A stretch of DNA of 64,000 nucleotides, from the NCBI GenBank assembly GCA_001873105.1, contig MNYN01000011.1, forward strand, positions 11,716 through 75,715. The letters are read 5' to 3'. Numbering within the stretch: the stretch's first letter is position 1; every line of letters starts with the position of its first letter. The translations under genes and the position numbers were made by a program. Of this stretch, positions 1 to 64,000 are shown one piece after another. The notes beneath the pieces were generated by a model. It saw only the letters and a program-made list of their open reading frames with translations, was not told where the DNA came from and searched no databases. This DNA comes from Flavobacteriaceae bacterium CG2_30_34_30 (GTDB taxonomy: Bacteria > Bacteroidota > Bacteroidia > Flavobacteriales > Flavobacteriaceae).

Positions 1-9
1 TACACTCAT
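1..9 (-). CDS. 5' end (Met-Ser-Val) of the next gene of the operon, running off the window; probably a type III polyketide synthase
   Basis: Minus strand reads TAATG AGT GTA: the methyltransferase stop overlaps an ATG at 9-7. The product call rests only on the usual flavobacterial gene order (FAD oxidoreductase, methyltransferase, type III PKS). Confidence 0.35.
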
Positions 10-719
10 TATTTTTGTAATATCCATTGGTAACGAAAAGCCCATTTCCAATGTATGGTTTGTGATTTTATTGGTAATGGGCGTGCAAATTCTTCTAAAT
101 CTGCACGTTTAAATCCTCTTAAGATGGAAATTAATCCATCGTTTTTTGCTATTTTACTTTTAAAGAAAATAGTGCTAAAGACCTTAAAAAGTTGATATGC
201 TAATACGTTTCTATGCAAGTCGTTTATTACTACCCCCACATTTGCTAAGGGAATTAATGTTTTTAAAAATTGTCTAATTTCAATTTCCTTAAAATGGTGC
301 AAAGTAAGGGTGCAAAGAAAAATATCTGCATGGCATTTTTTAAAAACCTCTGAAAAGACATCTAAAGATACGAAAGAAATATTCGGTACCAATTTGGATT
401 TTTCTTTTGCATTTATAATGGTGTGCTTGTTAGCGTCTAGTCCTATTAATCGAAAATTTCGATTGTTTTTTTGGGCATATTCAGCACATTTTAAGAGCAT
501 GTGACCATCGCCACAGCCTATGTCCATAATTACAATTTCTTTTTCTATTGGTATATTGGCAATCAATTTTTTTATACCGTTTATCGTAATTGCGTTTCCG
601 CCAAGATATTTGTTTACTAATTTTAAATCTTGGAGCACCATTTTCAATTCTTCCCCTTGAAGTTCGAAATTGTCCATTATTTCCTTTTGATTGCTTCTAT
701 TTTGGGTATGGATAATCAT
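9..719 (-). CDS. Class I SAM-dependent methyltransferase (type found beside type III PKS genes)
   Basis: SAM-binding motif IMDIGCGDG, plus LTLHHF and INDLHR. 4-nt overlap with the upstream gene. Confidence 0.85.
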   Translation of the reverse strand: MIIHTQNRSNQKEIMDNFELQGEELKMVLQDLKLVNKYLGGNAITINGIKKLIANIPIEKEIVIMDIGCGDGHMLLKCAEYAQKNNRNFRLIGLDANKHTIINAKEKSKLVPNISFVSLDVFSEVFKKCHADIFLCTLTLHHFKEIEIRQFLKTLIPLANVGVVINDLHRNVLAYQLFKVFSTIFFKSKIAKNDGLISILRGFKRADLEEFARPLPIKSQTIHWKWAFRYQWILQK

Positions 720-1849
720 GGATTTAAATCGTGAATGGTTTTCCCGTGGGTTTTTTGAATAATTTTAGGTACAATCCCCGGAAAACGAATGGCTGTTTGT
801 ATTCCAACATACAAAAACCCGGGTCGGATAAACATTTTTTGTAACACCGATGCTGTTTTTAATCGGCTTTTAAAGGTAGCGTTCCATTTTTGAGTATATT
901 CCTTTTCCAGACTTTCTCTAGCGATTGATTTTGAATTATAAAAAGTAATGATAATTTCCGAAAGAATTTTAGCACTGTGTATGGCCATTGCCATTCCATT
1001 GCCACATAAAGGATGAATAAGTCCTGCACTATCACCTGCCATTAAAATATGGTTTTCTACCGGTTTTTTGGTTTCAAAAGAAATCTGGCTTATGGTAAGA
1101 GGTCTTTCAAAAACCGGAATAGCTTGATGTAAGAATTCCTTTAAAAAAGGGTTTTTAGATAATTCCTTTTGTTCAAATTCCGGAATGCTTTTATGCGTTT
1201 TAAAGACATTGTAGTTGGCTAAATAACACATATTTACAAGGTTATTTTCCACTTTTGACAAACCACAATAACCTCCATTAAAATGGTGAAGCGCAACAAC
1301 ATCATCAGGAAAAGCAGCTTTATAATGAGCTTTTACTGCCAACCATGGTGATTTTTTGGATGCAAAATCCCTGTCTAAAGTTTTATCCATATTCGATCGT
1401 TTTCCAAAAGCTCCTATTACATATTGCGAGGAAAAAGAGGCTCCATCTGAAGTAATTACTGTAAATAGATTTTCTTCAAAATTAATCTTTACCACGGTTT
1501 CTTCTATAATTGTTGAAGTTTCTTTTACTTTTTTTGCGAGCAAATGATCCAAACAATACCTGCTAATACCAAATCCACCTAGTGGAAGTTGTTGTTGTAA
1601 ATACGCACCGGTTTTAGAGGATAAAATAAGTTTATCGATTTGTTTTGCTTGGTGTTTTAGGGGATAAATGTTTAAAGAAGCTAAATAAGGTAAAACTTCA
1701 TTAGACACATATTCACCACATACTTTGTGATTTGGATATGCATTTTTTTCAATTACCAATACAGAAAGGTTGTTTTTTGACAAGTGCAAAGCACTGGTTA
1801 AACCAGCAAGACCGCCACCAACAATAATGATATTGTAATTTGCATTCAT
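716..1849 (-). CDS. NAD(P)/FAD-dependent oxidoreductase (geranylgeranyl reductase/FixC-like flavoprotein)
   Basis: Dinucleotide motif IIIVGGGLAG, plus KVCGEY and GDSAGLIHPLCGNGM. ATG at 1849 preferred over the TTG at 1867. Confidence 0.85.
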   Translation of the reverse strand: MNANYNIIIVGGGLAGLTSALHLSKNNLSVLVIEKNAYPNHKVCGEYVSNEVLPYLASLNIYPLKHQAKQIDKLILSSKTGAYLQQQLPLGGFGISRYCLDHLLAKKVKETSTIIEETVVKINFEENLFTVITSDGASFSSQYVIGAFGKRSNMDKTLDRDFASKKSPWLAVKAHYKAAFPDDVVALHHFNGGYCGLSKVENNLVNMCYLANYNVFKTHKSIPEFEQKELSKNPFLKEFLHQAIPVFERPLTISQISFETKKPVENHILMAGDSAGLIHPLCGNGMAMAIHSAKILSEIIITFYNSKSIARESLEKEYTQKWNATFKSRLKTASVLQKMFIRPGFLYVGIQTAIRFPGIVPKIIQKTHGKTIHDLNP

Positions 1850-1896
1850 AGGGGTTAAAGTAAACAAATAGAATAAAAATAGTTGCTTTTTTAAAC

Positions 1897-1945
1897 AAAA
1901 AAAGAGACTAAACAGTTAAGTATATCACTTAGCATTTAGTCTCTT
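1897..1945 (-). terminator. Intrinsic terminator after the OmpA-family gene
   Basis: AAGAGACTAAA (1902-1912) and TTTAGTCTCTT (1935-1945) form an 11-bp stem, followed by a U-run on the minus strand. Confidence 0.75.
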
Positions 1946-1966
1946 ATAGTAGGTTAAATTAAATTT

Positions 1967-2674
1967 TTAATTTTCTCCTGCTTCTTTTTTAGCGTCGTCA
2001 ATCATTTTTTGATTTGGAACGATGGCAACGTTTACACGGCGGTTTTTAGCACGTCCTTCAGCAGTGCTATTGTCATGTGTTGGTTGATCAGGTCCAAACC
2101 ATTTTGTGGTAAAACGACCGCTGCTAATACCTTTACCGGTTAAAAATGCGGTAACAGACATTGCTCGATCTCTAGATAAAGTCATATTATATTCGTAAGG
2201 GCCAGTACTATCGGTATGTCCAACTACCAAGATGTTAGTATCTGCATATTCCTTCATCACATTGGATAACTTATTTAAGTTTTCTTGAGATTGTGCATTA
2301 AGATCACTTTTATTAGTAGCAAAATAAACACCACTACCCTCATCAAAAGTAATAACAATAGCATCATCAATACGTTCTACTTGAGCCCCAGGAATTTCTT
2401 CCTCAATTTTTTGTGCTTGTTTGTCCATACGGTTTCCAATAAGGACTCCGGCAGTACCACCTACAACACCACCTATTACGGCACCAATCTCGCTGTTGCC
2501 ACCTTTACCAATATTGTTTCCAAGGATTGCTCCTATAACGGCACCTCCGGCAGCACCAATTACGCCACCTTTTTGAGCATTATTTGCATTTTTTGTTGCT
2601 TCACAGCTTGTTGATAAAGATATTAGTGCTATAGAAATAGCAAGTATACATGTGGTTTTAAATAATTTTTTCAT
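1967..2674 (-). CDS. OmpA-family lipoprotein with glycine zipper (YiaD-like)
   Basis: Lipobox-like LSTSC, glycine zipper GGVIGAAGGAVIGA, and OmpA_C motifs VGHTDSTG, LSRDRA, NRRV. Confidence 0.9.
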   Translation of the reverse strand: MKKLFKTTCILAISIALISLSTSCEATKNANNAQKGGVIGAAGGAVIGAILGNNIGKGGNSEIGAVIGGVVGGTAGVLIGNRMDKQAQKIEEEIPGAQVERIDDAIVITFDEGSGVYFATNKSDLNAQSQENLNKLSNVMKEYADTNILVVGHTDSTGPYEYNMTLSRDRAMSVTAFLTGKGISSGRFTTKWFGPDQPTHDNSTAEGRAKNRRVNVAIVPNQKMIDDAKKEAGEN

Positions 2675-2681
2675 CGTTGTG

Positions 2682-3158
2682 TTAGTTTAATTTATTAAAA
2701 TTCATAAAAATGGTAAATGGTTTTCCGTCTACAGTTAAGTTTTGCTCCCAAACCATGTTGGTGTCATTAAGTTGTGCCAAACGTACTCTAAATCCTTGAT
2801 TTGTTTCAGAGCGTCCACGCTCATCGGTTGGTTTAAGAAGAAAATCATATAATCCGGTAGAAGCATCTACTTGGTCTATGGTAAAAATAAAATTTCTTTC
2901 TCCCATAGAACAACCAGCGGAATTGATAGTATATTTTCCGGTATTGTTATTTGGTATAAAGCGCCAAGTACTATTTTCAAAACAATCTTTAGAAACGTCG
3001 TTAAAAATAGTAACGCTATAGCTTCCACTTTCACTGTAGGTAATGGAATTAATTGTCCACTCTCCTTTTATTATTTTTTTTGAGTCTTTAACTTCTTTTG
3101 GTGTTCCACAAGCTAATAACATAGCTGCAACAGTAAATAATACAATAAGTTTTTTCAT
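2682..3158 (-). CDS. Lipocalin-like lipoprotein
   Basis: Signal peptide II LLACG, IKGEW motif, beta-rich body. 7 nt from the OmpA-family gene. Confidence 0.7.
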   Translation of the reverse strand: MKKLIVLFTVAAMLLACGTPKEVKDSKKIIKGEWTINSITYSESGSYSVTIFNDVSKDCFENSTWRFIPNNNTGKYTINSAGCSMGERNFIFTIDQVDASTGLYDFLLKPTDERGRSETNQGFRVRLAQLNDTNMVWEQNLTVDGKPFTIFMNFNKLN

Positions 3159-3229
3159 AGGTAAATAGTTTAATAGATGTTAATTTAGTTAATTTAGTTA
3201 AATTAATAAAAGTTTTTTTAATACAAAAT

Positions 3230-3391
3230 TTATTTTTTAAACAGCCTAAATACTAAAGAAATAATAAAAAGAATAATAAAAATGAAAAATATAACTTTAG
3301 CGATTTCTGCGGCACCAGAAGCAATACCACCAAAGCCAAAAACGGCAGCAACTAAAGCAATGATTAATAGAATTACAATCCAGCGTATCAT
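3230..3391 (-). CDS. DUF1328 (UPF0391/YtjA-like) small membrane protein, 53 aa; not in the ORF track
   Basis: Manual translation [53 protein letters not shown] carries the family motif [10 protein letters not shown]. Confidence 0.9.
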
Positions 3392-3488
3392 ATTTTAAAG
3401 TATTTTAAACATTGATACTATAAAGGTATGGTAAATTACACGAGCATATAAAACTGTTGGTAATCATTTAACCTTTTTTGTTAAAAGA

Positions 3489-5495
3489 TTAATAAATTAA
3501 AAGGGTTAATAGTTCTTTTTCAAAACGCTCTTTTGGAAGGTATTGTTTTTCTAATGAGGAAGCAAACGGAATGGGAGTGTTTAAGCTACCAACACGTTTT
3601 ACAGGAGCATCCAAGTATTCAAAACAATTTTCAGTAATCATAGCAGAAATGTCAGATGCAATACCTCCAAAAACAGCATCCTCTTGAAGAATAATTGCTT
3701 TACCTGTTTTCTTTACCGAGGTAAAAATGGCTTCATCATCTAATGGTTGTAATGTTCTTAAATCAATGAGGTCTGCGTTAATTTCCGGATGTTTTTCTAA
3801 AGTTTCTAATGCCCAATGCACACCTGCACCGTAAGTTATAATGGTAATATCTTTTCCTTCTTTTAAAAGAGAAGCTTTTCCTAAAGGCAACGTATAATAG
3901 CTGGTTGGCACATCTTGATGTACACTTCTGTATAATGCTTTATGTTCAAAAAACAAGACTGGGTTTGGGTCTTCAATACTTGTGGCTAACAATCCTTTTG
4001 CATCATAAGGAAATGCCGGATATACCACTTTAAGTCCCGGTGTGTGCGTAAACCAAGCTTCGTTTGTTTGGCTATGAAAAGGTCCTGCACCTACCCCTGC
4101 GCCACAAGGCATTCGCACCACCACATCCGCATTTTCTTCCCATCGGTAATGCGATTTTGCTAAATAATTAACTACAGGATTGAACCCAGAGCTGACAAAA
4201 TCTGCAAACTGCATTTCTACAACGGCTTTATACCCGTTTATAGACAATCCCATAGCGGCAGAAATAATGGCGGATTCACATATAGGGGTATTACGTACCC
4301 TTTCCTTTCCAAATTCCTCTAAATAACCTTCTGTAATTTTAAAAACACCTCCATATTCTGCAACATCTTGTCCCATAATAACTAAATTATTATGCCGTTG
4401 CATACTTTGTCTAAGTCCATCAGAAATAGCATCAATTAGTCGTATGTTTTTTACTTCTTCAGAAGGCTTAACCTCCTGAAATACAATATCTTTATACACA
4501 TCTTTTAACTCGTTACTTTCATCAGATTCGATAGCGTTTTCAGCGTATGCAAGGTCTAAGCTGTGATTGATTTCTATGTTAATTTCTTTTTTATAGGCTG
4601 CTTTTATTTCATCAGAAAGAATGTTATTTTCAAACAAATAATTTTCAAAATTTGACACAGGGTCTTTTAATGCCCATGCCTCCATCAATTCTTTTGGAAC
4701 GTATTTAGTACCGCTCGCCTCTTCATGGCCGCGCATTCTAAAAGTAATAAACTCCAGCAAAACGGGTCTTGGCTTTTCACGCATACTTTCTGCTAAAGCC
4801 GAAACTTTAGTAAAAACTTCTAGGATATTGTTACCATCTATTTGGTGCGCTTCCATACCATAACCAATGCCTTTATCCACCATTTGTTTGCAGTGGTACT
4901 GTTCGTTAGTTGGTGTGGAAAGTCCGTACCCATTATTTTCTATGCAAAAAAGAACAGGCAAATTCCACACAGAGGCAACATTTAATGCTTCGTGAAAATC
5001 GCCTTCGCTAGTTCCGCCTTCTCCGGTAAATACAGCGGTAACTTGTTTGTTTTTTTTAAGAAGATTGGCTAAAGCAATACCATCGGCTACTCCTAATTGT
5101 GGACCAAGATGGGATATCATTCCAACAATTTTATATTCTTGGGTACCAAAATGAAAAGACCGATCTCTTCCTTTGGTAAAACCACTAGCTTTGCCTTGCC
5201 ATTGAGCGAATAAGCGATATAAAGGAATTTCACGTGCAGTAAACACTCCTAAATTTCTATGCATCGGAAGAATATATTCTTCGGGTGTTAAAGCAGCAGT
5301 AACGCCTACAGCGATAGCTTCTTGCCCAATGCCACTAAACCATTTAGAAATTTTTCCTTGACGAAGCAAAATGAGCATTTTTTCTTCTATTAATCGAGGC
5401 TTAAGCATCGTTTTATAAAGGTGTAACAGTTGCTCGTTTGTTACCTCATGTTTTTTATATGTAATGGCCGTTTTTTCAGAAATTTCAGTATGCAT
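3489..5495 (-). CDS. 2-oxoacid dehydrogenase E1, fused alpha/beta (probably branched-chain 2-oxoacid dehydrogenase)
   Basis: TPP motif GEGGTSEG...ENN, FRMRGHEE loop, and beta-subunit motifs NTPICE, EMQFADF, GPFHSQ. Confidence 0.9.
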   Translation of the reverse strand: MHTEISEKTAITYKKHEVTNEQLLHLYKTMLKPRLIEEKMLILLRQGKISKWFSGIGQEAIAVGVTAALTPEEYILPMHRNLGVFTAREIPLYRLFAQWQGKASGFTKGRDRSFHFGTQEYKIVGMISHLGPQLGVADGIALANLLKKNKQVTAVFTGEGGTSEGDFHEALNVASVWNLPVLFCIENNGYGLSTPTNEQYHCKQMVDKGIGYGMEAHQIDGNNILEVFTKVSALAESMREKPRPVLLEFITFRMRGHEEASGTKYVPKELMEAWALKDPVSNFENYLFENNILSDEIKAAYKKEINIEINHSLDLAYAENAIESDESNELKDVYKDIVFQEVKPSEEVKNIRLIDAISDGLRQSMQRHNNLVIMGQDVAEYGGVFKITEGYLEEFGKERVRNTPICESAIISAAMGLSINGYKAVVEMQFADFVSSGFNPVVNYLAKSHYRWEENADVVVRMPCGAGVGAGPFHSQTNEAWFTHTPGLKVVYPAFPYDAKGLLATSIEDPNPVLFFEHKALYRSVHQDVPTSYYTLPLGKASLLKEGKDITIITYGAGVHWALETLEKHPEINADLIDLRTLQPLDDEAIFTSVKKTGKAIILQEDAVFGGIASDISAMITENCFEYLDAPVKRVGSLNTPIPFASSLEKQYLPKERFEKELLTLLIY

Positions 5496-5606
5496 AGTTA
5501 GGTATATATTCCGCTTGTAAAAGTAGAAAAAAATGTTGTGTCGTATTAATTTAAGAGAACAAAAAATGAATGAAGTTTTTCATTTCAATACCCTTTAAAT
5601 TTTTGG

Positions 5607-5614
5607 TATCTTTG
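5607..5614 (+). promoter_or_regulatory. Bacteroidota sigma-A -7 element (TATCTTTG) upstream of the 2OG oxygenase
   Basis: Exact TAnnTTTG match about 28 nt before the ATG at 5642. Confidence 0.55.
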
Positions 5615-5641
5615 AAGCGGTTAAACCTATAAAATGGAACT

Positions 5642-6595
5642 ATGAATACGATACCAAGCGTTAATCTGGCCGATTTTTTAAGTGAAAATCCTTTGCAAAA
5701 ACAAAAATTTGTAGAGGAAATAGGAAAAGCATACGAAGAAATTGGATTCGTATCTTTAAAGAAACATTTTTTAAGTGATGTTTTAGTAGAGGCTCTATAT
5801 AAAGAAGTAAAATCATTTTTTGCACTTCCTGCAGCGATTAAAAAGAAATACGAACGCGAAGAACTTAGCGGACAACGTGGGTATGTATCTTTTGGAAAAG
5901 AACATGCAAAAGGTAAAAAAGAAGGCGACTTAAAAGAGTTTTGGCATTTTGGTCAAGAACCGGATGCTGATGCAAAATTAATAGACGTTTATCCAGATAA
6001 TATATATGTAGAAGAACTTCCTAACTTTAATGCCACAGGAATGGAAGCGTACCGAATGTTAGAAAAAACAGGTATTTATGTACTTCGTGCATTGGCTTTG
6101 TATTTAGGATTGGATGAATTTTATTTTGATTATTGGGCAAAAAACGGAAACAGCATTTTACGCCCTATTCACTACCCCCCTATAACAGAAGAACCAAAAG
6201 GTGCCGTTCGTGCCGGTGCTCATGGCGATATCAATTTAATTACCTTGTTAATGGGGGCTTCTTCTGGAGGATTGCAAGTGCTTCGGAAAGACGGGCAATG
6301 GATAGATGCTATCCCACAAGAGGATGAATTGGTTATTAATGTTGGAGATATGTTAGAACGCCATACTAATAATAAATTAAAATCTACCATTCACCGAGTT
6401 ATTAATCCTCCAAAAAAAGAATGGAACAAGCCAAGATATTCCATTCCGTTTTTTATGCATCCACGAAGCGATATGAAATTGAACTGCTTAGACGTTTGTA
6501 TCGATGAAAATCATCCTAAAGCTTTTGAAGATATAACAGCAGGTGATTTTCTCTATCAACGATTGGTGGAAATAGGATTAATTAAAAAGGAATAA
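5642..6595 (+). CDS. Isopenicillin N synthase-like Fe(II)/2-oxoglutarate dioxygenase
   Basis: HxD (AHGDI), distal His (IHRV), RYS motif, and N-terminal DIOX_N-like region. Confidence 0.9.
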   Translation: MNTIPSVNLADFLSENPLQKQKFVEEIGKAYEEIGFVSLKKHFLSDVLVEALYKEVKSFFALPAAIKKKYEREELSGQRGYVSFGKEHAKGKKEGDLKEFWHFGQEPDADAKLIDVYPDNIYVEELPNFNATGMEAYRMLEKTGIYVLRALALYLGLDEFYFDYWAKNGNSILRPIHYPPITEEPKGAVRAGAHGDINLITLLMGASSGGLQVLRKDGQWIDAIPQEDELVINVGDMLERHTNNKLKSTIHRVINPPKKEWNKPRYSIPFFMHPRSDMKLNCLDVCIDENHPKAFEDITAGDFLYQRLVEIGLIKKE

Positions 6596-6654
6596 CCTTG
6601 TGGAAAATAGTATCTCAAAAAATATAATTTATCGATTTTTAATCGTTACATAAC

Positions 6655-6987
6655 ATGGACTTAAAAGACCAACTCAAACAATTATTTCCAGACCACGAGC
6701 TTTCAGAAGCGGAAGAAAATGCCGAATACGAAGAAAAACAACCTTGGATGCAAAAAGAACCTTTGCTCTGTAAATATGAAAGGCGCAAAGGAAGCCCAAC
6801 AACAATCATTGAAGGCTATACTGGTACTGCTGAAGACTTTAAAATTTTAGCAAAAGAGTTAAAAACTACATTAGGCGTTGGTGGAAGTTTTAAAAAAAAT
6901 CAAATCATCCTGCAAGGCGATTACCGAAATGAAATTATGGATCTTTTAAAAGACCGAGGGTTTAAAGTGAAACGCGTTGGGGGGTAA
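6655..6987 (+). CDS. Translation initiation factor SUI1/eIF1 family (YciH-like)
   Basis: RKGSPTTIIEG, LKTTLGVGGS, IILQGDYR. Confidence 0.9.
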   Translation: MDLKDQLKQLFPDHELSEAEENAEYEEKQPWMQKEPLLCKYERRKGSPTTIIEGYTGTAEDFKILAKELKTTLGVGGSFKKNQIILQGDYRNEIMDLLKDRGFKVKRVGG

Positions 6988-7041
6988 TAAATTTTTGAAT
7001 TATAAATTAAGCATTATGAGATATGGAAAATGAAATAATTT

Positions 7042-7069
7042 TCTCAAATCTAATATCTCAAATCTAAAA
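7042..7069. repeat. 7-bp-period degenerate tandem repeat
   Basis: TCTCAAA TCTAATA TCTCAAA TCTAAAA. Confidence 0.7.
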
Positions 7070-7076
7070 AAAAACA

Positions 7077-7946
7077 ATGAAAATAGCAGAGTCAGAACTA
7101 ATATTAAATCCTGACGGCAGCGTGTATCACTTACATTTAAAAGCCGGGCAAGTTGCCAATACCGTAATTACCGTAGGCGATTCTGACCGCGTTGAAGAAA
7201 TAACGAAGTATTTTGAAAAAGTGGAATTTACCATACAAAATCGTGAATTTAAAACACAAACCGGCTTTTATAAAGGGAAACGTATCACCGTTATATCCAC
7301 AGGAATTGGAACAGATAATATTGATATTGTATTAAATGAACTGGATGCCGTAGTAAATATTGATTTAGAAAAACGACAAGTTAAAAAAACGTTGACTTCA
7401 CTAGATATTATACGAGTAGGAACTTCAGGTTCTATTCAAGAAAATATACCTTTAAACTCTTTAGTTGTCAGCAAAATGGCTATTGGTTTTGACAGTGTGT
7501 TACATTTTTATAAAAATGAATCCATTCAAGAAAAAGATGCAACAGAAGCTTTTATAAAACACACGAATTGGTTTGCTAAAAAATCGGCTCCTATTGTTGT
7601 TACTGCTGATGATGCACTTTCAAACAAATTTAAATCTGAAAAAACTAAATTTGGAATTACCGCTACCAATGTAGGTTTTTATGGCCCTCAAGGCCGCGTG
7701 CTTCGCCTTCCACTTCAAGACCCGGATATTAACACAAAATTAGCCACTTTTACCTATAAAGATTTATTTATTACCAATATGGAAATGGAAACAGCAGGAA
7801 TTTATGGACTTTCCAAATTATTAGGACATAAAGCGGTTTCGTTAAATGCTATTATTGCAAATCGCGTGACTGGTCAATTCACCAAAAAACCTGCTAAACT
7901 TGTAGAAGAGTTAATCTTGTTTGCTTTAGATCGTATTATAAAATAA
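7077..7946 (+). CDS. Nucleoside phosphorylase (uridine phosphorylase/PNP_UDP_1 family)
   Basis: GSVYHL, STGIGTDN, RVGTSG, GFYGPQGR, NMEMET. Confidence 0.9.
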   Translation: MKIAESELILNPDGSVYHLHLKAGQVANTVITVGDSDRVEEITKYFEKVEFTIQNREFKTQTGFYKGKRITVISTGIGTDNIDIVLNELDAVVNIDLEKRQVKKTLTSLDIIRVGTSGSIQENIPLNSLVVSKMAIGFDSVLHFYKNESIQEKDATEAFIKHTNWFAKKSAPIVVTADDALSNKFKSEKTKFGITATNVGFYGPQGRVLRLPLQDPDINTKLATFTYKDLFITNMEMETAGIYGLSKLLGHKAVSLNAIIANRVTGQFTKKPAKLVEELILFALDRIIK

Positions 7947-7950
7947 AGGC

Positions 7951-8805
7951 ATGAAAGAAATACGCATTGGTGGTGTACCCGAACATTTTAATCTAGCTTG
8001 GTATCTTACTCTTAAAGAAAAATCTTTTCAAAAAGAAGGAATTAATCTGCGTTGGAAAAATTATTTTGGAGGAACAGGTGCAATGAATAAAGGACTTCGA
8101 GAGAAAGAAATTGACATTGCCGTGATACTTACCGAAGGTATTCTGAGAGATATCATTCTAGGGAACCCCTCAAAAATAGTACAAGTTTTTGTAAAATCAC
8201 CATTGATTTGGGGAATTCATGTAGCGTCTAATTCTTCCTTCCAAAGTCTTTCTGATTTAAAAGGAAAACAAGCCGCGATAAGTCGTTTTGGCTCCGGCTC
8301 GCATTTAATGGCATATATTCATGCAAAAAATCAGGGATGGGATACTACTAAAGACCTAAAATTTAGAGAAATAAGTGATTTAGAAGGTGCTTTAAAAGGA
8401 CTACCTATAGGCATAGGCGATTATTTTATGTGGGAAAAATTTACAACAAAACCGTATGTTGATAATGGTGTTTTTAGAAGATTAGGAAACTGCCCAACCC
8501 CTTGGCCTTGTTTTGTTATTGCAGTAAGAAACGAAGTTTTAGAAAAGGATCCAAAAAGCATAAAAACAATTTTAGAAATTATTAATCAAGAAACCAAGCA
8601 ATTTAAAAAACTTCCAAACATCGAAAACATCCTTTCTAACCGATATAACCAAAAAACTGAAGATGTAAGAGAGTGGTTATCCTTAACCGAATGGAGCCAA
8701 GATCAACTTAACGAGACCATTGTGCTTAAAATTCAAAGTCAATTATTATCAATTAATTTGATTGATAAAATAATCCCAATGGAAACTATTTTATATAAAA
8801 TCTAA
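7951..8805 (+). CDS. Type 2 periplasmic-binding-fold protein (NMT1/THI5-like, Ca3427-like) lacking a signal peptide
   Basis: GGVPEHFN, GGTGAM, SRFGSGSHLMA, WEKFTTKP, TPWPCFVI. Confidence 0.75.
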   Translation: MKEIRIGGVPEHFNLAWYLTLKEKSFQKEGINLRWKNYFGGTGAMNKGLREKEIDIAVILTEGILRDIILGNPSKIVQVFVKSPLIWGIHVASNSSFQSLSDLKGKQAAISRFGSGSHLMAYIHAKNQGWDTTKDLKFREISDLEGALKGLPIGIGDYFMWEKFTTKPYVDNGVFRRLGNCPTPWPCFVIAVRNEVLEKDPKSIKTILEIINQETKQFKKLPNIENILSNRYNQKTEDVREWLSLTEWSQDQLNETIVLKIQSQLLSINLIDKIIPMETILYKI

Positions 8806-8824
8806 AAAATATGTTAACAAATAC

Positions 8825-8851
8825 GCAACCTTTTTTTGTTTTCTACATCTA
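8825..8851 (+). promoter_or_regulatory. Putative ECF-sigma-type promoter GCAAC-N16-CATCTA
   Basis: Same spacing and near-identical boxes to the element at 44001-44027. Lies 20 nt before a small ORF. Confidence 0.45.
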
Positions 8852-8871
8852 AGAGAAAACAAACCAACGTT

Positions 8872-8979
8872 ATGACCACATTTCTAGTTATCATTGGGGC
8901 ACTTATAGCATGTAATTTTTTGCTTTTGCATTTTAGCTGTAATGATGCTTCTGAAACACATACCCCAGACGAAGAATAA
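8872..8979 (+). CDS. Small single-TM protein, 35 aa; not in the ORF track
   Basis: MTTFLVIIGALIACNFLLLHFSCNDASETHTPDEE: hydrophobic N-terminal helix, FSC motif, acidic tail, A-rich leader. Confidence 0.55.
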   Translation: MTTFLVIIGALIACNFLLLHFSCNDASETHTPDEE

Positions 8980-9025
8980 AAACAATAAAGCACCTTTTTA
9001 TTTTTCATTACCTTGTTTTCCTCCA

Positions 9026-9691
9026 TTACCAATTAATTTGCTCCCCCCCTCTTTCTTTTAAGTACTTATTTGTTGTACTAAAATGTTTGTTGCCAAACCA
9101 ATAGCCTCTATTAGCACACAACGGCGATGGATGCCCCGAGGTAAGAACAAGATGTTTTGTCTGATCAATAAGTTGTATCTTTTTTTTAGCAAACTCTCCC
9201 CAAAGTAAAAAAACTACCCCATTTTTGTTTTCAGAAACTGTATTAATAACCCTATCCGTAAAAACCTCCCAGCCCTTTTTTTGATGTGAAGCCGGCTGAT
9301 GTGCTCTAACTGTTAAAGTAGTATTTAAAAGTAAAACACCTTGTTTTGCCCATGGTTCTAAATTACCACTATGTGGAATTTCAACGTGAAGATCGTTCTT
9401 AATTTCTAAAAAAATATTTTTAAGAGACGGAGGTTTTGGAATAGTATCGTGAACAGAAAAACACAAACCATTTGCTTGACCTAATCCGTGATAAGGGTCT
9501 TGGCCTATAATAACCACTTTTACTTTAGAGAAAGGCGTTTGGGTAAAAGCAGAAAACACCTCTTCCAGTGGTGGAAAACACAAATGATTTCTATATTCTT
9601 CCTCTAAAAACATTGACAACGATTTAAAATAATTTTTTTCAAACTCCGCTGAAAGTTTCTCCCGCCAACTTTCTTCTATTTTTTCGTGCAT
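9026..9691 (-). CDS. ung: Uracil-DNA glycosylase (family 1)
   Basis: GQDPYH, PPSLKNIF, GVLLLN, HPSPL. Confidence 0.97.
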   Translation of the reverse strand: MHEKIEESWREKLSAEFEKNYFKSLSMFLEEEYRNHLCFPPLEEVFSAFTQTPFSKVKVVIIGQDPYHGLGQANGLCFSVHDTIPKPPSLKNIFLEIKNDLHVEIPHSGNLEPWAKQGVLLLNTTLTVRAHQPASHQKKGWEVFTDRVINTVSENKNGVVFLLWGEFAKKKIQLIDQTKHLVLTSGHPSPLCANRGYWFGNKHFSTTNKYLKERGGEQINW

Positions 9692-9731
9692 ATTGCGTAC
9701 TTTTACGGTAAAAATAAGCAGAATATCTTAA

Positions 9732-11906
9732 ATGATTAAAATCACACCAAAGTCTCTTCAAGATTTAGAATTTAACACCGTAAGAAAACATCTTGCCACT
9801 TTATGTGTAACCGAAACTGCAAGTGAAAGAGCACTGGAAATAATACCATTTTCTACTTTTGAAGAAGCTAAAATTGCTTTGCTCGAAGTTCAAGAATATC
9901 AAGCTTCTTTAAATGGTGATAACCGAATTCCCAACCATGGTTTTGATGCTATTTTTAGAGAATTAAAGTTATTTCAAGTGGAAAATAGCATGCTAGAAAT
10001 ATCTTCTTTTCGAAAAATTTTAGGGGTAACTGAAACCACGTATGCCATCTTAAATTTCTTTACAAAATTTAAAGAGTTTTATGTTTCACTTTATGCAAAA
10101 TCATTGGAAGTGCCTTTCACCAATGCTATAGGAAATGAAATAAAAAGTATTATTGATAAATATGGCGAAATTAAAGACAATGCTACCCCTGGATTAGCAA
10201 ACATAAGAAGAGCTATGCATGGGATGAAGGGAAAAATAAACGCCTCTTTTATGTCAGCTCTATCGCAATACAACGGGCTAGATTATTTGGATGAAATACG
10301 AGAATCCTTTATAGACAACCGAAGAGTGCTTGCTGTTAAAGCCATGTATCGTAAAAAAGTGAAAGGTGCCTTAATGGGAACCTCAAAAACCGGAAGTATC
10401 GTTTTTATTGAACCCGAAGCCACCCTAAACTATACGCGCGAACTCAATAACCTGCTTTTTGAAGAAAATGAGGAAATTGTAAAAATACTCAAGGAGTTAA
10501 CTAACTTTATGCGACCCTATAAAGAAGAATTAACTACCTATCAGGAATTTCTTATTGCCATAGATATTATAGCAGCAAAAGCCAAATTTGCAAATCAATT
10601 AAACGCAGTTTTACCCATACTTACAAAAAACAGAACTTTACATATAATAGATGCATACCACCCAATTTTGTATCTAAGCAATCTAAAAAATAAAGAGAAA
10701 ACCTATCCGCAAACCATTGCGTTGATTCCTGAAAAACGTATTATCGTTATTTCAGGACCAAATGCAGGAGGAAAAAGTATCACACTAAAAACAGTGGGCT
10801 TGCTTCAGTTAATGATACAAAGTGGAATGCTTATACCGGTAAAACCACAAAGTGAGGTTTGTTTTTTTGATAGAATATTGACCGATATTGGTGATAACCA
10901 ATCTATAGAAAACCATTTAAGCACCTACAGTTATCGCTTAAAAATGATGAATTATTTTCTCAAAAAGTGCAATAAGAAAACCCTCTTTTTAATTGACGAA
11001 TTTGGCACAGGAAGCGACCCGGAACTTGGAGGTGCTTTAGCGGAAACCTTTTTAGAAGTATTTTATGAACGAGAAGCCTTTGGTATTATAACGACACATT
11101 ACACCAATTTAAAAATGCTTGCCAATGAGCTACCTCATGCTATTAATGCCAATATGATGTTTAATCAAAACACCCTAGAGCCGTTGTATAAATTGCATTT
11201 AGGTGAAGCCGGAAGCTCGTTCACGTTTGAAGTAGCACAAAAAAACGGCATACCCTATCGTTTGATTAACCGATCAAAAAAGAAAATTGAACGCAGCAAA
11301 TTGCGTTTTGATAAAAGTATTTCCGACCTACAAAAAGAACGCTCTAAACTTCAAAAAACATCCGAAACTTTAAAAACCGAAGAACAAAAAGCTAAAGCAG
11401 AAAGCAAACTATTAGAAGAAATTAACTTAAAAATTCAGCATAAACTAGAAAGTTATCAAGAGTTATACGACAGCAACCAGCGTTTGATTCATTTAGGGAA
11501 AAAAATAGACGTATTAGCAGAATCGTATTTTAATAACAAACGAAAAAAACTGTTATTAGATGAGTTTTTGAAAATAGTGACTATTGAAAATTCAAAAAAA
11601 ACAATACAACCGTTAAAGGAAAAAAAAGCAATAAAAGCCAAAAAGATTAGCATAGAAAAAGAGGTAGAACAAAAAGTATCTGTGATACGTGAAAAGAAAA
11701 GGGAAGGAAAAGAAACACAAAAAAATGAAGCCGAAAACAAGCCTAAAGTACAATTAAAAATTGGTGACAAAGTGAGGATGATTGATGGTAAAGCTACCGG
11801 CACAATTGACTCTTTAGAAAAAGACAAAGCCATTGTTAATTATGGTATTTTTACAACAAATGTTAAAGTAGATGCCTTAGAATTTTTAGAGAGAAAGAAA
11901 AAATAG
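9732..11906 (+). CDS. mutS2: MutS2-family ATPase without a C-terminal Smr domain
   Basis: Walker A SGPNAGGKS, DIGDNQSI, STYS, LIDEFGTGSDP, TTHY, coiled coil, and terminal KOW/SH3-like LKIGDKV segment. Confidence 0.9.
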   Translation: MIKITPKSLQDLEFNTVRKHLATLCVTETASERALEIIPFSTFEEAKIALLEVQEYQASLNGDNRIPNHGFDAIFRELKLFQVENSMLEISSFRKILGVTETTYAILNFFTKFKEFYVSLYAKSLEVPFTNAIGNEIKSIIDKYGEIKDNATPGLANIRRAMHGMKGKINASFMSALSQYNGLDYLDEIRESFIDNRRVLAVKAMYRKKVKGALMGTSKTGSIVFIEPEATLNYTRELNNLLFEENEEIVKILKELTNFMRPYKEELTTYQEFLIAIDIIAAKAKFANQLNAVLPILTKNRTLHIIDAYHPILYLSNLKNKEKTYPQTIALIPEKRIIVISGPNAGGKSITLKTVGLLQLMIQSGMLIPVKPQSEVCFFDRILTDIGDNQSIENHLSTYSYRLKMMNYFLKKCNKKTLFLIDEFGTGSDPELGGALAETFLEVFYEREAFGIITTHYTNLKMLANELPHAINANMMFNQNTLEPLYKLHLGEAGSSFTFEVAQKNGIPYRLINRSKKKIERSKLRFDKSISDLQKERSKLQKTSETLKTEEQKAKAESKLLEEINLKIQHKLESYQELYDSNQRLIHLGKKIDVLAESYFNNKRKKLLLDEFLKIVTIENSKKTIQPLKEKKAIKAKKISIEKEVEQKVSVIREKKREGKETQKNEAENKPKVQLKIGDKVRMIDGKATGTIDSLEKDKAIVNYGIFTTNVKVDALEFLERKKK

Positions 11907-11910
11907 CAGT

Positions 11911-12315
11911 ATGACAGGTACAAAAAAAATAGTTTTATTTGATGGAGTATGCAATTTATGCAACTACTCCGTTACTTTAATTATTAAAAAAGATAAAAAG
12001 GATATTTTTAGGTTTGCTGCTTTGCAATCTGAAATTGGGAGACACTTGATACAAAAATACCACATTGACACTTCAAAACTAGATTCCATATTATTAATTG
12101 AAGGAAAATACTACACCTACAAATCAACAGCTGCTTTGCGCATAGCAAAATATTTAAAAGGTTGGTATTCCTTGTTTTATGTTTTTATAATCGTCCCTCC
12201 TATTGTGCGTAATTTTTTTTATGACATTATTGCAAAAAACCGTTACAAATGGTTTGGAAAAAAAGAAAGTTGCATGATTCCAACACCTGAATTAAAAGCA
12301 AAGTTTTTGGAGTAA
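11911..12315 (+). CDS. DCC1-like thiol-disulfide oxidoreductase (YuxK/DUF393)
   Basis: LFDGVCNLC motif and NRYKWFGK. Confidence 0.9.
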   Translation: MTGTKKIVLFDGVCNLCNYSVTLIIKKDKKDIFRFAALQSEIGRHLIQKYHIDTSKLDSILLIEGKYYTYKSTAALRIAKYLKGWYSLFYVFIIVPPIVRNFFYDIIAKNRYKWFGKKESCMIPTPELKAKFLE

Positions 12316-12327
12316 TCCAAAATAAGT

Positions 12328-13191
12328 TTATTTTATATTTCCTCGGAGGATTAAATCATTTCCTGAAGCAGAATTTTCAATATACCATGTTCCTGTAGAA
12401 CCGGTTGCACCCCAAATTACAATTCTAAAAGTTACTGTTGTAGCTGATGTTAAGTTTTGTAAAGCACTAATGCCACTTAAATCAATCGCAGCGTGAGGAT
12501 TTCCGGGAGAACCTAAAATATCACCCCAACTTATTTCACTGCCAATATCAAAAAAATCTACTCCATTATTACTATACTGCCAAATTCCAAGAATGGGTCC
12601 CGTAGCAGAACGGCGAATATAGTATGGTTCAATGGCAGTAAGAGAAATGTTTAAACCAAAAGAAGGCGTTATTGTAAAGGTGGCAAATTTATTAGCGGTA
12701 ATGGCTTCCGATTGGCTAGCTATGTTAAAACCACTTCCTCCCCAAGCATTATTTCCGGAAGCATTATTCATTCCTGCGCCCCGAGTTAAACCTCCCGCGG
12801 TTATTGATGGATGTATAAATGTTGCTTCAAAGGGACTAGGACCTGAGTTTGTTAATGGAGCAACATCCCAACCAACTAATTGAGCAGAAAGTGATATATT
12901 TAGCGGATAAATAGTTTGCCAGACTCCTTCCACACCATCATATATTTGCAGAAATCTGCTAGTACCATCCATAACATAAACCAAAAGGCCATCATCACTA
13001 GAGGTTACCGGAATTAAATCACGTTGTGAAATAGTAACTCTCGGTGGCATCACCCCCCCATAACTACTCCCATTATTAGAACTGCTGATGTCTAAAACCG
13101 ATGCAGGACTCGGTGTTGTGGTATTTATTCCAACTTGAGAAAAAGTAGGCTTGAATAAAAGAAAAACGGATACAATAATTAAAACTTTCAT
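12328..13191 (-). CDS. Secreted hypothetical protein with a QVGINTTTP-type N-terminal module
   Basis: Signal peptide, then QVGINTTTPSPASVLDI...PPRVT...GLLVYV, and a Gly/Ser/Thr-rich beta-sandwich-like C-terminus. Confidence 0.7.
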   Translation of the reverse strand: MKVLIIVSVFLLFKPTFSQVGINTTTPSPASVLDISSSNNGSSYGGVMPPRVTISQRDLIPVTSSDDGLLVYVMDGTSRFLQIYDGVEGVWQTIYPLNISLSAQLVGWDVAPLTNSGPSPFEATFIHPSITAGGLTRGAGMNNASGNNAWGGSGFNIASQSEAITANKFATFTITPSFGLNISLTAIEPYYIRRSATGPILGIWQYSNNGVDFFDIGSEISWGDILGSPGNPHAAIDLSGISALQNLTSATTVTFRIVIWGATGSTGTWYIENSASGNDLILRGNIK

Positions 13192-13379
13192 TTATGATAA
13201 ATTTAAAATTATGCATAAAGAAGGAGTAAAATTGGGTGGTGCAATATAATTTTTTTTTTTGGCATATTGTTTACAAATAATTTACTGAATAAAAAAAAAT
13301 TTTAAAAAAAAAGTACTTAGTTTAAAATAGTTTGTAAATTTAGCCAATTAAATATTAATTAAACTTAAACTTAAAAAAA

Positions 13380-16298
13380 ATGAAATTAAATTTTTACTTT
13401 TTAGCAGTTTCTTTGCTAATGGCATTTGGCATTACTGCTCAAGAAAACAATCCATTGGGTCCAAATTATGTAGGAACCATAACGATGCAACATGTACCTT
13501 CTATTGCTTCTCAAACGGAATTACAACCATCAAGAGAAAAAATTATAGGAGATGTAGAAGACGGAAGATCCTATGGTAACAAAGTTATTATAGGAAAAGA
13601 TCCACAAGTAGAAGACGACTATTTTGTAAGAAATGCTAACAAACTAGCCCAAACCATAAAAGGAAAAGCGCCATTACTAGTTTTTGATGGTTATGCTTCT
13701 GGTTCACAACCAACGGATCCTGATATGGCTGTAGGTCCAAACCACGTGATGGTTACTTTCAATACCGGTTTTAAAATTTATGACAAAAATGGAGTTGCTT
13801 TAACCGGTCAAATTTCACCTAACCCAACCATTTTCCCAAATGGTGGGTGTTGTGACCAAACGGTTTCTTATGACAGTGCTGCTGATAGATGGGTAGTAAC
13901 TTTTTTAGGAAGTGGAGCACAAATAGCAGTTTCTGATGGACCAGACCCTATTAATGATGGATGGTTTAACTATAATATTCCTCAAATCAATGATTATCAA
14001 AAATTGTCTGTTTGGAGTGATGGTTACTATATGACAGACAACACCAACTCTACCAATAGAGTGTGGGCTTTAGAAAGAGATAAAATGTTATTAGGTCAAA
14101 CTGCTCAAATATTAGGATTTAATTTACCGGGTATTGTTACTAGTGGTTTTTATAGCCCACAAGCTTTAAATGTAACAAACAGCAATATGCCTGCAGCAGG
14201 TGGCGCAACGTTTATTTATCTACAAGATGATGCTTGGGGTGGCGTAGCAAATGACCATCTTAAATTATGGAATTTAAATGTAAATTGGGTTACTCCAGGA
14301 AGTTCTGTAATGTCAGCTGCCACCCAATTACCTACAACTCCTTTTATCTCTGTTTTTGATGGAGGAAGTTTTTCAAATTTAACACAACCTGGAGGTGGTG
14401 TTGCCATTGATGCACTTCAAGCTACCATAATGAATCAAGCACAGTTCAGAAAATTTGGAACACACAACTCTGCCGTTTTTAATTTTGTTGTGGATACAGA
14501 TGCATCAGCAGGGGAATTAGCCGGAATACGTTGGTTTGAATTACGCCAAACTGCAGATGGACAACCTTGGACTATTTTTCAAGAGGGAACTTATACTGCA
14601 CAAGATGGCAAACACGCTTGGCACGGAAGTTTAATGATGGATGCCTCCGGTAATATTGGAATGGGATATACCTCTATGGCAGGACCAACCACACCAAACC
14701 CTACAAATTTTAGAGTTAGTTCTTATTATACTGGTCGTTTTGCGGGAGATCCTTTAAATACAATGACTATAGCTGAAGAATTAATTAACGCAGGTAATGC
14801 AAACATGCCTGGTCTTAGATATGGTGATTATGACAAAATTGACATTGACCCTTCTGATGATAAAACCTTTTGGTTTATCAATGAATATATGAATAGTGGT
14901 CGTAAGGGCGTTGTTGGTGTTTTTAAAATAGCACCCGATTTTAATAATGATATGGGTGTAATTAGTATTGATCAACCCAACGATGGTATTCTTACCGCTG
15001 CTGAACAAGTGGTTGTAACCGTATTCAATTATGGTTTAGACACACAAACTAATATTCCTATTAGTTTGGTTGTTGATGGTGTAACAATAGCCAATGAAAT
15101 AGTTCCTGGACCTATAACTTCTGCTTCTTCTGTTTCGTATACTTTTGCTGCTACAGTTAATATGTCTACTCAAGGACAAACCTATGAAATTGTTGCAGCA
15201 ACAAACTTAGCAGGTGATGAAGACAATACAAATAATAGTGTTACTAAGAATGTTACCCACATATTTTCTAATGATTTAGGAGTTACCTCTATTTCAAGTC
15301 CTGTTAGTGGAGAAGGTTTAGGTAATGAAACTGTGACTGTAGTTATTGAAAATTTCGGAACTTCCCCTGCTTCTAACTTTAACGTTTCTTATTCTATTGA
15401 TGGAGGAACTCCTGTAGTAGAAAATGTTGCAGGTCCTGTTACTCCTGGAAATACGATCAACTATTCCTTTACTGCTTTAGCAGATTTATCTGCTCCCGGA
15501 ACCTATCAATTTTCTGCAAGTACACTTCTAGCAGGTGATTCAGATGCAACCAACGATACCGCTACTAAAACCGTAGTGAATTTGTCTTGTACTTCTGAAA
15601 CTGTAGCTCCCAACTTGCCTATCGGTCCGGGTGCCGGGGTGGTTACCAATTCTATAATTAATTTTACAGAAGATTTTATTGTAAACGATGTAAATGTAAC
15701 AATTAACGCCACGCATACTTGGGTTGGTGATATTGATATTAAATTAATAGCACCTGATAACAGTCAAGTGATACTTTTTGATAGAAGTGGTGGTAGTGGT
15801 GATAATTTAACCAATACGACTTTTGATGACGAAGCTACCACCCCAATAGCAAGTGGTACCCCTCCTTATACTGGCGTCTTTCAACCAGAAGGCAACTTAT
15901 CTGATTTTGATGGGTTGAGCTCTGCCGGAAACTGGACACTTCGTATAACTGACAATGCAGGTGGAGATGGTGGAACTTTATTAAATTGGACCCTACAAAT
16001 TTGTGGCGACCCAACCCTTAATATAGGTGAAAACTTTGCTGACAATAGCGAGTTGATGATTTTAGACAAAGGAAATAAAATGTTCAAAATTTTATTGCCA
16101 ACTACCTCCATGCAAGATAAACTTACCTTTACCGTGCATAATATGTTAGGTCAAAAATTACTCAATAAAGTGTTAGAGAATGAAAATGGCACAGGATATG
16201 AATATGATTTAGATATGTCCTATGCTTCAGCCGGTGTTTACCTTGTTAGAATTGGTAATAGAAAAAATGGAAGTGTAAAAAGAATTGTTGTAAAATAA
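13380..16298 (+). CDS. T9SS-secreted multidomain protein: uncharacterised N-domain, two CARDB-like Ig repeats, proprotein-convertase P domain, type A CTD
   Basis: Signal peptide; repeats start NDMGVISI and NDLGVTSI; P-domain THTWVGDIDIKL...GNWTLRITD; CTD NMLGQ...AGVYLVRI...VKRIVVK. Confidence 0.85.
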   Translation: MKLNFYFLAVSLLMAFGITAQENNPLGPNYVGTITMQHVPSIASQTELQPSREKIIGDVEDGRSYGNKVIIGKDPQVEDDYFVRNANKLAQTIKGKAPLLVFDGYASGSQPTDPDMAVGPNHVMVTFNTGFKIYDKNGVALTGQISPNPTIFPNGGCCDQTVSYDSAADRWVVTFLGSGAQIAVSDGPDPINDGWFNYNIPQINDYQKLSVWSDGYYMTDNTNSTNRVWALERDKMLLGQTAQILGFNLPGIVTSGFYSPQALNVTNSNMPAAGGATFIYLQDDAWGGVANDHLKLWNLNVNWVTPGSSVMSAATQLPTTPFISVFDGGSFSNLTQPGGGVAIDALQATIMNQAQFRKFGTHNSAVFNFVVDTDASAGELAGIRWFELRQTADGQPWTIFQEGTYTAQDGKHAWHGSLMMDASGNIGMGYTSMAGPTTPNPTNFRVSSYYTGRFAGDPLNTMTIAEELINAGNANMPGLRYGDYDKIDIDPSDDKTFWFINEYMNSGRKGVVGVFKIAPDFNNDMGVISIDQPNDGILTAAEQVVVTVFNYGLDTQTNIPISLVVDGVTIANEIVPGPITSASSVSYTFAATVNMSTQGQTYEIVAATNLAGDEDNTNNSVTKNVTHIFSNDLGVTSISSPVSGEGLGNETVTVVIENFGTSPASNFNVSYSIDGGTPVVENVAGPVTPGNTINYSFTALADLSAPGTYQFSASTLLAGDSDATNDTATKTVVNLSCTSETVAPNLPIGPGAGVVTNSIINFTEDFIVNDVNVTINATHTWVGDIDIKLIAPDNSQVILFDRSGGSGDNLTNTTFDDEATTPIASGTPPYTGVFQPEGNLSDFDGLSSAGNWTLRITDNAGGDGGTLLNWTLQICGDPTLNIGENFADNSELMILDKGNKMFKILLPTTSMQDKLTFTVHNMLGQKLLNKVLENENGTGYEYDLDMSYASAGVYLVRIGNRKNGSVKRIVVK

Positions 16299-16321
16299 TT
16301 TATTTTAAACTTAATAATTTT

Positions 16322-16352
16322 AAAGGCTGTCTTTTTAAGGCAGCCTTTTTTT
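16322..16352 (+). terminator. Intrinsic terminator of the T9SS gene
   Basis: AAAGGCTG...CAGCCTTT stem followed by a T-run. Confidence 0.85.
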
Positions 16353-16370
16353 GTTTTAAGGAAAGTATAA

Positions 16371-16428
16371 AGAGTAAAGAGTAGAGAAAAGTGAGAAAAA
16401 AGTATTGAGTATTGAGTGCAAAGTATTA
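16371..16428. repeat. 7-bp-period degenerate repeats
   Basis: AGAGTAA AGAGTAG at 16371-16384 and AGTATTG AGTATTG AGTGCAA AGTATTA at 16401-16428. Confidence 0.65.
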
Positions 16429-16537
16429 AGATGTCGATGCCTAAATAACGTTGACCGAATTGGAGACACTATCCCGCAAACTTTTTAAATAGAAACAATC
16501 CTAATTTCAAATTTTGAAATAAACCATAAACAGGTTT

Positions 16538-17986
16538 TTATTTAGAATCTACTCCAAAAGTTTTTGATGGGTTTTTCTCTTCCGGATATTGTAACATCCC
16601 TTCCCCTTCTGCAATAATAGTAGATACTGTTGCATCTCCAGTAACATTTACCACGGTTCTAAACATATCTAAAATGCGATCTACAGGAAAAATAATTGCT
16701 ATCCAAGCCGGATTTAAACCTACAGAATCCAAAACAATAATCAACATCACTAAACCAGCACTTGGGACTGCAGCCGAACCAATAGAGGCTAAAGTGGCTG
16801 TTGCAACAACAATCATTTGCTGACCTAATGTTAGATCAATCATGTGCATTTGGGCTAAAAAAACAACTGCAATAGCTTGATACATACTGGTACCATCCAT
16901 ATTTACTGTTGCCCCAATAGGAAGAACAAAACCAGCAATTTTTTTATCTACACCTAAATTATTTTCAACACATTCCATGGTTACGGGCAATGTGGCGGCA
17001 CTACTTGATGTAGAGAATGCTAGTGTTTGAGCAGGGCTCATTGCTTTAAAAAAACCTTTGTAAGGAATTTTTTTTACAAATATTTTTAAAATTAAAGGAT
17101 AGATAATAAAAATCATTAGCAATAATCCGAACAATACGGTTAAAGAATACCAGCTCAACCCTTTAAAAATTTCCATAACTTTGCCAATATCATCTCCTGC
17201 CATTTTACTTACTACACCTGCTAAAAGTGCAAAAACAAAGAAGGGAGCAGCTTGCATCACTAAATCTACCATTTTCAAAAAAACCTCCATAATGCTATCC
17301 ACAAGTTTTAAAACCGGTTTTGCCTTATTATTTGGAATAAACAACAAACAAACACCAAAAAATATAGCAAAAAAGATGATTTGCAACATCAGACCGTTAT
17401 TAGATAACGAATAGAAAAAATTATCGGGAACGATGTCAACAAGAGGTTGTAAAGGGGTTACTTCCTTTCTTTTTTTTGCTACTTCCAGTCTATCGGAAAG
17501 GGAAACTTCTTTGAGCTCTGTTTTTGTTAAATCAGATATTTTTTGTGCGCGTTCCATAAACATGGGATCTTGCAGATAGTTTATGCCATCTTTCAACTCA
17601 TATCCTTGTGAGGATGCCCATATTTCATAACTAATTCTATTATCAATCCGGCTTTGTTCCTCTATAAGTTTTCCAGGTTTAAATGTGTTGACTAAAACCA
17701 AACCCAAAGAAATAGCTGCTACTGTCGTAATTAAATAAATTAAAAGAGTCTTCCCTCCCATTCTTCCTAAACTTGCAGGATCGCCAATATTTGCTACACC
17801 ACTAATAATGGAAAATAAAACCAACGGCACCGCAATCAATTTTAAAAGATTGATAAATATGGTTCCAAAAGGGTCAATCCAATTGATGGTAAAAGCACTC
17901 CAACCCATAGTACTCGATAAAAGAGCCCAAAGGATTCCTAAAACCATTCCAATAATTATTTTCCAATGCAGTGCTAGTTTTTTCAT
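16538..17986 (-). CDS. Dicarboxylate/amino acid:cation symporter (DAACS, GltP-like)
   Basis: AFSTSSSAATLP, GATVNMDGT, DRILDMFRTVVNVTGD. Confidence 0.95.
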   Translation of the reverse strand: MKKLALHWKIIIGMVLGILWALLSSTMGWSAFTINWIDPFGTIFINLLKLIAVPLVLFSIISGVANIGDPASLGRMGGKTLLIYLITTVAAISLGLVLVNTFKPGKLIEEQSRIDNRISYEIWASSQGYELKDGINYLQDPMFMERAQKISDLTKTELKEVSLSDRLEVAKKRKEVTPLQPLVDIVPDNFFYSLSNNGLMLQIIFFAIFFGVCLLFIPNNKAKPVLKLVDSIMEVFLKMVDLVMQAAPFFVFALLAGVVSKMAGDDIGKVMEIFKGLSWYSLTVLFGLLLMIFIIYPLILKIFVKKIPYKGFFKAMSPAQTLAFSTSSSAATLPVTMECVENNLGVDKKIAGFVLPIGATVNMDGTSMYQAIAVVFLAQMHMIDLTLGQQMIVVATATLASIGSAAVPSAGLVMLIIVLDSVGLNPAWIAIIFPVDRILDMFRTVVNVTGDATVSTIIAEGEGMLQYPEEKNPSKTFGVDSK

Positions 17987-18037
17987 TTATATTTTTTTAA
18001 AGTAAGCGATCCAAAAATAATTAGATAATTCATTTTT

Positions 18038-19102
18038 TTAATACTTTGAAACCTTTTGTAACAAATAATAATCTACTAAAACAAGTGCCGCCATTGCTTC
18101 TACAATTGGTACTGCTCTTGGAACAACACATGGGTCGTGCCTGCCTTTGCCCTGAATTTCGGCTTTGTTTCCTTTTGTATCAATAGTATCTTGTTTTTGC
18201 ATAATCGTGGCAACCGGTTTAAAAGCTACCCGAAAGTAAATGTCCATGCCATTACTTATTCCACCTTGGATACCCCCACTTAAATTGGTTTTAGTGGTTC
18301 CGTCTTCCTGAAAAATATCATTGTGCTCGCTACCACGCATTTTTGCGCCACAAAATCCACTGCCAAATTCAAATCCTTTCACGGCATTGATAGAAAGCAT
18401 TGCTTTTCCAAGTTCGGCGTGAAGTTTATCAAATACAGGTTCGCCTAAACCAATAGGTACGTTTTGTAATACACATGTAATAGTACCTCCTACTGTATCT
18501 CCTTCTTTTCTGATTTTTTTAATTAGGCTTTCCATTTTTTTAGCTGTCGCCAAATCCGGACAACGCACTGCAGTTGTTTCTGTTTTGGAGAAGTCTAAAC
18601 TTTGGTAGGGTTTATCCAAAAATATTTCTCCTACTGAAGAAACAAAAGCATTAATTTTTATAGTTGGAAGAAGTTGTTTTGCAATAGCTCCTGCTACAAC
18701 CCGACAAGCAGTTTCTCTGGCAGAAGACCTTCCACCACCTCTATAATCACGAATACCATATTTTTTGTCATAGGTAAAATCGGCATGTGATGGCCGATAA
18801 ATTGTTTTGTTATGGGAATAATCGTTAGATTTCTGATTGGTATTTTTAATGGTAAAACCAATGGGAGTTCCAGTAGTTTTTCCTTTAAAAATGCCACTTA
18901 AAAATACTACTTCGTCATCTTCTTTACGTTGGGTTACAATAGGAGATTGCCCGGGTTTTCTGCGTTGCATCTCTAATGCAATAGATTCAAAATTAATAGA
19001 AAGCCCTGCAGGACAGCCATCTATAATGCCTCCTATTGCCTCGCCATGTGATTCGCCAAAAGTGGTTAGTTTAAAAATATTTCCAAAGGAATTACCCGCC
19101 AT
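18038..19102 (-). CDS. aroC: Chorismate synthase
   Basis: [32 protein letters not shown] at 19102 (MAGNSFG) preferred. Confidence 0.97.
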
Positions 19103-19283
19103 TACATAGGTTTTCAACAAATGTAATTTTTATAATAGAGATTTAAAAATATTGTTTTGCTTAATATAGAATTAAAACAGGTTTATTTGCGATAATGTAA
19201 AAATAACATTGGCTTAAGTAAGTAATAATCTGTATTTGTTGATAAAGGACCATAAAATTTAGTCCTTTGTAAAAACCTAATCC

Positions 19284-20117
19284 ATGTTAAAACGTAAAGT
19301 GGAAATAGTGGTAATATCTGATGTGCATTTAGGCACTTATGGTTGCCATTCAAAGGAGTTGCTCCAGTATTTGAACAGCATTCGTCCAAAAAAATTAATT
19401 TTAAATGGGGATATAATTGATATCTGGCAATTTAGAAAAAGTTATTTCCCTAAAGCACATTTGCAAGTCATCAAAAAAATAATAGCCTTTGCTACAAAAG
19501 GCACCAAAGTCTACTACATTACAGGCAACCACGATGAAAAACTTCGCAAATTTAGCAACACTAAAATGGGTAATATTCAAATTTTAGATAAGTTAGTATT
19601 AAATCTTGACGGTAAAAAAGCATGGTTTTTTCATGGTGATGTTTTTGATGCCTCTGTGCAACATGCTAAGTTTATAGCTAAATTAGGGGGTTGGGGATAT
19701 GATTTTCTTATTTTATTTAACCAGCTGATTAATTGGGTTTTATTGAAAATGGGACGTGAAAAATATTCGCTTTCTAAAAAAATAAAAGCAAGTGTAAAAC
19801 AAGCCGTAAAATTTATTAACAACTTTGAAAAAACAGCTACTGATTTAGCAATTGAAAATGAGTTTGATTATGTGGTTTGTGGACATATTCACCACCCACA
19901 AATAGAGAAAAAATGTAGTGTAAAAGGATCTTGTTTGTACTTAAATAGTGGTGATTGGGTGGAAAATTTAACGGCATTAGAGTATAATAATGAGCGATGG
20001 AATTTATATACGTACAATCAAAATGGCAATAAAACAATACCCATAGAGGAAACAATAGAGGATAATGGTGTTATTACCGATTTACTTTCCGCTATGTTGA
20101 TACATAAAAAAATTTAA
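19284..20117 (+). CDS. UDP-2,3-diacylglucosamine diphosphatase-like metallophosphoesterase (LpxH-like)
   Basis: SDVHLG, NGDIID, GNHD, HGD, CGHIH, NSGDW. Confidence 0.85.
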   Translation: MLKRKVEIVVISDVHLGTYGCHSKELLQYLNSIRPKKLILNGDIIDIWQFRKSYFPKAHLQVIKKIIAFATKGTKVYYITGNHDEKLRKFSNTKMGNIQILDKLVLNLDGKKAWFFHGDVFDASVQHAKFIAKLGGWGYDFLILFNQLINWVLLKMGREKYSLSKKIKASVKQAVKFINNFEKTATDLAIENEFDYVVCGHIHHPQIEKKCSVKGSCLYLNSGDWVENLTALEYNNERWNLYTYNQNGNKTIPIEETIEDNGVITDLLSAMLIHKKI

Positions 20118-23041
20118 GAAACCTTCAATGCTTTTCTTAAAATAGTAACGGGATGTAATGCTATTCTATCTGTTCCATCCTTAATTTGATGCCTGCAACT
20201 TGTACCTGTTGCTGCTAAAATTGTATCTAAAGGTGTTTTTCTTATTGCCGGAAAAAGTGTTAATTCGCCCATTTGCATACTAATATCATAATGTTCTTTT
20301 TCATAGCCAAAAGAACCTGCCATACCACAACAACCGGATGGTATTACAGTTACTTTATAATGCTTGGGAAGATTTAATATCTTGAAAGTTGCAGAAACGG
20401 ACGATAAAGCCTTTTGATGACAATGTAGATGAAGTTTGACTGCTTTTTCTTGATTTGTAAAGTACTCTGGTGTAATTGCTCCTTTTTCAATTTCGTTCGC
20501 TAAAAATTCTTCCACAGTAAAGGTGTTTTTAGCCAATTTTTTTGCAGCATCTATATCTGTTGCCAGTCTTAAATATTCATCTCTAAATGTTAGTATTGCC
20601 GAAGGTTCTAGTCCAATAAGTGGAATTTCAACAGAAATTAATTCTTTAAATATAGAAATGTTTGCATCAACTACAACTCTTGCTTCTTCTAAAAAACCTT
20701 TCGATATAAACGCTCTTCCGCTTTGTAAATGTCTTACTAATTGCACATCGTATCCTAATTGAAATAACAAATGCAAGGCATCCATTCCTATTTCAGTATC
20801 CAGGTATTCTGTGAATTCATCAACAAAAAAATACACTTTTGATTTAAATGTATTCTTCTGTTTTTTAAGTATTTGAAATTCCTTATATAAATTAAGAGTT
20901 GAAAGTAATGGTAAACTTCTTTTTGGGGCTATACCTCCTATTTTTTTTAAAACAGATGAGGTAAATGTATTTGAAAAAACAAAATTTGTCAAAGTCTTTG
21001 TTTTGCTTCCCAGTTTGTTATAATAATGGATGTTTGCAAAAAGTTTTGTGCGAAAATTACAGCCGTTTACTTTTTTATACTGGTATTCGAATTCGGCTTT
21101 AAGTGCTGCCATATCAACATTGGAAGGACATTCACTTTTACAACCTTTACAACTAATGCAAAGGTCAAATACTTCTTTTAGTTCTATATGATTAAATTTA
21201 TTTATTTTTTCGCTATTGGTTAAAAATTCGCGTAATGCATTAGCCCTTCCGCGGGTTGTATCTTTTTCATTTTTAGTAACTCGATAACTTGGACACATGG
21301 TTCCTCCTGCACTTTCGGGCTTTCTACAATCGCCGCTACCGTTGCACTTTTCAGTACTTCTAAGAATACCTAAAGAATCTGAAAAATCTAATAAGGTTTC
21401 TATTATTGGTTCTTTTTGACGAATTTCAAAACGTAGATTTTTATCTATTGCCAATGGGGCAACAATTTTTCCGGGATTAAAAATACCGTTTGGGTCAAAT
21501 GCCCATTTTATTTCTTTAATAATATGATAATTAGCTTCACCTATCATTAATGGAATGTATGAAGAACGCACAATACCATCACCATGCTCACCGCTCAAGG
21601 ATCCATTGTATTTTTTTATTAAGTTTGCAACAGCTGTTGTAATTTGTTTAAAAAGTACGACATCTTCTTGTGTTTTAAGATTTAAAATGGGTCGTAAATG
21701 CAGCTCACCAGCTCCGGCATGCGCGTAATACACTGTTTTTTGATTAAAAGATTGCATCAATTTTGTAAATTCTGAAATATAATCAGAAAGGTCATCTAAA
21801 GCAACCGCAGTATCTTCTATACAAGCCACCGCTTTTTTATCGCCTATGATGTTGCCTAGTAAACCAAGTCCGGCTTTGCGAAGTTCTAAGGCTTTTTCAA
21901 TATTTTCACCTACTAACACTGGTAAAGCGTATGCAAGTTTTGTTTCTTTTAAATGTGCAATAAGATTTTTAGACAATTGTAATACTTCCGCCTGTGTTGT
22001 TGCTTTTAATTCCAATAATAAAATGGCCTCCGGATCACCTTCAATAAAAAATCGGCTTTCTTTGTATTTCAAGCTTTCTTTTGTGCAATCTAAAACCACT
22101 TTATCCATCATTTCACAAGTAAAAAGGGAATGCGACATAGCAGGAACCACGCTTTTTAAACAATTTTCAATAGAATGATAATGAGCTGCTATCATTATCG
22201 TTTCAGAAGGAGGAAGGACATCTAATTGTAATTTAATTTTAGTAGTAAACGCTAGGGTGCCTTCGCTTCCTGTAAGTAATTTACACATATTAAATGGGTT
22301 ACCATTCTCAGTAAACACTTCCGATTTAATTAGTTCATCGATGGCATAACCGGTATTTCTTCTGTGTATTTTTGGATTTGGAAAAGTATCACGTATTCTT
22401 TTCTGAACAATTTTGTCCTTTAGTTGGGTATATATTGTTTTGTATATTTTGCCTTCTAAGGTGTTTTCTTTGGTCTTTTTTAAAAATTCATCTTTTGTAA
22501 TCTCTTTAAATGTAACTAAAGAACCATCTGAGAGAATGGTTTCCATTTCTAGCACTTTATCTCTAGTAACACCGTATTTTATTGAGGTAGTTCCGCTTGA
22601 GTTATTTCCTACCATACCGCCAAGCATACATCGGTTTGAGGTGGAAGTATTGGGTCCAAAAAAAAGACCCAAGTCTTTTAATTGTATATTAAGGACATCT
22701 CTGATAACTCCTGGTTCAAGTACTGCGGTTTTTTCTTTTTCATTTATTTGTAAAATTTTTGTAAAATATTTTGAAATATCTACAACAATACCTTTTCCAA
22801 CGCATTGTCCGGCAAGGGATGTACCTGCAGTTCTGGCAATTAAACTAGTATTATAATTAGTTGCAAATGCAATCAGTTTTTGTATGTCTGCCACTGATTT
22901 TGGCAATGCAACGGCTTCAGGAAGAATTCGGTACACAGAAGCATCTGTAGCATATATAGCTTTTGTTAATTCGTCAAAACATATTTCACCTTCAAAAGAT
23001 GCTACTAAATCATTTAAGGCTTTGCTGTTAGTTGTTTTCAT
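20114..23041 (-). CDS. FAD-linked, Fe-S-containing oxidoreductase (GlcD/GlcF fusion; YdiJ/D-2-hydroxyacid dehydrogenase-like)
   Basis: RTAGTSLAGQ, GSEGTLA, GEHGDG, CNGSGDC, CISCKGCKSECP, CCGMAGSFG. Confidence 0.9.
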   Translation of the reverse strand: MKTTNSKALNDLVASFEGEICFDELTKAIYATDASVYRILPEAVALPKSVADIQKLIAFATNYNTSLIARTAGTSLAGQCVGKGIVVDISKYFTKILQINEKEKTAVLEPGVIRDVLNIQLKDLGLFFGPNTSTSNRCMLGGMVGNNSSGTTSIKYGVTRDKVLEMETILSDGSLVTFKEITKDEFLKKTKENTLEGKIYKTIYTQLKDKIVQKRIRDTFPNPKIHRRNTGYAIDELIKSEVFTENGNPFNMCKLLTGSEGTLAFTTKIKLQLDVLPPSETIMIAAHYHSIENCLKSVVPAMSHSLFTCEMMDKVVLDCTKESLKYKESRFFIEGDPEAILLLELKATTQAEVLQLSKNLIAHLKETKLAYALPVLVGENIEKALELRKAGLGLLGNIIGDKKAVACIEDTAVALDDLSDYISEFTKLMQSFNQKTVYYAHAGAGELHLRPILNLKTQEDVVLFKQITTAVANLIKKYNGSLSGEHGDGIVRSSYIPLMIGEANYHIIKEIKWAFDPNGIFNPGKIVAPLAIDKNLRFEIRQKEPIIETLLDFSDSLGILRSTEKCNGSGDCRKPESAGGTMCPSYRVTKNEKDTTRGRANALREFLTNSEKINKFNHIELKEVFDLCISCKGCKSECPSNVDMAALKAEFEYQYKKVNGCNFRTKLFANIHYYNKLGSKTKTLTNFVFSNTFTSSVLKKIGGIAPKRSLPLLSTLNLYKEFQILKKQKNTFKSKVYFFVDEFTEYLDTEIGMDALHLLFQLGYDVQLVRHLQSGRAFISKGFLEEARVVVDANISIFKELISVEIPLIGLEPSAILTFRDEYLRLATDIDAAKKLAKNTFTVEEFLANEIEKGAITPEYFTNQEKAVKLHLHCHQKALSSVSATFKILNLPKHYKVTVIPSGCCGMAGSFGYEKEHYDISMQMGELTLFPAIRKTPLDTILAATGTSCRHQIKDGTDRIALHPVTILRKALKVS

Positions 23042-23180
23042 TGCATTAAAAGTACGACTTCTTTAGATTTTATGTTAACACATTTTATATATTATTAACA
23101 TAAGATTGGGTTGACTTAAAGTTTAAATATTTGTATTTGTTTTAATTTCGCTTCAAATTAACAGTAAAACCAAATATAAA

Positions 23181-23669
23181 ATGAAAAAAGTATTTTTTAC
23201 AGCAATATTACTTGTTGGAGTGACTTTTGCAAGTCAAGCACAAACTATTTCCAAACATGCCATTGGGTTAAGATTTGGTGGAGGTAACGGCTATGGAGCA
23301 GAGGTTTCTTACCAACACGCACTTGGCGATAACAATAGATTAGAATTAGATCTTGGATGGAGAAATGATGATGATTTTGACTCTTATAAACTTGCAGCAC
23401 TTTACCAATGGGTTTGGAATATTGAAGGTGGATTTAACTGGTATGCCGGTGTTGGTGGTGGTGTAGGAAGTATTTCAGACAATAGATTTGAAAGAAATAA
23501 CGATGGGGCATTTGTATTTGCTGCTGGAGATATTGGGATTGAATACAATTTTGATATTCCACTTTTAATATCTTTAGATTTTAGACCTGAAATAGGTTTT
23601 TATGGTGATGAATATCCATTAAACTCCTTTTCACCGGATATTGCTTTAGGAATTAGATACCAATTTTAG
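23181..23669 (+). CDS. Small outer-membrane beta-barrel protein
   Basis: Signal peptide, alternating amphipathic strands, C-terminal GIRYQF. Confidence 0.75.
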   Translation: MKKVFFTAILLVGVTFASQAQTISKHAIGLRFGGGNGYGAEVSYQHALGDNNRLELDLGWRNDDDFDSYKLAALYQWVWNIEGGFNWYAGVGGGVGSISDNRFERNNDGAFVFAAGDIGIEYNFDIPLLISLDFRPEIGFYGDEYPLNSFSPDIALGIRYQF

Positions 23670-23687
23670 TAGGCACTTATGTTATGT

Positions 23688-23725
23688 AAAAATCTTCTTT
23701 CAGAATATTCTGAAAGAAGATTTTT
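23688..23725. terminator. Perfect 38-bp palindrome; bidirectional terminator between convergent genes
   Basis: AAAAATCTTCTTTCAGAAT|ATTCTGAAAGAAGATTTTT. Confidence 0.8.
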
Positions 23726-23738
23726 TTGTTTAATATTT

Positions 23739-24185
23739 TTATTTAAATAGTACCTTTTTATTTTTATCCATAATAACGATAGTGTATGGATTTGTCAGTG
23801 CCATAGTAACCATAGCATCGGCACCCGGACTAGTTTCCAATACGGTAACAACTGTTGTATCTCCTTTTACTTGTACACTTTTAACTTGAATACCATATCC
23901 ACCTGTATTTTTTAATCCGGAATGTAAAGAAACAACCATTTTTTTATTAAAATCTATGGATGCTAATTTTGAAGGGATAACCTCATCAAAAACCATATTT
24001 TGGATTGCTTTTTCTAATTCGGAATTAGATTTTATTACTTCATAAGATTTTTCATCTTTTCCTCCATAAGAACTTTCTATAACAACATCAAAAGATGCAT
24101 CTGCATAATTAGGAGTATTTTTATTAGTGTTACACGAAAAAAATAAAATGCTAACGACACTTAAAGGGATAAGAAATTTCATCAT
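23739..24185 (-). CDS. PrcB C-terminal-domain lipoprotein
   Basis: Lipobox FFSC, GLKNTGGYGI, MVTMALTNPY. Confidence 0.8.
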   Translation of the reverse strand: MMKFLIPLSVVSILFFSCNTNKNTPNYADASFDVVIESSYGGKDEKSYEVIKSNSELEKAIQNMVFDEVIPSKLASIDFNKKMVVSLHSGLKNTGGYGIQVKSVQVKGDTTVVTVLETSPGADAMVTMALTNPYTIVIMDKNKKVLFK

Positions 24186-25336
24186 TATTTAGTTAGGTTT
24201 TTAGTTAGTGAATTTTCAAGAGCTTGAAAGTACAATTTTTCATAAACAGGAACAATATTATGCAAATCAAATTTTACAGCTGCAGCTTTAGCGTTACTTT
24301 TAAATTGATTTAATGTGTTTTTATCTTTCAAAATATAAAGAGCTTTTTTTGTCATATCTTCAATATCCCCCACATTGCTCAAATAGCCACTTACTCCATC
24401 GATATTGACTTCCGAAAGACCGCCGGTATTGCTTGAAATAACTGGAACGCCACAGGACATGGCTTCCAAAGCTGCTAAACCAAAGCTTTCTTTTTCGGAA
24501 GGAAGTAAAAACAAATCCGAAAAACATAAAATTTTGTCAACTTCATCACTATTGCCAAGAAAGACAACTTTATCTTCTATTCCCAATTCTTGACACAACT
24601 TTTCTGCGGGTTCTTTTTCGGGACCCTCTCCTACCATCATTAATTTAGATGGCATTTTTTTTTGGATCTTATTGAATATGTGAATAACATCCATTATTCT
24701 CTTCACTTTTCTGAAATTACTTACATGTGTTACAATAATCTCGTCCTTATCAGCCATCATATCCCTTTGGCAATCTGTATAAGCATTTTTTTGGTGCTTT
24801 TGCAAGTCAATAAAGTTAGGAACAACATCTATGGGTATTTTGACATCAAAAAGACGAAGGGTGTCGTCTTTTAAGCTTTGGGAAACAGAGGTTACCACAT
24901 CACTTTTATTAATACTAAAGGTTACTGCAGGTTTATAAAATGGGTGGTTTCCAACTAGGGTGATATCCGTTCCGTGAAGTGTGGTTACCATTGGTAAAAA
25001 AATTCCTTCCTCTTCTAGCATTTTTTTTGCCATATAACCGGCATACGCATGAGGGATTGCATAATGTACGTGTAGTAGCTCAATGCCATACAATTTTACC
25101 ATATCTACTAGTTTGCTGGATAATGCAAGTTCATAGGGTTGGTATTTAAAAAGCGGATACTCCGGGACATTTACCTCATGGAAATGAATTTTATTGGCAA
25201 GCAATTCTAAACGAACCGGTTGTTTGTAGGTGATAAAATGTATTTCATGACCTCTTTTAGCAAGTTCTGTTCCTAATTCTGTGGCTACAACACCACTTCC
25301 TCCAAAGGTTGGATAACAAACGATAGCTATTTTCAT
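24185..25336 (-). CDS. bshA: N-acetyl-alpha-D-glucosaminyl L-malate synthase (bacillithiol biosynthesis, GT4)
   Basis: CYPTFGGSGVVATELG, HVHYAIPHA, TTLHGTDITLVG, ESFGLAALEAM. Confidence 0.93.
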   Translation of the reverse strand: MKIAIVCYPTFGGSGVVATELGTELAKRGHEIHFITYKQPVRLELLANKIHFHEVNVPEYPLFKYQPYELALSSKLVDMVKLYGIELLHVHYAIPHAYAGYMAKKMLEEEGIFLPMVTTLHGTDITLVGNHPFYKPAVTFSINKSDVVTSVSQSLKDDTLRLFDVKIPIDVVPNFIDLQKHQKNAYTDCQRDMMADKDEIIVTHVSNFRKVKRIMDVIHIFNKIQKKMPSKLMMVGEGPEKEPAEKLCQELGIEDKVVFLGNSDEVDKILCFSDLFLLPSEKESFGLAALEAMSCGVPVISSNTGGLSEVNIDGVSGYLSNVGDIEDMTKKALYILKDKNTLNQFKSNAKAAAVKFDLHNIVPVYEKLYFQALENSLTKNLTK

Positions 25337-25411
25337 AAATATTAAAAAGTTCTAAGAATTTTGGAAATTTATTTCAAAAATACGATTAACAATTAACTTA
25401 AATAGAAAATT

Positions 25412-28330
25412 TTAAAAATCTATTGCATCATAAATTGCTTGTTGGATTTTTGTACGGATGTTAGAACTAATTAATTTTCTATTGTTCACATCAGGGTAGG
25501 TTCTATTGGAAAGAAAGACATAAACCACTTCGTTTTCAGGATCTGCCCAGGTATAAGTACCTGTAAATCCTGAATGACCGAAACTAGTCATAGAAACGCA
25601 TCCACAAGTAGGTCCTTCCACTCCAAGTTGTGGTTTGTCAAACCCAATACCTCTTCGCACTTGTTTATCACAATAATAACAGGTATTAAAAAGGTCTAAA
25701 GATTCCGCATTAAAATATCGTTTTCCACCATAGAAACCTCTCCATACATACATTTGCATGATTTTAGCAACGTCATTTGCATTTGCAAAAACACCTGCAT
25801 GACCGCTTACCCCATCCATCATTGCAGCGCCTTGGTCGTGTACATAGCCATGAATTTTTTGCATTCTAAAATCGGTGTCTATTTCTGTGGGTACAATATT
25901 TTCTAAAGGCATCCTCTCCGTTGGTAAATAACCCATAGTATATGTACCAAGGGGTTCATAATATTCTTCTTGAATAACCCTTTCTAAAGGTTTTCCATAG
26001 TGTTTTTCTATATATTTTTTTAACATATAATAAGGCAAATCACTATAAAGATATTTTACTTGTTGGGCAACATCACTTTCTAAAATAATTTTGTGGATGG
26101 AATCTTCTAAATCATTTCTTGCGTATAGTTTTTCTGTTACTTTATTAGTAAATCCGGGTTCCGGTGTTGTTTTATAATATGTAGAAGAGGGTTTTTTTGT
26201 TTCTTTATCCAGAGTACTTCTATAAAATGGAATCCAAGCTTTTAATCCTGCAAAATGAGATAAAAGTTCTTTTAAGGTGATATGTGCCTTGTTAGTAAGC
26301 CGATATTCCGGAAGTAAATCACTTAAAGTAAATTCTAAATCAATAACGCCTTGGTCTGCTAGTTTTATTAAAATGGGAACAGTCGCTAAAATTTTAGTCA
26401 ATGAAGCTACATCATAAATATCTTCATCTGCTACTTTTTCTTTTTTTTCTTGGGTGTGGTACCCATAATTTTTTTGAAAAACTACTTTTCCTTGTTTTGC
26501 AATTAATACTTGTACACCTGGAGCCATGCTTTGAGTAACAACTAACTGAGCTAGAGAATCTACTTTTTTTAATTTTTCAGAATTAAAACCAACGCTTTCG
26601 GGACTTCCATAACTTAATCGATTTAAGGATTTTGTTTCTAATTTTGAATTCACCGGAAAGTTTTCTCCTGCCGTTACGGGGAGTTTTCCTTTTGCTTCTC
26701 TTGCACCAAAAATTAATTGTGCTGAAACTTCTTGTGCTATTTTACTATTTTGATAAGAAATTACTACACTTTCAAAATTCCCGGTAGCTTTTAAATCCAG
26801 TAATGCATAAGGTCTTGTAAAAATGTTTAAAATGACTTGGTTTGTTCTTGCAATTTCATAGATCCAAACTTGCTCTTTTTGGGTCATTTTATATCCTTTC
26901 CAAGGGTTTTCATTGGACTTATGAAAACCAACAATCACACAATCATACGCTTTTAATTTTAAGATTAATTCATCTAAAGTAGTTGCTTTTACCCAATCTA
27001 CCGGGGCATATTTTTGTAATTGTTTTAAAAAATCGGAGCCGCTAGCATCGCCAAAGTTTACATAAGCAAATTTCTTGTTTTGTAATTCTCTTATGGGCAA
27101 AATTCCATCCTTGTTTTTAATAACGGTTATAGCATTATCCATAAGCTCTTCATACAATTCATCATTTAGCACGCTATTTAATTCCTCATAAAGAAATGTA
27201 GTGTTAATAGGTTTGTACTTGTTCAACCCTACTTTATATTTTGCATATAATATTTTTTTGACCGAATGTGCTAATCGTTCTTCACTTATACTTCCCTCTT
27301 TATATGCATCCACAATCAGTTGGTGAGCTTTTGGAATATCTTCCGAAATAAGCAATACATCATTTCCTGCTTGAAATGCCGCTAAATCTACTTCGCCAGG
27401 ATTGTTGAATGCCGAAACACCTTTCATGTTTAAGGCATCTGTAAAAATTAAACCTTGAAAGCCGAGTGTGTTTTTAAGCAAATCAGTAACTATTGCACTA
27501 GATAGTGATGAAGGAAAATTCTGTCTGGGTTCTAAACTAGGTACATTTAAATGGGCAATCATAACACTTGCCAATCCTTTGGTGAATAAATATTTATAAG
27601 GATAGAGTTCTATACTGTCAATTCTTTTTTCTGAAAAGGAAACCGTTGGCAATGTTTTATGCGAATCGGAATCGGTATCACCGTGGCCTGGAAAATGTTT
27701 TCCGCTAGCAAGCACGCCAACACTTTGCATGCCTTGCATAAATGCCGCTGCCTTTTTAGTAACATTATCTCTATCTTCACCAAAAGATCGGTTGCCAATA
27801 ATGGGATTTTCCGGGTTTGTATTTATATCTAAAACAGGCGCAAAATTCATATGCACTCCCAATCGTTTGTTGTGTTCACCGATACGTTTACCTACTTTAT
27901 AGATAAGTGAAATATCTTCAATAGCTCCTAAAGTCATGTTCCATGGAAAAGCGTAAGTAGAGTCTAAACGCATGGCAAGACCCCATTCAGCATCCATAGC
28001 AATCATTAAAGGTATTTTTGCTATTTTTTGAAAATCGTTTGTAATTTTAGCTTGCCTTCCAGGGCCACCTTTTGAAAAGATAATTCCTCCGATGTGTTGC
28101 TCTGAAATGAGGCGTTTAACGCGATCTACTTTTGCTTTTGGGTCGGATGAAAATAAATCGACCATAAATAGTTGCCCAACTTTTTCTTTTAGGGTCATTT
28201 CGGAATAAATACTATCTACCCATTTTTGCTGGTTTTCAAAGTCATTAATTTTATGAAGTGGATGCAATTGCTGTCCGAAAACAGTACCTCCGAAAGAAAT
28301 AAAAAGAAGTGTAAAAAATTTTTTATTCAT
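25412..28330 (-). CDS. GH3 beta-N-acetylglucosaminidase (NagZ-type) fused to a beta-lactamase-fold serine hydrolase
   Basis: KHFPGHGDTDSDSH and FTDALNM in the GH3 part; ASLTK (SxxK), YSD and GHSGFTG in the C-terminal part. Confidence 0.92.
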   Translation of the reverse strand: MNKKFFTLLFISFGGTVFGQQLHPLHKINDFENQQKWVDSIYSEMTLKEKVGQLFMVDLFSSDPKAKVDRVKRLISEQHIGGIIFSKGGPGRQAKITNDFQKIAKIPLMIAMDAEWGLAMRLDSTYAFPWNMTLGAIEDISLIYKVGKRIGEHNKRLGVHMNFAPVLDINTNPENPIIGNRSFGEDRDNVTKKAAAFMQGMQSVGVLASGKHFPGHGDTDSDSHKTLPTVSFSEKRIDSIELYPYKYLFTKGLASVMIAHLNVPSLEPRQNFPSSLSSAIVTDLLKNTLGFQGLIFTDALNMKGVSAFNNPGEVDLAAFQAGNDVLLISEDIPKAHQLIVDAYKEGSISEERLAHSVKKILYAKYKVGLNKYKPINTTFLYEELNSVLNDELYEELMDNAITVIKNKDGILPIRELQNKKFAYVNFGDASGSDFLKQLQKYAPVDWVKATTLDELILKLKAYDCVIVGFHKSNENPWKGYKMTQKEQVWIYEIARTNQVILNIFTRPYALLDLKATGNFESVVISYQNSKIAQEVSAQLIFGAREAKGKLPVTAGENFPVNSKLETKSLNRLSYGSPESVGFNSEKLKKVDSLAQLVVTQSMAPGVQVLIAKQGKVVFQKNYGYHTQEKKEKVADEDIYDVASLTKILATVPILIKLADQGVIDLEFTLSDLLPEYRLTNKAHITLKELLSHFAGLKAWIPFYRSTLDKETKKPSSTYYKTTPEPGFTNKVTEKLYARNDLEDSIHKIILESDVAQQVKYLYSDLPYYMLKKYIEKHYGKPLERVIQEEYYEPLGTYTMGYLPTERMPLENIVPTEIDTDFRMQKIHGYVHDQGAAMMDGVSGHAGVFANANDVAKIMQMYVWRGFYGGKRYFNAESLDLFNTCYYCDKQVRRGIGFDKPQLGVEGPTCGCVSMTSFGHSGFTGTYTWADPENEVVYVFLSNRTYPDVNNRKLISSNIRTKIQQAIYDAIDF

Positions 28331-28416
28331 AAAAAGTAAGTGTACAAAAACTGTGCTAAGAAAAATCGATATATTTTGGTAAAAATACCAAAATTAAAGG
28401 GGAACAACACAATATA

Positions 28417-28444
28417 AGATGTGAGATTTTAGATTTTAGATTTT
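28417..28444. repeat. 7-bp-period repeat, near-identical to 29234-29261
   Basis: AGATGTG AGATTTT AGATTTT AGATTTT. Confidence 0.75.
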
Positions 28445-28487
28445 TTGCTTTGTAGGAAATAGAAAATTGAAACCACTCCATTAATTT

Positions 28488-28522
28488 AATTCAAAATTCA
28501 AAATTCAAAATTCAAAATCAAA
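28488..28522. repeat. (AATTCAA)4 tandem repeat plus one degenerate copy
   Basis: Four exact copies at 28488-28515. Confidence 0.85.
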
Positions 28523-28560
28523 CGCATCACCTAACCCCCTTCAATTTACAACAACTTTTT

Positions 28561-28745
28561 ACCCCAACTCCTATAGCAAGTACGGGACTAGCTCTAAAAG
28601 GAGGAGTTGTTGAAAATAAGACTCCATTTCGGGATGGTGAAAAACTGATTTTTAGTATTAGCAGCTTTTCGGAGAGGATTTAATTTTAGAACGTAGCAAA
28701 AGAAATAAATCCTCTTTCAAAAGAAAGTTGTTCAGGCTTATTTTC
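28561..28745. mobile_element. Nested inverted-repeat element (REP/MITE-like or structured RNA), non-coding
   Basis: CAACTCCT/AGGAGTTG (28565/28602), GAAAATAAG/CTTATTTTC (28612/28737), GAAAAACTG/CAGCTTTTC (28639/28662), AGAGGATTTA/TAAATCCTCT (28673/28706). Confidence 0.4.
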
Positions 28746-29227
28746 TAAAAAAACCTGCTATGCCAGCTTTCATCTGCAGGGACTTCCCAGTTTTCTACAT
28801 ATTCAGCTTTGGTGTTGATTAGGTTGTTAAAAACTATGGTGTTTTTAGAAATGGATTTTGCTTTTGCCATCGCTTTAAATTCTGTTAATGGCTTGTGCGT
28901 TATGAATTGTCCCGTGTAAAAAGTGACGTTCATTTTGTCCAACAAATCTATTTCATATTTTTTTTCTAACTGCTGTATAAAATGCACCGAGGCATCTATA
29001 GAACAGCCGGAAGCGGAAGCATTTTCTTGATTGAGCCCAATAATAATAAACCGATTGTGTTTAATTTCAAAACCTGCTTCTAAAGCAGCGCCGTGAGCTG
29101 TCCATTGGGTAAGAAATTCATGAAGTTTGCCTTCTATTTCAGTAACTTCTGTATCACTTAATTTTCTGTTTGATGGGTAAATCCAAATTCTGGAATTCTC
29201 GGGTAAATTTTCAAAGGGAACCAACAT
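28745..29227 (-). CDS. Conserved hypothetical protein with WxAHG and SGCSID motifs (no Walker motifs)
   Basis: SRIWIY, QWTAHG, ASGCSID. Confidence 0.8.
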   Translation of the reverse strand: MLVPFENLPENSRIWIYPSNRKLSDTEVTEIEGKLHEFLTQWTAHGAALEAGFEIKHNRFIIIGLNQENASASGCSIDASVHFIQQLEKKYEIDLLDKMNVTFYTGQFITHKPLTEFKAMAKAKSISKNTIVFNNLINTKAEYVENWEVPADESWHSRFF

Positions 29228-29233
29228 AATATT

Positions 29234-29261
29234 AGATGTGAGATTTTATATTTTATATTTT
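29234..29261. repeat. 7-bp-period repeat, 26/28 identical to 28417-28444
   Basis: AGATGTG AGATTTT ATATTTT ATATTTT. Confidence 0.75.
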
Positions 29262-29281
29262 TTTTGAATTGGAAAAATCCA

Positions 29282-30073
29282 TTAAAGATCTTCTGCATTT
29301 GCTATCATTTCGGCGATATCCATCACTTGAATGTCTCCTTCTTTGTTTTTTCCTTTTACACCGTCAGTCATCATGGTGTTACAAAAAGGACAAGCAGCAG
29401 CAATAATACTAGGTTGGGTTTTTATCGCTTCTTCTGTTCGTTCTATATTGATATCTTTTTTACCTGCTTCAGGTTCTTTAAACATTTGAGCACCACCTGC
29501 ACCACAACAAAGTCCATTAGATTTGCAACGTTTCATTTCAATTAACTCCACTTCCAGTTTTTCTAAAAGTTTGCGAGGAGCTTCATATTCCCCATTGGCA
29601 CGACCTAAATAGCAAGGGTCGTGAAAAGTGATGCGTTTTCCTTTAAACTTACCTCCTTCTACTTTTAGTCGGCCTTCTTTTAGGAGTAAATTTAAAAACT
29701 GCGTGTGGTGTAGCACTTCATAATTTCCACCTAACTCAGGATATTCATTTTTTATAGTGTTAAAACAATGCGGACAGGCAGTTACAATTTTTTTAACTTG
29801 GTAACCATTAAGGACTTCTATATTGCCCATTGCTTGCATTTGGAATAGAAATTCATTTCCTGCACGTTTTGCAGGATCACCGGTACAACTTTCTTCTGTA
29901 CCTAAAACGGCAAATTCTATTTTAGCTTTGTTGAGAATTCGCACAAAAGCTTTGGTTATTTTTTTTGCCCTATCATCAAAACTTCCGGCACAACCCACCC
30001 AAAATAAGACTTCCGGCTGTTTGCCTTCTGCGGTATATTGTGCCATTGTGGGTACTTTTAGTGCTTCGCTCAT
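29282..30073 (-). CDS. CCG-domain Fe-S protein (C-terminal half of a FadF/EtfD-like oxidoreductase)
   Basis: WVGCAGSFD, SCTGDP, CPHCFN, HDPCYLGR, CCGAGG, CPFC. Confidence 0.88.
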   Translation of the reverse strand: MSEALKVPTMAQYTAEGKQPEVLFWVGCAGSFDDRAKKITKAFVRILNKAKIEFAVLGTEESCTGDPAKRAGNEFLFQMQAMGNIEVLNGYQVKKIVTACPHCFNTIKNEYPELGGNYEVLHHTQFLNLLLKEGRLKVEGGKFKGKRITFHDPCYLGRANGEYEAPRKLLEKLEVELIEMKRCKSNGLCCGAGGAQMFKEPEAGKKDINIERTEEAIKTQPSIIAAACPFCNTMMTDGVKGKNKEGDIQVMDIAEMIANAEDL

Positions 30074-30125
30074 ACTTTTGAAATTTCTAAGTTAACGGTT
30101 TATTATTTTGAGTAGCTACATCTTT

Positions 30126-30560
30126 CTACTCTTTAAAAACCTGAATAGTTACATCTTTATTTACCAAATCTGTAAATTTTCCTTTATATCGTGTTGCTTT
30201 CACTAAATGGTTGTCTATCCAATGGTAATTTCCACCTCGTGGTTTTCCCATTAACAAGGCATGATATTTAAATCCGTTTTTGTTTAGCCATATTTCGGTA
30301 TTTGCTCTATGTGCTTCTGTACGGGAAGTGAAAAAACAAATAATATGCCCTTGTTCAAACCATTTATTAAGTGTTTTTAGTGCGTCTGGATATACTTTTG
30401 CGGTTAACATCCTTTCTGGTTCTTCATTCGGTATATCTTCGCAGATGGTCCCATCAATATCAATTAAATAATTTTTAATATTTTCTGGCAGTATCGGACT
30501 TATATGTTGTCCATTTTCCACTTTTTCGCTTAATAATTTTTCTACGTCTGCTTTCTTCAT
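30126..30560 (-). CDS. Cap-less HAD-superfamily phosphatase-like protein (LNS2-like)
   Basis: Motif I DIDGT, motif II FTSR, motif III GKP, and WIDN. Confidence 0.8.
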   Translation of the reverse strand: MKKADVEKLLSEKVENGQHISPILPENIKNYLIDIDGTICEDIPNEEPERMLTAKVYPDALKTLNKWFEQGHIICFFTSRTEAHRANTEIWLNKNGFKYHALLMGKPRGGNYHWIDNHLVKATRYKGKFTDLVNKDVTIQVFKE

Positions 30561-30596
30561 TTTCTATACTTTCCTTTTTAAAATTTAACACTAAAT

Positions 30597-31922
30597 CTAT
30601 TCGTCTTTCCAATTCAATCGATCCATTTGATTGTAAGGCCAAGGGGCTCCGTTATTTTCGATATTGGTCATCGCGCCATTTAACAATACAGGTGCAGCAG
30701 ATTGTTCCATCACAAGATATTGGCGCATATCCATAATAATAGAGAGTGGATCAATACTAACTGGGCAGGCTTCTACACACGCATTGCAAGTGGTGCACGC
30801 CCAAAGCTCTTCTCTTAAAATATAATCATCTAAAAGTTGTTTACCATCGGGGACAAATTCTCCGTTTTTATCGATATTTTTTCCTACTTCTTCCAGACGG
30901 TCTCTAGTGTCCATCATAATTTTACGCGGAGATAATTTTTTCCCTGTAATATTAGCAGGACATACACTTGTGCATCGTCCACATTCTGTGCAAGTGTATG
31001 CATTAAGTAGTTGAACCCAGTTTAAATCCATTACATCGCTTGCACCAAATTTTTCTGGAGTTGCATTAGCATCTGTTTCTACAGGAGTTGAAAAGGGATC
31101 GACATTTGGATCCATCATTAATTTTACTTCACTGCTTACCGTTGGGTTGTTAGGAAACTTTCCGTAAGTGGTTAGTTTACCAAAATAGGTGTTAGGAAAT
31201 GCGAGAAGAATGTGTAAGTGTTTGGAAAAATATAAATAATTCAAGAAAAATAAGATTCCCAGTATATGTAACCACCAAGCGAAACGTTCCAATAAAATGA
31301 CACTGCTATCTGTCATGGAATTAAAAAGTGGTGCTATAAACTGGCTTATGGGAAATGATCCAACTTGTGCATAATGGGTAACTCCGAGCTGCTGTAAATG
31401 ATAATCGGCTGCGTTCATCGTTAAAAAAAGAGTCATTAAAACTACTTCAATATATAAAATTATATTGGCATCGTTTTTTGGCCATCCTTTCATTTCCGGA
31501 TTCCAAAAACGTTTTACTTTTTTAAGATTTCTTCTAACCCAAAAAAGTATAACACTCACTAATACGAGTAGTGCGAGAATTTCAAAAGCACCAATCAAAA
31601 AATCATAAAAGCCTCCAAAAATAGAAAAAGCTCTGTGAGTGCCTACGAGTCCGTCGTAAATTATTTCTAAAACTTCAATGTTGATGATGATAAATCCCAA
31701 ATAGACTACAAGATGTAGGAATCCGGATACAGGTCTTTTTACTAATTTTGATTGTCCAAAAGCAATGAATAAGAGATTTTTAAATCGCTCTTTTGGATGG
31801 TCAAATCGATTTATGTTTTTACCAATAAGGATGTTTCTTCTAATTTTTTTTATGTTATTAATAAAATAACCGATACCTACAAAGAGTGCAAGTAAAAAAA
31901 GTATGTTTAGTAAGTAATTCAT
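30597..31922 (-). CDS. Membrane-anchored 4Fe-4S dicluster protein (N-terminal half of a FadF/EtfD-like oxidoreductase)
   Basis: Several TM helices with conserved His (WWLHIL, SKHLHI); CTECGRCTSVCP and CTTCNACVEACP. Confidence 0.88.
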   Translation of the reverse strand: MNYLLNILFLLALFVGIGYFINNIKKIRRNILIGKNINRFDHPKERFKNLLFIAFGQSKLVKRPVSGFLHLVVYLGFIIINIEVLEIIYDGLVGTHRAFSIFGGFYDFLIGAFEILALLVLVSVILFWVRRNLKKVKRFWNPEMKGWPKNDANIILYIEVVLMTLFLTMNAADYHLQQLGVTHYAQVGSFPISQFIAPLFNSMTDSSVILLERFAWWLHILGILFFLNYLYFSKHLHILLAFPNTYFGKLTTYGKFPNNPTVSSEVKLMMDPNVDPFSTPVETDANATPEKFGASDVMDLNWVQLLNAYTCTECGRCTSVCPANITGKKLSPRKIMMDTRDRLEEVGKNIDKNGEFVPDGKQLLDDYILREELWACTTCNACVEACPVSIDPLSIIMDMRQYLVMEQSAAPVLLNGAMTNIENNGAPWPYNQMDRLNWKDE

Positions 31923-31979
31923 TTTAAAAATTTTAAAAAGAGAAACTCTTTAGAAGTGTAAATTATAGATAAACCATTT

Positions 31980-32930
31980 TTATTCTTCTTTTTGATCTGG
32001 CTCTTCATAGGGCCCTGGTTTTTTACCAAACAAGGAAAAATGTACATAACGTTTTGGGTTTAATTTCATATCCTCAAGCAATTGTTCTAATTGTTTGGTG
32101 GAACCTTCTAGATTTTTGTAAAGCAATTCGTCATTTAGTAATTTTCCTAGGCTGCCTTCTCCATTATTTAATTTTTTGGTAATGGCATTAAAATCGGCTA
32201 TGGTGTTTTCTATATTAGTAACTAATTTTCCTACTTCTAGCTGTGATAAAGAGTCAGATAAAATAGCAAAATTTTGTGAGGTTTTGTCTAAATTACTAAA
32301 AGTAGAGTTAAATTTTTCCTGATTTGTTTTTAAAAGAGATTCTAAAGTTTTAGAAGATTCTTTGAAAGAGACGGCTACTTCACCCAAATCTTTTAAAGTT
32401 TTTTTTAAACTTTCTCTAACATCTTTGTCTAAAACATCTGCTACAGCAGTCAAGACACTATCGGTGCTAACTACCGTGTTTTCTATTTTATCTTGTAATG
32501 GGCTTAATCGATCATTCATAAATTCCATAATACCTTCTTCTCTTTGCCCAACAAGGGTGTCGCCACTTATGGCAATATCTGAAGTTGTAAAATCTGGGAT
32601 AATAGAAAGCGATTTTCCGCCTATAAGTCCTCCTCCATAAATTTTTGCTATACTTGTTTTTGAAAACTGAAAGTCTCCTACCACATTAAACTCGACTACT
32701 AAATCGCCTGTTTTACTGGATATAGAAATTTGTTTTACTTTGCCAATTTTTAAACCATTTACAGTAACGACTGAGGATAAATCCAACCCTTCTACATTTT
32801 TATAAACTACATAATAAATTCTTTCTTTATTAAGTATGTTGCTACCTTTTAAATAGTTGTATCCAAAAATAAAGGTAGCAATTGCAAATACTGCTAATAA
32901 TCCGGTTTTAACTTCTTTAGAAAACTTCAC
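31980..32930 (-). CDS. MlaD/MCE-family protein
   Basis: N-terminal TM, VEGLDLSSVVTVNGLKIGKV, coiled coil, GEGSLGKLL. Confidence 0.9.
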   Translation of the reverse strand: MKFSKEVKTGLLAVFAIATFIFGYNYLKGSNILNKERIYYVVYKNVEGLDLSSVVTVNGLKIGKVKQISISSKTGDLVVEFNVVGDFQFSKTSIAKIYGGGLIGGKSLSIIPDFTTSDIAISGDTLVGQREEGIMEFMNDRLSPLQDKIENTVVSTDSVLTAVADVLDKDVRESLKKTLKDLGEVAVSFKESSKTLESLLKTNQEKFNSTFSNLDKTSQNFAILSDSLSQLEVGKLVTNIENTIADFNAITKKLNNGEGSLGKLLNDELLYKNLEGSTKQLEQLLEDMKLNPKRYVHFSLFGKKPGPYEEPDQKEE

Positions 32931-32984
32931 ACAGTTATTTTTTAGTTGACAACAAATTTAGAAATTAAATGCAAATACTGGATA

Positions 32985-34094
32985 CTAATTAGTATTTGAT
33001 TTTAAAATATCAGACACAGGCACTTTTTTTTCCTTTTTAAATGCAACAATAAATGCAGAAGTATATCCTTTTTGTTTCGCTACCTGCTGCATGTTTTTAA
33101 TTTTATTATAATTGGATGTTGCCCCATAATAATATTTAAAAAGCCCATCTTCTTTGGCTCTGCTTATTTCTTTAAGTCCTTTAAAATTTTGAGGTTTTGG
33201 ATCTAGTTTTTTTGAGCTTGCCGCTATTTGCACTTTAAACAACACATCTTTATATATATCTTCTTTAATGATAACTTCCTCTTTTATCGTATTATCTGGA
33301 AAGGAGAAAGTTTCCATATTTCCTAAAGAAATACTTTTATGATAATCATGAATTGCCTTAGAAATAGCAATTGCCATTTCCTGTTGCCCATTTTTTGAAT
33401 TTAAGTACGCTCCTTCTTCCTTATTAGTTAAAAACCCGGTTTCAATTAGCACACTTGGCATATAACTACTCATTAACACTAAAAATCCAGCTTGTTTTAC
33501 ACTTCTGTCGTTTCGGTGCAGTTGGTGGGTAAAATTATCTTGTATGTAACTTGCCACTTCAATACTTTGATCGAGATATTCTTCCTGCATTAAAATTAAG
33601 CCTATAACCGATTCTGGAGAGTTTGGATCAAAACCTCCATAGGTTTCCTGATAATTATCTTCTAAATAGATAACTTGATTTTCCTTTTTTGCAATTTCAA
33701 AATTTGCCTGACTTTTATGCAATCCTAATACAAAAGTTTCAGTGCCACTTGCTGCAGAATGGTGCGCATTGCAGTGAATAGAGACAAATAAATCGGCTTT
33801 TGCTCTGTTTGCTATGGCTGAGCGTTCCCGTAACTCTATAAATACATCGGTTTTTCGGGTATAAATAACTTTAATGTTTTTGTTTTTTTCTAATTCCTTG
33901 CCTACGGCTAAGACTATGTTAAGTGCAATATCTTTTTCAAAGTACCCATTTCCTCTATTGCCGGGATCTTTTCCACCATGACCAGCATCTAAAACAACAA
34001 TAAAAGGTTTGTTTTGTGCGAAAGAATTACTGGTATAACCGGAAGAAAAAGAAAATAGAAGGAATACGAAAATAGAAAAATAGTGCGTTTTCAT
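32985..34094 (-). CDS. N-acetylmuramoyl-L-alanine amidase (Amidase_3)
   Basis: LDAGHGGKDPG, FVSIHCNA, PSVLIETGF. Confidence 0.93.
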   Translation of the reverse strand: MKTHYFSIFVFLLFSFSSGYTSNSFAQNKPFIVVLDAGHGGKDPGNRGNGYFEKDIALNIVLAVGKELEKNKNIKVIYTRKTDVFIELRERSAIANRAKADLFVSIHCNAHHSAASGTETFVLGLHKSQANFEIAKKENQVIYLEDNYQETYGGFDPNSPESVIGLILMQEEYLDQSIEVASYIQDNFTHQLHRNDRSVKQAGFLVLMSSYMPSVLIETGFLTNKEEGAYLNSKNGQQEMAIAISKAIHDYHKSISLGNMETFSFPDNTIKEEVIIKEDIYKDVLFKVQIAASSKKLDPKPQNFKGLKEISRAKEDGLFKYYYGATSNYNKIKNMQQVAKQKGYTSAFIVAFKKEKKVPVSDILKSNTN

Positions 34095-34169
34095 AAAGAC
34101 CTGACGAATTATAGTTAGGATTATTTTAAAATTTATTGGGGTTTAAAAATTTACCCAAAAAAATATGTT

Positions 34170-34177
34170 TAATTTTG
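34170..34177 (+). promoter_or_regulatory. Sigma-A -7 element (TAATTTTG) for lptD
   Basis: Exact TAnnTTTG match 48 nt before the TTG start. Confidence 0.55.
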
Positions 34178-34225
34178 ACACTTCAATAACTAAGCCATAA
34201 CTTTACAAAAATAGGATTTAAACCA

Positions 34226-36931
34226 TTGCAAACAAATAAACTTCGCCTTCTTTTATTGCTTTGTTTCTCGCTGATGGGTTTGACTATTCTTCATGCTCAG
34301 GAACCAAAAATTAATCCTTCTGCATCTATTCCGGCGGTGAAAGATTCTGTTAAAATTCCTGTAAATGAAATTTTTCCTTCTGTTTCTGAAATCGTTACAG
34401 ATACTATTAAAACAGATACTATAAAACCACAAAAAGAAACGCTAACCGGTGTGGTAGATTATTATGGTGAAGATTATGTATTAATGCATAAAAAAGAAAA
34501 TAAGGTGTATATGTACAATAAAGCATATATTATCTATGAAGATATGCGTATTGATGCCGGATTAATTATTCTTGACTATAATAAAAATGAGGTTTATGCC
34601 AAAGGAATTAAAGATTCTTTAGGAAATTATACCCAAAAACCCATTTTTGTTCAAGGAAATAATAAAGTAGAGCCCGACTCCATTCGATTTAACTTTGATT
34701 CGCAGCGTGCTTTAGTATATAATTCCAGAACGGAACAAAGTGGATTTAAAGTTATTGGTGAAATTTCAAAAAAAGAAAACGATTCTGTTATTTTTATTTA
34801 CAACGTTAAATTTACCACGGCAAAAGACATTGACAATCCGGAATATTACTTTTTTTCGAGAAAAGTAAAATTTGTTCCAAAAAAGAAAATTATCACAGGA
34901 TTAACTAATATGTATATTGCAAATGTACCAACTCCCATAGGCTTGCCTTTCGGATATTTCCCATTAGAAGAAGACCGTGCCTCAGGATTTATTATTCCAA
35001 CAATTGGTGAAAATAATAACCGGGGGTTCTTTTTTCAAAATGGGGGTTATTATTTTGCACTAAGCGATTATGCCGATTTAACCGTATTAGGAGATTATTA
35101 TACCAATGGAAGTTATGGCTTACGATTTGAATCAAATTACGCCTTGCGGTATCGTTTTAGAGGAAATTTAAGTTTACGTTTTGAAAATTTATTAAATAGC
35201 GAGCGTGGTTTTCCCGATTTTAGTGAATCCTCGGTGTATAATATCCGTTGGTCGCATACGCAGGACGCAAAGGCGAATCCTTCCTCCCGCTTTTCTGCAT
35301 CTGTAAATTTAGGAAGCAGCACGTATTACCAACAGTCTATAAATCAATTAAATACCGCTAATTTTTTAAACAACACACTGAGTTCCTCCGTTTCTTATTC
35401 TAAAACTTTTGAAGGGGAACCTCAGGTAAATTTAAACATAGCAGGTACCCATTCTCAAAACACCAATACCCAAGAAATAAATCTTTCTTTACCAAATCTT
35501 ACGGCAAGCGTTTCTAGAATATTTCCTTTTGCTCCTAAAATTGGCGTTAAAAAAGGAGCCATTCACAATATTAATTTTCAATATGATGTAGCAGCAGAAA
35601 ATAGAATCCGTACTACAGATTCTTTATTTTTTAAACCCGAAATGTTTAACGAGGCACAAATTGGAGCACGACATACAATACCTCTTTCTACTAATTTTAA
35701 AATGTTTAAATATTTAAGCGCATCAGCCGGGACAAGTTATCAAGAAATTTGGGTTTTAAAAACCACAGAAAGAAGCTTTGATGCTGAATTGAATCAAGTA
35801 GTCATTGATACCGTTAACGGATTTGATAGCTACAGAACCTACAACTTTTCCACTAGCTTAGGAACAACGGTTTATGGGATGTTTAACTTTGGTAAGGAGA
35901 TGAAAATTCAATCCGTACGGCACGTGATGAGACCATCAGTAGGATACTCATTAAATCCTGGTTTCAATCAATACTATGAAGAATTAAAATACAGACCTAA
36001 TGTGGCTGGCGGGCTATCGGAAGAACAAATTTTAAAGTATTCCCGATTTCAAAACACCTTGTACGGTGCTCCTAACCAAAATAATTCAAGCAGCGTTAGT
36101 TTTGGTTTAAGTAATACCTTAGAAGCCAAAATTAGAGATAAAGACAGTACTGCAACGGAGTTAAAACGTATTTCAATATTGAATAATTTAAACTTTAACA
36201 CAAGTTACAGCATCACTAATGATAGTTTAAAATGGAGCCCATTAAATATCACAGGAAGCATTCCTATTATTCCAAAATTGGATATAAATTTTGGAGGAAT
36301 TTTAGACCCGTATGCATTAGATAATAACAACCAAAAAATAAATACGTTCAATATTAATAATGGCGGAAGTTTGTTTCGACTTACCAGTGCCAATATGAGT
36401 TTTAACTATTCCTTTTCCAGCAAAGATTTTGATAAAAAAGAAAAAAACAAAGGAAAAGAAGATAATGAAACTTTCAGAAACGGGGGGCGTCCGGATGATT
36501 TGTTTGGCAATTCCAATGATTTTTCAAATGATGCCTTCGGAAACAATACTTTAGAGGATGAAGAGGAAAAGGATGTAAATATCGGAAGATATAATTATAA
36601 TATTCCTTGGGATTTTAGATTGGCTTACACCATTACCTATTCAAACCTTAGAAGAGAAAACGAAATATCTTCGCAATCGTTAATGTTTAGTGGAAATATG
36701 GATTTGTCACCCAGATGGTCGGTTGGGGCATCCTCCGGATACGATTTTAAACTAAAAGGATTCACTTTCACCCAATTTAGATTTCAAAGAGATTTAGAAA
36801 GTTGGCAAATGAGTTTTAACTGGGTACCTTTTAGTGCTCAAAGTTCATGGTATTTCTTTGTTGGCATAAAATCTTCCGTGCTAAGCGATATTAAATACGA
36901 TAAAAGACGGGAACGTGATCAACAATTATAA
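34226..36931 (+). CDS. lptD: LPS-assembly outer-membrane protein LptD (Bacteroidota type), TTG start
   Basis: OstA-like N-domain (DMRIDAGLIILDY), PTPIGLPFGYFP, GFFFQNGGYY, long beta-barrel, FQRDLESW. Confidence 0.85.
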   Translation: MQTNKLRLLLLLCFSLMGLTILHAQEPKINPSASIPAVKDSVKIPVNEIFPSVSEIVTDTIKTDTIKPQKETLTGVVDYYGEDYVLMHKKENKVYMYNKAYIIYEDMRIDAGLIILDYNKNEVYAKGIKDSLGNYTQKPIFVQGNNKVEPDSIRFNFDSQRALVYNSRTEQSGFKVIGEISKKENDSVIFIYNVKFTTAKDIDNPEYYFFSRKVKFVPKKKIITGLTNMYIANVPTPIGLPFGYFPLEEDRASGFIIPTIGENNNRGFFFQNGGYYFALSDYADLTVLGDYYTNGSYGLRFESNYALRYRFRGNLSLRFENLLNSERGFPDFSESSVYNIRWSHTQDAKANPSSRFSASVNLGSSTYYQQSINQLNTANFLNNTLSSSVSYSKTFEGEPQVNLNIAGTHSQNTNTQEINLSLPNLTASVSRIFPFAPKIGVKKGAIHNINFQYDVAAENRIRTTDSLFFKPEMFNEAQIGARHTIPLSTNFKMFKYLSASAGTSYQEIWVLKTTERSFDAELNQVVIDTVNGFDSYRTYNFSTSLGTTVYGMFNFGKEMKIQSVRHVMRPSVGYSLNPGFNQYYEELKYRPNVAGGLSEEQILKYSRFQNTLYGAPNQNNSSSVSFGLSNTLEAKIRDKDSTATELKRISILNNLNFNTSYSITNDSLKWSPLNITGSIPIIPKLDINFGGILDPYALDNNNQKINTFNINNGGSLFRLTSANMSFNYSFSSKDFDKKEKNKGKEDNETFRNGGRPDDLFGNSNDFSNDAFGNNTLEDEEEKDVNIGRYNYNIPWDFRLAYTITYSNLRRENEISSQSLMFSGNMDLSPRWSVGASSGYDFKLKGFTFTQFRFQRDLESWQMSFNWVPFSAQSSWYFFVGIKSSVLSDIKYDKRRERDQQL

Positions 36932-36972
36932 CAGAATATTTTTTTAAGTTTACCATCTAAATCACATAAATC

Positions 36973-37356
36973 ATGGCGAAAAAAATAATTAATACAGCTC
37001 TTGCCCCTGCTCCTATTGGTCCTTATAATCAGGCGATTTTAGTTGGAAATATGCTTTATACTTCCGGACAAATTGCTATAAATCCTGCTACAGGAGCATT
37101 GGTTTTAGAAGATATTCAGACGGAAACCAAGTTAGTAATGGAAAATTTAAAAGCCATTTTAACAGAAGCAGAAATGACTTTTGAAAATGTAGTGAAAACC
37201 TCTATTTTTATAAGTGATATGCAAAACTTCGCTAAGATAAATGAAGTGTATGCAACCTATTTTAAAGAAGCAACTGCTCCCGCTCGAGAAACTGTGGAGG
37301 TGGCTAATTTACCAAAATTTGTCAACGTAGAAATTTCCTTGATTGCAGTGAAATAA
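36973..37356 (+). CDS. RidA/Rid-family enamine deaminase
   Basis: APAPIGPYNQA, TSGQI, PARETVEVANLP, VEIS. Confidence 0.93.
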   Translation: MAKKIINTALAPAPIGPYNQAILVGNMLYTSGQIAINPATGALVLEDIQTETKLVMENLKAILTEAEMTFENVVKTSIFISDMQNFAKINEVYATYFKEATAPARETVEVANLPKFVNVEISLIAVK

Positions 37357-37419
37357 CAGATTAAAAAGTAGTGTTTTTTTCCTTCTAAACAAATTTAAGC
37401 AACTAATGAATAAAGACCT

Positions 37420-39147
37420 ATGATTCTCTCTACCATTGATTACGTCATTTTAATTAGTTTTTTTATCGTTTCCCTTGCTATCGGAATACTTGTTGCAAAA
37501 CAAAGCGGTAAAAACACCGAATCCTATTTTCTTTCCGGCAGAAATATGCCATGGTGGTTATTAGGTTTTTCTATGGTTGCTACCACCTTTGCTGCAGATA
37601 CTCCCAACTTTGTAGCCGGAGTTATTAGGGAAGATGGTGTTTCCGGAAATTGGATTTGGTGGAGTTTTCTGCTTACGGGCATGGTTACTGTTTTCTTTTA
37701 CGCAAAATTATGGAGAAAAAGCGGTGTTACAACCGATTTAGAATTTTATGAACTTCGCTACAGCGGTAGAAGTGCTGCATTTTTAAGGGGCTTTCGCGCC
37801 ATATATCTAGGTGTGTTTTTCAATATTATTATCATGGCAAATGTTTGCTTAGCCGCAATAAAAATTGGTCATGTAATGTTTGGTTTTACCGAATTTCAAA
37901 GTCTTTTTGTAGCTTGTACTGTAACCGTTTTTTATTCTATGCTTGGCGGTTTGCGCGGCGTTTTAATAACCGATTTTATTCAGTTTATTATTGCGATGAC
38001 AGGAAGTATTTGGGCGGCAATATATATTGTAAACCATGAAGCTGTGGGTGGGTTAAGTAAAATGCTGGCTGCACCACAACTGCAAGACAAACTATCCATG
38101 TTTCCTGATTTTAGCAATTGGGAAATTTTAGTGCCTATGTTTATTATACCTCTTGCCGTGCAGTGGTGGAGCGTATGGTATCCAGGAGCAGAGCCGGGTG
38201 GTGGTGGTTATATAGCCCAAAGAATGCTTGCAGCTAAAGACGAAAAACACGCTACTTGGGCTACCTTATTCTTTAATTTTGCACATTATGCTTTACGCCC
38301 TTGGCCTTGGATAATAATTGGTTTGGCCTCTTTAATTGTATATCCTGATTTGGCTAGTTTGCAAACCGCTTTTCCTGACTTTAATCCAGATTATGTGAAA
38401 AATGATTTATCGTATCCAGCAATGCTTAGATTACTGCCTTCAGGATTATTAGGTTTAGTTATTACTTCTTTGGTTGCAGCCTTTATGAGTACCATTTCAA
38501 CCCATTTAAACTGGGGATCTTCCTATGTTGTGAATGATTTTTATGCTCGTTTTATTAAAAAATCGGCTTCTGAAAAAGAAAAGGTTTTAGTGGGCAGGCT
38601 TTCCACTTTTCTTATGATTATTTGTGCTGCATTTTTAGCCTTAGTTTTAGAAGAAGCTAGAGAAGCATTTAATTTATTATTGCAAATCGGAGCCGGAACA
38701 GGTTTATTGTTTATACTGCGCTGGTTTTGGAGAAGAATCAATCCATATAGTGAAATCACGGCTATGGGAGTTTCCTTCCTCATCGCCGGATTTTTCTTTA
38801 TTAATGGAAAAATGGAAACACCATTATTTACTTTGGCATCGCATTGGCAATTAGTCATTGGCGTAATTTTCACTACCTTTTGTTGGGTATTTGTCACACT
38901 CATTACAAAACCATCTAAATTATCTACTATAGAAACCTTTGAGGCACTTGTATTTGAAAAAGAAGGGAAATTTAAAAACTTTAGCTATAAATTTTTATCC
39001 CTGTTTTTAGGAACAATAGGCATTTACTGTTTTTTGTTTGCAACCGGTTATTTTATTTATGGCAATACTTTATTGGGCAGTATTTTATCGGTAACCACAG
39101 TAATTTGCGTACTTATTTTAATAAAAATTTGGCGAAAAGTTAGTTAA
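37420..39147 (+). CDS. Sodium:solute symporter family protein
   Basis: SMVATTFAADTP, GGLRGVLITD, GGGYIAQRMLAAK, AAFMST. Confidence 0.92.
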   Translation: MILSTIDYVILISFFIVSLAIGILVAKQSGKNTESYFLSGRNMPWWLLGFSMVATTFAADTPNFVAGVIREDGVSGNWIWWSFLLTGMVTVFFYAKLWRKSGVTTDLEFYELRYSGRSAAFLRGFRAIYLGVFFNIIIMANVCLAAIKIGHVMFGFTEFQSLFVACTVTVFYSMLGGLRGVLITDFIQFIIAMTGSIWAAIYIVNHEAVGGLSKMLAAPQLQDKLSMFPDFSNWEILVPMFIIPLAVQWWSVWYPGAEPGGGGYIAQRMLAAKDEKHATWATLFFNFAHYALRPWPWIIIGLASLIVYPDLASLQTAFPDFNPDYVKNDLSYPAMLRLLPSGLLGLVITSLVAAFMSTISTHLNWGSSYVVNDFYARFIKKSASEKEKVLVGRLSTFLMIICAAFLALVLEEAREAFNLLLQIGAGTGLLFILRWFWRRINPYSEITAMGVSFLIAGFFFINGKMETPLFTLASHWQLVIGVIFTTFCWVFVTLITKPSKLSTIETFEALVFEKEGKFKNFSYKFLSLFLGTIGIYCFLFATGYFIYGNTLLGSILSVTTVICVLILIKIWRKVS

Positions 39148-39323
39148 TGTTACCTATCAGCAAGGAAATTTGATTCAACTTTTCATTAATTATTTTAACA
39201 AACAATTTCTGGCGCAAGCAATATAGTTACTCGCTCCCTGTTATCCATAGAGGAAAACTTTCTATTCCATTAAATTAGTTATAAATAAGGATATTTTTTA
39301 GATACCTTCATTTACTTTACATC

Positions 39324-41621
39324 GTGAAACAAACTTTTCGTAACATAGTTAAAAACAAGTATTTTAAATGGTTCATTGGAAGTATTTTGGTACTTTTTGT
39401 TGCCTTTTTCAGTTTCTATGTAAGCATCTATATTGGTCTTTGGGGTCCTGTGCCTACAACAAAACAACTGTCCGAAATCAAGCAAAGTGAAGCTTCAGAA
39501 GTATTTGCCAATGACGGTGAATTAATGGGGAAATACTTTCTTTTTGACAGACAGTCCATAACATATAATGATTTACCAAAACACCTAATTGACGCCCTTG
39601 TAGCAACAGAAGATGCACGTTTTTTTGAACACAACGGCATTGATGGACAAAGCTTATTTCGAGTATTTTTTAAAACCATATTGTTGCAAAAAGCTTCTGC
39701 AGGCGGTGGTAGCACTATTACTTTGCAATTGGCAAAAAATCTTTACGGAAGAAATGACAGAAGTAATGTTGGAATTGTGGTTACAAAAATTAGAGAATCC
39801 ATAATTGCTAGACGCATGGAAACTCTTTATACAAAAGATGAAATCCTTACCTTATATTTTAATACAGTTCCCTTTAGTGATAACACCTTTGGTATAGAAA
39901 GTTCCGCAATGAAATTTTTTAATAAACATACTGCAGAGTTAAGTATTGCTGAGGCGGCAACACTTATTGGAACCCTTAAAGCCTCTAATTATTATAACCC
40001 ACGAATACATCCTGAAAGAAGTATTCAACGTCGTAATATTGTTTTGTCGCAGATGGAAAAATACAAATATCTTCAACCTACTGTTGCTGAAACCGCTAAA
40101 AAGGATTCTTTGTACTTAAACTACCAATACTATAGTCACAATCAAGGTATTGCAACTTATTTTAGAGAACATTTGCGAAAAGAAATTACACAAATACTAG
40201 ATACCCTGAAAAAGAAAAATGGAGGACATTATAATTTGTATCAAGATGGTATTAAAATCTACACAACAATTGATTTTGAAATGCAACAATATGCCGAAAC
40301 AGCAATGTTGCAACACATGGCAGCACTTCAAAAAGATTTTGAAAAATCGTATGGAAACAAAGCCCCTTGGTTAATGGATAAAAAATTAATCCAAAGGGAA
40401 TTGGAAAAAACGGCACTATACAAATCCTTAAAAAAACAAAAATATTCGGAAAAAGCTATTTTAGATTCTTTGAATGTTCCCACCAATAGACAGTTTTTTA
40501 ATTATGATGAAACAATTGATTTACAAGCAAGTGTGATAGATAGTATTAAGCATTACTTAAAATTTTTAAACATAGGTATGCTTACTGTAGAGCCTGCCAC
40601 AGGAGCCGTAAAAACATGGATTGGAGGCGTTGATTTTAGCAGTTTTCAATTTGATCATGTATCACAAAGTAAGCGACAAGTAGGCTCAATATTTAAACCA
40701 ATTGTATATGCTGCAGCTCTTGAAAATGGTATGGAATATTGTTCCTATTTTCCAATTCAGGAAGTTACTTATGGTGAAGATTATACGCCTTCAAATGCTT
40801 CAACACCTGATGATAATGACCCATATTTGAATTATTCACTGAAATATGCATTGAGTAATTCCGTGAATACGATTGCTGTGAAAGTATTGATGGAAACCGG
40901 TATAGGCAATGTAATTTCACAAGCACAAAAAATGGGAATCACAACCGAATTGCCTGAAGTTACTTCCTTAGCGCTTGGTACTGCTGAAATATCGATTTTA
41001 GAATTTGCAAAGGCATACACAACCTTCACAAACAAAGGAGTTCCTTCCACTCCCTATTTTATAACAAAAATAGAAGATAGAAATGGAAATATTCTGGCAG
41101 AATTTAAACCCAGTCAAAATAAAAAAGCTGCCTATTCTGAAGAAACAAGGCATTATATGTTAGATATGCTTAAAGCCACAGTAAACGAAGGAACGGCAAG
41201 CAGATTAAGGAGTGCCTATGGTTTAAGAAATGATATTGCGGGAAAAACCGGAACGACTCAAAACAATAAAGATGGTTGGTTTGTTGGCATTACCCCAAAA
41301 TTAACCACCATAACTTGGGTGGGCCATGATAACTATGCCATCGGATTTAAAAATACTTCAATGGGGCAAGGAGCAAATTCTGCATTGCCTGTTTTTGCTG
41401 CATTCTACCAATTATTAAATAAAGACACTAGATTTGATGTCTATACAAAAGCAAGATTTGAATTGGTGCCAAACAACATAAAAGAAAAATTAAATTGTGA
41501 GCCCACCAAAAGAGATGGTTTTTTAAAACGATTATTTTCCAATCCTGATAAAAACAAACAAGGCAAAAAAGATAAAAAAGGAGCTTTTTTTTCCATTTTT
41601 AAAAAGAAAGATAAAAATTAA
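39324..41621 (+). CDS. Class A penicillin-binding protein (PBP1A-type), GTG start
   Basis: Transglycosylase EDARFFEH and GGSTITLQLAKN; transpeptidase SIFK, SVN, KTG. Confidence 0.93.
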   Translation: MKQTFRNIVKNKYFKWFIGSILVLFVAFFSFYVSIYIGLWGPVPTTKQLSEIKQSEASEVFANDGELMGKYFLFDRQSITYNDLPKHLIDALVATEDARFFEHNGIDGQSLFRVFFKTILLQKASAGGGSTITLQLAKNLYGRNDRSNVGIVVTKIRESIIARRMETLYTKDEILTLYFNTVPFSDNTFGIESSAMKFFNKHTAELSIAEAATLIGTLKASNYYNPRIHPERSIQRRNIVLSQMEKYKYLQPTVAETAKKDSLYLNYQYYSHNQGIATYFREHLRKEITQILDTLKKKNGGHYNLYQDGIKIYTTIDFEMQQYAETAMLQHMAALQKDFEKSYGNKAPWLMDKKLIQRELEKTALYKSLKKQKYSEKAILDSLNVPTNRQFFNYDETIDLQASVIDSIKHYLKFLNIGMLTVEPATGAVKTWIGGVDFSSFQFDHVSQSKRQVGSIFKPIVYAAALENGMEYCSYFPIQEVTYGEDYTPSNASTPDDNDPYLNYSLKYALSNSVNTIAVKVLMETGIGNVISQAQKMGITTELPEVTSLALGTAEISILEFAKAYTTFTNKGVPSTPYFITKIEDRNGNILAEFKPSQNKKAAYSEETRHYMLDMLKATVNEGTASRLRSAYGLRNDIAGKTGTTQNNKDGWFVGITPKLTTITWVGHDNYAIGFKNTSMGQGANSALPVFAAFYQLLNKDTRFDVYTKARFELVPNNIKEKLNCEPTKRDGFLKRLFSNPDKNKQGKKDKKGAFFSIFKKKDKN

Positions 41622-43123
41622 ATATTTTTTCTAATTAGTGCGCGCAGACTTCTTTTATAATCTTCTTCCAACCATTCTTGATAGTTTGTAGTTGATTTAC
41701 TTATGCAATAAGCATATTGTTGTACTCTAAATGCAATAGACTCATTTAAAAGCTTTACCAGTTCTAATGCGTCATAAGCATCTTCACTATTATCTAAACA
41801 AATTTTAGCATGTTGTTCTATAGCCATATCTAAAGCTGACTTGGGTTTTAGCCCTTTATTTTTATTTTCCTTAAAAACAGCTTCTACATCAAAATCGAGG
41901 TCTTTTGATTTTTTAAATTTCTTTCTTAGTTCTTTAGGCATTTCATAAGTAAAATACCGTTCAATGTTTTCATCAGAAATTAAATTATCAAAGTAATAAT
42001 CCGGATTTTTAAATATACTTTGCCAATCTACTGCATCTTCCCAAAGTCCAAAACGCGCAACATTATTTCCCATGTCCACTACAGTAAAAGTCTTTTTATT
42101 CTCTAAAACTCTAGAGCCTCTTCCAATCATTTGATGATACAGAGTGAGCGATCTTGTGGCTCGGTTTAAAATGATGGCTTCAATGTCCGGCACATCAAAC
42201 CCTGTGGTAAGAATTCCTACCGAAGTTATAATGGCATCCGGCGTTTCTCTAAACCAATCAATAATTTCTTTACGCTCTGAATCGGTATGTTTGTTGTCTA
42301 AATGTTTGATGGGATAACCCGCTCTTTTAAAAGATTCAAATACAAATTTGGAAGTATTGATACCATTATTAAAAATTAGTGTTTTTTTATTTTTAGCACG
42401 TTCTTCATAAGCATAAATCAGTTTTTCTTGCATCGCATAATCAATATAAACTACTTCAGAAGATTTTACGGTGTAATCCCCATTTATTCCAATGCGCAAA
42501 GCACCTAAACCTACATCATAGGAATAGGTTGTGGCTTTTGAAAGAAATCCATTTTCTATCAATTCAGAAATGGAGTGCCCAACAATTAATTCATTGTAGG
42601 TATTTTTCATTGGTAAATGAATGTTTGAACTGAGCGGGGTTGCAGTTACTCCAAGGATATCACACTTATTAAAATATTTAAATAATTTTCGAAAAGAATT
42701 GTAATGTGCTTCATCTACAATTACCAACCCGATATTTTTCATATCTAATTGTTTCTCTTTCAATCGGTTATTTAACGTTTCTACCATCGCCACATAGCAC
42801 ATATAGTCTTCTTGGTTAGGAATTTCTTTAACCGTGCTGTTGATTACTTTATTTTTAACTTTAATTTCTGATAGGGTGGTTGATGTTTGTTTGCTTAATT
42901 CGATGCGGTGGGTTAAAATCAAAACCTTTTTCCCAGTTTCTTTAATGTATCTCTTTGCTATTTCAGAAAAAATAATTGTTTTTCCTCCTCCGGTAGGCAA
43001 CTGGTAAAGTATGTTATAACTTTCGGGAAAGCTTTTGAAGCGTTCAAAAATGGTTTCAATTGCTTCCTTTTGATAGGTATACAATTCCCTTTCAATATTT
43101 ATTACATTTTCCTCTAAATTCAA
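41618..43123 (-). CDS. SF2 DEAD/DEAH-box helicase (ResIII/YejH-like)
   Basis: PTGGGKT, DEAH, TATP, QMIGRGSR. Confidence 0.9.
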   Translation of the reverse strand: MNLEENVINIERELYTYQKEAIETIFERFKSFPESYNILYQLPTGGGKTIIFSEIAKRYIKETGKKVLILTHRIELSKQTSTTLSEIKVKNKVINSTVKEIPNQEDYMCYVAMVETLNNRLKEKQLDMKNIGLVIVDEAHYNSFRKLFKYFNKCDILGVTATPLSSNIHLPMKNTYNELIVGHSISELIENGFLSKATTYSYDVGLGALRIGINGDYTVKSSEVVYIDYAMQEKLIYAYEERAKNKKTLIFNNGINTSKFVFESFKRAGYPIKHLDNKHTDSERKEIIDWFRETPDAIITSVGILTTGFDVPDIEAIILNRATRSLTLYHQMIGRGSRVLENKKTFTVVDMGNNVARFGLWEDAVDWQSIFKNPDYYFDNLISDENIERYFTYEMPKELRKKFKKSKDLDFDVEAVFKENKNKGLKPKSALDMAIEQHAKICLDNSEDAYDALELVKLLNESIAFRVQQYAYCISKSTTNYQEWLEEDYKRSLRALIRKNI

Positions 43124-43279
43124 AATTTATTGTCTTTAATTCCTTTGTTGCAAAAATAATACCTTTAAAAGGTTATCTCATAAAATTATAGGATTTCTTT
43201 TTAACAAATCTAGTAGCATTCACAATTCTTTAAGGATATTATAACACTTGCTTCTCTTGCATTTTACAAAACTAGCCTT

Positions 43280-43287
43280 ACTTTTGC
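43280..43287 (+). promoter_or_regulatory. Sigma-A -7 element (TACTTTTG)
   Basis: Exact TAnnTTTG match about 30 nt before the ATG at 43318. Confidence 0.55.
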
Positions 43288-43317
43288 ATAGAGTTTATTT
43301 CGATTAGAAATGCCACA

Positions 43318-43920
43318 ATGAAAAAAAAATCACGCCTACAATTACTGCATCAATATTATAGCTACACAGGATTTTATGGATTCTTAGGAAGTAGTTTACT
43401 AAAAGCAATTCCCCTAATTGTGCTTTTTATAGGAGGATTGCTTGCCATTCATTTTTATGTCATAGATGTGAATGTTCTTTTAAGCAAAATGACAGAAACT
43501 TTTCCTGCATTTGGTATATTATCGGTTTTCTTCATATCAGAATCTATATTAGGGCTAATTCCCCCGGAAATTTTTATTGCTTGGTCCAGTAAATCTGCAA
43601 CCCCTATATTTCATTTATCGCTATTGGCTCTATTATCTTATGCCGGAGGAGTGGTATCTTATTTTATAGGGAAAGCCATCACTAAAATACCATCTGTAAC
43701 TGAGTATCTTGAGGTGAAAATGGCAAAGCATATAAGAAACACTAGAAAATGGGGAGGTTTTCTTATCATTGTAGGCGCCCTTTTACCCATACCCTACTCG
43801 CTAACCACAATGACTGCAGGTATTATAAATTATCCATTAAAAAGTTTGTTATTTTTTGGAACTTTACGCTTATTGCGTTTCTATATTTATGCACTTGCCA
43901 TTTTCAATATAGTTTCCTAA
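43318..43920 (+). CDS. DedA/YqaA (SNARE-associated, VTT-domain) membrane protein
   Basis: SESILGLIPPE, GALLPIPYS, RLLRF; multiple TM helices. Confidence 0.8.
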   Translation: MKKKSRLQLLHQYYSYTGFYGFLGSSLLKAIPLIVLFIGGLLAIHFYVIDVNVLLSKMTETFPAFGILSVFFISESILGLIPPEIFIAWSSKSATPIFHLSLLALLSYAGGVVSYFIGKAITKIPSVTEYLEVKMAKHIRNTRKWGGFLIIVGALLPIPYSLTTMTAGIINYPLKSLLFFGTLRLLRFYIYALAIFNIVS

Positions 43921-43977
43921 AAAAATTCTTTTTCTAAAATTATAATTATATCTCGTTTTGTTAAATATTCGTTAAAT

Positions 43978-44000
43978 AGTACTTTGTTAAACATAGTACT
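43978..44000. promoter_or_regulatory. 23-bp imperfect palindrome (operator-like) abutting an ECF-type -35 box
   Basis: AGTACT-T-TGTT-A-AACA-T-AGTACT. Confidence 0.45.
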
Positions 44001-44027
44001 GTAACAATTTTAATTCTATGTCGTCTA
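44001..44027 (+). promoter_or_regulatory. Putative ECF-sigma promoter GTAAC-N16-CGTCTA
   Basis: Fits the general ECF pattern AAC-N16/17-CGT. Lies 30 nt before a small ORF. Confidence 0.6.
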
Positions 44028-44057
44028 TTAAGTATATCAATCATAAATCAAAAAGCG

Positions 44058-44189
44058 ATGACAACAATGAAAAGAATTTTCGAAACCGTTAGTGAAGCTA
44101 GAGACACCCATCAATTAAACAAACGGATCCTTTTAGATATCAGCAACAAAAGAGATATCTGGAATGGACGAAGAAGATTTGGTTATTAA
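44058..44189 (+). CDS. Small basic protein, 43 aa (40 aa from the second ATG); not in the ORF track
   Basis: MTTMKRIFETVSEARDTHQLNKRILLDISNKRDIWNGRRRFGY, with its own promoter-like element and terminator. Confidence 0.6.
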   Translation: MTTMKRIFETVSEARDTHQLNKRILLDISNKRDIWNGRRRFGY

Positions 44190-44245
44190 TCCTAGCCAAA
44201 AGTAACAAGCAAAAATAAGATTTTGAATTAGCCTTTAAAAATCTT

Positions 44246-44276
44246 AAACCCCGGTGCAAATTTGTATCGGGGTTTT
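44246..44276. terminator. Bidirectional intrinsic terminator
   Basis: AAACCCCGGTGCA...TGTATCGGGGTTT stem between convergent genes. Confidence 0.8.
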
Positions 44277-44282
44277 CTTTAT

Positions 44283-45008
44283 TTAATTAGAAGGAGGAAT
44301 TGATGGGCGAACTTCTATTTTACTTGGCAATGTTCTTGGGTTCATTCGCAACAAATCTACTACCATAGATCCAATATCTTCTTTTTGAATTTTCCAATCA
44401 TCGTTTCCATTCGGCACATGATTATTAAAATGTGTAGCCACAGAGCCAGGCATAATGGTGGTGACTTTTATTTCATACTTTCGCAAATCCAGCATAACTG
44501 CCTGTGAAAAACCGGTTACACCAAATTTACTGGCATTATAAGCCGCACCACCTGCAAAAAAATTAGCCCCGGCAAGACTGGAAATAGTGATTACATATCC
44601 TTTTGTTTTTTTTAATTCTTCAACGCTTGCTTTTATGCTATAAAATACGCCCGTTAAATTGGTATCTATCGTTTCATTCCATTGGTCTAAAGTCAATTCA
44701 TCTATTGGCGCAAAATATCCTAAACCGGCATTGGCAACCAAAATATCTAACTTTCCAAATTTTTCAACTACCTCTTTCACAGCATTTTCCTGACTTTTAT
44801 AATTTTTTACATCTGCTTTAATTCCTATGACTTGCGCTTTCCCTTTGCATAATTCCTTTAGTTTATTTACTGCCTCATTTACAGATTCTTTAGTTCTGCT
44901 AGTTATTGCTACGTGAATACCTTGCCACATGAGTGCCTCTGCTATTCCAAAACCTATTCCTTTTGAACCTCCGGTAATTAAAGCTACTTTGTTTTCTAAA
45001 AATTGCAT
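44283..45008 (-). CDS. SDR-family oxidoreductase
   Basis: TGGSKGIG, NAG, YNASK. Confidence 0.95.
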   Translation of the reverse strand: MQFLENKVALITGGSKGIGFGIAEALMWQGIHVAITSRTKESVNEAVNKLKELCKGKAQVIGIKADVKNYKSQENAVKEVVEKFGKLDILVANAGLGYFAPIDELTLDQWNETIDTNLTGVFYSIKASVEELKKTKGYVITISSLAGANFFAGGAAYNASKFGVTGFSQAVMLDLRKYEIKVTTIMPGSVATHFNNHVPNGNDDWKIQKEDIGSMVVDLLRMNPRTLPSKIEVRPSIPPSN

Positions 45009-45127
45009 ATTTATTTATTTGTTTTTATTGAAAACTCTAAACTAATAAAAAGGGGACACTTTTAAAAGAAATTTCCTTTAAATTAGTGTTTCTTTTTTAT
45101 TCTTTAACTTTATCAAAAAAAATATCT

Positions 45128-45751
45128 ATGCTTGATTTTAAAAATATTCTTTTTTATTCACTCTTTCTTTTTTCTTTTGCTTCGTTTACAAAAAAATCTG
45201 AGCATTTAGTTTCTATAAACTCCCTTTCCTCCTCTTTTTATTTGGATATTAGATATGCCACAAGCAATAATTTTTTAGGTGAAAAACTATACGATTGTAG
45301 TGTTTGTTTACTACTCCCTGAAGTTGCTGAAGCATTAAATAATGCCAATTATTATTTTTGTGATCGGGGGTTTGTCCTTACCTTATTTGATTGTTATCGA
45401 CCGCTTTCCGTACAAAAAAAAATGTGGACAAAAGTACCAAACCCAATTTATGTAGCTAATCCTGCAATTGGTTCTGTACATAATCGTGGTGCAGCTGTAG
45501 ATTTGACATTAAAAACAATAAATGGGAAAAATATAGATATGGGCACAGAATATGATTTTTTTGGAAGAGCCGCCCATATTGATAACTTAAACCTTCCTAA
45601 TGAGGTCGTCGTAAACAGAAAAATACTTCAGGATGGAATGAAAAGTTTTGGGTTTGTAACAATTCAATCGGAATGGTGGCATTTTAATTTTGTGAAGAAA
45701 AATGGTTCACCTGTTTTAAATAGTCCTTTACCCTGTAATCAAGCTTTTTGA
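45128..45751 (+). CDS. M15-family D-Ala-D-Ala dipeptidase (DdpX/VanX-like), signal peptide
   Basis: DIRYAT, DCYRP, SVHNRGAAVDL, EWWHF. ATG at 45128 preferred. Confidence 0.9.
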   Translation: MLDFKNILFYSLFLFSFASFTKKSEHLVSINSLSSSFYLDIRYATSNNFLGEKLYDCSVCLLLPEVAEALNNANYYFCDRGFVLTLFDCYRPLSVQKKMWTKVPNPIYVANPAIGSVHNRGAAVDLTLKTINGKNIDMGTEYDFFGRAAHIDNLNLPNEVVVNRKILQDGMKSFGFVTIQSEWWHFNFVKKNGSPVLNSPLPCNQAF

Positions 45752-45846
45752 ATTTTAAAAAAACATTAAGAAAAAAACAACAGTGTTAGGTACCGTAACT
45801 AAATCACATTATATCTACCTTTGCAAAAATTTTACTATAAATTAAG

Positions 45847-46122
45847 ATGATAAAAACGTTTAGAATTATTGCCCTTTTAGAAGGAATCTCTCTTTTAGTA
45901 TTACTTTTAATTGCAATGCCTTTAAAATATATATGGGATGCACCACAAATGGTTAGCACTGTAGGAATGGCTCATGGTGTCCTTTTTTTGATGTATGTTG
46001 TGTTTGCTATAATGGTATATTCCGAATTAAAATGGGTAATGAAAACCCTTGCTATTGTTATGCTTGCATCAATAATTCCTTTTGGAACTTTTTATGTAGA
46101 AAAAAAATACTTAACCGTATAA
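45847..46122 (+). CDS. DUF3817 membrane protein
   Basis: FRIIALLEGIS, AHGVLF, IPFGTF. TACCTTTG -7 box upstream. Confidence 0.85.
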   Translation: MIKTFRIIALLEGISLLVLLLIAMPLKYIWDAPQMVSTVGMAHGVLFLMYVVFAIMVYSELKWVMKTLAIVMLASIIPFGTFYVEKKYLTV

Positions 46123-46125
46123 AGT

Positions 46126-47445
46126 ATGTTTATAGATTTTGATTTAAAAGAATTCAGTTGTTTGCTTGAAAGTTACCTTTTAAAGCAAGGAATGCTCCCT
46201 TTTTGGGCTAGTAGCATAAATTTGATAGTCAATTTTTTAGCAATAATAACTATTGCCTACTTCTTGGATAGAGTTTTAAGAAAAGTTGTTGTGGAGTCTT
46301 TCAAAGCCTTTTCTTTAAAAACAAAAACAACGTTTGATGATTTTTTAGTAGAAAGTAACTTTCCAAGATACGTTGCTCATATTATTCCCCTACTCCTAAT
46401 AAAAAATATTTTTCCTGTAGTTTTTGATGGTTTTCCACACATTCTAAACGCATTAATAACCATAACTACCATTTATGGCATTATTTTAATAGTAAAAATA
46501 ATTAGAAGTATTTTTCGCTCTTCAAAAAAATATTTACGTACGTTGGAAAATTATAGCGACAAGCCCCTAGATAGCTATATGCAGGTAATGATGATTTTTT
46601 TATGGGGAATTGCCTTATTTTTTATCGTGTACGAAATTACCGGTAAAGACATCTTAAGTTTTGCCACTTTAGGTGCTGCATCAGCAGTTATACTTTTAAT
46701 ATTTAAAGACACCATTTTAGGTTTCGTAGCTTCCATTCAGGTTTCTGTAAATGATATTGTTCGTATAGGCGATTGGATAACTTTTAGTAAATATGGTGCT
46801 GATGGCTATGTAACCGATATAAACCTAGCAACCGTACGTGTGCAAAATTGGGACAATACCTACACCACTATTCCTACCTATAGTTTGATTTCAGATTCTT
46901 TTCAAAATTGGCGTGGTATGCAGGAATCAGCAGGAAGAAGAATTAAAAGAGCTATTTACATAAAACAATCTTCTATTCGGTTTTTAACTCCTGAAATGAT
47001 TGAAAAATATAAAAAAATTGAATTGGTTAAGCCATACATAGAACATCGACAAAGAGAAATTACAAAACACAATGAAAAAATAAATGTTGATAAATCGGTT
47101 TTAATTAATGGTAGAAACCAAACCAATTTTGGTGTTTTTAGAAAATTTGTTGATGCTTCTATTAATGAAAATTCAGCTATTAATAAGGAAATGTTTTTAA
47201 TGGTGCGTCAACTTCATCCAACCTCTAAAGGAATTCCATTAGAAATATTCTGCTTTAGCAACGATAAAAGATGGCAAAGCTATGAAGCTATTATGGCAGA
47301 TATTTTTGATCACGTAATCGCTTCCGTACCCTATTTTGATTTAGAAGTCTTTGAAGATCCTACTGGAAATGATATAAAAGCTTTATTAAATTTAAATCAA
47401 ACAGAAGTAATTACAACTTCACACCCGCCAAATGCTTCTTTATAA
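46126..47445 (+). CDS. MscS-family mechanosensitive channel (YbdG-like)
   Basis: GAASAVILLIFKDTILG, VRIGDWI, NWRGMQESAGRRIKR. Confidence 0.93.
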   Translation: MFIDFDLKEFSCLLESYLLKQGMLPFWASSINLIVNFLAIITIAYFLDRVLRKVVVESFKAFSLKTKTTFDDFLVESNFPRYVAHIIPLLLIKNIFPVVFDGFPHILNALITITTIYGIILIVKIIRSIFRSSKKYLRTLENYSDKPLDSYMQVMMIFLWGIALFFIVYEITGKDILSFATLGAASAVILLIFKDTILGFVASIQVSVNDIVRIGDWITFSKYGADGYVTDINLATVRVQNWDNTYTTIPTYSLISDSFQNWRGMQESAGRRIKRAIYIKQSSIRFLTPEMIEKYKKIELVKPYIEHRQREITKHNEKINVDKSVLINGRNQTNFGVFRKFVDASINENSAINKEMFLMVRQLHPTSKGIPLEIFCFSNDKRWQSYEAIMADIFDHVIASVPYFDLEVFEDPTGNDIKALLNLNQTEVITTSHPPNASL

Positions 47446-47451
47446 AAGGAT

Positions 47452-48528
47452 ATGAAGATAACTTTAATTGGTTTTGGATTATTTTGTATTCTTGCTACTA
47501 TTATGCCCTTTATAGCAACAAAGAAATGGTGGATAAGAGTTTTTGATTTTCCACATTTGCAATTAACCATTTTAAGTCTTGTTGTTCTAGTGATTTCTTT
47601 AAAAGTATTTAATTTTAATAACATATTAGAGTTTATAGTTTTTTTGTTGTTAGGAATAACTAGCCTCTATCAATTGCGATTGATCTTGCCTTATACCCCA
47701 CTTTCAAAAAAACAAGTAGCAACCACAAAAAACCATAAAAAAGAGAATTCCATAAGAGTTTTTTCGGCAAATGTTTTTCAAGATAATTCCGATTTTTCAT
47801 CTTTTTTAAAAGTATTCAGAAATGCCAACCCTGATATTGCAGTTCTTTTAGAAACAGACAGATGGTGGAAAGAGAAAATACAACCTTTAAAAGCGGATTA
47901 TTTGCATACTGTAGAATATCCATTAGACAATTATTATGGCATCATTTTACTTAGTAAACTTCCCTTAAAAAATACAGAAGTTAAATTTTTAGTAAACAAT
48001 AATATTCCTTCTATTCATGCTAGTGTACAACTCCCAAATCTTACTTGGATAAAATTATACTGTTTGCATCCAATGCCCCCAAGCCCATCTGAAAATGAAT
48101 CCTCTTTAGACAGGGATACGGAATTGCTACTGGTTGCCAAAAACATCTCCAGTCAGGAATATCCGGTTATTGTTCTTGGCGATTTAAATGATGTGGCATG
48201 GTCGCATACTACAAGAATGTTTCAACGAATAAGCCGTCTTTTAGACCCTAGAATTGGTCGCGGATTTTTCAACACGTTTCATACAAAATATCCATTATTT
48301 CGTTGGCCTTTAGACCATTTGTTTGTGTCCAATGATTTTCAACTTCTTGAATTAAAAAGATTAAAATCCATTGGTTCTGACCACTTTCCTATATTTGCGG
48401 AGTTGTGTCATAATAGCCATACCGAACAAAACAACTCTCCAGAAAAGGCCTCAAAGGAAGACAAAATAGAGACAAAAGATACTATCCGGGAGGGCTTAAA
48501 AGAAAATGGGAAATCGCAAACCCTATAA
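47452..48528 (+). CDS. Endonuclease/exonuclease/phosphatase family protein (YafD-like) with N-terminal TMs
   Basis: LLETD, HPMPP, GDLND, LDHLF, GSDHFP. Confidence 0.9.
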   Translation: MKITLIGFGLFCILATIMPFIATKKWWIRVFDFPHLQLTILSLVVLVISLKVFNFNNILEFIVFLLLGITSLYQLRLILPYTPLSKKQVATTKNHKKENSIRVFSANVFQDNSDFSSFLKVFRNANPDIAVLLETDRWWKEKIQPLKADYLHTVEYPLDNYYGIILLSKLPLKNTEVKFLVNNNIPSIHASVQLPNLTWIKLYCLHPMPPSPSENESSLDRDTELLLVAKNISSQEYPVIVLGDLNDVAWSHTTRMFQRISRLLDPRIGRGFFNTFHTKYPLFRWPLDHLFVSNDFQLLELKRLKSIGSDHFPIFAELCHNSHTEQNNSPEKASKEDKIETKDTIREGLKENGKSQTL

Positions 48529-48913
48529 TTTCATCATGGTCAAAAGCTAATTTTGGGAGTTTATCTATAGCAAACCACTTTGCATCTTTAGCATCATCAG
48601 CTCCTTTCGGAATGGCATTTGCTTCTGAAAACCCCACAAAAGCAACTGAAATCGTTCTTCCTCTTGGGTCTCTTCCCAATTTTCCGAAAGTTTTTAATTG
48701 CTTAAAATTGGAATACACTATTCCGGTTTCTTCAAATAACTCTCGCACCACGGCTGTATTTAAATTTTCTTCATCTTCAACAAAACCACCGGGCAATGCC
48801 CATTGATTTTGAAATGGTGAATTTTTTCGTTGTATCAATAAAATTAGGTGCTTATTTTTATTTTTTTGAAAAACTACAGCGTCAACAGTTACAAAAATAT
48901 TTTGTTTTCTCAT
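48482..48913 (-). CDS. NUDIX hydrolase (ADP-ribose pyrophosphatase-like)
   Basis: Nudix box PGGFVEDEENLNTAVVRELFEETG and RDPRG. Confidence 0.92.
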   Translation of the reverse strand: MRKQNIFVTVDAVVFQKNKNKHLILLIQRKNSPFQNQWALPGGFVEDEENLNTAVVRELFEETGIVYSNFKQLKTFGKLGRDPRGRTISVAFVGFSEANAIPKGADDAKDAKWFAIDKLPKLAFDHDEIIGFAISHFLLSPPG

Positions 48914-48992
48914 TTTTAAAAAGGTGTCTAAATTATTTGTAACTTTTCAACCACTTTCGATACTTATTGTGCAAATTAATTAAAAAAATATT

Positions 48993-49727
48993 ATGAAAAA
49001 AATACAAACTTTTTTAACCCCCTTTTTGTTTCTTTTTATTCTTACGCTTCAAGCACAAACAGCTGATGACGTATTACTTAACTATTTTGAAAATACCGGT
49101 GGATTGGAAAAATGGAATGCTTTAGAAGGATTAAAAATGAGTGGCGTTGCCAATACACAAGGAATGGAAATTCCTGTGGACATCATTCAACTAAAAGATG
49201 GAAGCCAAGCGGTAATTATTAATTTTCAGGGGCAGACAATCACACAATTTGCTTTTGATGGCGAACAAATGTGGTCTACAAATTTTATGACTATGCAACC
49301 TGAAAAAAGTGATAGTGAAGCCACTGCAAATATGAAAAAAGCAGCAAAAGACTTTCCTTCACCTTTTTTAAATTACAAAGAAAAAGGCTATTCTGTAGAA
49401 TTTATAGGCAAAGAAACCAAAGAAGGTACTGAAACATTTAAACTAAAACTTACACAAGATCCCATTTTAGTAAATGGCGTTGAAGAGCCAAATGTTAGTT
49501 TTCATTATTTTGATACCGAAAATTTTGCATTAATTGTTTCGGAAACACAAATCAAAGAAGGTCCAATGCAAGGGCAAACAATGACCTCTACAATGAGCGG
49601 ATATCAAGAAGTGGATGGATTATTTTTTCCTTTTGATATGAGCATGTCTGGACAGGGTATTTCCATTAAATCAATAGAACTAAACCCGAAAGTTGAAAAA
49701 ACGCTATTTGCTTTTCCTGGTGAATAA
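48993..49727 (+). CDS. Secreted LolA-like (outer-membrane lipoprotein-sorting fold) protein
   Basis: Signal peptide, YFENTGGLEKW, beta-rich body, YQEVDGLFFPF. Confidence 0.65.
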   Translation: MKKIQTFLTPFLFLFILTLQAQTADDVLLNYFENTGGLEKWNALEGLKMSGVANTQGMEIPVDIIQLKDGSQAVIINFQGQTITQFAFDGEQMWSTNFMTMQPEKSDSEATANMKKAAKDFPSPFLNYKEKGYSVEFIGKETKEGTETFKLKLTQDPILVNGVEEPNVSFHYFDTENFALIVSETQIKEGPMQGQTMTSTMSGYQEVDGLFFPFDMSMSGQGISIKSIELNPKVEKTLFAFPGE

Positions 49728-49744
49728 TTTTTAGTAATTCATTT

Positions 49745-49775
49745 AAAATCCCCTTCAAAAAAAGGGGGTTTTTTT
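49745..49775 (+). terminator. Terminator-like hairpin between the LolA-like and VPS10-like genes
   Basis: AAAATCCCCTT-CAAAAA-AAGGGGGTTTT followed by Ts. Confidence 0.55.
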
Positions 49776-49789
49776 AATATCAACAGCTT

Positions 49790-52700
49790 ATGAAAAATAG
49801 TATATTATATGTTTTAGTTTTCTTTCTTTCATTACCTACAGTTTTTTCACAAGAAATTCCAATAAAAGGTAAAGAACTGTTTGGAAATTTAAAAGCCCGA
49901 CATATAGGTCCCGCAGTAATGAGTGGGAGAATTTCTGACATCGAACTTCATCCCAGCAATGCTAATATTATCTATGCTGGAGCTGCTGGAGGTGGTGTAT
50001 GGAAATCAATTGATGGAGGCACCTTCTTCACCCCTATTTTTGACGAACATGCACAATCTATTGGAAGTATTGCTATTGACCCTACCGACCCTGATAATAC
50101 AGTATGGGTTGGAACAGGAGAAACCTGGGTGCGAAATAGTGTTTCGATAGGAGACGGAATTTATAAAACTACCGATGGAGGCACCAACTGGAAAAAAATG
50201 GGATTAGAAAAATCGGAACGAATTTCCGGTATAAAAATAAACCCAAACAACAACAATGAAGTGTTTGTAGGAGTAATGGGTGCTCTTTGGGGGGATAGTA
50301 AAGACCGCGGTGTTTACAAAACTTCGGATGGTGGTGTAACTTGGGAAAACATTCTTTATATTGATGAAAAGACAGGCGTTGCTGACCTTGCAATGGATCC
50401 AAACAATCCTAATATTCTTTATGCTTCTATGTGGCAGTTTAGACGTTCTCCTTGGAGTTTTAGTTCGGGTGGTGAAAATAGCGGCCTTTTTAAAACCACG
50501 GATGGAGGAAAAACTTGGAATAAAATACACAGCGGTTTTCCTAAAGGGAAATTAGGCAGAATTGGTTTAGCCATTGCACCATCACAACCACAAACGGTAT
50601 ATATCGTTTTAGAAACCGAAGAAGCAAAAAGTAATGGATTATACCGATCAGATGATGGAGGAAATTCTTGGAATCACCTAAATAACAACTTTGAATTAGT
50701 AGTAAGACCCTTCTATTTTTCTAGAATTACCATAGACCCTAAAAATCCGGATATTTTAGTGAAAGGTGGACTAAACGGTGCGATAAGTCGCGATGGTGGT
50801 AAAACATTCAAACCACTTGGCACAATGCATCCTGACATACACGATATTGCTTTTCACATCAACAATTCAGATATTATGTTTGTTGGCACTGATGGTGGCG
50901 TATATCGTTCTTGGAATGGAGGAAGTACATTGGAAATTGTAGAAAATATTCCTGTCTCTCAATATTATCATGTAAGTGTGGACAATGCAGAACCTTATAA
51001 TGTTTACGGGGGCTTACAAGACAATGGCTCTTGGTATGGCCCATCTTCTGCTCCCGGTGGCGTAAAAGCAAAACATTGGAATAGCGTTGGCATTGGTGAT
51101 GGTTTTAGAGTGTTAAAACATCCCACTAAAAATATTATTTATTCTGAAATGCAAGGCGCAGCTAATGTTTGGCGCTATGACGTGGATAGAGTGCAAACAA
51201 AAACCATTCAACCAATGGCCGAAAAAGGAGATCCTAAATTGCGTTTCAACTGGAATACTCCTATGGCATTAAGCAAATTTCATCCAGATCGTTTTTATAT
51301 GGGAAGTCAGTTTTTACACAAATCAGAAGATATGGGTGATACTTGGGTGAAAATTTCGCCGGATTTAACCACAAATGATTTAAAAAAACAAGACCAATCT
51401 CAATCAGGTGGTCTATCCATTGATAATTCCGGTGCCGAAACACACACTACTATTTTTACTATAGCTGAATCTCCTTTGGATGAAAATATAATTTGGGTAG
51501 GTACGGATGATGGCAATGTACAAGTAACCCAAGATGCAGGAAAAACTTGGACAAATACAATAGCCAATGTTCCAAATTTACCTAAAAACACGTGGTGCTA
51601 TAAAGTTTATGCAAGTAATTTTAATAAAGGTGCTGCTTATGCCGTTTTTGAAGGACATGCCACAGGCAATATGACGCCATATGCGTATAAAACCACAGAT
51701 TTCGGAAGAACCTGGAAAAGTATTATTACAGAAGATGTTAAAGGTTTTGCAAGAAGCATACTCGAAGACTATAAAAATGAAAATCTATTATTTTTAGGAA
51801 CAGAATTTGGTTTGTATATTACCGTTGATGGTGGAATAAATTGGTCCCAATTTACAAACAATATGCCTGCTGCTGCGGTGATGTATATAGCTTTACAAGA
51901 AAAAACCAATGATTTGGTGTTAGCCACGCACGGAAGAGGTATTATTATTATTGATGATATATCCCCACTTCGTGAAGTGACCAACGAAATAATGAATAAA
52001 GAAGTGCATTTCTTTTCTTCAAAACCTATGGTAATGCCTGAGGAAGGTGGGTTTTCTGAATACTTTGGTACTGAAACGCAATTTGTTGGTCAAAACCCTT
52101 CTACAAACGCTCGAATTGTTTACTATTTAAACAAACGACATACCTTTGGAAAAATGGAAATGGAAGTGCAAGATTTACAAGGCAATACCATTGCAAAATT
52201 AAACCCGGGCAAATCCAAAGGATTAAATATTGTGGATTGGACATTTACTTCCAGAGGACCAAAAATAGCGGAAGCAAAGACCATTAGTTTTGGTGGTTTT
52301 ACAGCACCAAGAGTGCCTGCTGGAAAATACAATGTAGTAATGACAAAAGGAAAAGATACTTTTATACAACCTATCGAACTAATTTATGACCCTAATAGTT
52401 TAGTTACTGATGAAGGAAGAAAGGAAAGAAACAACATGGTAAAAATTCTTTTTGATATGAATGAAAATCTTGCTTACACGGTATATAAAATGAATATCTC
52501 CATAAAAAGAGCCGAGGATTTGTTACTTGAAGATGCTAATGCCAAGAAAGTGGCACAGCCTGTTATAAACGATTTAAATACCTTGTTAAAAACAATGGTC
52601 GTTACCACAGGCGATAACTATGTAGCCAGTGCAGAGCCGGAATTACGTGAAAAACTAGCTGATTTATATAGCAGTGTCACCAATAATTACGACAGACCTA

Positions 52701-52867
52701 CGGGTGCTCAAATGGCTAATTATGAAGCTATAAAAGAAAAATATGACAGCGCATTGACAAGCTATAAAGCAATTCATAAAAAACAAGTGTCTAAACTGGA
52801 AGATTATTTAAAGAAACAGAACAAAACCCCTTTAGAATTTAAAAGTTTTGAGGAGTTTTTAAAATAA
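49790..52867 (+). CDS. Secreted BNR/Asp-box beta-propeller protein (VPS10/sortilin-like, often labelled glycosyl hydrolase)
   Basis: Many Asp-box repeats (S/T-x-DGG-x-(T/S)W), GPAVMSGRI, HPDIH, ATHGRG. Confidence 0.88.
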   Translation: MKNSILYVLVFFLSLPTVFSQEIPIKGKELFGNLKARHIGPAVMSGRISDIELHPSNANIIYAGAAGGGVWKSIDGGTFFTPIFDEHAQSIGSIAIDPTDPDNTVWVGTGETWVRNSVSIGDGIYKTTDGGTNWKKMGLEKSERISGIKINPNNNNEVFVGVMGALWGDSKDRGVYKTSDGGVTWENILYIDEKTGVADLAMDPNNPNILYASMWQFRRSPWSFSSGGENSGLFKTTDGGKTWNKIHSGFPKGKLGRIGLAIAPSQPQTVYIVLETEEAKSNGLYRSDDGGNSWNHLNNNFELVVRPFYFSRITIDPKNPDILVKGGLNGAISRDGGKTFKPLGTMHPDIHDIAFHINNSDIMFVGTDGGVYRSWNGGSTLEIVENIPVSQYYHVSVDNAEPYNVYGGLQDNGSWYGPSSAPGGVKAKHWNSVGIGDGFRVLKHPTKNIIYSEMQGAANVWRYDVDRVQTKTIQPMAEKGDPKLRFNWNTPMALSKFHPDRFYMGSQFLHKSEDMGDTWVKISPDLTTNDLKKQDQSQSGGLSIDNSGAETHTTIFTIAESPLDENIIWVGTDDGNVQVTQDAGKTWTNTIANVPNLPKNTWCYKVYASNFNKGAAYAVFEGHATGNMTPYAYKTTDFGRTWKSIITEDVKGFARSILEDYKNENLLFLGTEFGLYITVDGGINWSQFTNNMPAAAVMYIALQEKTNDLVLATHGRGIIIIDDISPLREVTNEIMNKEVHFFSSKPMVMPEEGGFSEYFGTETQFVGQNPSTNARIVYYLNKRHTFGKMEMEVQDLQGNTIAKLNPGKSKGLNIVDWTFTSRGPKIAEAKTISFGGFTAPRVPAGKYNVVMTKGKDTFIQPIELIYDPNSLVTDEGRKERNNMVKILFDMNENLAYTVYKMNISIKRAEDLLLEDANAKKVAQPVINDLNTLLKTMVVTTGDNYVASAEPELREKLADLYSSVTNNYDRPTGAQMANYEAIKEKYDSALTSYKAIHKKQVSKLEDYLKKQNKTPLEFKSFEEFLK

Positions 52868-52887
52868 AAAAGGAATACCATTGGATA

Positions 52888-52918
52888 AAAGGAGAAATGA
52901 ATTTATTATTTCTCCTTT
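52888..52918. terminator. Bidirectional terminator hairpin
   Basis: AAAGGAGAAAT / ATTTCTCCTTT between convergent genes. Confidence 0.7.
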
Positions 52919-54278
52919 ATTTTTTAATATATACAGTTTTTACATTCACAAATTCCCGAATTCCTTCTTTACTTAATTCTCTGCCATATCCGGAGGCTTT
53001 AATTCCTCCAAAAGGTAATCTGGGATCACTTTTAACCAATTCATTAATAAACACAGCACCATCCTCAAATTTTGAAAGAATTTGTTCCATTTTTTCTAAA
53101 TTTTCAGAAAATAATGAAACACCTAAACCAAACTTGGATGTATTAGAAAGTAAAATTGCTTCTTCCTCTGTTTTGAAAGTAGTTACAGAAAGAACAGGTC
53201 CAAAAGTTTCTTCTTGAAAGACAGATGCATTTTCGTTCACATTTACAAGAATTGTCGGTTCAAAATAAGTGCCTTGCCGCTTTCCTCCTAGTACTATTTT
53301 TGCTCCTTGTTTAACGGATTTTTCAACCTGTTTTTCTAATTCTATAGCAAGATCTTCTCTTGCCATTACACCAATATAAGTAGATGCATCTATCGGGTTT
53401 CCACTTTTTAATTTGCGTACTTTAAAAACAAGTTTTGCAATAAAATTTTCTGCTATGGATGCATCAATAAGTAATCGTTTACCTGCAATACAACTTTGCC
53501 CGGTATTTTGAAATCGTGCTTGCACGCATGTAGCTATCGCTTTGTCGATATTTGCATCCTTAAAAATGATTAGAGCATTGCTGCCACCAAGTTCTAAAAC
53601 CGTTTTTTTGATATATTGGCCGGCTATTGACGCTACCGATGCCCCTGCAGATTCACTTCCTGTTAAGGTTACTGCTTTTATAATAGGGTTTTTAATTATT
53701 GCCTCTATGGCATCGCTTTCTACAAGTAATGTTGTAAAACAAGCCTCCGGAAAACCGGCGCGCTCAAAGACTTTCTGTATCATTAATGCAGAGCCAAAAA
53801 CGTTTGATGCGTGTTTTAATACAGCAACATTTCCGGCCATCAATGCAGGAGCTGCAAAACGAAATACCTGCCAAAAAGGATAATTCCACGGCATTATAGC
53901 TAAAACAACCCCTAATGGTTCATAAGTTATATAACTTTTAAAAGCATCTGTTTTTATGTATTCGGTTGCCAATTGTTTTTCGGCATTATCTGCATAAAAA
54001 TCACAAACTAAAGCACACTTTTCGACTTCTGAAATGGCTTGTGAAATTGGTTTTCCCATTTCGTTTGAAATCATTTTTGCATATTCTTGCTTGTTTTTAA
54101 GTAATTCTTTGCCCGCATTTTTCAGCAACACGCCACGCTGAGCAATTGGAGAGTTTTTCCACAAAAGAAACTGTTTGTTTGCACTTTTTAAAATAGTGGT
54201 AACTTCCTTGTTTGTGTGTGTGGTATAGGTTTTTAAATCTTTTCCTGAATACGGATTTATCGATGTAACAATTGCCAT
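52917..54278 (-). CDS. NAD(P)-dependent succinate-semialdehyde dehydrogenase (GabD1/Sad-like)
   Basis: MPWNYPFWQ, TGSESAG, ELGGS, GQSCIA, EETFGP. ATG at 54278 preferred. Confidence 0.9.
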   Translation of the reverse strand: MAIVTSINPYSGKDLKTYTTHTNKEVTTILKSANKQFLLWKNSPIAQRGVLLKNAGKELLKNKQEYAKMISNEMGKPISQAISEVEKCALVCDFYADNAEKQLATEYIKTDAFKSYITYEPLGVVLAIMPWNYPFWQVFRFAAPALMAGNVAVLKHASNVFGSALMIQKVFERAGFPEACFTTLLVESDAIEAIIKNPIIKAVTLTGSESAGASVASIAGQYIKKTVLELGGSNALIIFKDANIDKAIATCVQARFQNTGQSCIAGKRLLIDASIAENFIAKLVFKVRKLKSGNPIDASTYIGVMAREDLAIELEKQVEKSVKQGAKIVLGGKRQGTYFEPTILVNVNENASVFQEETFGPVLSVTTFKTEEEAILLSNTSKFGLGVSLFSENLEKMEQILSKFEDGAVFINELVKSDPRLPFGGIKASGYGRELSKEGIREFVNVKTVYIKK

Positions 54279-54444
54279 TATTGGATTATTTTTTTTTATA
54301 ATTAAAGATACTATATTGTTGCTATAACACCCTTTTGTTTGACTTAATTTTAACGAAATACTTGTTAATAACATAGTTTATAAATACAAGAACTTGCTAT
54401 TTTTATACGTAAGAATATTACCTACTTTTAATAAAACTTCTATT

Positions 54445-54852
54445 ATGATAACTCGAGATATAGAGCTCCTTGCTCTAAGACCCGAAATTTCTTCTGCTAT
54501 TGTTCGTGCTGAAATGAGTTTTGATGAAAAGTTTCAAAACAAAACCCTTCGACCGATAATTAAATTACAAAATGATTTGCTGCTTGCTTCTTTTCGAAAT
54601 TATATCAGTAAATACAAAAATGGTTTTTACACTTTAGCCATTGAAAAGCGATTGGATTTTATTGAAAATGCCGTTCAAAAAGACATAAAATTTAGAAACG
54701 CATTAAAAGGAATGGTTATTGGGCAGTTTACATTGGAAGAATTTGAACTCTATATTCAAAATTCGTCAGCGTTAAACAAAAGAATGATGCATTTAGTTAT
54801 AGAGCGAATTAAAAACAACATTCAGTTACTGGAATACGAATATAGCCATTAA
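54445..54852 (+). CDS. Conserved helical hypothetical protein
   Basis: FQNKTLRPIIKLQ motif. ATG at 54445 preferred. Confidence 0.7.
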   Translation: MITRDIELLALRPEISSAIVRAEMSFDEKFQNKTLRPIIKLQNDLLLASFRNYISKYKNGFYTLAIEKRLDFIENAVQKDIKFRNALKGMVIGQFTLEEFELYIQNSSALNKRMMHLVIERIKNNIQLLEYEYSH

Positions 54853-54886
54853 TACCCTTGGTATTGTTACCCTAAAAAATAAGAAG

Positions 54887-55624
54887 TTAAGAAACACCTA
54901 AAATTTGGAGCATTAAAAAGCCGATAATTATAGTGACTGAAAAACTCATTAGTGTTCCTATAAGTACATATTCGGTTTGTTTTCTCCCACTGCTTTTTCC
55001 TTTATCATTAAATCGCAGTATCGATTTTGCTGCAATTAAAAATCCAATAGCGGCTATGTTATAGGTTAGTACAAAAGTGAGTACTAAAATTCGTTCAAAA
55101 ATTCCTATATATCGACCGGCTTTTTGTAAACTGTCGAGCTCGCCATCTTTTGCTATTTCCACTTGCCAGTGTTTGGTGGCCTTGCCAATGATAAAACCAA
55201 TGGGTGAAATTGCAAGTAAATAACCAATAAATAGAACCATCGTGTTTTTTGAATGTAAAAAATTATCTATAAATGGCATAATTTGTTGAAAATTTGCAGT
55301 TAGATATAACCAAGCTAAAAGCAAAACTAGCAAATGAAAAAGTTGATCTAAAAGAAAATACTTTAAGTTATCTTCTTTTTTATTTAATTTCCACAAATCA
55401 ATAAAAAAGTGCGTGATTATAATGAGTATGGGTATAAAAATCTGACTCCATTGTTGTAAAAACAAATAGGTTAAAAATCCGGCAATACCTGCATGAATAT
55501 ATAAAAATGGAGCTCTTGCCTTTTTTTCTCTTTTTTGTTGAATGTATTTAACAGGTTGAAGCGCAAAATCAGTCAGCAAATGTGCCAAAAGAAGTTGTAG
55601 TGCTATAAGTATACTTTCATTCAT
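54887..55624 (-). CDS. DUF3307-family membrane protein (SatE-like partner of SatD)
   Basis: AHLLTDF, HAGI, THFFID, DQLFH, GIFER, AAKSILRF, GTLMS. ATGA overlap with the satD stop. Confidence 0.85.
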   Translation of the reverse strand: MNESILIALQLLLAHLLTDFALQPVKYIQQKREKKARAPFLYIHAGIAGFLTYLFLQQWSQIFIPILIIITHFFIDLWKLNKKEDNLKYFLLDQLFHLLVLLLAWLYLTANFQQIMPFIDNFLHSKNTMVLFIGYLLAISPIGFIIGKATKHWQVEIAKDGELDSLQKAGRYIGIFERILVLTFVLTYNIAAIGFLIAAKSILRFNDKGKSSGRKQTEYVLIGTLMSFSVTIIIGFLMLQILGVS

Positions 55625-56274
55625 CGGTTATAATTTTTAGTCATTACATGGTCAAAACGCTGTAAAAGCAATTGTATTTCTTCCCAGCCTGCAGCTTTTT
55701 TTCGGAGGTTGATTGCCGCTTGACTTCGAGATACTATGTCTGCTATTTGTTGTTCCTTTAGCCCTTTTAATAAATAATATACCACCTCTGCCGATGCGGT
55801 TGACCATTTATCAGTAAGCATATCTAAAAATTTTAAACTTACTAAAAATTCGCCATTAATTTCTTCATTTGAGGTTTTTAGGCTTAGTTTTTTATTTTCA
55901 AATTTCATATTATCCAATGTTTTTCCTGAAAAATGAAAAGCTTCTCCATTAGACTCTGCAATAGCATTTTCATTATACTCTGCCACCCCTATTCCAATGG
56001 CGATGCGCACATCGGCTGTAGGATTGGTTGTTTTTTTAAAATTTGTGCTTTGCACTTTTAGCACCGATGCCTTCAGTTGTAATGCAATTTGTAATGCATA
56101 CTTTGGTTGTTTTACTATTCCTTGAAAACTATCCCCTCTAAATATCGTAAACATCGCTTCTTTTTGTGAAGCTATTTCTTCAAATTCATCTTTTAAATGA
56201 GCCAATACCTTTTGAAAGGTTTTCTTGTCGTAGGCTGTTGAATTTATTAAATCGGCTGTTAAAACGGCTACCAT
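55621..56274 (-). CDS. SatD-family protein: nucleotidyl-cyclase-like domain plus C-terminal HTH
   Basis: VLTADLINS, FRGDSFQG, VRIAIGIG, NGEAF; HTH KEQQIADIVSRSQAAINLR. Confidence 0.85.
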   Translation of the reverse strand: MVAVLTADLINSTAYDKKTFQKVLAHLKDEFEEIASQKEAMFTIFRGDSFQGIVKQPKYALQIALQLKASVLKVQSTNFKKTTNPTADVRIAIGIGVAEYNENAIAESNGEAFHFSGKTLDNMKFENKKLSLKTSNEEINGEFLVSLKFLDMLTDKWSTASAEVVYYLLKGLKEQQIADIVSRSQAAINLRKKAAGWEEIQLLLQRFDHVMTKNYNR

Positions 56275-56293
56275 AGTGCGAGTTTAGTTTGAT

Positions 56294-56325
56294 CAAATAT
56301 AAGTCATTTGACTTATAAAAGCAAA
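56294..56325 (-). promoter_or_regulatory. Sigma-A promoter of satD: TTTG (56325-56322) - N20 - TATATTTG (56301-56294)
   Basis: Both Bacteroidota consensus boxes at the canonical 19-21 nt spacing, 20 nt before the ATG. Confidence 0.7.
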
Positions 56326-56375
56326 TTATAAGCCTTATGCCTTATAAATAGATATTATAAGCTTTTAGACTTATA
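56298..56375. promoter_or_regulatory. Array of three 20-bp palindromes TATAAG-N8-CTTATA at a 29-bp period (putative operators)
   Basis: 56298 TATAAGTCATTTGACTTATA; 56327 TATAAGCCTTATGCCTTATA; 56356 TATAAGCTTTTAGACTTATA. Confidence 0.8.
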
Positions 56376-56433
56376 ATATTAGTGAAAATACATTATTTAT
56401 CAAAAACATGACGAATATGAAGGTAAATGAAAC

Positions 56434-56441
56434 TATTTTTG
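56434..56441 (+). promoter_or_regulatory. Sigma-A -7 element (TATTTTTG) for the Gre-like gene
   Basis: Exact TAnnTTTG match 19 nt before the ATG at 56461. Confidence 0.55.
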
Positions 56442-56460
56442 CAAACTTAAAATTTCACTT

Positions 56461-56904
56461 ATGATAAAAAGACAACTTTTTGTAAAATGTATGGAGATGC
56501 TAAATCTTCAGATGGAAAAATACAAAAAAGAAATTCAAACAGTTAGGGAGGCTTTAGAAAATGAAAGCTCAAAATCAGAAGATGATGATGGGGGAAAAAG
56601 TGACATGTTAACAGAAATTGAAAAATATTCCAAATACATGGAAAACACAGAAAATTTAAAAAATCAATTAAAGCGAATTGATATCACGCAAGAGCATGAG
56701 GTGGTTACCAATGGAAGTTTAGTGGAAACTGAAAATAATTTCTTTTTTATAACGGTGGCATTAGGAAAAATAGATGTGGGGGATTCCAAAAATTATTATT
56801 CCATTTCAACAGATGCACCTATTTACACGCATTTAAAAGGAAAAGAAGCAGGAGATAATTTTAAATTTAATAACCTTGACTATAAAATAATTCAAGTATA
56901 TTAA
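56461..56904 (+). CDS. GreA/GreB-fold protein (coiled coil plus Gre C-terminal-like domain)
   Basis: N-terminal coiled coil with acidic tip SEDDDG; VTNGSLVET, ISTDAPIY, GKEAGDNFKFN. Confidence 0.65.
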   Translation: MIKRQLFVKCMEMLNLQMEKYKKEIQTVREALENESSKSEDDDGGKSDMLTEIEKYSKYMENTENLKNQLKRIDITQEHEVVTNGSLVETENNFFFITVALGKIDVGDSKNYYSISTDAPIYTHLKGKEAGDNFKFNNLDYKIIQVY

Positions 56905-56905
56905 G

Positions 56906-57583
56906 TTAATGTTTGTACAGGGAAGCCCCATTTAAATCAGTGGTAAGCACATCACTCATCAACTTAAAATAAGGTTGTACTAGCTGAAAATGATATAAAA
57001 TAGTTTTAATAAAATCTGTAGAAAGCACTTCTTTGTCTGCATAGTAATGAGCAACAAAGAAGTTTTTATTTTTTATTAAATCAATAGCTTTATGATTTTT
57101 GTCAAAGCCTTTTGGGGCTGTTTTCACTTGGTCTGTGGTATCTAATCCATCAAATACTTTTTTAAATTCCGGCTGTTTAAGAATATCTCTTATTTCTGTA
57201 TCATCTGTTTCAAATTCTTTACGAATACGCAATAAATCAGCAGGATTAGGCTCAAAAAACCCACAGCCAATAAAGGAATTTCCAGGTTCTAACTGTAAAT
57301 AATAACTACCTCTTCTGTGAACTCCAGCACGTATCCAGTTGGCGCTCCGATTTGTTTTATACGGCACTTTATTTTTACTAAAACGTACATCGCGATAAAT
57401 GCGAAAAATTTTCAACGTTTCTATTTCATCAAAGGTATTTAAGCCATTGGTTATTTCGTTGAAAAATAATTTAAGGGTCTTGTCTTCTTGTTGAAATTTG
57501 GATTTGTTTTCGGAAAACCAATCGCGATTATTATTTAATTTTAATTCCTCCAAAAGTGGAAAAAGAGTGTCAGATACTTTCAT
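56906..57583 (-). CDS. DUF2461-family protein
   Basis: NNNRDWF, FRIYRDVRFSKNKVPYK, KTAPKGF. ATG at 57583 avoids overlap with corA. Confidence 0.9.
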   Translation of the reverse strand: MKVSDTLFPLLEELKLNNNRDWFSENKSKFQQEDKTLKLFFNEITNGLNTFDEIETLKIFRIYRDVRFSKNKVPYKTNRSANWIRAGVHRRGSYYLQLEPGNSFIGCGFFEPNPADLLRIRKEFETDDTEIRDILKQPEFKKVFDGLDTTDQVKTAPKGFDKNHKAIDLIKNKNFFVAHYYADKEVLSTDFIKTILYHFQLVQPYFKLMSDVLTTDLNGASLYKH

Positions 57584-57593
57584 AAACAAGTAG

Positions 57594-58661
57594 TTAAAGC
57601 CATTTTTTCTTTTTAAAATAAAATAACATACCAATAATAAGCAAAATCATCACAATCCAAACCACATAATAGCCATATTTATAAGTGAGCTCCGGCATAT
57701 TTTCAAAATTCATACCGTAAACACCGGCTATAAAAGTAAGCGGAATAAAAATGGAAGCCATAATAGTTAGCACTTTCATAATTTCATTCATTTTGTTAGA
57801 AACGCTGTTCATATATAAATCCAACAAGCCGGATGCCATGTCACGAAACACTTCAATGGTTTCAATTACTTGTATGGTGTGGTCATATAAATCACGTATA
57901 AACACCTTAATATCAGGATTAATAAAAGGTTCCTCTATTTTTTCAAACCTACTAACCACTTCCCGTAACGGATAAACAGAACGCCTTAAATTTAAGGTTT
58001 CTCTGCGCAGTAAATGTAATTTGTTTAACGTGTTTTTATCGGGATTTTCTAAAAGTGCTATCTCAACATCTTCTAGTTTTTCTCCAAAAGTTTCCAAAAT
58101 AATAAAATAATTATCCACAACAGAATCTAAAAGGGCATATAATAAATAATCGGCGCCTCTTTTTCTAATAAATCCTTTACCTTCTTTGATTCGTTTTCTT
58201 ACGCTGTCAAAAACATCGCCAGTGCGCTCCTGAAAGGTAATGAGTGTATTTCCTTTTAAAATAAAACTCAATTGCTCATCATCTATGGTATCGTCAACAG
58301 AATCTAACATAAACATTTTTAAAACCACATGAAGGTATTCTGTGTGCTCTTCAATTTTAGGGCGCTGTCCTATACTTAAAATATCTTCCATTGTAAGTTT
58401 GTGAATTCCCAAATAGCTACACACTTCCTCAATAGTGTTTTCATCGTGTAATCCATCGATATTCACCCAGCTTATTCCGGAAAAGGACTCTTTCATTTGT
58501 ATGACTTCTGCAATGCTTTTTAATTTTTTTTCTTCATAGTAGTCTTCAAAATAATGAATCAAATTAATATCTACTTGAGTCATTTTTTGTACACCAGTAA
58601 AGAGTAAAGTCCCCGGAGCTAATCCTGATTTTGATTTTCGTTTGTTTCTTTTTCTTGCCAT
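57594..58661 (-). CDS. corA: Magnesium/cobalt transporter CorA
   Basis: WVNIDGL, EDILSIGQRPK, PLTFIAGVYGMNF. Confidence 0.95.
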   Translation of the reverse strand: MARKRNKRKSKSGLAPGTLLFTGVQKMTQVDINLIHYFEDYYEEKKLKSIAEVIQMKESFSGISWVNIDGLHDENTIEEVCSYLGIHKLTMEDILSIGQRPKIEEHTEYLHVVLKMFMLDSVDDTIDDEQLSFILKGNTLITFQERTGDVFDSVRKRIKEGKGFIRKRGADYLLYALLDSVVDNYFIILETFGEKLEDVEIALLENPDKNTLNKLHLLRRETLNLRRSVYPLREVVSRFEKIEEPFINPDIKVFIRDLYDHTIQVIETIEVFRDMASGLLDLYMNSVSNKMNEIMKVLTIMASIFIPLTFIAGVYGMNFENMPELTYKYGYYVVWIVMILLIIGMLFYFKKKKWL

Positions 58662-58902
58662 TTAAGTAATCTGTTTTAACATTGAAGCCGCTATAATTCT
58701 CCTTAAAAATAAGACAAATTTTATAAAAAATGAGAGGTCTGAATAAAGACTATATTTTTTAACGAAAAGATGCTAATCAGGATATTGAATAAATTCTATA
58801 CGTTCAGATAAATTTATCATAAAAAAGATTCTTTGATAGAAAGACAAATAAGACCCCTTTTGAAAATATTATTTATAATGGGGTAGCAATAAGTTACTAA
58901 AG

Positions 58903-59502
58903 CTATTTTGTGTGCCTTTTTTCTAATATTTTTACAACATCTTCTAATACAAACTCTTTTGCCTGTAATAAAATCAAATAATGAAACAATAAGTCTGCAC
59001 TTTCATTAAGAAACAATAACTCGTTATCATCTTTTGCTTCAATTACAACCTCAATTGCCTCCTCGCCTACTTTTTGTGCGATTTTATTGATGCCACTGTC
59101 GAATAAGGTCGCTACATAACTTCCTTTTGATTTACTTTTTTTTCGGTTAGTAATTATTTTTTCTAGATCCAATAAAAATCCAAAATTATTTGTATTATCT
59201 TCTCCCCAACAAGTTGCCGTGCCCTTGTGGCAAGTTGGTCCGGTAGGATTTACATGTATTAATAAGGTATCCCTATCACAATCTACTTTTATATCAACTA
59301 ATTTTAAAAAATTACCGCTTTGTTCGCCTTTGGTCCATAGGCGTTTTTTACTACGACTAAAAAAAGTAACTAATTGTGTTTCTTGGGTCCTTATAAAGGC
59401 ATCTTCGTTCATATAACCAAGCATTAAAACTTGCTTGGTATTATAATCTTGAATGATTGCCGGTACTAGTCCGTTTTCATTTTTTGTAAAATCTATGTTC
59501 AT
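58903..59502 (-). CDS. hisIE: Bifunctional phosphoribosyl-AMP cyclohydrolase / phosphoribosyl-ATP diphosphatase
   Basis: DCDRDTL, GPTCH, KVGEEA, ADLLFH. Confidence 0.95.
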
Positions 59503-60257
59503 AATCGTGTGGCTATGTTGTTATTTTTTAATTCGGTTTTTAAGGTTTTTATTTCGATTTCTTTAAAGTGAAATACACTAGCAGCAATTGCAGCATCTGC
59601 TTTTCCTTTTTGAAAAACATCTACAAAATGAGATATGTTTCCTGCACCTCCCGAAGCGATAATAGGAATTTTAAGTGTAGACGAAAGACTAGCCAATGCG
59701 TCGTTAGCAAAACCATTTTTAGTGCCATCATTGTCCATAGAAGTAAAAAGTATTTCCCCTGCCCCACGTTGCTCTACTTCTTTTGCCCAGGTAAATAAGT
59801 TTATTTTTGTAGGCACTTTTCCACCCACAAGATAAACCAACCATTCCCCATTAATGCATTTAGCATCGATGGCAACTACAACACATTGCGAACCAAATTT
59901 AGCCGCTAAATCATTTATTAAATGCGGATTTTTAAAAACCGCGGAGTTAATGGACACTTTATCTGCTCCATTTTGCAATAATGCATCCACATCTTGTACT
60001 GAAGAAATGCCACCGCCAACAGTAAATGGAATATTAATTTTTTCTGCAACACTGCTCACTAAATTAATTAATGTTTTTCGATTTTCTTCTGTTGCCGAAA
60101 TATCTAAAAACACTAATTCGTCTGCACCTTCCTTAGAATACAATTCTGCTAGTGCTACCGGGTCTCCGGCATCACGCAATTCTTTAAAGTTAATACCTTT
60201 TACGGTACGACCATCTTTAATATCTAAGCACGGAATAATTCTTTTTGCTAAAGTCAT
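59499..60257 (-). CDS. hisF: Imidazole glycerol phosphate synthase cyclase subunit
   Basis: [35 protein letters not shown]. Confidence 0.97.
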
Positions 60258-60258
60258 A

Positions 60259-60996
60259 TTAGTTGTTACTTATAAATTTTTCTAATTCTTTTAAAGAGAT
60301 TTTATTTTCATAAATAGCTTTCCCTATAATTGCTCCCTCGCAGCCTGCTTCTTTTAAAGCAAGCAAATCGTCAATGCTAGAAATGCCTCCAGAAGCAATA
60401 AGTTTTAATTTTTCTGTTTCTTTTAAAATGTTTTTATATAAACACGTTGCCGGTCCTTTTAACATCCCATCTTTACTGATATCCGTGCAAATAACATAGG
60501 CAATATTGAAAGTCTGGTACTCTATAATAAATGGAATTAAATCAACCATTGTTTTTTCAATCCAACCTGAAATGGCAATTTTTTTGCCATCCTTTCCAGA
60601 GTGGATATCTGCACCAAGGATAACTTTTTTAGGACCATAAGTAATTATCCAATGTTTAAAAATAGCTGGTTGATGAATGGCAATACTTCCTCCGGTAATT
60701 TGAGATGCACCACATTCAAAAGCAATCTCAGCGTCTTTATTAGTTTTTAAACCGCCGCCAAAGTCAATAATTAAATTGGTTTTTGAGGCAATTTGTTCTA
60801 AAACTTTATGGTTTACAATGTGACTGCTTTTTGCACCATCTAAATCTACCAAGTGCAGGAATTTAATTCCGCTATCTTCAAAGCTTTTTGCGACTTCTAA
60901 AGGATTTTTGTTATATATTTTTGAAGTGCTGTAATCGCCTTTGGAAAGACGTACGCAGGTACCGTTAAGGATATCAATTGCAGGTATAATTCGCAT
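60259..60996 (-). CDS. hisA: ProFAR isomerase
   Basis: [29 protein letters not shown]. Confidence 0.96.
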
Positions 60997-60997
60997 A

Positions 60998-61579
60998 TTA
61001 TAGTTTTAAAAAATTAGTGAGTATTTTATCGCCGGCAGTACTGCTTTTTTCTGGATGAAATTGAACGCCATAAAAATTATCTTTTTGCAAAGCCGATGCA
61101 TATATCCTTCCATAATCTGTTAATGCAATAGCTTCTTCACAAAAAGGCACATAATAGCTATGCACCAAATACACATATTCCTTTTCATGAATTCCTTCAA
61201 ACAAAGGAGATTTTAAATTATAAATTGTATTCCAGCCAATTTGTGGAATTTTTAACTGTCCGGAAAACCGGACCACATTCAAATCAAAAATACCAAGACC
61301 TTTTGTATTGCCTTCTTCTGTGTGATTGCATAATAACTGCATACCTAGGCAAATGCCCAAAACAGGCTGTCGCAATTTAGGAATTAACTGGTCTACACCA
61401 AATTCTTGTAGTTTTAGCATGGCGCTACTTGCTTGACCCACTCCGGGAAAAATTACTTTGTCGGCGTTTTTTATTATGATGCTATTGTTTGTAACCGTTG
61501 CTTTATGCCCCAAACGTTGCAATGCAAAAAGGATACTTTGTATGTTGCCAGATCCATAATCTATTATTACTATTTTCAT
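60998..61579 (-). CDS. hisH: Imidazole glycerol phosphate synthase glutaminase subunit
   Basis: IDYGSGN, GICLGMQ, QFHPEKS. Confidence 0.96.
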
Positions 61580-62712
61580 TATAAAGTGCCTTTTGTTGAT
61601 GGTAAAATCATTTTTTCAGTATCCCGTTTTATGGCCATTTTTATCGCTTTTGCGAAGGCTTTAAAAATAGCTTCAATTTTATGGTGTTCATTAGTTCCTT
61701 CTGCTTTTATATTTATGTTAGCTTTTGCGCCGTCACTGAAGGACTTAAAAAAATGAAAAAACATCTCTGTGGGCATTTTACCAACCATTTCCCGATTAAA
61801 ATCTGCTTCCCAAACCAGCCAATTTCTTCCTCCAAAATCAATAGCCACTTGTGCTAAACAATCATCCATTGGCAAACAAAAACCATATCGCTCCATGCCC
61901 AACTTATTTCCTAAGGCATCTGCAAAAACTTCACCTAGTGCAATGGCTGTGTCTTCTATGGTATGGTGTTCATCAACCTCTAAATCGCCTTTTACTTGGA
62001 TATCTAAATCTATTTGCCCATGACGCGAAATCTGGTCGAGCATATGATCAAAAAATGCAATTCCTGTGTGAATGTTACTTTTTCCAGTGCCGTCGAGATT
62101 AAGATGTATATTAACCGTTGTTTCGTTGGTTTTTCTTGTTATCTGTGTTACTCGATTTTCCATTTTCAAAAATTCATAAATTTGTTGCCAATCAACGGTT
62201 TCTAAAGCTATATATTCTTGCAGATCTTTAAGATTTGTAGTGATTTCAGAAATGCCAAAATGGGTTTGATTATTGATAAATATGGCGTTTGCATTTAGGT
62301 TTTTTGCCAGCTCTACATCTGTCATTCTGTCGCCTATGACAAACGAGTTTTTTAAATCATATTTATCTGAAAAATAAGAAGTTAATAAACCTGTGTTTGG
62401 TTTTCTATTTGGCGAATTATCTCTAGCAAAGGATTGGTCAATTAAGACTTCTTTAAAAACGACTCCTTCATTTTCAAAAGTCTTTACAATAAAATATTGG
62501 ATAGCCCAAAATTTTTCTTCGGGATACTGTTCTGTTCCCAAACCATCCTGATTAGTAACCATAACAAGTTCATAATCAAGTTCACGGGCTATTTTAGCCA
62601 TATAAAATAATACTTTCGGATAAAATTTTAATTTTTCAAAGCTATCTATTTGTTCGTCTTGTGGTTCATAAACTAATGTACCATCTCTATCAATAAATAA
62701 AACTTTTTGCAT
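61579..62712 (-). CDS. hisB: Bifunctional histidinol-phosphatase / imidazoleglycerol-phosphate dehydratase
   Basis: HAD motif IDRDGTL; IGPD motifs [21 protein letters not shown]. Confidence 0.96.
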
Positions 62713-62719
62713 AATACTG

Positions 62720-63784
62720 TTATTTAATTTGTTGTAAAACTTCTATTAATTTTTTGTTTTCTTCAGGGGTACCAAGGGTAATTCTCAAGGTGTTTTTGCA
62801 AAGTGGCTGGGTACTTCGATTGCGAACCACAAATCCTTTTTCGAGTAACTGTTTGTACCTTTTGGTAGCATCATCTACTTTTATCAACATAAAATTTGCA
62901 TCGCTTTTATAAATTTTGGATACAAATTTTATAGGAAGTAATGCTTCAGTTAAAGTTGTTCTTTCGTGCTTAATAATCGCTACTTGGCTTTTAATAGCTT
63001 CTTCATCCTTTAATACTTTTATAGCTCTTTTTTGAGAAAGTAAATTGCTGTTATAAGGAGGTTTGATTTTATGTAATACGGAAATAATCTCTTCAGAAGC
63101 ATAACAGATACCCACTCTAATTCCTGCTGAAGCATACGCTTTTGAAAGAGTTTGTGTAATTACCAAGTTAGGGAAATCATTTAAATCATTTAACCAGCTT
63201 TCTCCTTCTGAAAAGTCAATATAGGCTTCGTCTATTACGACCAAACCAAGGAAATTTTCAAGTATTTTCTGAACACTTTCTTTTTTGAATAGGTTTCCTG
63301 TGGGGTTGTTAGGAGAACACAAGAAAATAATTTTAGTTTTCTCATTAACCGAGTTTAATATGGAAGTCACATTGGGTTGAAAATCAAATTGTAAAAGTAC
63401 TTGGCGGTTTTCAATACTATTTATGTTTGCTAAAACTTCATACATTCCATACGTGGGGGGCAAGGTTATTACATTGTCTGTATTAGGTTCACAAAATACA
63501 CGAAGGAGCAAATCAAGTACTTCATCGCTGCCATTTCCTATAAGTATATTTTTTGTAGTAACTTTTTTTTGTAATGCTAATACCCTTTTTAATTCCATTT
63601 GCTTCGGATCTGGATAGCGATTAATGCCGTTTTGAAATGGATTTTCATTGGCATCTAAATAAATCAAAGGATTTGCAAATTCTTTAAATTCATCTCTTGC
63701 GGAAGCATAGGGCTGCATATTTTTTATAGTATCACGCACCAGGTTTTCTAAACACCAGCCCATCATTTTTGATATTTGTTTCAT
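62720..63784 (-). CDS. hisC: Histidinol-phosphate aminotransferase
   Basis: [34 protein letters not shown]. Confidence 0.95.
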
Positions 63785-63792
63785 AAGCGTTC

Positions 63793-64000
63793 TTATTTTA
63801 AAAAATTTAGTCTTATGGTTACTGCATTCTTGTGTGCTTGAAGACCTTCGGCCTCTGCCATTATCTCTATTGCGTTTCCAATGAGCTGAAGGCCTTTTTT
63901 TGTAATTTTCTGAAAGGTCATAATTTTCATAAAACTATCCAGATTCACTCCGCTATATTGTTTTGCAAAACCATTAGTTGGTAGGGTGTGGTTAGTGCCA
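63793..64000 (-). CDS. hisD: Histidinol dehydrogenase, 3' end (partial, runs off window)
   Basis: Manual translation [25 protein letters not shown]...[21 protein letters not shown]. Confidence 0.93.

Follow-up and report, generated by a model that had tools for sequence, protein, structure and literature searches.

We propose, with a probability of about 0.5, that satD and the DUF3307-containing membrane-protein gene that follows it form an autoregulated, translationally coupled signalling module in which a nucleotide-binding palm domain is linked to a membrane partner. An earlier note on this DNA had described two coupled open reading frames in the window (the whole 64-kb stretch that was analysed), and both were recovered on the minus strand. 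The first, satD (55621..56274), encodes a 217 aa protein with a palm domain followed by a helix-turn-helix (HTH) and was assigned from the ORF and its Pfam SatD match. The second (54887..55624) encodes a 245 aa DUF3307-containing multi-pass membrane protein and was assigned from the ORF and PF11750. On the plus strand, positions 55621-55624 are TCAT, giving ATGA in the coding direction of the minus strand, so the stop codon of satD and the start codon of the membrane-protein gene overlap, implying from the sequence that translation of the two genes is coupled. A 4-nt overlap between satD and its partner gene was present in a Salinivibrio plasmid as well. The motifs that had been quoted for SatD were located at residues 4-12 (VLTADLINS), 45-51 (FRGDSFQ) and 89-96 (VRIAIGIG).

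SatD and SatE come from the Streptococcus mutans sat operon (Kremer et al. 2001, J Bacteriol 183:2543, as cited in PMC13492114). The S. mutans SatD is the namesake of the Pfam SatD family (PF16264), whose threshold was reached marginally by the window SatD (29.4 bits with the cut-off at 29, covering model positions 5-196 of 211). The family was matched by 122 of 141 SatD homologues, and a second Bacteroidota SatD subfamily, with 57 bits, was nearer to the Pfam model. At 50% identity SatD comprised 2579 representative clusters, among which fusions to TPR domains exist and are rare (P0335, P0371). In whole-word literature searches SatD was never connected with cyclase, GGDEF or mCpol, and DUF3307 was mentioned in a single paper. 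The original sat operon paper is said to contain no biochemistry for either SatD or SatE.

The palm domain (residues 1-135; 55870..56274, minus strand) was delimited using the AlphaFold (AF2) model, Foldseek and hhalign and has a beta-alpha-beta-beta-alpha-beta core. The AF2 model of SatD had a pLDDT of 96.5 and placed D8 where beta1 ends and G47-D48 within the beta2-beta3 hairpin. SatD had been read in the earlier note as cyclase-like or GGDEF-like, and the fold search agreed with this. Among the top 50 Foldseek matches in the PDB (E 4e-5 to 8e-4) there were only class III adenylyl/guanylyl cyclases and GGDEF domains, with no Cas10 entry, and the match to 4wp9 had a probability of 1.00, an E value of 4e-5 and a target TM score of about 0.54. 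A fold search of a viral library likewise returned GGDEF and guanylate cyclase domains. A profile sequence search of all PDB chains with SatD gave nothing relevant, the relationship being revealed by the fold search only. Alignment of the SatD profile by hhalign to class III cyclases taken from the window's own genome and its relatives gave a probability of 82% and an E value of 1e-5. D8 was paired with cyclase D15 (the Asp of FTDFKGFT) and D48 with D59, G47-D48 fell on IGD and RIAIGIG fell on RIGINSG, in keeping with the suggestion that the two Asp motifs are placed like metal ligands and that VRIAIGIG resembles a cyclase strand. D8, D48 and Q51 were invariant in 141 SatD representatives with a mean column identity of 31%, and D8, G47, D48 and Q51 were retained in 155 of 156 sequences when the set consisted of the representatives, the second SatD subfamily and proteobacterial members. 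The motifs are therefore no chance occurrence. The hairpin motif was RGDSF in the window SatD and LGDEF in the second subfamily. Both of the sequence-based points on which that reading could have fallen, the palm/cyclase-like fold and the conservation of the Asp residues, therefore held.

Compared with the residues that define class III cyclases, SatD has the palm fold and the two metal Asp and lacks the Lys (with Asp) for specificity and the Asn/Arg for the transition state. The column of the substrate-specifying Lys was occupied by a hydrophobic residue, I44, in the profile alignment. This alignment stopped before the Asn/Arg helix, and at that stretch SatD carries GEAFxxSGxxLD, which is variable at those positions. 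Pfam Guanylate_cyc did not match the window SatD and was missing from the families matched by the 141 homologues; among the top families listed, no Pfam cyclase or GGDEF model matched any of these members at E<=1. Profile comparison of SatD with one GGDEF protein found nothing, although with a single sequence this comparison was underpowered. As the other cyclase catalytic residues are absent, we infer rather than observe the synthesis of a nucleotide signal by SatD, and with Lys/Asp and Asn/Arg unconserved and no Pfam match the palm could be a non-catalytic ligand binder or a binder of metal only. The best reading of the model and the alignments is that the palm domain binds a nucleotide and is possibly catalytic.

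The C-terminal half of SatD (residues 137-217; 55624..55866, minus strand) is, judged from the Pfam HTH matches of its homologues, a predicted DNA-binding domain with a sigma-70-region-4/LuxR-like HTH. Sigma70_r4_2 was matched by 94 of 141 members, Sigma70_r4 by 79 of 141 and GerE by 36 of 141, bearing out the C-terminal HTH described earlier. The HTH lies at about residues 174-194 with SQAAINLRKKA as its recognition helix. Three 20-bp palindromes with a 29-bp phase were found within a 78-bp stretch upstream of satD. Operator 1, the proximal one, is TATAAGTCATTTGACTTATA (56298..56317); operator 2, TATAAGCCTTATGCCTTATA (56327..56346), starts 29 bp from operator 1, and operator 3, the distal one, TATAAGCTTTTAGACTTATA (56356..56375), starts 29 bp from operator 2. 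The 64-kb window contained no further match to the pattern TATAAG-N8-CTTATA, for which 0.45 matches in all were expected. A putative Bacteroidota -7 box, TATATTTG (56294..56301, minus strand), fits TAnnTTTG and overlaps operator 1 by 4 nt, and a putative -33 TTG (56322-56324, minus strand) lies 20 nt upstream of it, so that operator 1 falls between the two putative elements and runs into the -7 box. The consensus for both boxes is that of the Bacteroides/Flavobacterium promoter literature, and the promoter that they mark is a putative one.

The operator array was not peculiar to the window. TATAAG-type arrays were also found at 13 of 20 SatD family loci, and at least two perfect palindromes were present at 51 of 78 further loci, with a spacing of 29 bp in 72 of 73 cases. 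Of the 51 array-bearing related loci, 32 had a TAnnTTTG box no more than 70 nt from the start. Other SatD lineages had alternative half-sites (for instance ATTCC-N8-GGAAT and AATCAA-N10-TTGATT) and differing recognition helices, a link between half-site and helix that is confounded by shared ancestry. SatD is predicted to bind the palindromes, and a regulator other than SatD could also be the one that reads them. The self-regulation proposed in the earlier note is thus backed at the sequence level by a conserved triple operator over a putative promoter.

The membrane partner consists of two parts that differ in conservation. The AF2 model of the DUF3307 protein (pLDDT 84.9) was all-helical and predicted to be multi-pass. 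PF11750 (DUF3307) matched at 83 bits against a cut-off of 23 and covered the N-terminal half only (residues 9-116; 55277..55600, minus strand). This domain contains the near-invariant intramembrane residues H15, D19, Q23, H72, D76, D93 and H97. Variant partners (L123 and L124) lacked these residues, and the whole domain was missing from the small proteins that accompany the second SatD subfamily. The C-terminal part is a three-helix membrane module (residues 129-242; 54899..55240, minus strand), delimited from invariant columns and hhalign, with the motifs GxxIGxxER, AAK and EYxLIGTLxS. The invariant columns of the partner in alignment A5 (L41, G170, I173, G174, E177, R178, G194, A199, K200, R204, D207, E218 and Y219 onward) were all inside this module with the sole exception of L41. 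The partner of the second SatD subfamily is a three-helix protein of 106-117 aa, and hhalign aligned the DUF3307 protein to these small partners over residues 129-242 with a probability of 98.3% and an E value of 1.6e-14. By these alignments the universally conserved partner of SatD is the predicted C-terminal three-helix module and not the Pfam DUF3307 domain, which is, on the same comparison, a lineage-specific N-terminal addition. The small three-helix partner, used as a query, retrieved 882 unnamed proteins and no Pfam family. The partner matched no anti-sigma family and no toxin family, and the fold of the DUF3307 protein had no match in the PDB (best E 1.2). Its fold matches to ion channels were at chance level only and make no case for reading it as a channel.

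These features of the partner bear on whether SatD could be the repressor of a transporter or enzyme that it merely regulates, as in the TetR/TetA and ArsR/ArsB pairs. The palm would then only sense, with no catalysis and no physical contact between the two proteins, and the DUF3307 protein, with HxxxD, HxxxD and DxxxH in its helices, would export or process the sensed metabolite or divalent metal. The apparent autoregulation of the operon, the absence of cyclase catalytic residues beyond the Asp pair and the His/Asp pairs in membrane helices, which recall metal sites of cation transporters, all fit this explanation. The His/Asp domain, however, is missing in the second subfamily and degenerate in L123/L124, whereas the three-helix module is kept. 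A three-helix protein of 106 aa is unlikely to be a transporter on its own, and a 1:1 complex is suggested by the strictness of the ATGA coupling. We consider this explanation unlikely.

The pairing of the two genes was consistent wherever it was assessed. A DUF3307 ORF was directly 3' of satD at 20 of 20 family loci, mostly with an overlap of ~4 nt, and a DUF3307 gene came directly after every one of the 58 strong SatD genes found in 301 Bacteroidota genomes, extending the coupling to a multi-pass membrane protein that had been noted for the window. The pair was present as a single copy in 91 of 151 sampled Flavobacteriaceae genomes (~60%; one genome per genus, the window's own genus excepted) and occurred in roughly one in five of the 301 Bacteroidota genomes. 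SatD/partner pairs were also carried on Salinivibrio and Segatella plasmids. The observed range was Bacteroidota and, on plasmids, Pseudomonadota, where members beyond Bacteroidota were reached through plasmid matches only and the related-loci set was made up of close Flavobacteriaceae. Across one clade the flanks were stable, with ORF152 in 63 of 63 loci and an aldehyde dehydrogenase in 56 of 63. ORF152, the aldehyde dehydrogenase, ORF147 and DUF2461 were considered as third components of the module and rejected, as their linkage is limited to this one clade and so probably reflects shared ancestry rather than function.

The earlier note had placed the pair among conflict systems of the CBASS/Pycsar type, in which SatD would be a second-messenger synthase and the membrane protein an effector that damages the membrane on phage attack, resulting in abortive infection. 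The cyclase-like fold with its metal Asp pair kept, the obligate membrane partner and the presence of the pair on some plasmids speak for such a system. The genomic setting did not. PADLOC, with its Pycsar and CBASS models included, gave no match for SatD and only a chance-level AbiK match (E 0.023) for the membrane protein. The defence-island enrichment that the note had suggested looking for was not seen: the pair had no defence neighbours, at 37 diverse Bacteroidota loci at most 3 of 141 flanking genes matched any one PADLOC model, and 3-4 DEAD-box/DbpA-type helicases among these genes are consistent with the few matches. Housekeeping genes flanked the pair at diverse loci and restriction genes were not among the recurrent neighbours. 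The pair is present as a single copy in ~60% of the sampled Flavobacteriaceae and occupies one stable chromosomal site throughout one clade, and no phage homologues were found. The membrane protein was better conserved than SatD, the reverse of what is seen for fast-evolving defence effectors, and the known cyclase-effector defence systems are not known to combine a fused HTH and a triple operator. A role in abortive infection is therefore improbable, and the pair in this genome is best explained as a vertically inherited chromosomal resident and not a defence-island gene.

The same distribution argues against an addiction-like toxin-antitoxin module, in which the membrane protein would be harmful if overproduced and SatD would repress it and perhaps contact it directly. 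The layout is that of a type II system, with the DNA-binding gene first, overlapping genes and operators over the promoter, and the pair does occur on plasmids. Vertical inheritance of a single copy at a fixed locus, strong conservation of both proteins and the lack of a toxin-family match for the membrane protein all count against it, and a simple antitoxin would have no use for the metal-binding Asp pair that is invariant in the 135-residue palm. We regard this as very improbable.

Under the preferred reading of an autoregulated signalling module, SatD dimers would sit on the three palindromes through the HTH and, as the palindromes cover the -33/-7 promoter, SatD would repress its own operon. 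The palm domain would bind a metal-nucleoside-triphosphate, which would act as a switch for DNA binding. This nucleotide may be a sensed ligand or, about equally likely, the substrate for a product that stays local, a mode of action known from enzyme-repressors such as BirA. The charged residues E177, R178, K200, R204, D207 and E218 of the three-helix module, predicted to face the cytoplasm, may form the contact for SatD or for its nucleotide, and a contact between SatD and this module would link the state of the membrane to expression of the operon. That contact is suggested by co-occurrence alone. The N-terminal DUF3307 domain with its His/Asp cluster would be an added output or sensing part that is specific to one branch. 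A bolder version, in which SatD is an unrecognised catalytic branch of the cyclase/GGDEF/Cas10 palm superfamily seated on its 29-bp-phased operator array and its nucleotide signal is received by the cytoplasmic face of the three-helix module, is possible but doubtful. If it were true, it would describe a widespread and unstudied second-messenger pathway with more than 2,500 SatD clusters at 50% identity, whose receptor is a three-helix module without a Pfam family.

If the signalling-module reading holds, a common pair of "hypothetical" genes (about 2,600 SatD clusters) becomes a defined signalling unit, consisting of a transcription factor that has adopted a nucleotide-cyclase fold, phased operators and an obligate membrane partner. 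Whether it amounts to a new second-messenger pathway depends on whether the palm makes a nucleotide or only senses one. The D8/D48 pair, the 20-bp palindromes and the GxxER/AAK/EY face of the three-helix module provide handles for experiment. The meaning of "DUF3307" is also corrected for this pairing, since what varies is the Pfam domain, and what stays constant is the C-terminal module, which has no annotation.

The pair shares single features with several known systems. It resembles Pycsar and CBASS in having the gene for a small nucleotide-cyclase-fold protein beside that of a multi-pass membrane protein, but differs in its lack of a PADLOC match and of a defence context, in the fused HTH and autoregulation, and in its stable site. 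As in type II toxin-antitoxin systems, two genes form an apparently autoregulated operon that begins with the DNA-binding one, whereas the pair is single-copy and syntenic and has no recognisable toxin family. BirA is an enzyme that is also a repressor, and PutA and Mlc/PtsG are controlled by membrane recruitment. In sigma/anti-sigma pairs the capturing membrane protein is encoded in the same autoregulated operon. BirA, PutA, Mlc-PtsG and ECF sigma-anti-sigma pairs serve here as working analogies only, for a regulator that is nucleotide-dependent or captured at the membrane, and have no homology to SatD. Unlike an ECF sigma factor, SatD has no region 2, has region-4-like matches only at its C-terminus and has a palm domain at its N-terminus.

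Likenesses were also found among palm-domain proteins. SatD matched the fold of GGDEF diguanylate cyclases (PF00990; DosC 4zvh, WspR 3i5c) at an E value of about 2e-4, nearly the level of the cyclases, and its RGDSF hairpin, or LGDEF in the second subfamily, resembles the GGDEF hairpin, but there was no Pfam GGDEF match among the families listed, and neither a guanine-binding Asn/Asp nor an inhibitory RxxD site was recognised in SatD. With class III cyclases (PF00211; Mycobacterium avium Ma1120 4wp9, Rv1625c 7yz9) SatD has in common the palm fold, an Asp where beta1 ends, a Gly-Asp in the hairpin between beta2 and beta3, and RIxIxxG in the fourth strand. It differs from them in having no Pfam match, a hydrophobic residue at the Lys position and a fused HTH. 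The GDTVNVASR helix of the cyclases is replaced by GEAFxxSGxxLD with Asn/Arg unconserved, in a region after beta4 that is shorter than in the cyclases and lies outside the alignment. Mycobacterial Rv0386 combines a class III cyclase with an ATPase and a LuxR-type HTH. SatD differs from Rv0386 in being minimal (217 aa), with no ATPase and without the canonical cyclase residues, and in having an obligate membrane partner and an operator array. Like Rv0386-type regulators, it joins a cyclase-fold domain and a LuxR/sigma-r4-type HTH in one polypeptide, and the SatD-TPR fusions echo the larger Rv0386-type architectures.

The satD ORF (55621-56274, minus strand, 217 aa) and the DUF3307 membrane-protein ORF downstream of it (54887-55624, minus strand, 245 aa) have the ATGA at 55621-55624 in common, which bears out the coupling read in the earlier note, and the three SatD motifs quoted there were all found as written. 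The 217-aa protein matched Pfam SatD marginally (29.4 bits vs a cut-off of 29), with weak HTH-regulator matches and nothing more in NCBIfam, and the 245-aa protein matched Pfam DUF3307 (83 bits, confined to residues 9-116). Both are existing families of no known function. No paper in our literature search linked SatD with a cyclase, GGDEF or mCpol; DUF3307 was mentioned in just one paper there, and SatE appeared as a label only.

A SatD profile built from 25 orthologues was searched against a 1.84-billion-protein library (E<=0.001) and recovered 2579 representative clusters, 141 of whose representatives were aligned (mean column identity 31%). D8, D48 and Q51 were invariant in this alignment and T6, S12, R46, G47, R90, G94, G96, G110, A112, S116 and G117 nearly so. 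The AlphaFold model made from it was very confident (pLDDT 96.5, pTM 0.93), with a beta-alpha-beta-beta-alpha-beta core in residues 1-135, the palm, followed by five helices. A sequence-only PDB search with SatD found nothing. Using Foldseek, each of the best 50 PDB matches of the model was a class III adenylyl/guanylyl cyclase or a GGDEF domain, including Ma1120 (4wp9, E 4.4e-5), Rv1625c, soluble guanylate cyclase, DosC and WspR, and a viral structure library again returned the class III cyclase and GGDEF families. Residues were placed by aligning the SatD profile to a profile of class III cyclase domains encoded in the genome that holds the window and in its relatives (probability 82%, E 1e-5). 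VAVLTADLINST paired with VTVLFTDFKGFT, FRGDSFQ with TIGDAYM and VRIAIGIG with IRIGINSG, and D8 and D48 therefore occupy the positions of the two metal-binding aspartates. When a second subfamily of weaker Bacteroidota matches and one homologue each from Salinivibrio and Segatella were added (156 sequences), D8, G47, D48 and Q51 were kept in 155. The cyclase/GGDEF-like fold and metal site that had been proposed from motifs are established computationally. The sole exception, at locus L122 (3971-4597, minus strand), has K and N in place of the two metal Asp, a double loss seen in no other SatD homologue. It has no membrane partner, being followed by a gene for a soluble protein of 179 aa, and seems to have decayed or been repurposed. 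Two rare SatD proteins, P0335 (577 aa) and P0371 (420 aa), carry long C-terminal TPR-repeat extensions and resemble larger cyclase-ATPase-TPR-HTH regulators.

The earlier note had read SatD as a nucleotide-signal synthase. In degenerate, sensor-type cyclase and GGDEF folds the metal-binding residues are usually lost; that very divergent SatD proteins keep the metal pair almost without exception therefore speaks for chemistry or, at the least, for binding of a metal-NTP. Unlike class III cyclases, SatD lacks the remaining catalytic set beyond the Asp pair: in the profile alignment the specificity-Lys column is hydrophobic; past the end of that alignment, where cyclases have GDTVNVASR, the helix motif with the Asn/Arg pair, SatD has GEAFxxSGxxLD, in which the Asn and Arg positions are variable. 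These missing auxiliary residues call for caution on catalysis. The SatD hairpin (RGDSF in the window protein, LGDEF in the second subfamily) is similar to GGDEF; the Pfam cyclase and GGDEF models were not among the families matched by SatD members, and the SatD profile did not match a single GGDEF protein, a weak test with one sequence only. We consider it fairly likely that the palm binds a metal-nucleotide via D8 and D48, and put catalysis at somewhat under even odds. A canonical protein of 619 aa with a class III cyclase domain (PF00211, 191 bits; contig C39:12154-12702) is also encoded in the window's own genome, and ordinary cyclic-nucleotide signalling therefore coexists with SatD in one genome.

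The C-terminal half of SatD is a DNA-binding domain, in line with the HTH noted earlier, as Sigma70_r4_2 was matched in 94, Sigma70_r4 in 79 and GerE in 36 of the 141 homologues. Within the 186-bp region upstream of satD are three TATAAG-N8-CTTATA palindromes (56298, 56327 and 56356) exactly 29 bp apart, 3 vs 0.45 expected, and none occurred elsewhere in the 64-kb window with one mismatch allowed. Arrays that share this half-site but vary in their spacers were found at the same position in 13/20 fetched Flavobacteriaceae loci, and 51 of 78 further related loci had at least two perfect palindromes, spaced by exactly 29 bp in 72/73 cases. This conserved candidate triple operator agrees with the self-regulation suggested before. 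More distant SatD lineages keep the phased array with different half-sites (ATTCC-N8-GGAAT, ATTAG-N8-CTTAT, ATAAC-type, and AATCAA-N10-TTGATT in Segatella), and the predicted recognition helices vary in step with them: where the half-site is ATAAG, for instance, residue 189 is Asn (N189), and with ATTCC and ATTAG it is Ser. This correspondence, though confounded by shared ancestry, supports SatD reading its own operators. The proximal palindrome is flanked by TTG and TATATTTG, 20 nt apart in gene orientation, a putative promoter that fits the Bacteroidota -33/-7 consensus TTG/TAnnTTTG. It shares 4 nt with the candidate -7 box and lies between the two elements, a position where occupancy would block the promoter and shut off satD.

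The DUF3307 gene was directly downstream of satD in 20/20 family loci. Across 301 Bacteroidota genomes it immediately followed each of the 58 genes that matched SatD strongly (E<1e-30), and these 58 partners were among a total of 65 DUF3307 genes found there. A Salinivibrio plasmid encodes a SatD 28% identical with the DUF3307 gene next (4-nt overlap), and on a Segatella plasmid satD is again directly followed by a DUF3307 gene. The 34 weaker matches form the second subfamily, nearer the Pfam SatD model (57 bits). At 13 of the 16 loci fetched the next gene encoded a protein of 106-124 aa that has three membrane helices and belongs to no Pfam family; at L123 and L124 the partner was DUF3307-like (~245 aa), and the remaining locus was L122 with its degenerate SatD and soluble neighbour. 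Profile comparison showed homology between the small partner and residues 129-242 of the window membrane protein (probability 98.3%, E 1.6e-14). In a full-length alignment the invariant columns all lay inside this module (G170, I173, G174, E177, R178, G194, A199, K200, R204, D207, E218, Y219, G223 and S227), L41 being the one exception, and H15, D19, H72, D76, D93 and H97 of the Pfam domain were lost in variant partners. The constant SatD partner is therefore the unannotated three-helix module, with the Pfam DUF3307 domain as an accessory part. By the positive-inside rule, the module's conserved charged residues would face the cytoplasm. The whole membrane protein was modelled at pLDDT 84.9 and a PDB fold search with this model gave no match (best E 1.2). 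We think it likely that SatD and the module act as a unit. Loci L114-L120 and L125-L129 (e.g. L114:3675-3995) pair a SatD carrying the hairpin TLGDEFQ with a 106-117-aa three-helix protein; the small-partner family has 882 members in a large protein collection, without Pfam family or informative name.

The pair had also been likened to CBASS and Pycsar anti-phage systems. In the window its neighbours are aldehyde dehydrogenase, DUF2461, CorA and the his operon. SatD was single-copy in 91/151 Flavobacteriaceae genomes (each another genus, except the window's own), and in the nearest clade ORF152, aldehyde dehydrogenase and ORF147 recurred at 63, 56 and 50 of 63 loci, indicating long vertical residence at one site; these flanks did not recur outside that clade. 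Among 141 flanking genes at 37 diverse Bacteroidota loci no family was seen more than 4 times, and the commonest were housekeeping (DEAD-box/DbpA helicase, SAICAR synthetase, tRNA synthetase, dihydroorotate dehydrogenase). Some flanking genes did match PADLOC models, of helicase or ATPase types consistent with the DEAD-box helicases there, and any one model matched at most 3/141, which speaks against defence-island enrichment. Nor did the Bacteroidota loci sampled show a link with type I restriction or BREX genes. PADLOC searches gave no match for SatD and a chance-level one for the membrane protein, and the phage records searched encoded neither. With housekeeping flanks, a single copy and one long-held site, a defence role in this genome is unlikely. 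ORF152 (54394-54852, plus strand) converges on the membrane-protein gene. Neither Pfam nor NCBIfam matched it, yet it is highly conserved (E ~1e-75), being syntenic also at 11/11 closer family loci and absent at more distant ones; translation probably begins inside the called ORF, at Met 17. ORF147 (56461-56904, plus strand), without family match, is read divergently from satD and begins ~85 bp beyond the distal operator; it may be co-regulated by SatD. The minus-strand ORFs called for DUF2461 (56906-57634) and CorA (57594-58661) have 41 nt in common, and CorA therefore probably starts further downstream than listed. Several related genera carry DUF2461 in the same orientation as satD, with its end just upstream of satD.

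Together these data suggest that SatD is a palm-superfamily signalling protein that works as a one-component regulator and has a membrane partner, and that it most likely (roughly 85%) represses its own operon via the triple operator. As working analogies, none homologous to SatD, BirA is an enzyme whose product serves as corepressor, PutA and Mlc/PtsG illustrate how the membrane can control a repressor, and sigma/anti-sigma operons offer a parallel for the satD operon.

Follow-up and report, generated by a model that had tools for sequence, protein, structure and literature searches.

Introduction

A window of 64,000 nucleotides from Flavobacteriaceae bacterium CG2_30_34_30 contains a satD gene whose putative promoter is covered by three evenly spaced palindromes, and the locus raises the question of which protein reads these palindromes and with what effect on transcription. 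An initial annotation, made from the letters of the window, proposed that the palindromes are operators for the helix-turn-helix (HTH) domain of SatD itself, the product of the gene that they precede. A whole-word literature search found no work on SatD DNA binding, SatD operators or the function of DUF3307, the product of the next gene. The proposal was followed up here by pattern searches, protein profile and fold searches and a comparison with about 90 related loci.

The palindrome array in the window

A pattern search and a repeat finder, which reported a three-copy family, both placed TATAAG-N8-CTTATA at 56298, 56327 and 56356 with an exact period of 29 bp, so the units described in the initial annotation stand at 56298-56317, 56327-56346 and 56356-56375. 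The promoter-proximal unit 1 (TATAAGTCATTTGACTTATA, 56298-56317) has perfect 9-bp arms (56298-56306 and 56309-56317), and unit 2 (TATAAGCCTTATGCCTTATA, 56327-56346) has 6-bp arms. The distal unit 3 extends over 56352-56379; its core TATAAGCTTTTAGACTTATA lies at 56356-56375, within perfect 10-bp arms ATATTATAAG (56352-56361) and CTTATAATAT (56370-56379). Arms of 8 bp and 10 bp had been claimed earlier for units 1 and 3; the latter figure is right, while the former falls one base pair short.

Nothing similar had caught the eye elsewhere in the window, and the pattern search, also when it tolerates one mismatch, bears this out. Across the 2.54-Mb genome assembly (34% G+C) the three array units are the sole exact matches to TATAAG-N8-CTTATA. 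The genome holds 748 copies of TATAAG and 681 of CTTATA, from which about 0.2 exact palindromes are estimated by chance, and the array is far beyond chance.

A weight matrix trained on 31 units from nine other genera only was used to scan the genome. The window units took ranks 1-3 (29.5, 27.7 and 26.1 bits). Because the next-best site lies about 11 bits below the array units, no other target is indicated in this genome, and a wider regulon was rejected (15.2 bits for that site vs 26-29 for the three units). Among the weight-matrix sites, the arm sequence is conserved across the nine genera and the N8 spacer drifts.

Geometry of the satD promoter

The array lies inside a 186-bp gap (56275-56460) between satD on the minus strand and a Gre-like open reading frame (ORF) on the plus strand. 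Promoters of Bacteroidota follow the consensus -33 TTTG, about 20 nt, -7 TAnnTTTG. Read on the minus strand, the region runs ...CTTATAA TTTG CTTT TATAAGTCAAATGACTTATA TTTG ATCAAACTAAACTCGCACT ATG. The consensus matches a putative -7 box, TATATTTG (TAnnTTTG, 56294-56301, minus strand), whose TATA is shared with the right arm of unit 1, and a putative -33 TTTG at 56322-56325 (minus strand), 20 nt upstream of the -7 box. With the promoter elements assigned by consensus only, unit 1 takes up the -33/-7 spacer and extends into the -7 box, and unit 2 starts 1 nt past the -33 TTTG, the same geometry as originally described.

Fusion of the right arm with TAnnTTTG recurs in relatives, at an offset of +16/+18 from the unit start; a perfect TAnnTTTG stands at the fused position in just 29 of 201 units of relatives. 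In many relatives, L014, L019, L020, L025, L030 and L005 among them, the sequence TATTTG(A/T)T fills all the spacers between units. The end of each unit is thereby a -7-like box (TAnnTTTG), with the TTTG of each such box about 20 nt before the next box. From their sequence, these arrays look like tandem overlapping promoter-operator units.

SatD and its predicted fold

The satD gene (55621-56274, minus strand) is single-copy in the genome and encodes 217 residues, which comprise a palm domain (about 1-135), a linker helix (137-155) and a four-helix HTH domain (159-215). The match to Pfam SatD (PF16264) is marginal: residues 6-196 score 29.4 bits (E 7.8e-07), where the cut-off is 29, and the Pfam model at E 1e-8 misses the window's own genome. 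When a profile of 115 diverse homologues was compared with the PDB, residues 3-102 matched class III adenylyl/guanylyl cyclases (3mr7, E 7e-6; Ma1120, 4wp9). AlphaFold2 with the 115-sequence alignment gave a model of pLDDT 96.4 and pTM 0.93, in which a beta-alpha-beta-beta-alpha-beta palm and the linker helix 137-155 are followed by helices 159-169, 174-181, 185-194 and 197-215. In a Foldseek search of the PDB, every one of the top 50 matches was a class III cyclase or a GGDEF domain (E 3e-5 to 6e-4), and the best class III cyclase match to the palm had E 3e-5, probability 1.0 and a TM-score of 0.43 on the query. The cyclase-like N-terminal domain that had been suspected from the sequence is thus found by both profile and fold searches. 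The models indicate that SatD is a cyclase-like palm domain joined to a confident HTH (helices 174-181 and 185-194).

Like class III cyclases (Ma1120, 4wp9; 3mr7) and GGDEF domains, SatD has an N-terminal palm fold with two metal-ligand Asp residues in alignment: across the 115 sequences D8 never varies and D48 is kept in at least 90%, and HMM alignments place both on the two metal-ligand Asp of 3mr7 and Ma1120. The SatD domain is shorter (about 135 aa) than that of class III cyclases. The PDB cyclase alignments end at residue 102; by eye, residues 110-117, where the transition-state Asn/Arg would be expected, read GEAFxxSG with neither conserved, and no catalytic residues beyond the two Asp were recognised. 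Fusions of a cyclase to an HTH, for example those of the mycobacterial Rv0386 type, are multidomain proteins of far greater size.

Residues 151-199 gave PDB matches that were all weak, to DeoR-type (E 1e-3), MarR/AdcR, HipB, GerE/RcsB/LuxR and sigma chains, and three SatD homologues have precomputed sigma-70 region 4 (PF08281) matches in the HTH. The predicted recognition helix spans residues 185-194 (QAAINLRKKA, codons at 55693-55722 on the minus strand) in the AlphaFold2 model, and coincides with the helix SQAAINLR (184-191) picked out in the initial annotation.

The operon partner and the neighbouring genes

The second gene of the operon (54887-55624, minus strand) encodes a membrane protein matching Pfam DUF3307 (PF11750, E 2.4e-23). 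The start codon of this gene and the stop codon of satD lie in a shared stretch of 4 nt (ATGA). The comparative set consisted of 70 oriented satD loci of the same bacterial family (L004-L073), whose upstream regions were read. DUF3307 lies directly downstream of satD in all 70, with the 4-nt overlap in 42 and a distance of at most 25 nt in every locus. The overlap suggests translational coupling, and with it a fixed stoichiometry of the two products.

Neighbours on the other side are far less constant: just 5 of the 70 loci have the Gre-like gene beside satD, and 6 have DUF2461. Because DUF3307 is present in 70 of 70, the array is assigned to satD-DUF3307. The divergent Gre-like ORF (147 aa, 56461-56904, plus strand) has a sub-threshold GreA_GreB C-terminal match (E 0.045, 14 bits, cut-off 26.9) and a possible -7 box, TATTTTTG, at 56434-56441. 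The initial annotation had allowed that the array may also affect this gene. Conservation gives that idea no support, and the array stops 55 bp short of the putative -7 box; regulation of the Gre-like gene was set aside.

Beyond the Gre-like ORF lies a DUF2461 gene (56906-57634, minus strand, E 1e-57). In four relatives (L006-L009), DUF2461 immediately precedes satD on the same strand and the array separates the two, so the Gre-like gene looks like an insertion, or a loss, here. PADLOC defence annotation returned nothing for SatD and a noise-level match only for DUF3307.

Palindrome arrays upstream of satD in relatives

Of 121 genomes sampled within this bacterial family, 74 encode SatD homologues, and the source names of the homologous proteins are Flavobacteriaceae such as Ulvibacter, Gillisia and Salegentibacter. 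An array detector was employed that chains 6-N8-6 palindromes sharing one half-site at 27-30 bp, with a score of at least 6. Phased arrays were detected in 61 of the 70 satD upstream regions, vs none in 700 dinucleotide shuffles and none in 140 coding controls. The earlier proposal had staked itself on satD homologues carrying upstream palindrome arrays, and by the automatic detector most do; nine loci have no array by this detector, three of which show one by eye.

The 61 detected arrays hold 2-5 units, most often 3, and in about 55 of them the array begins and finishes on whole palindromes. The last unit ends 1 to ~60 nt before the satD ATG, varying among loci. The 135 unit spacings are 28 bp (91) or 29 bp (44), and never 27 or 30, which the detector allowed. 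The choice between the two follows the protein: the ten loci closest to the window (proteins of 213-223 aa, 47-74% identical) all have TATAAG at 29 bp, a second long clade and L060 also have 29 bp with other half-sites, and the ~200-aa SatD clade has 28 bp with a few mixed arrays. Examples of arrays that mix 28 and 29 bp are L021, L024, L055, L059 and L072. The long SatD proteins (213-230 aa, 29 bp) have a C-terminal ...AAGW/VGW motif and a pre-HTH loop shorter by two residues.

Of the deviations from each locus's half-site consensus in relatives' arrays, 161 affect one arm only and 9 have their mirror image in the other arm. Since the arm changes are uncompensated, half-site recognition by a dimeric protein fits, and hairpins or cruciforms do not.

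Co-variation of half-site and recognition helix

Across the family, the array half-site consists of TAT and a variable triplet. The half-site goes with the recognition helix: TATCGT with QNTVSER (7 of 7 loci), TATCA[CT] with QNAVSxR (6/6), TATTCC with Q[DN]AVSKR (5/5), TAT[TA]AG with QSAVSQR (14/14), TATTAG with QGNISQG (8/8), TATCGG with QS[TS]xSE (3/3) and TATAAG with SQ[AS]A[IV]NxRKK (10/10). Two loci with QSVVNQH have TATAGG, and two with QS[AV]VNRH have TATGT[GA].

When alignment columns were ranked by shuffle-corrected mutual information with the triplet, uncorrected for phylogeny, residue 190 led the field of about 205, with residues 186, 187 and 184 in third, fourth and sixth place. 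For four of the top six columns to lie among seven consecutive residues, the chance is ~7e-6 under this phylogeny-uncorrected ranking. The co-variation of palindrome and recognition helix that the initial annotation had named as a check is therefore seen, with residues 184, 186, 187 and 190 tracking the triplet.

For phylogenetic contrasts, a tree was built without the helix columns, and the triplet changes 27 times on it. Independent contrasts for E190/CG, Q190/AG and K190/TxC gave about 3, 4 and 3 concordant cases and 0 discordant, each underpowered (p 0.06-0.25). Helix and half-site switch together in two sister pairs, L061 (R190, TATGTG) vs L072 (Q190, TATTAG), and L024 (D186/K190, TATTCC) vs L046 (N186/G190, TATCAT). 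An approximate code emerges at position 190, with E accompanying CG, Q accompanying AG, K accompanying TxC and R accompanying GT. Because residue 190 is L, H, S or Q in the TATAAG clade at an unchanged half-site, the residue-base code is context-dependent.

Breadth beyond the family and the meaning of the period

The window SatD is matched by 1643 clusters at 50% identity, and satD is also found in other Bacteroidota and on Pseudomonadota replicons. Other Bacteroidota families have, for example, TGAAACA-N8-TGTTTCA units at 29 bp upstream of satD. These belong to a divergent SatD clade (L079-L085 and L088, other Bacteroidota, f24) with the HTH ...RDQIWKRRKTL..., and in these loci an orphan left half-site, TTGATACA, follows the units just before the start codon.

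A tblastn search of plasmids found a satD-like gene followed by an annotated DUF3307 gene in Salinivibrio, Vibrio lentus and Sphingomonas. Upstream of satD, Vibrio lentus carries TTAGCC-N6-GGCTAA three times at 28 bp, Salinivibrio and Pseudoalteromonas carry two units each at 28 bp, and Sphingomonas shows no obvious array. On the conjugative plasmid of Vibrio lentus (L094, NZ_AP025501.1), satD-DUF3307 lies beside an AAA ATPase and an Rpn family nuclease. On the Sphingomonas insulae plasmid (L095, NZ_CP048421.1) it lies beside an ImmA/IrrE peptidase and a 'Pycsar system effector family protein', and a small ORF overlaps the satD start. Judged by their annotation, these plasmid neighbours appear defence- or mobility-flavoured.

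Vibrio lentus, Salinivibrio and Pseudoalteromonas use -35/-10 promoters. Because the 28-bp register recurs in these hosts, the period is regarded as a property of SatD and not of the host promoter, and the idea that it mirrors Bacteroidota promoter geometry, with each unit placed in a -33/-7 spacer, was rejected. That geometry may explain why the arms begin with TAT. A period of 28-29 bp corresponds to about 2.7 turns at 10.5 bp/turn, which would place consecutive dimers on different sides of the helix, and the strictly kept spacing suggests contacts between neighbouring SatD dimers.

Proposed mechanism and alternatives

The three palindromes are best read as SatD operators through which satD-DUF3307 would be repressed, a case of negative autoregulation to which a probability of roughly 0.78 is given. 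Direct autoregulation by SatD, as first proposed, appears strongly supported by the arrays at 61 of 70 loci and by the co-variation with the helix, and direct binding of the three palindromes by SatD is highly probable. A SatD dimer would bind each 20-bp unit (TAT+AAG, N8, CTT+ATA) through its two C-terminal HTH domains. The proximal dimer, placed on the -33/-7 spacer and the -7 box, would exclude RNA polymerase and so repress satD-DUF3307, and neighbouring dimers would touch at the 28/29-bp spacing and bind cooperatively. Repression is the sign of regulation that we favour, at fairly good odds, because unit 1 covers the core promoter; the preference over activation is drawn from this position of the operators only. 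Control by a ligand through the cyclase-like domain, such as the release on nucleotide binding or synthesis that the initial annotation had suggested, is plausible.

SatD might instead bind the array as an activator or a ligand-dependent switch and not as a plain repressor, for example if the upstream units recruit RNA polymerase and the proximal unit represses only at high occupancy. Units 2 and 3 do lie upstream of the -33 element, the usual position for an activator, the distance from array to start codon varies among loci (1 to ~60 nt), and the HTH of some homologues has the sigma-70 region 4 matches mentioned above. The occupation of the spacer and -7 box by the proximal unit is, however, a placement typical of steric repression, and relatives repeatedly show the right arm fused to a -7 box, which leaves activation unlikely.

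A shade less likely still is that the array serves as a platform for assembly. The 28/29-bp register would line up SatD dimers into a short helical nucleoprotein filament, with composite two-metal active or sensing sites formed where neighbouring cyclase-like domains meet; DNA occupancy and a nucleotide signal would then be coupled and would jointly gate expression of the DUF3307 membrane protein. If true, the locus would be a self-contained, horizontally mobile module of a stress, toxin-antitoxin-like or defence kind.

Two divergent genes share the intergenic region in which the array stands, and it could be imagined that another regulator binds the palindromes, or that they serve the Gre-like gene, their proximity to satD being incidental. 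This is very improbable. Arrays persist while just 5 of 70 loci have the Gre-like gene next to satD, and the half-site co-varies with the helix of SatD itself. A global regulator would need further copies of the motif, and this genome has none. The putative -7 box of the Gre-like gene lies 55 bp past the end of the array.

Least probable of all is action through nucleic-acid structure (DNA cruciforms or leader RNA hairpins) or a neutral tandem duplication, since, although the arms are perfect 9-10 bp inverted repeats and the last unit abuts the start codon in some relatives and must be transcribed there, the hairpin/cruciform reading was rejected for want of compensatory change in the arms (161 one-sided, 9 matched), the arm sequence itself, beyond mere pairing, is conserved across nine genera while N8 drifts, the window's satD mRNA would not contain the units because all three lie at or upstream of the -7 box, and neutral duplication would not preserve the 28/29-bp spacing across phyla.

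Relation to known systems and significance

For SatD as operator-bound autorepressor, the closest described logic appears to be that of HipB on the hipBA operators, or of lambda CI on OR1-OR3. In Escherichia coli hipBA, HipB acts on four TATCC-N8-GGATA palindromic operators. Like HipB, SatD is an HTH protein encoded by the first gene of a two-gene operon, and its promoter is likewise covered by several palindromes with an 8-bp spacer and half-sites beginning with TAT; some SatD relatives use TATTCC-N8-GGAATA. The SatD profile matches HipB chains weakly over residues 153-196, at E 0.05-0.08 and below significance. Unlike HipB, SatD has a cyclase-like palm before the HTH and a strict 28/29-bp register, and its partner is the polytopic membrane protein DUF3307 and not a kinase toxin.

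In lambda, the OR1-OR3 operator triplet overlaps a promoter and is bound by cooperative dimers of a local HTH repressor, CI or Cro. The satD locus shares the three adjacent palindromes overlapping the promoter of a locally encoded HTH protein. It differs in HTH family and in spacing, its cooperativity is suggested by the fixed spacing only, and it has no bistable switch or second promoter pair.

The Pfam pair SatD (PF16264)/DUF3307 (PF11750) is named after the sat locus of Streptococcus mutans. The window conforms to this pair, with a SatD just above the cut-off followed by a DUF3307 gene. SatD/DUF3307 is a widespread pair without a described molecular function, and a role as sequence-specific autoregulator would be the family's first testable activity. 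The comparison adds an explicit residue-to-base correlation for SatD; with such an approximate code, operators would be predictable from the SatD protein sequence, and the family would form a natural set of orthogonal repressor-operator pairs. The combination of a cyclase-like palm, an HTH and an invariant register suggests that oligomerisation, DNA binding and possibly nucleotide sensing are coupled in an unusual way.
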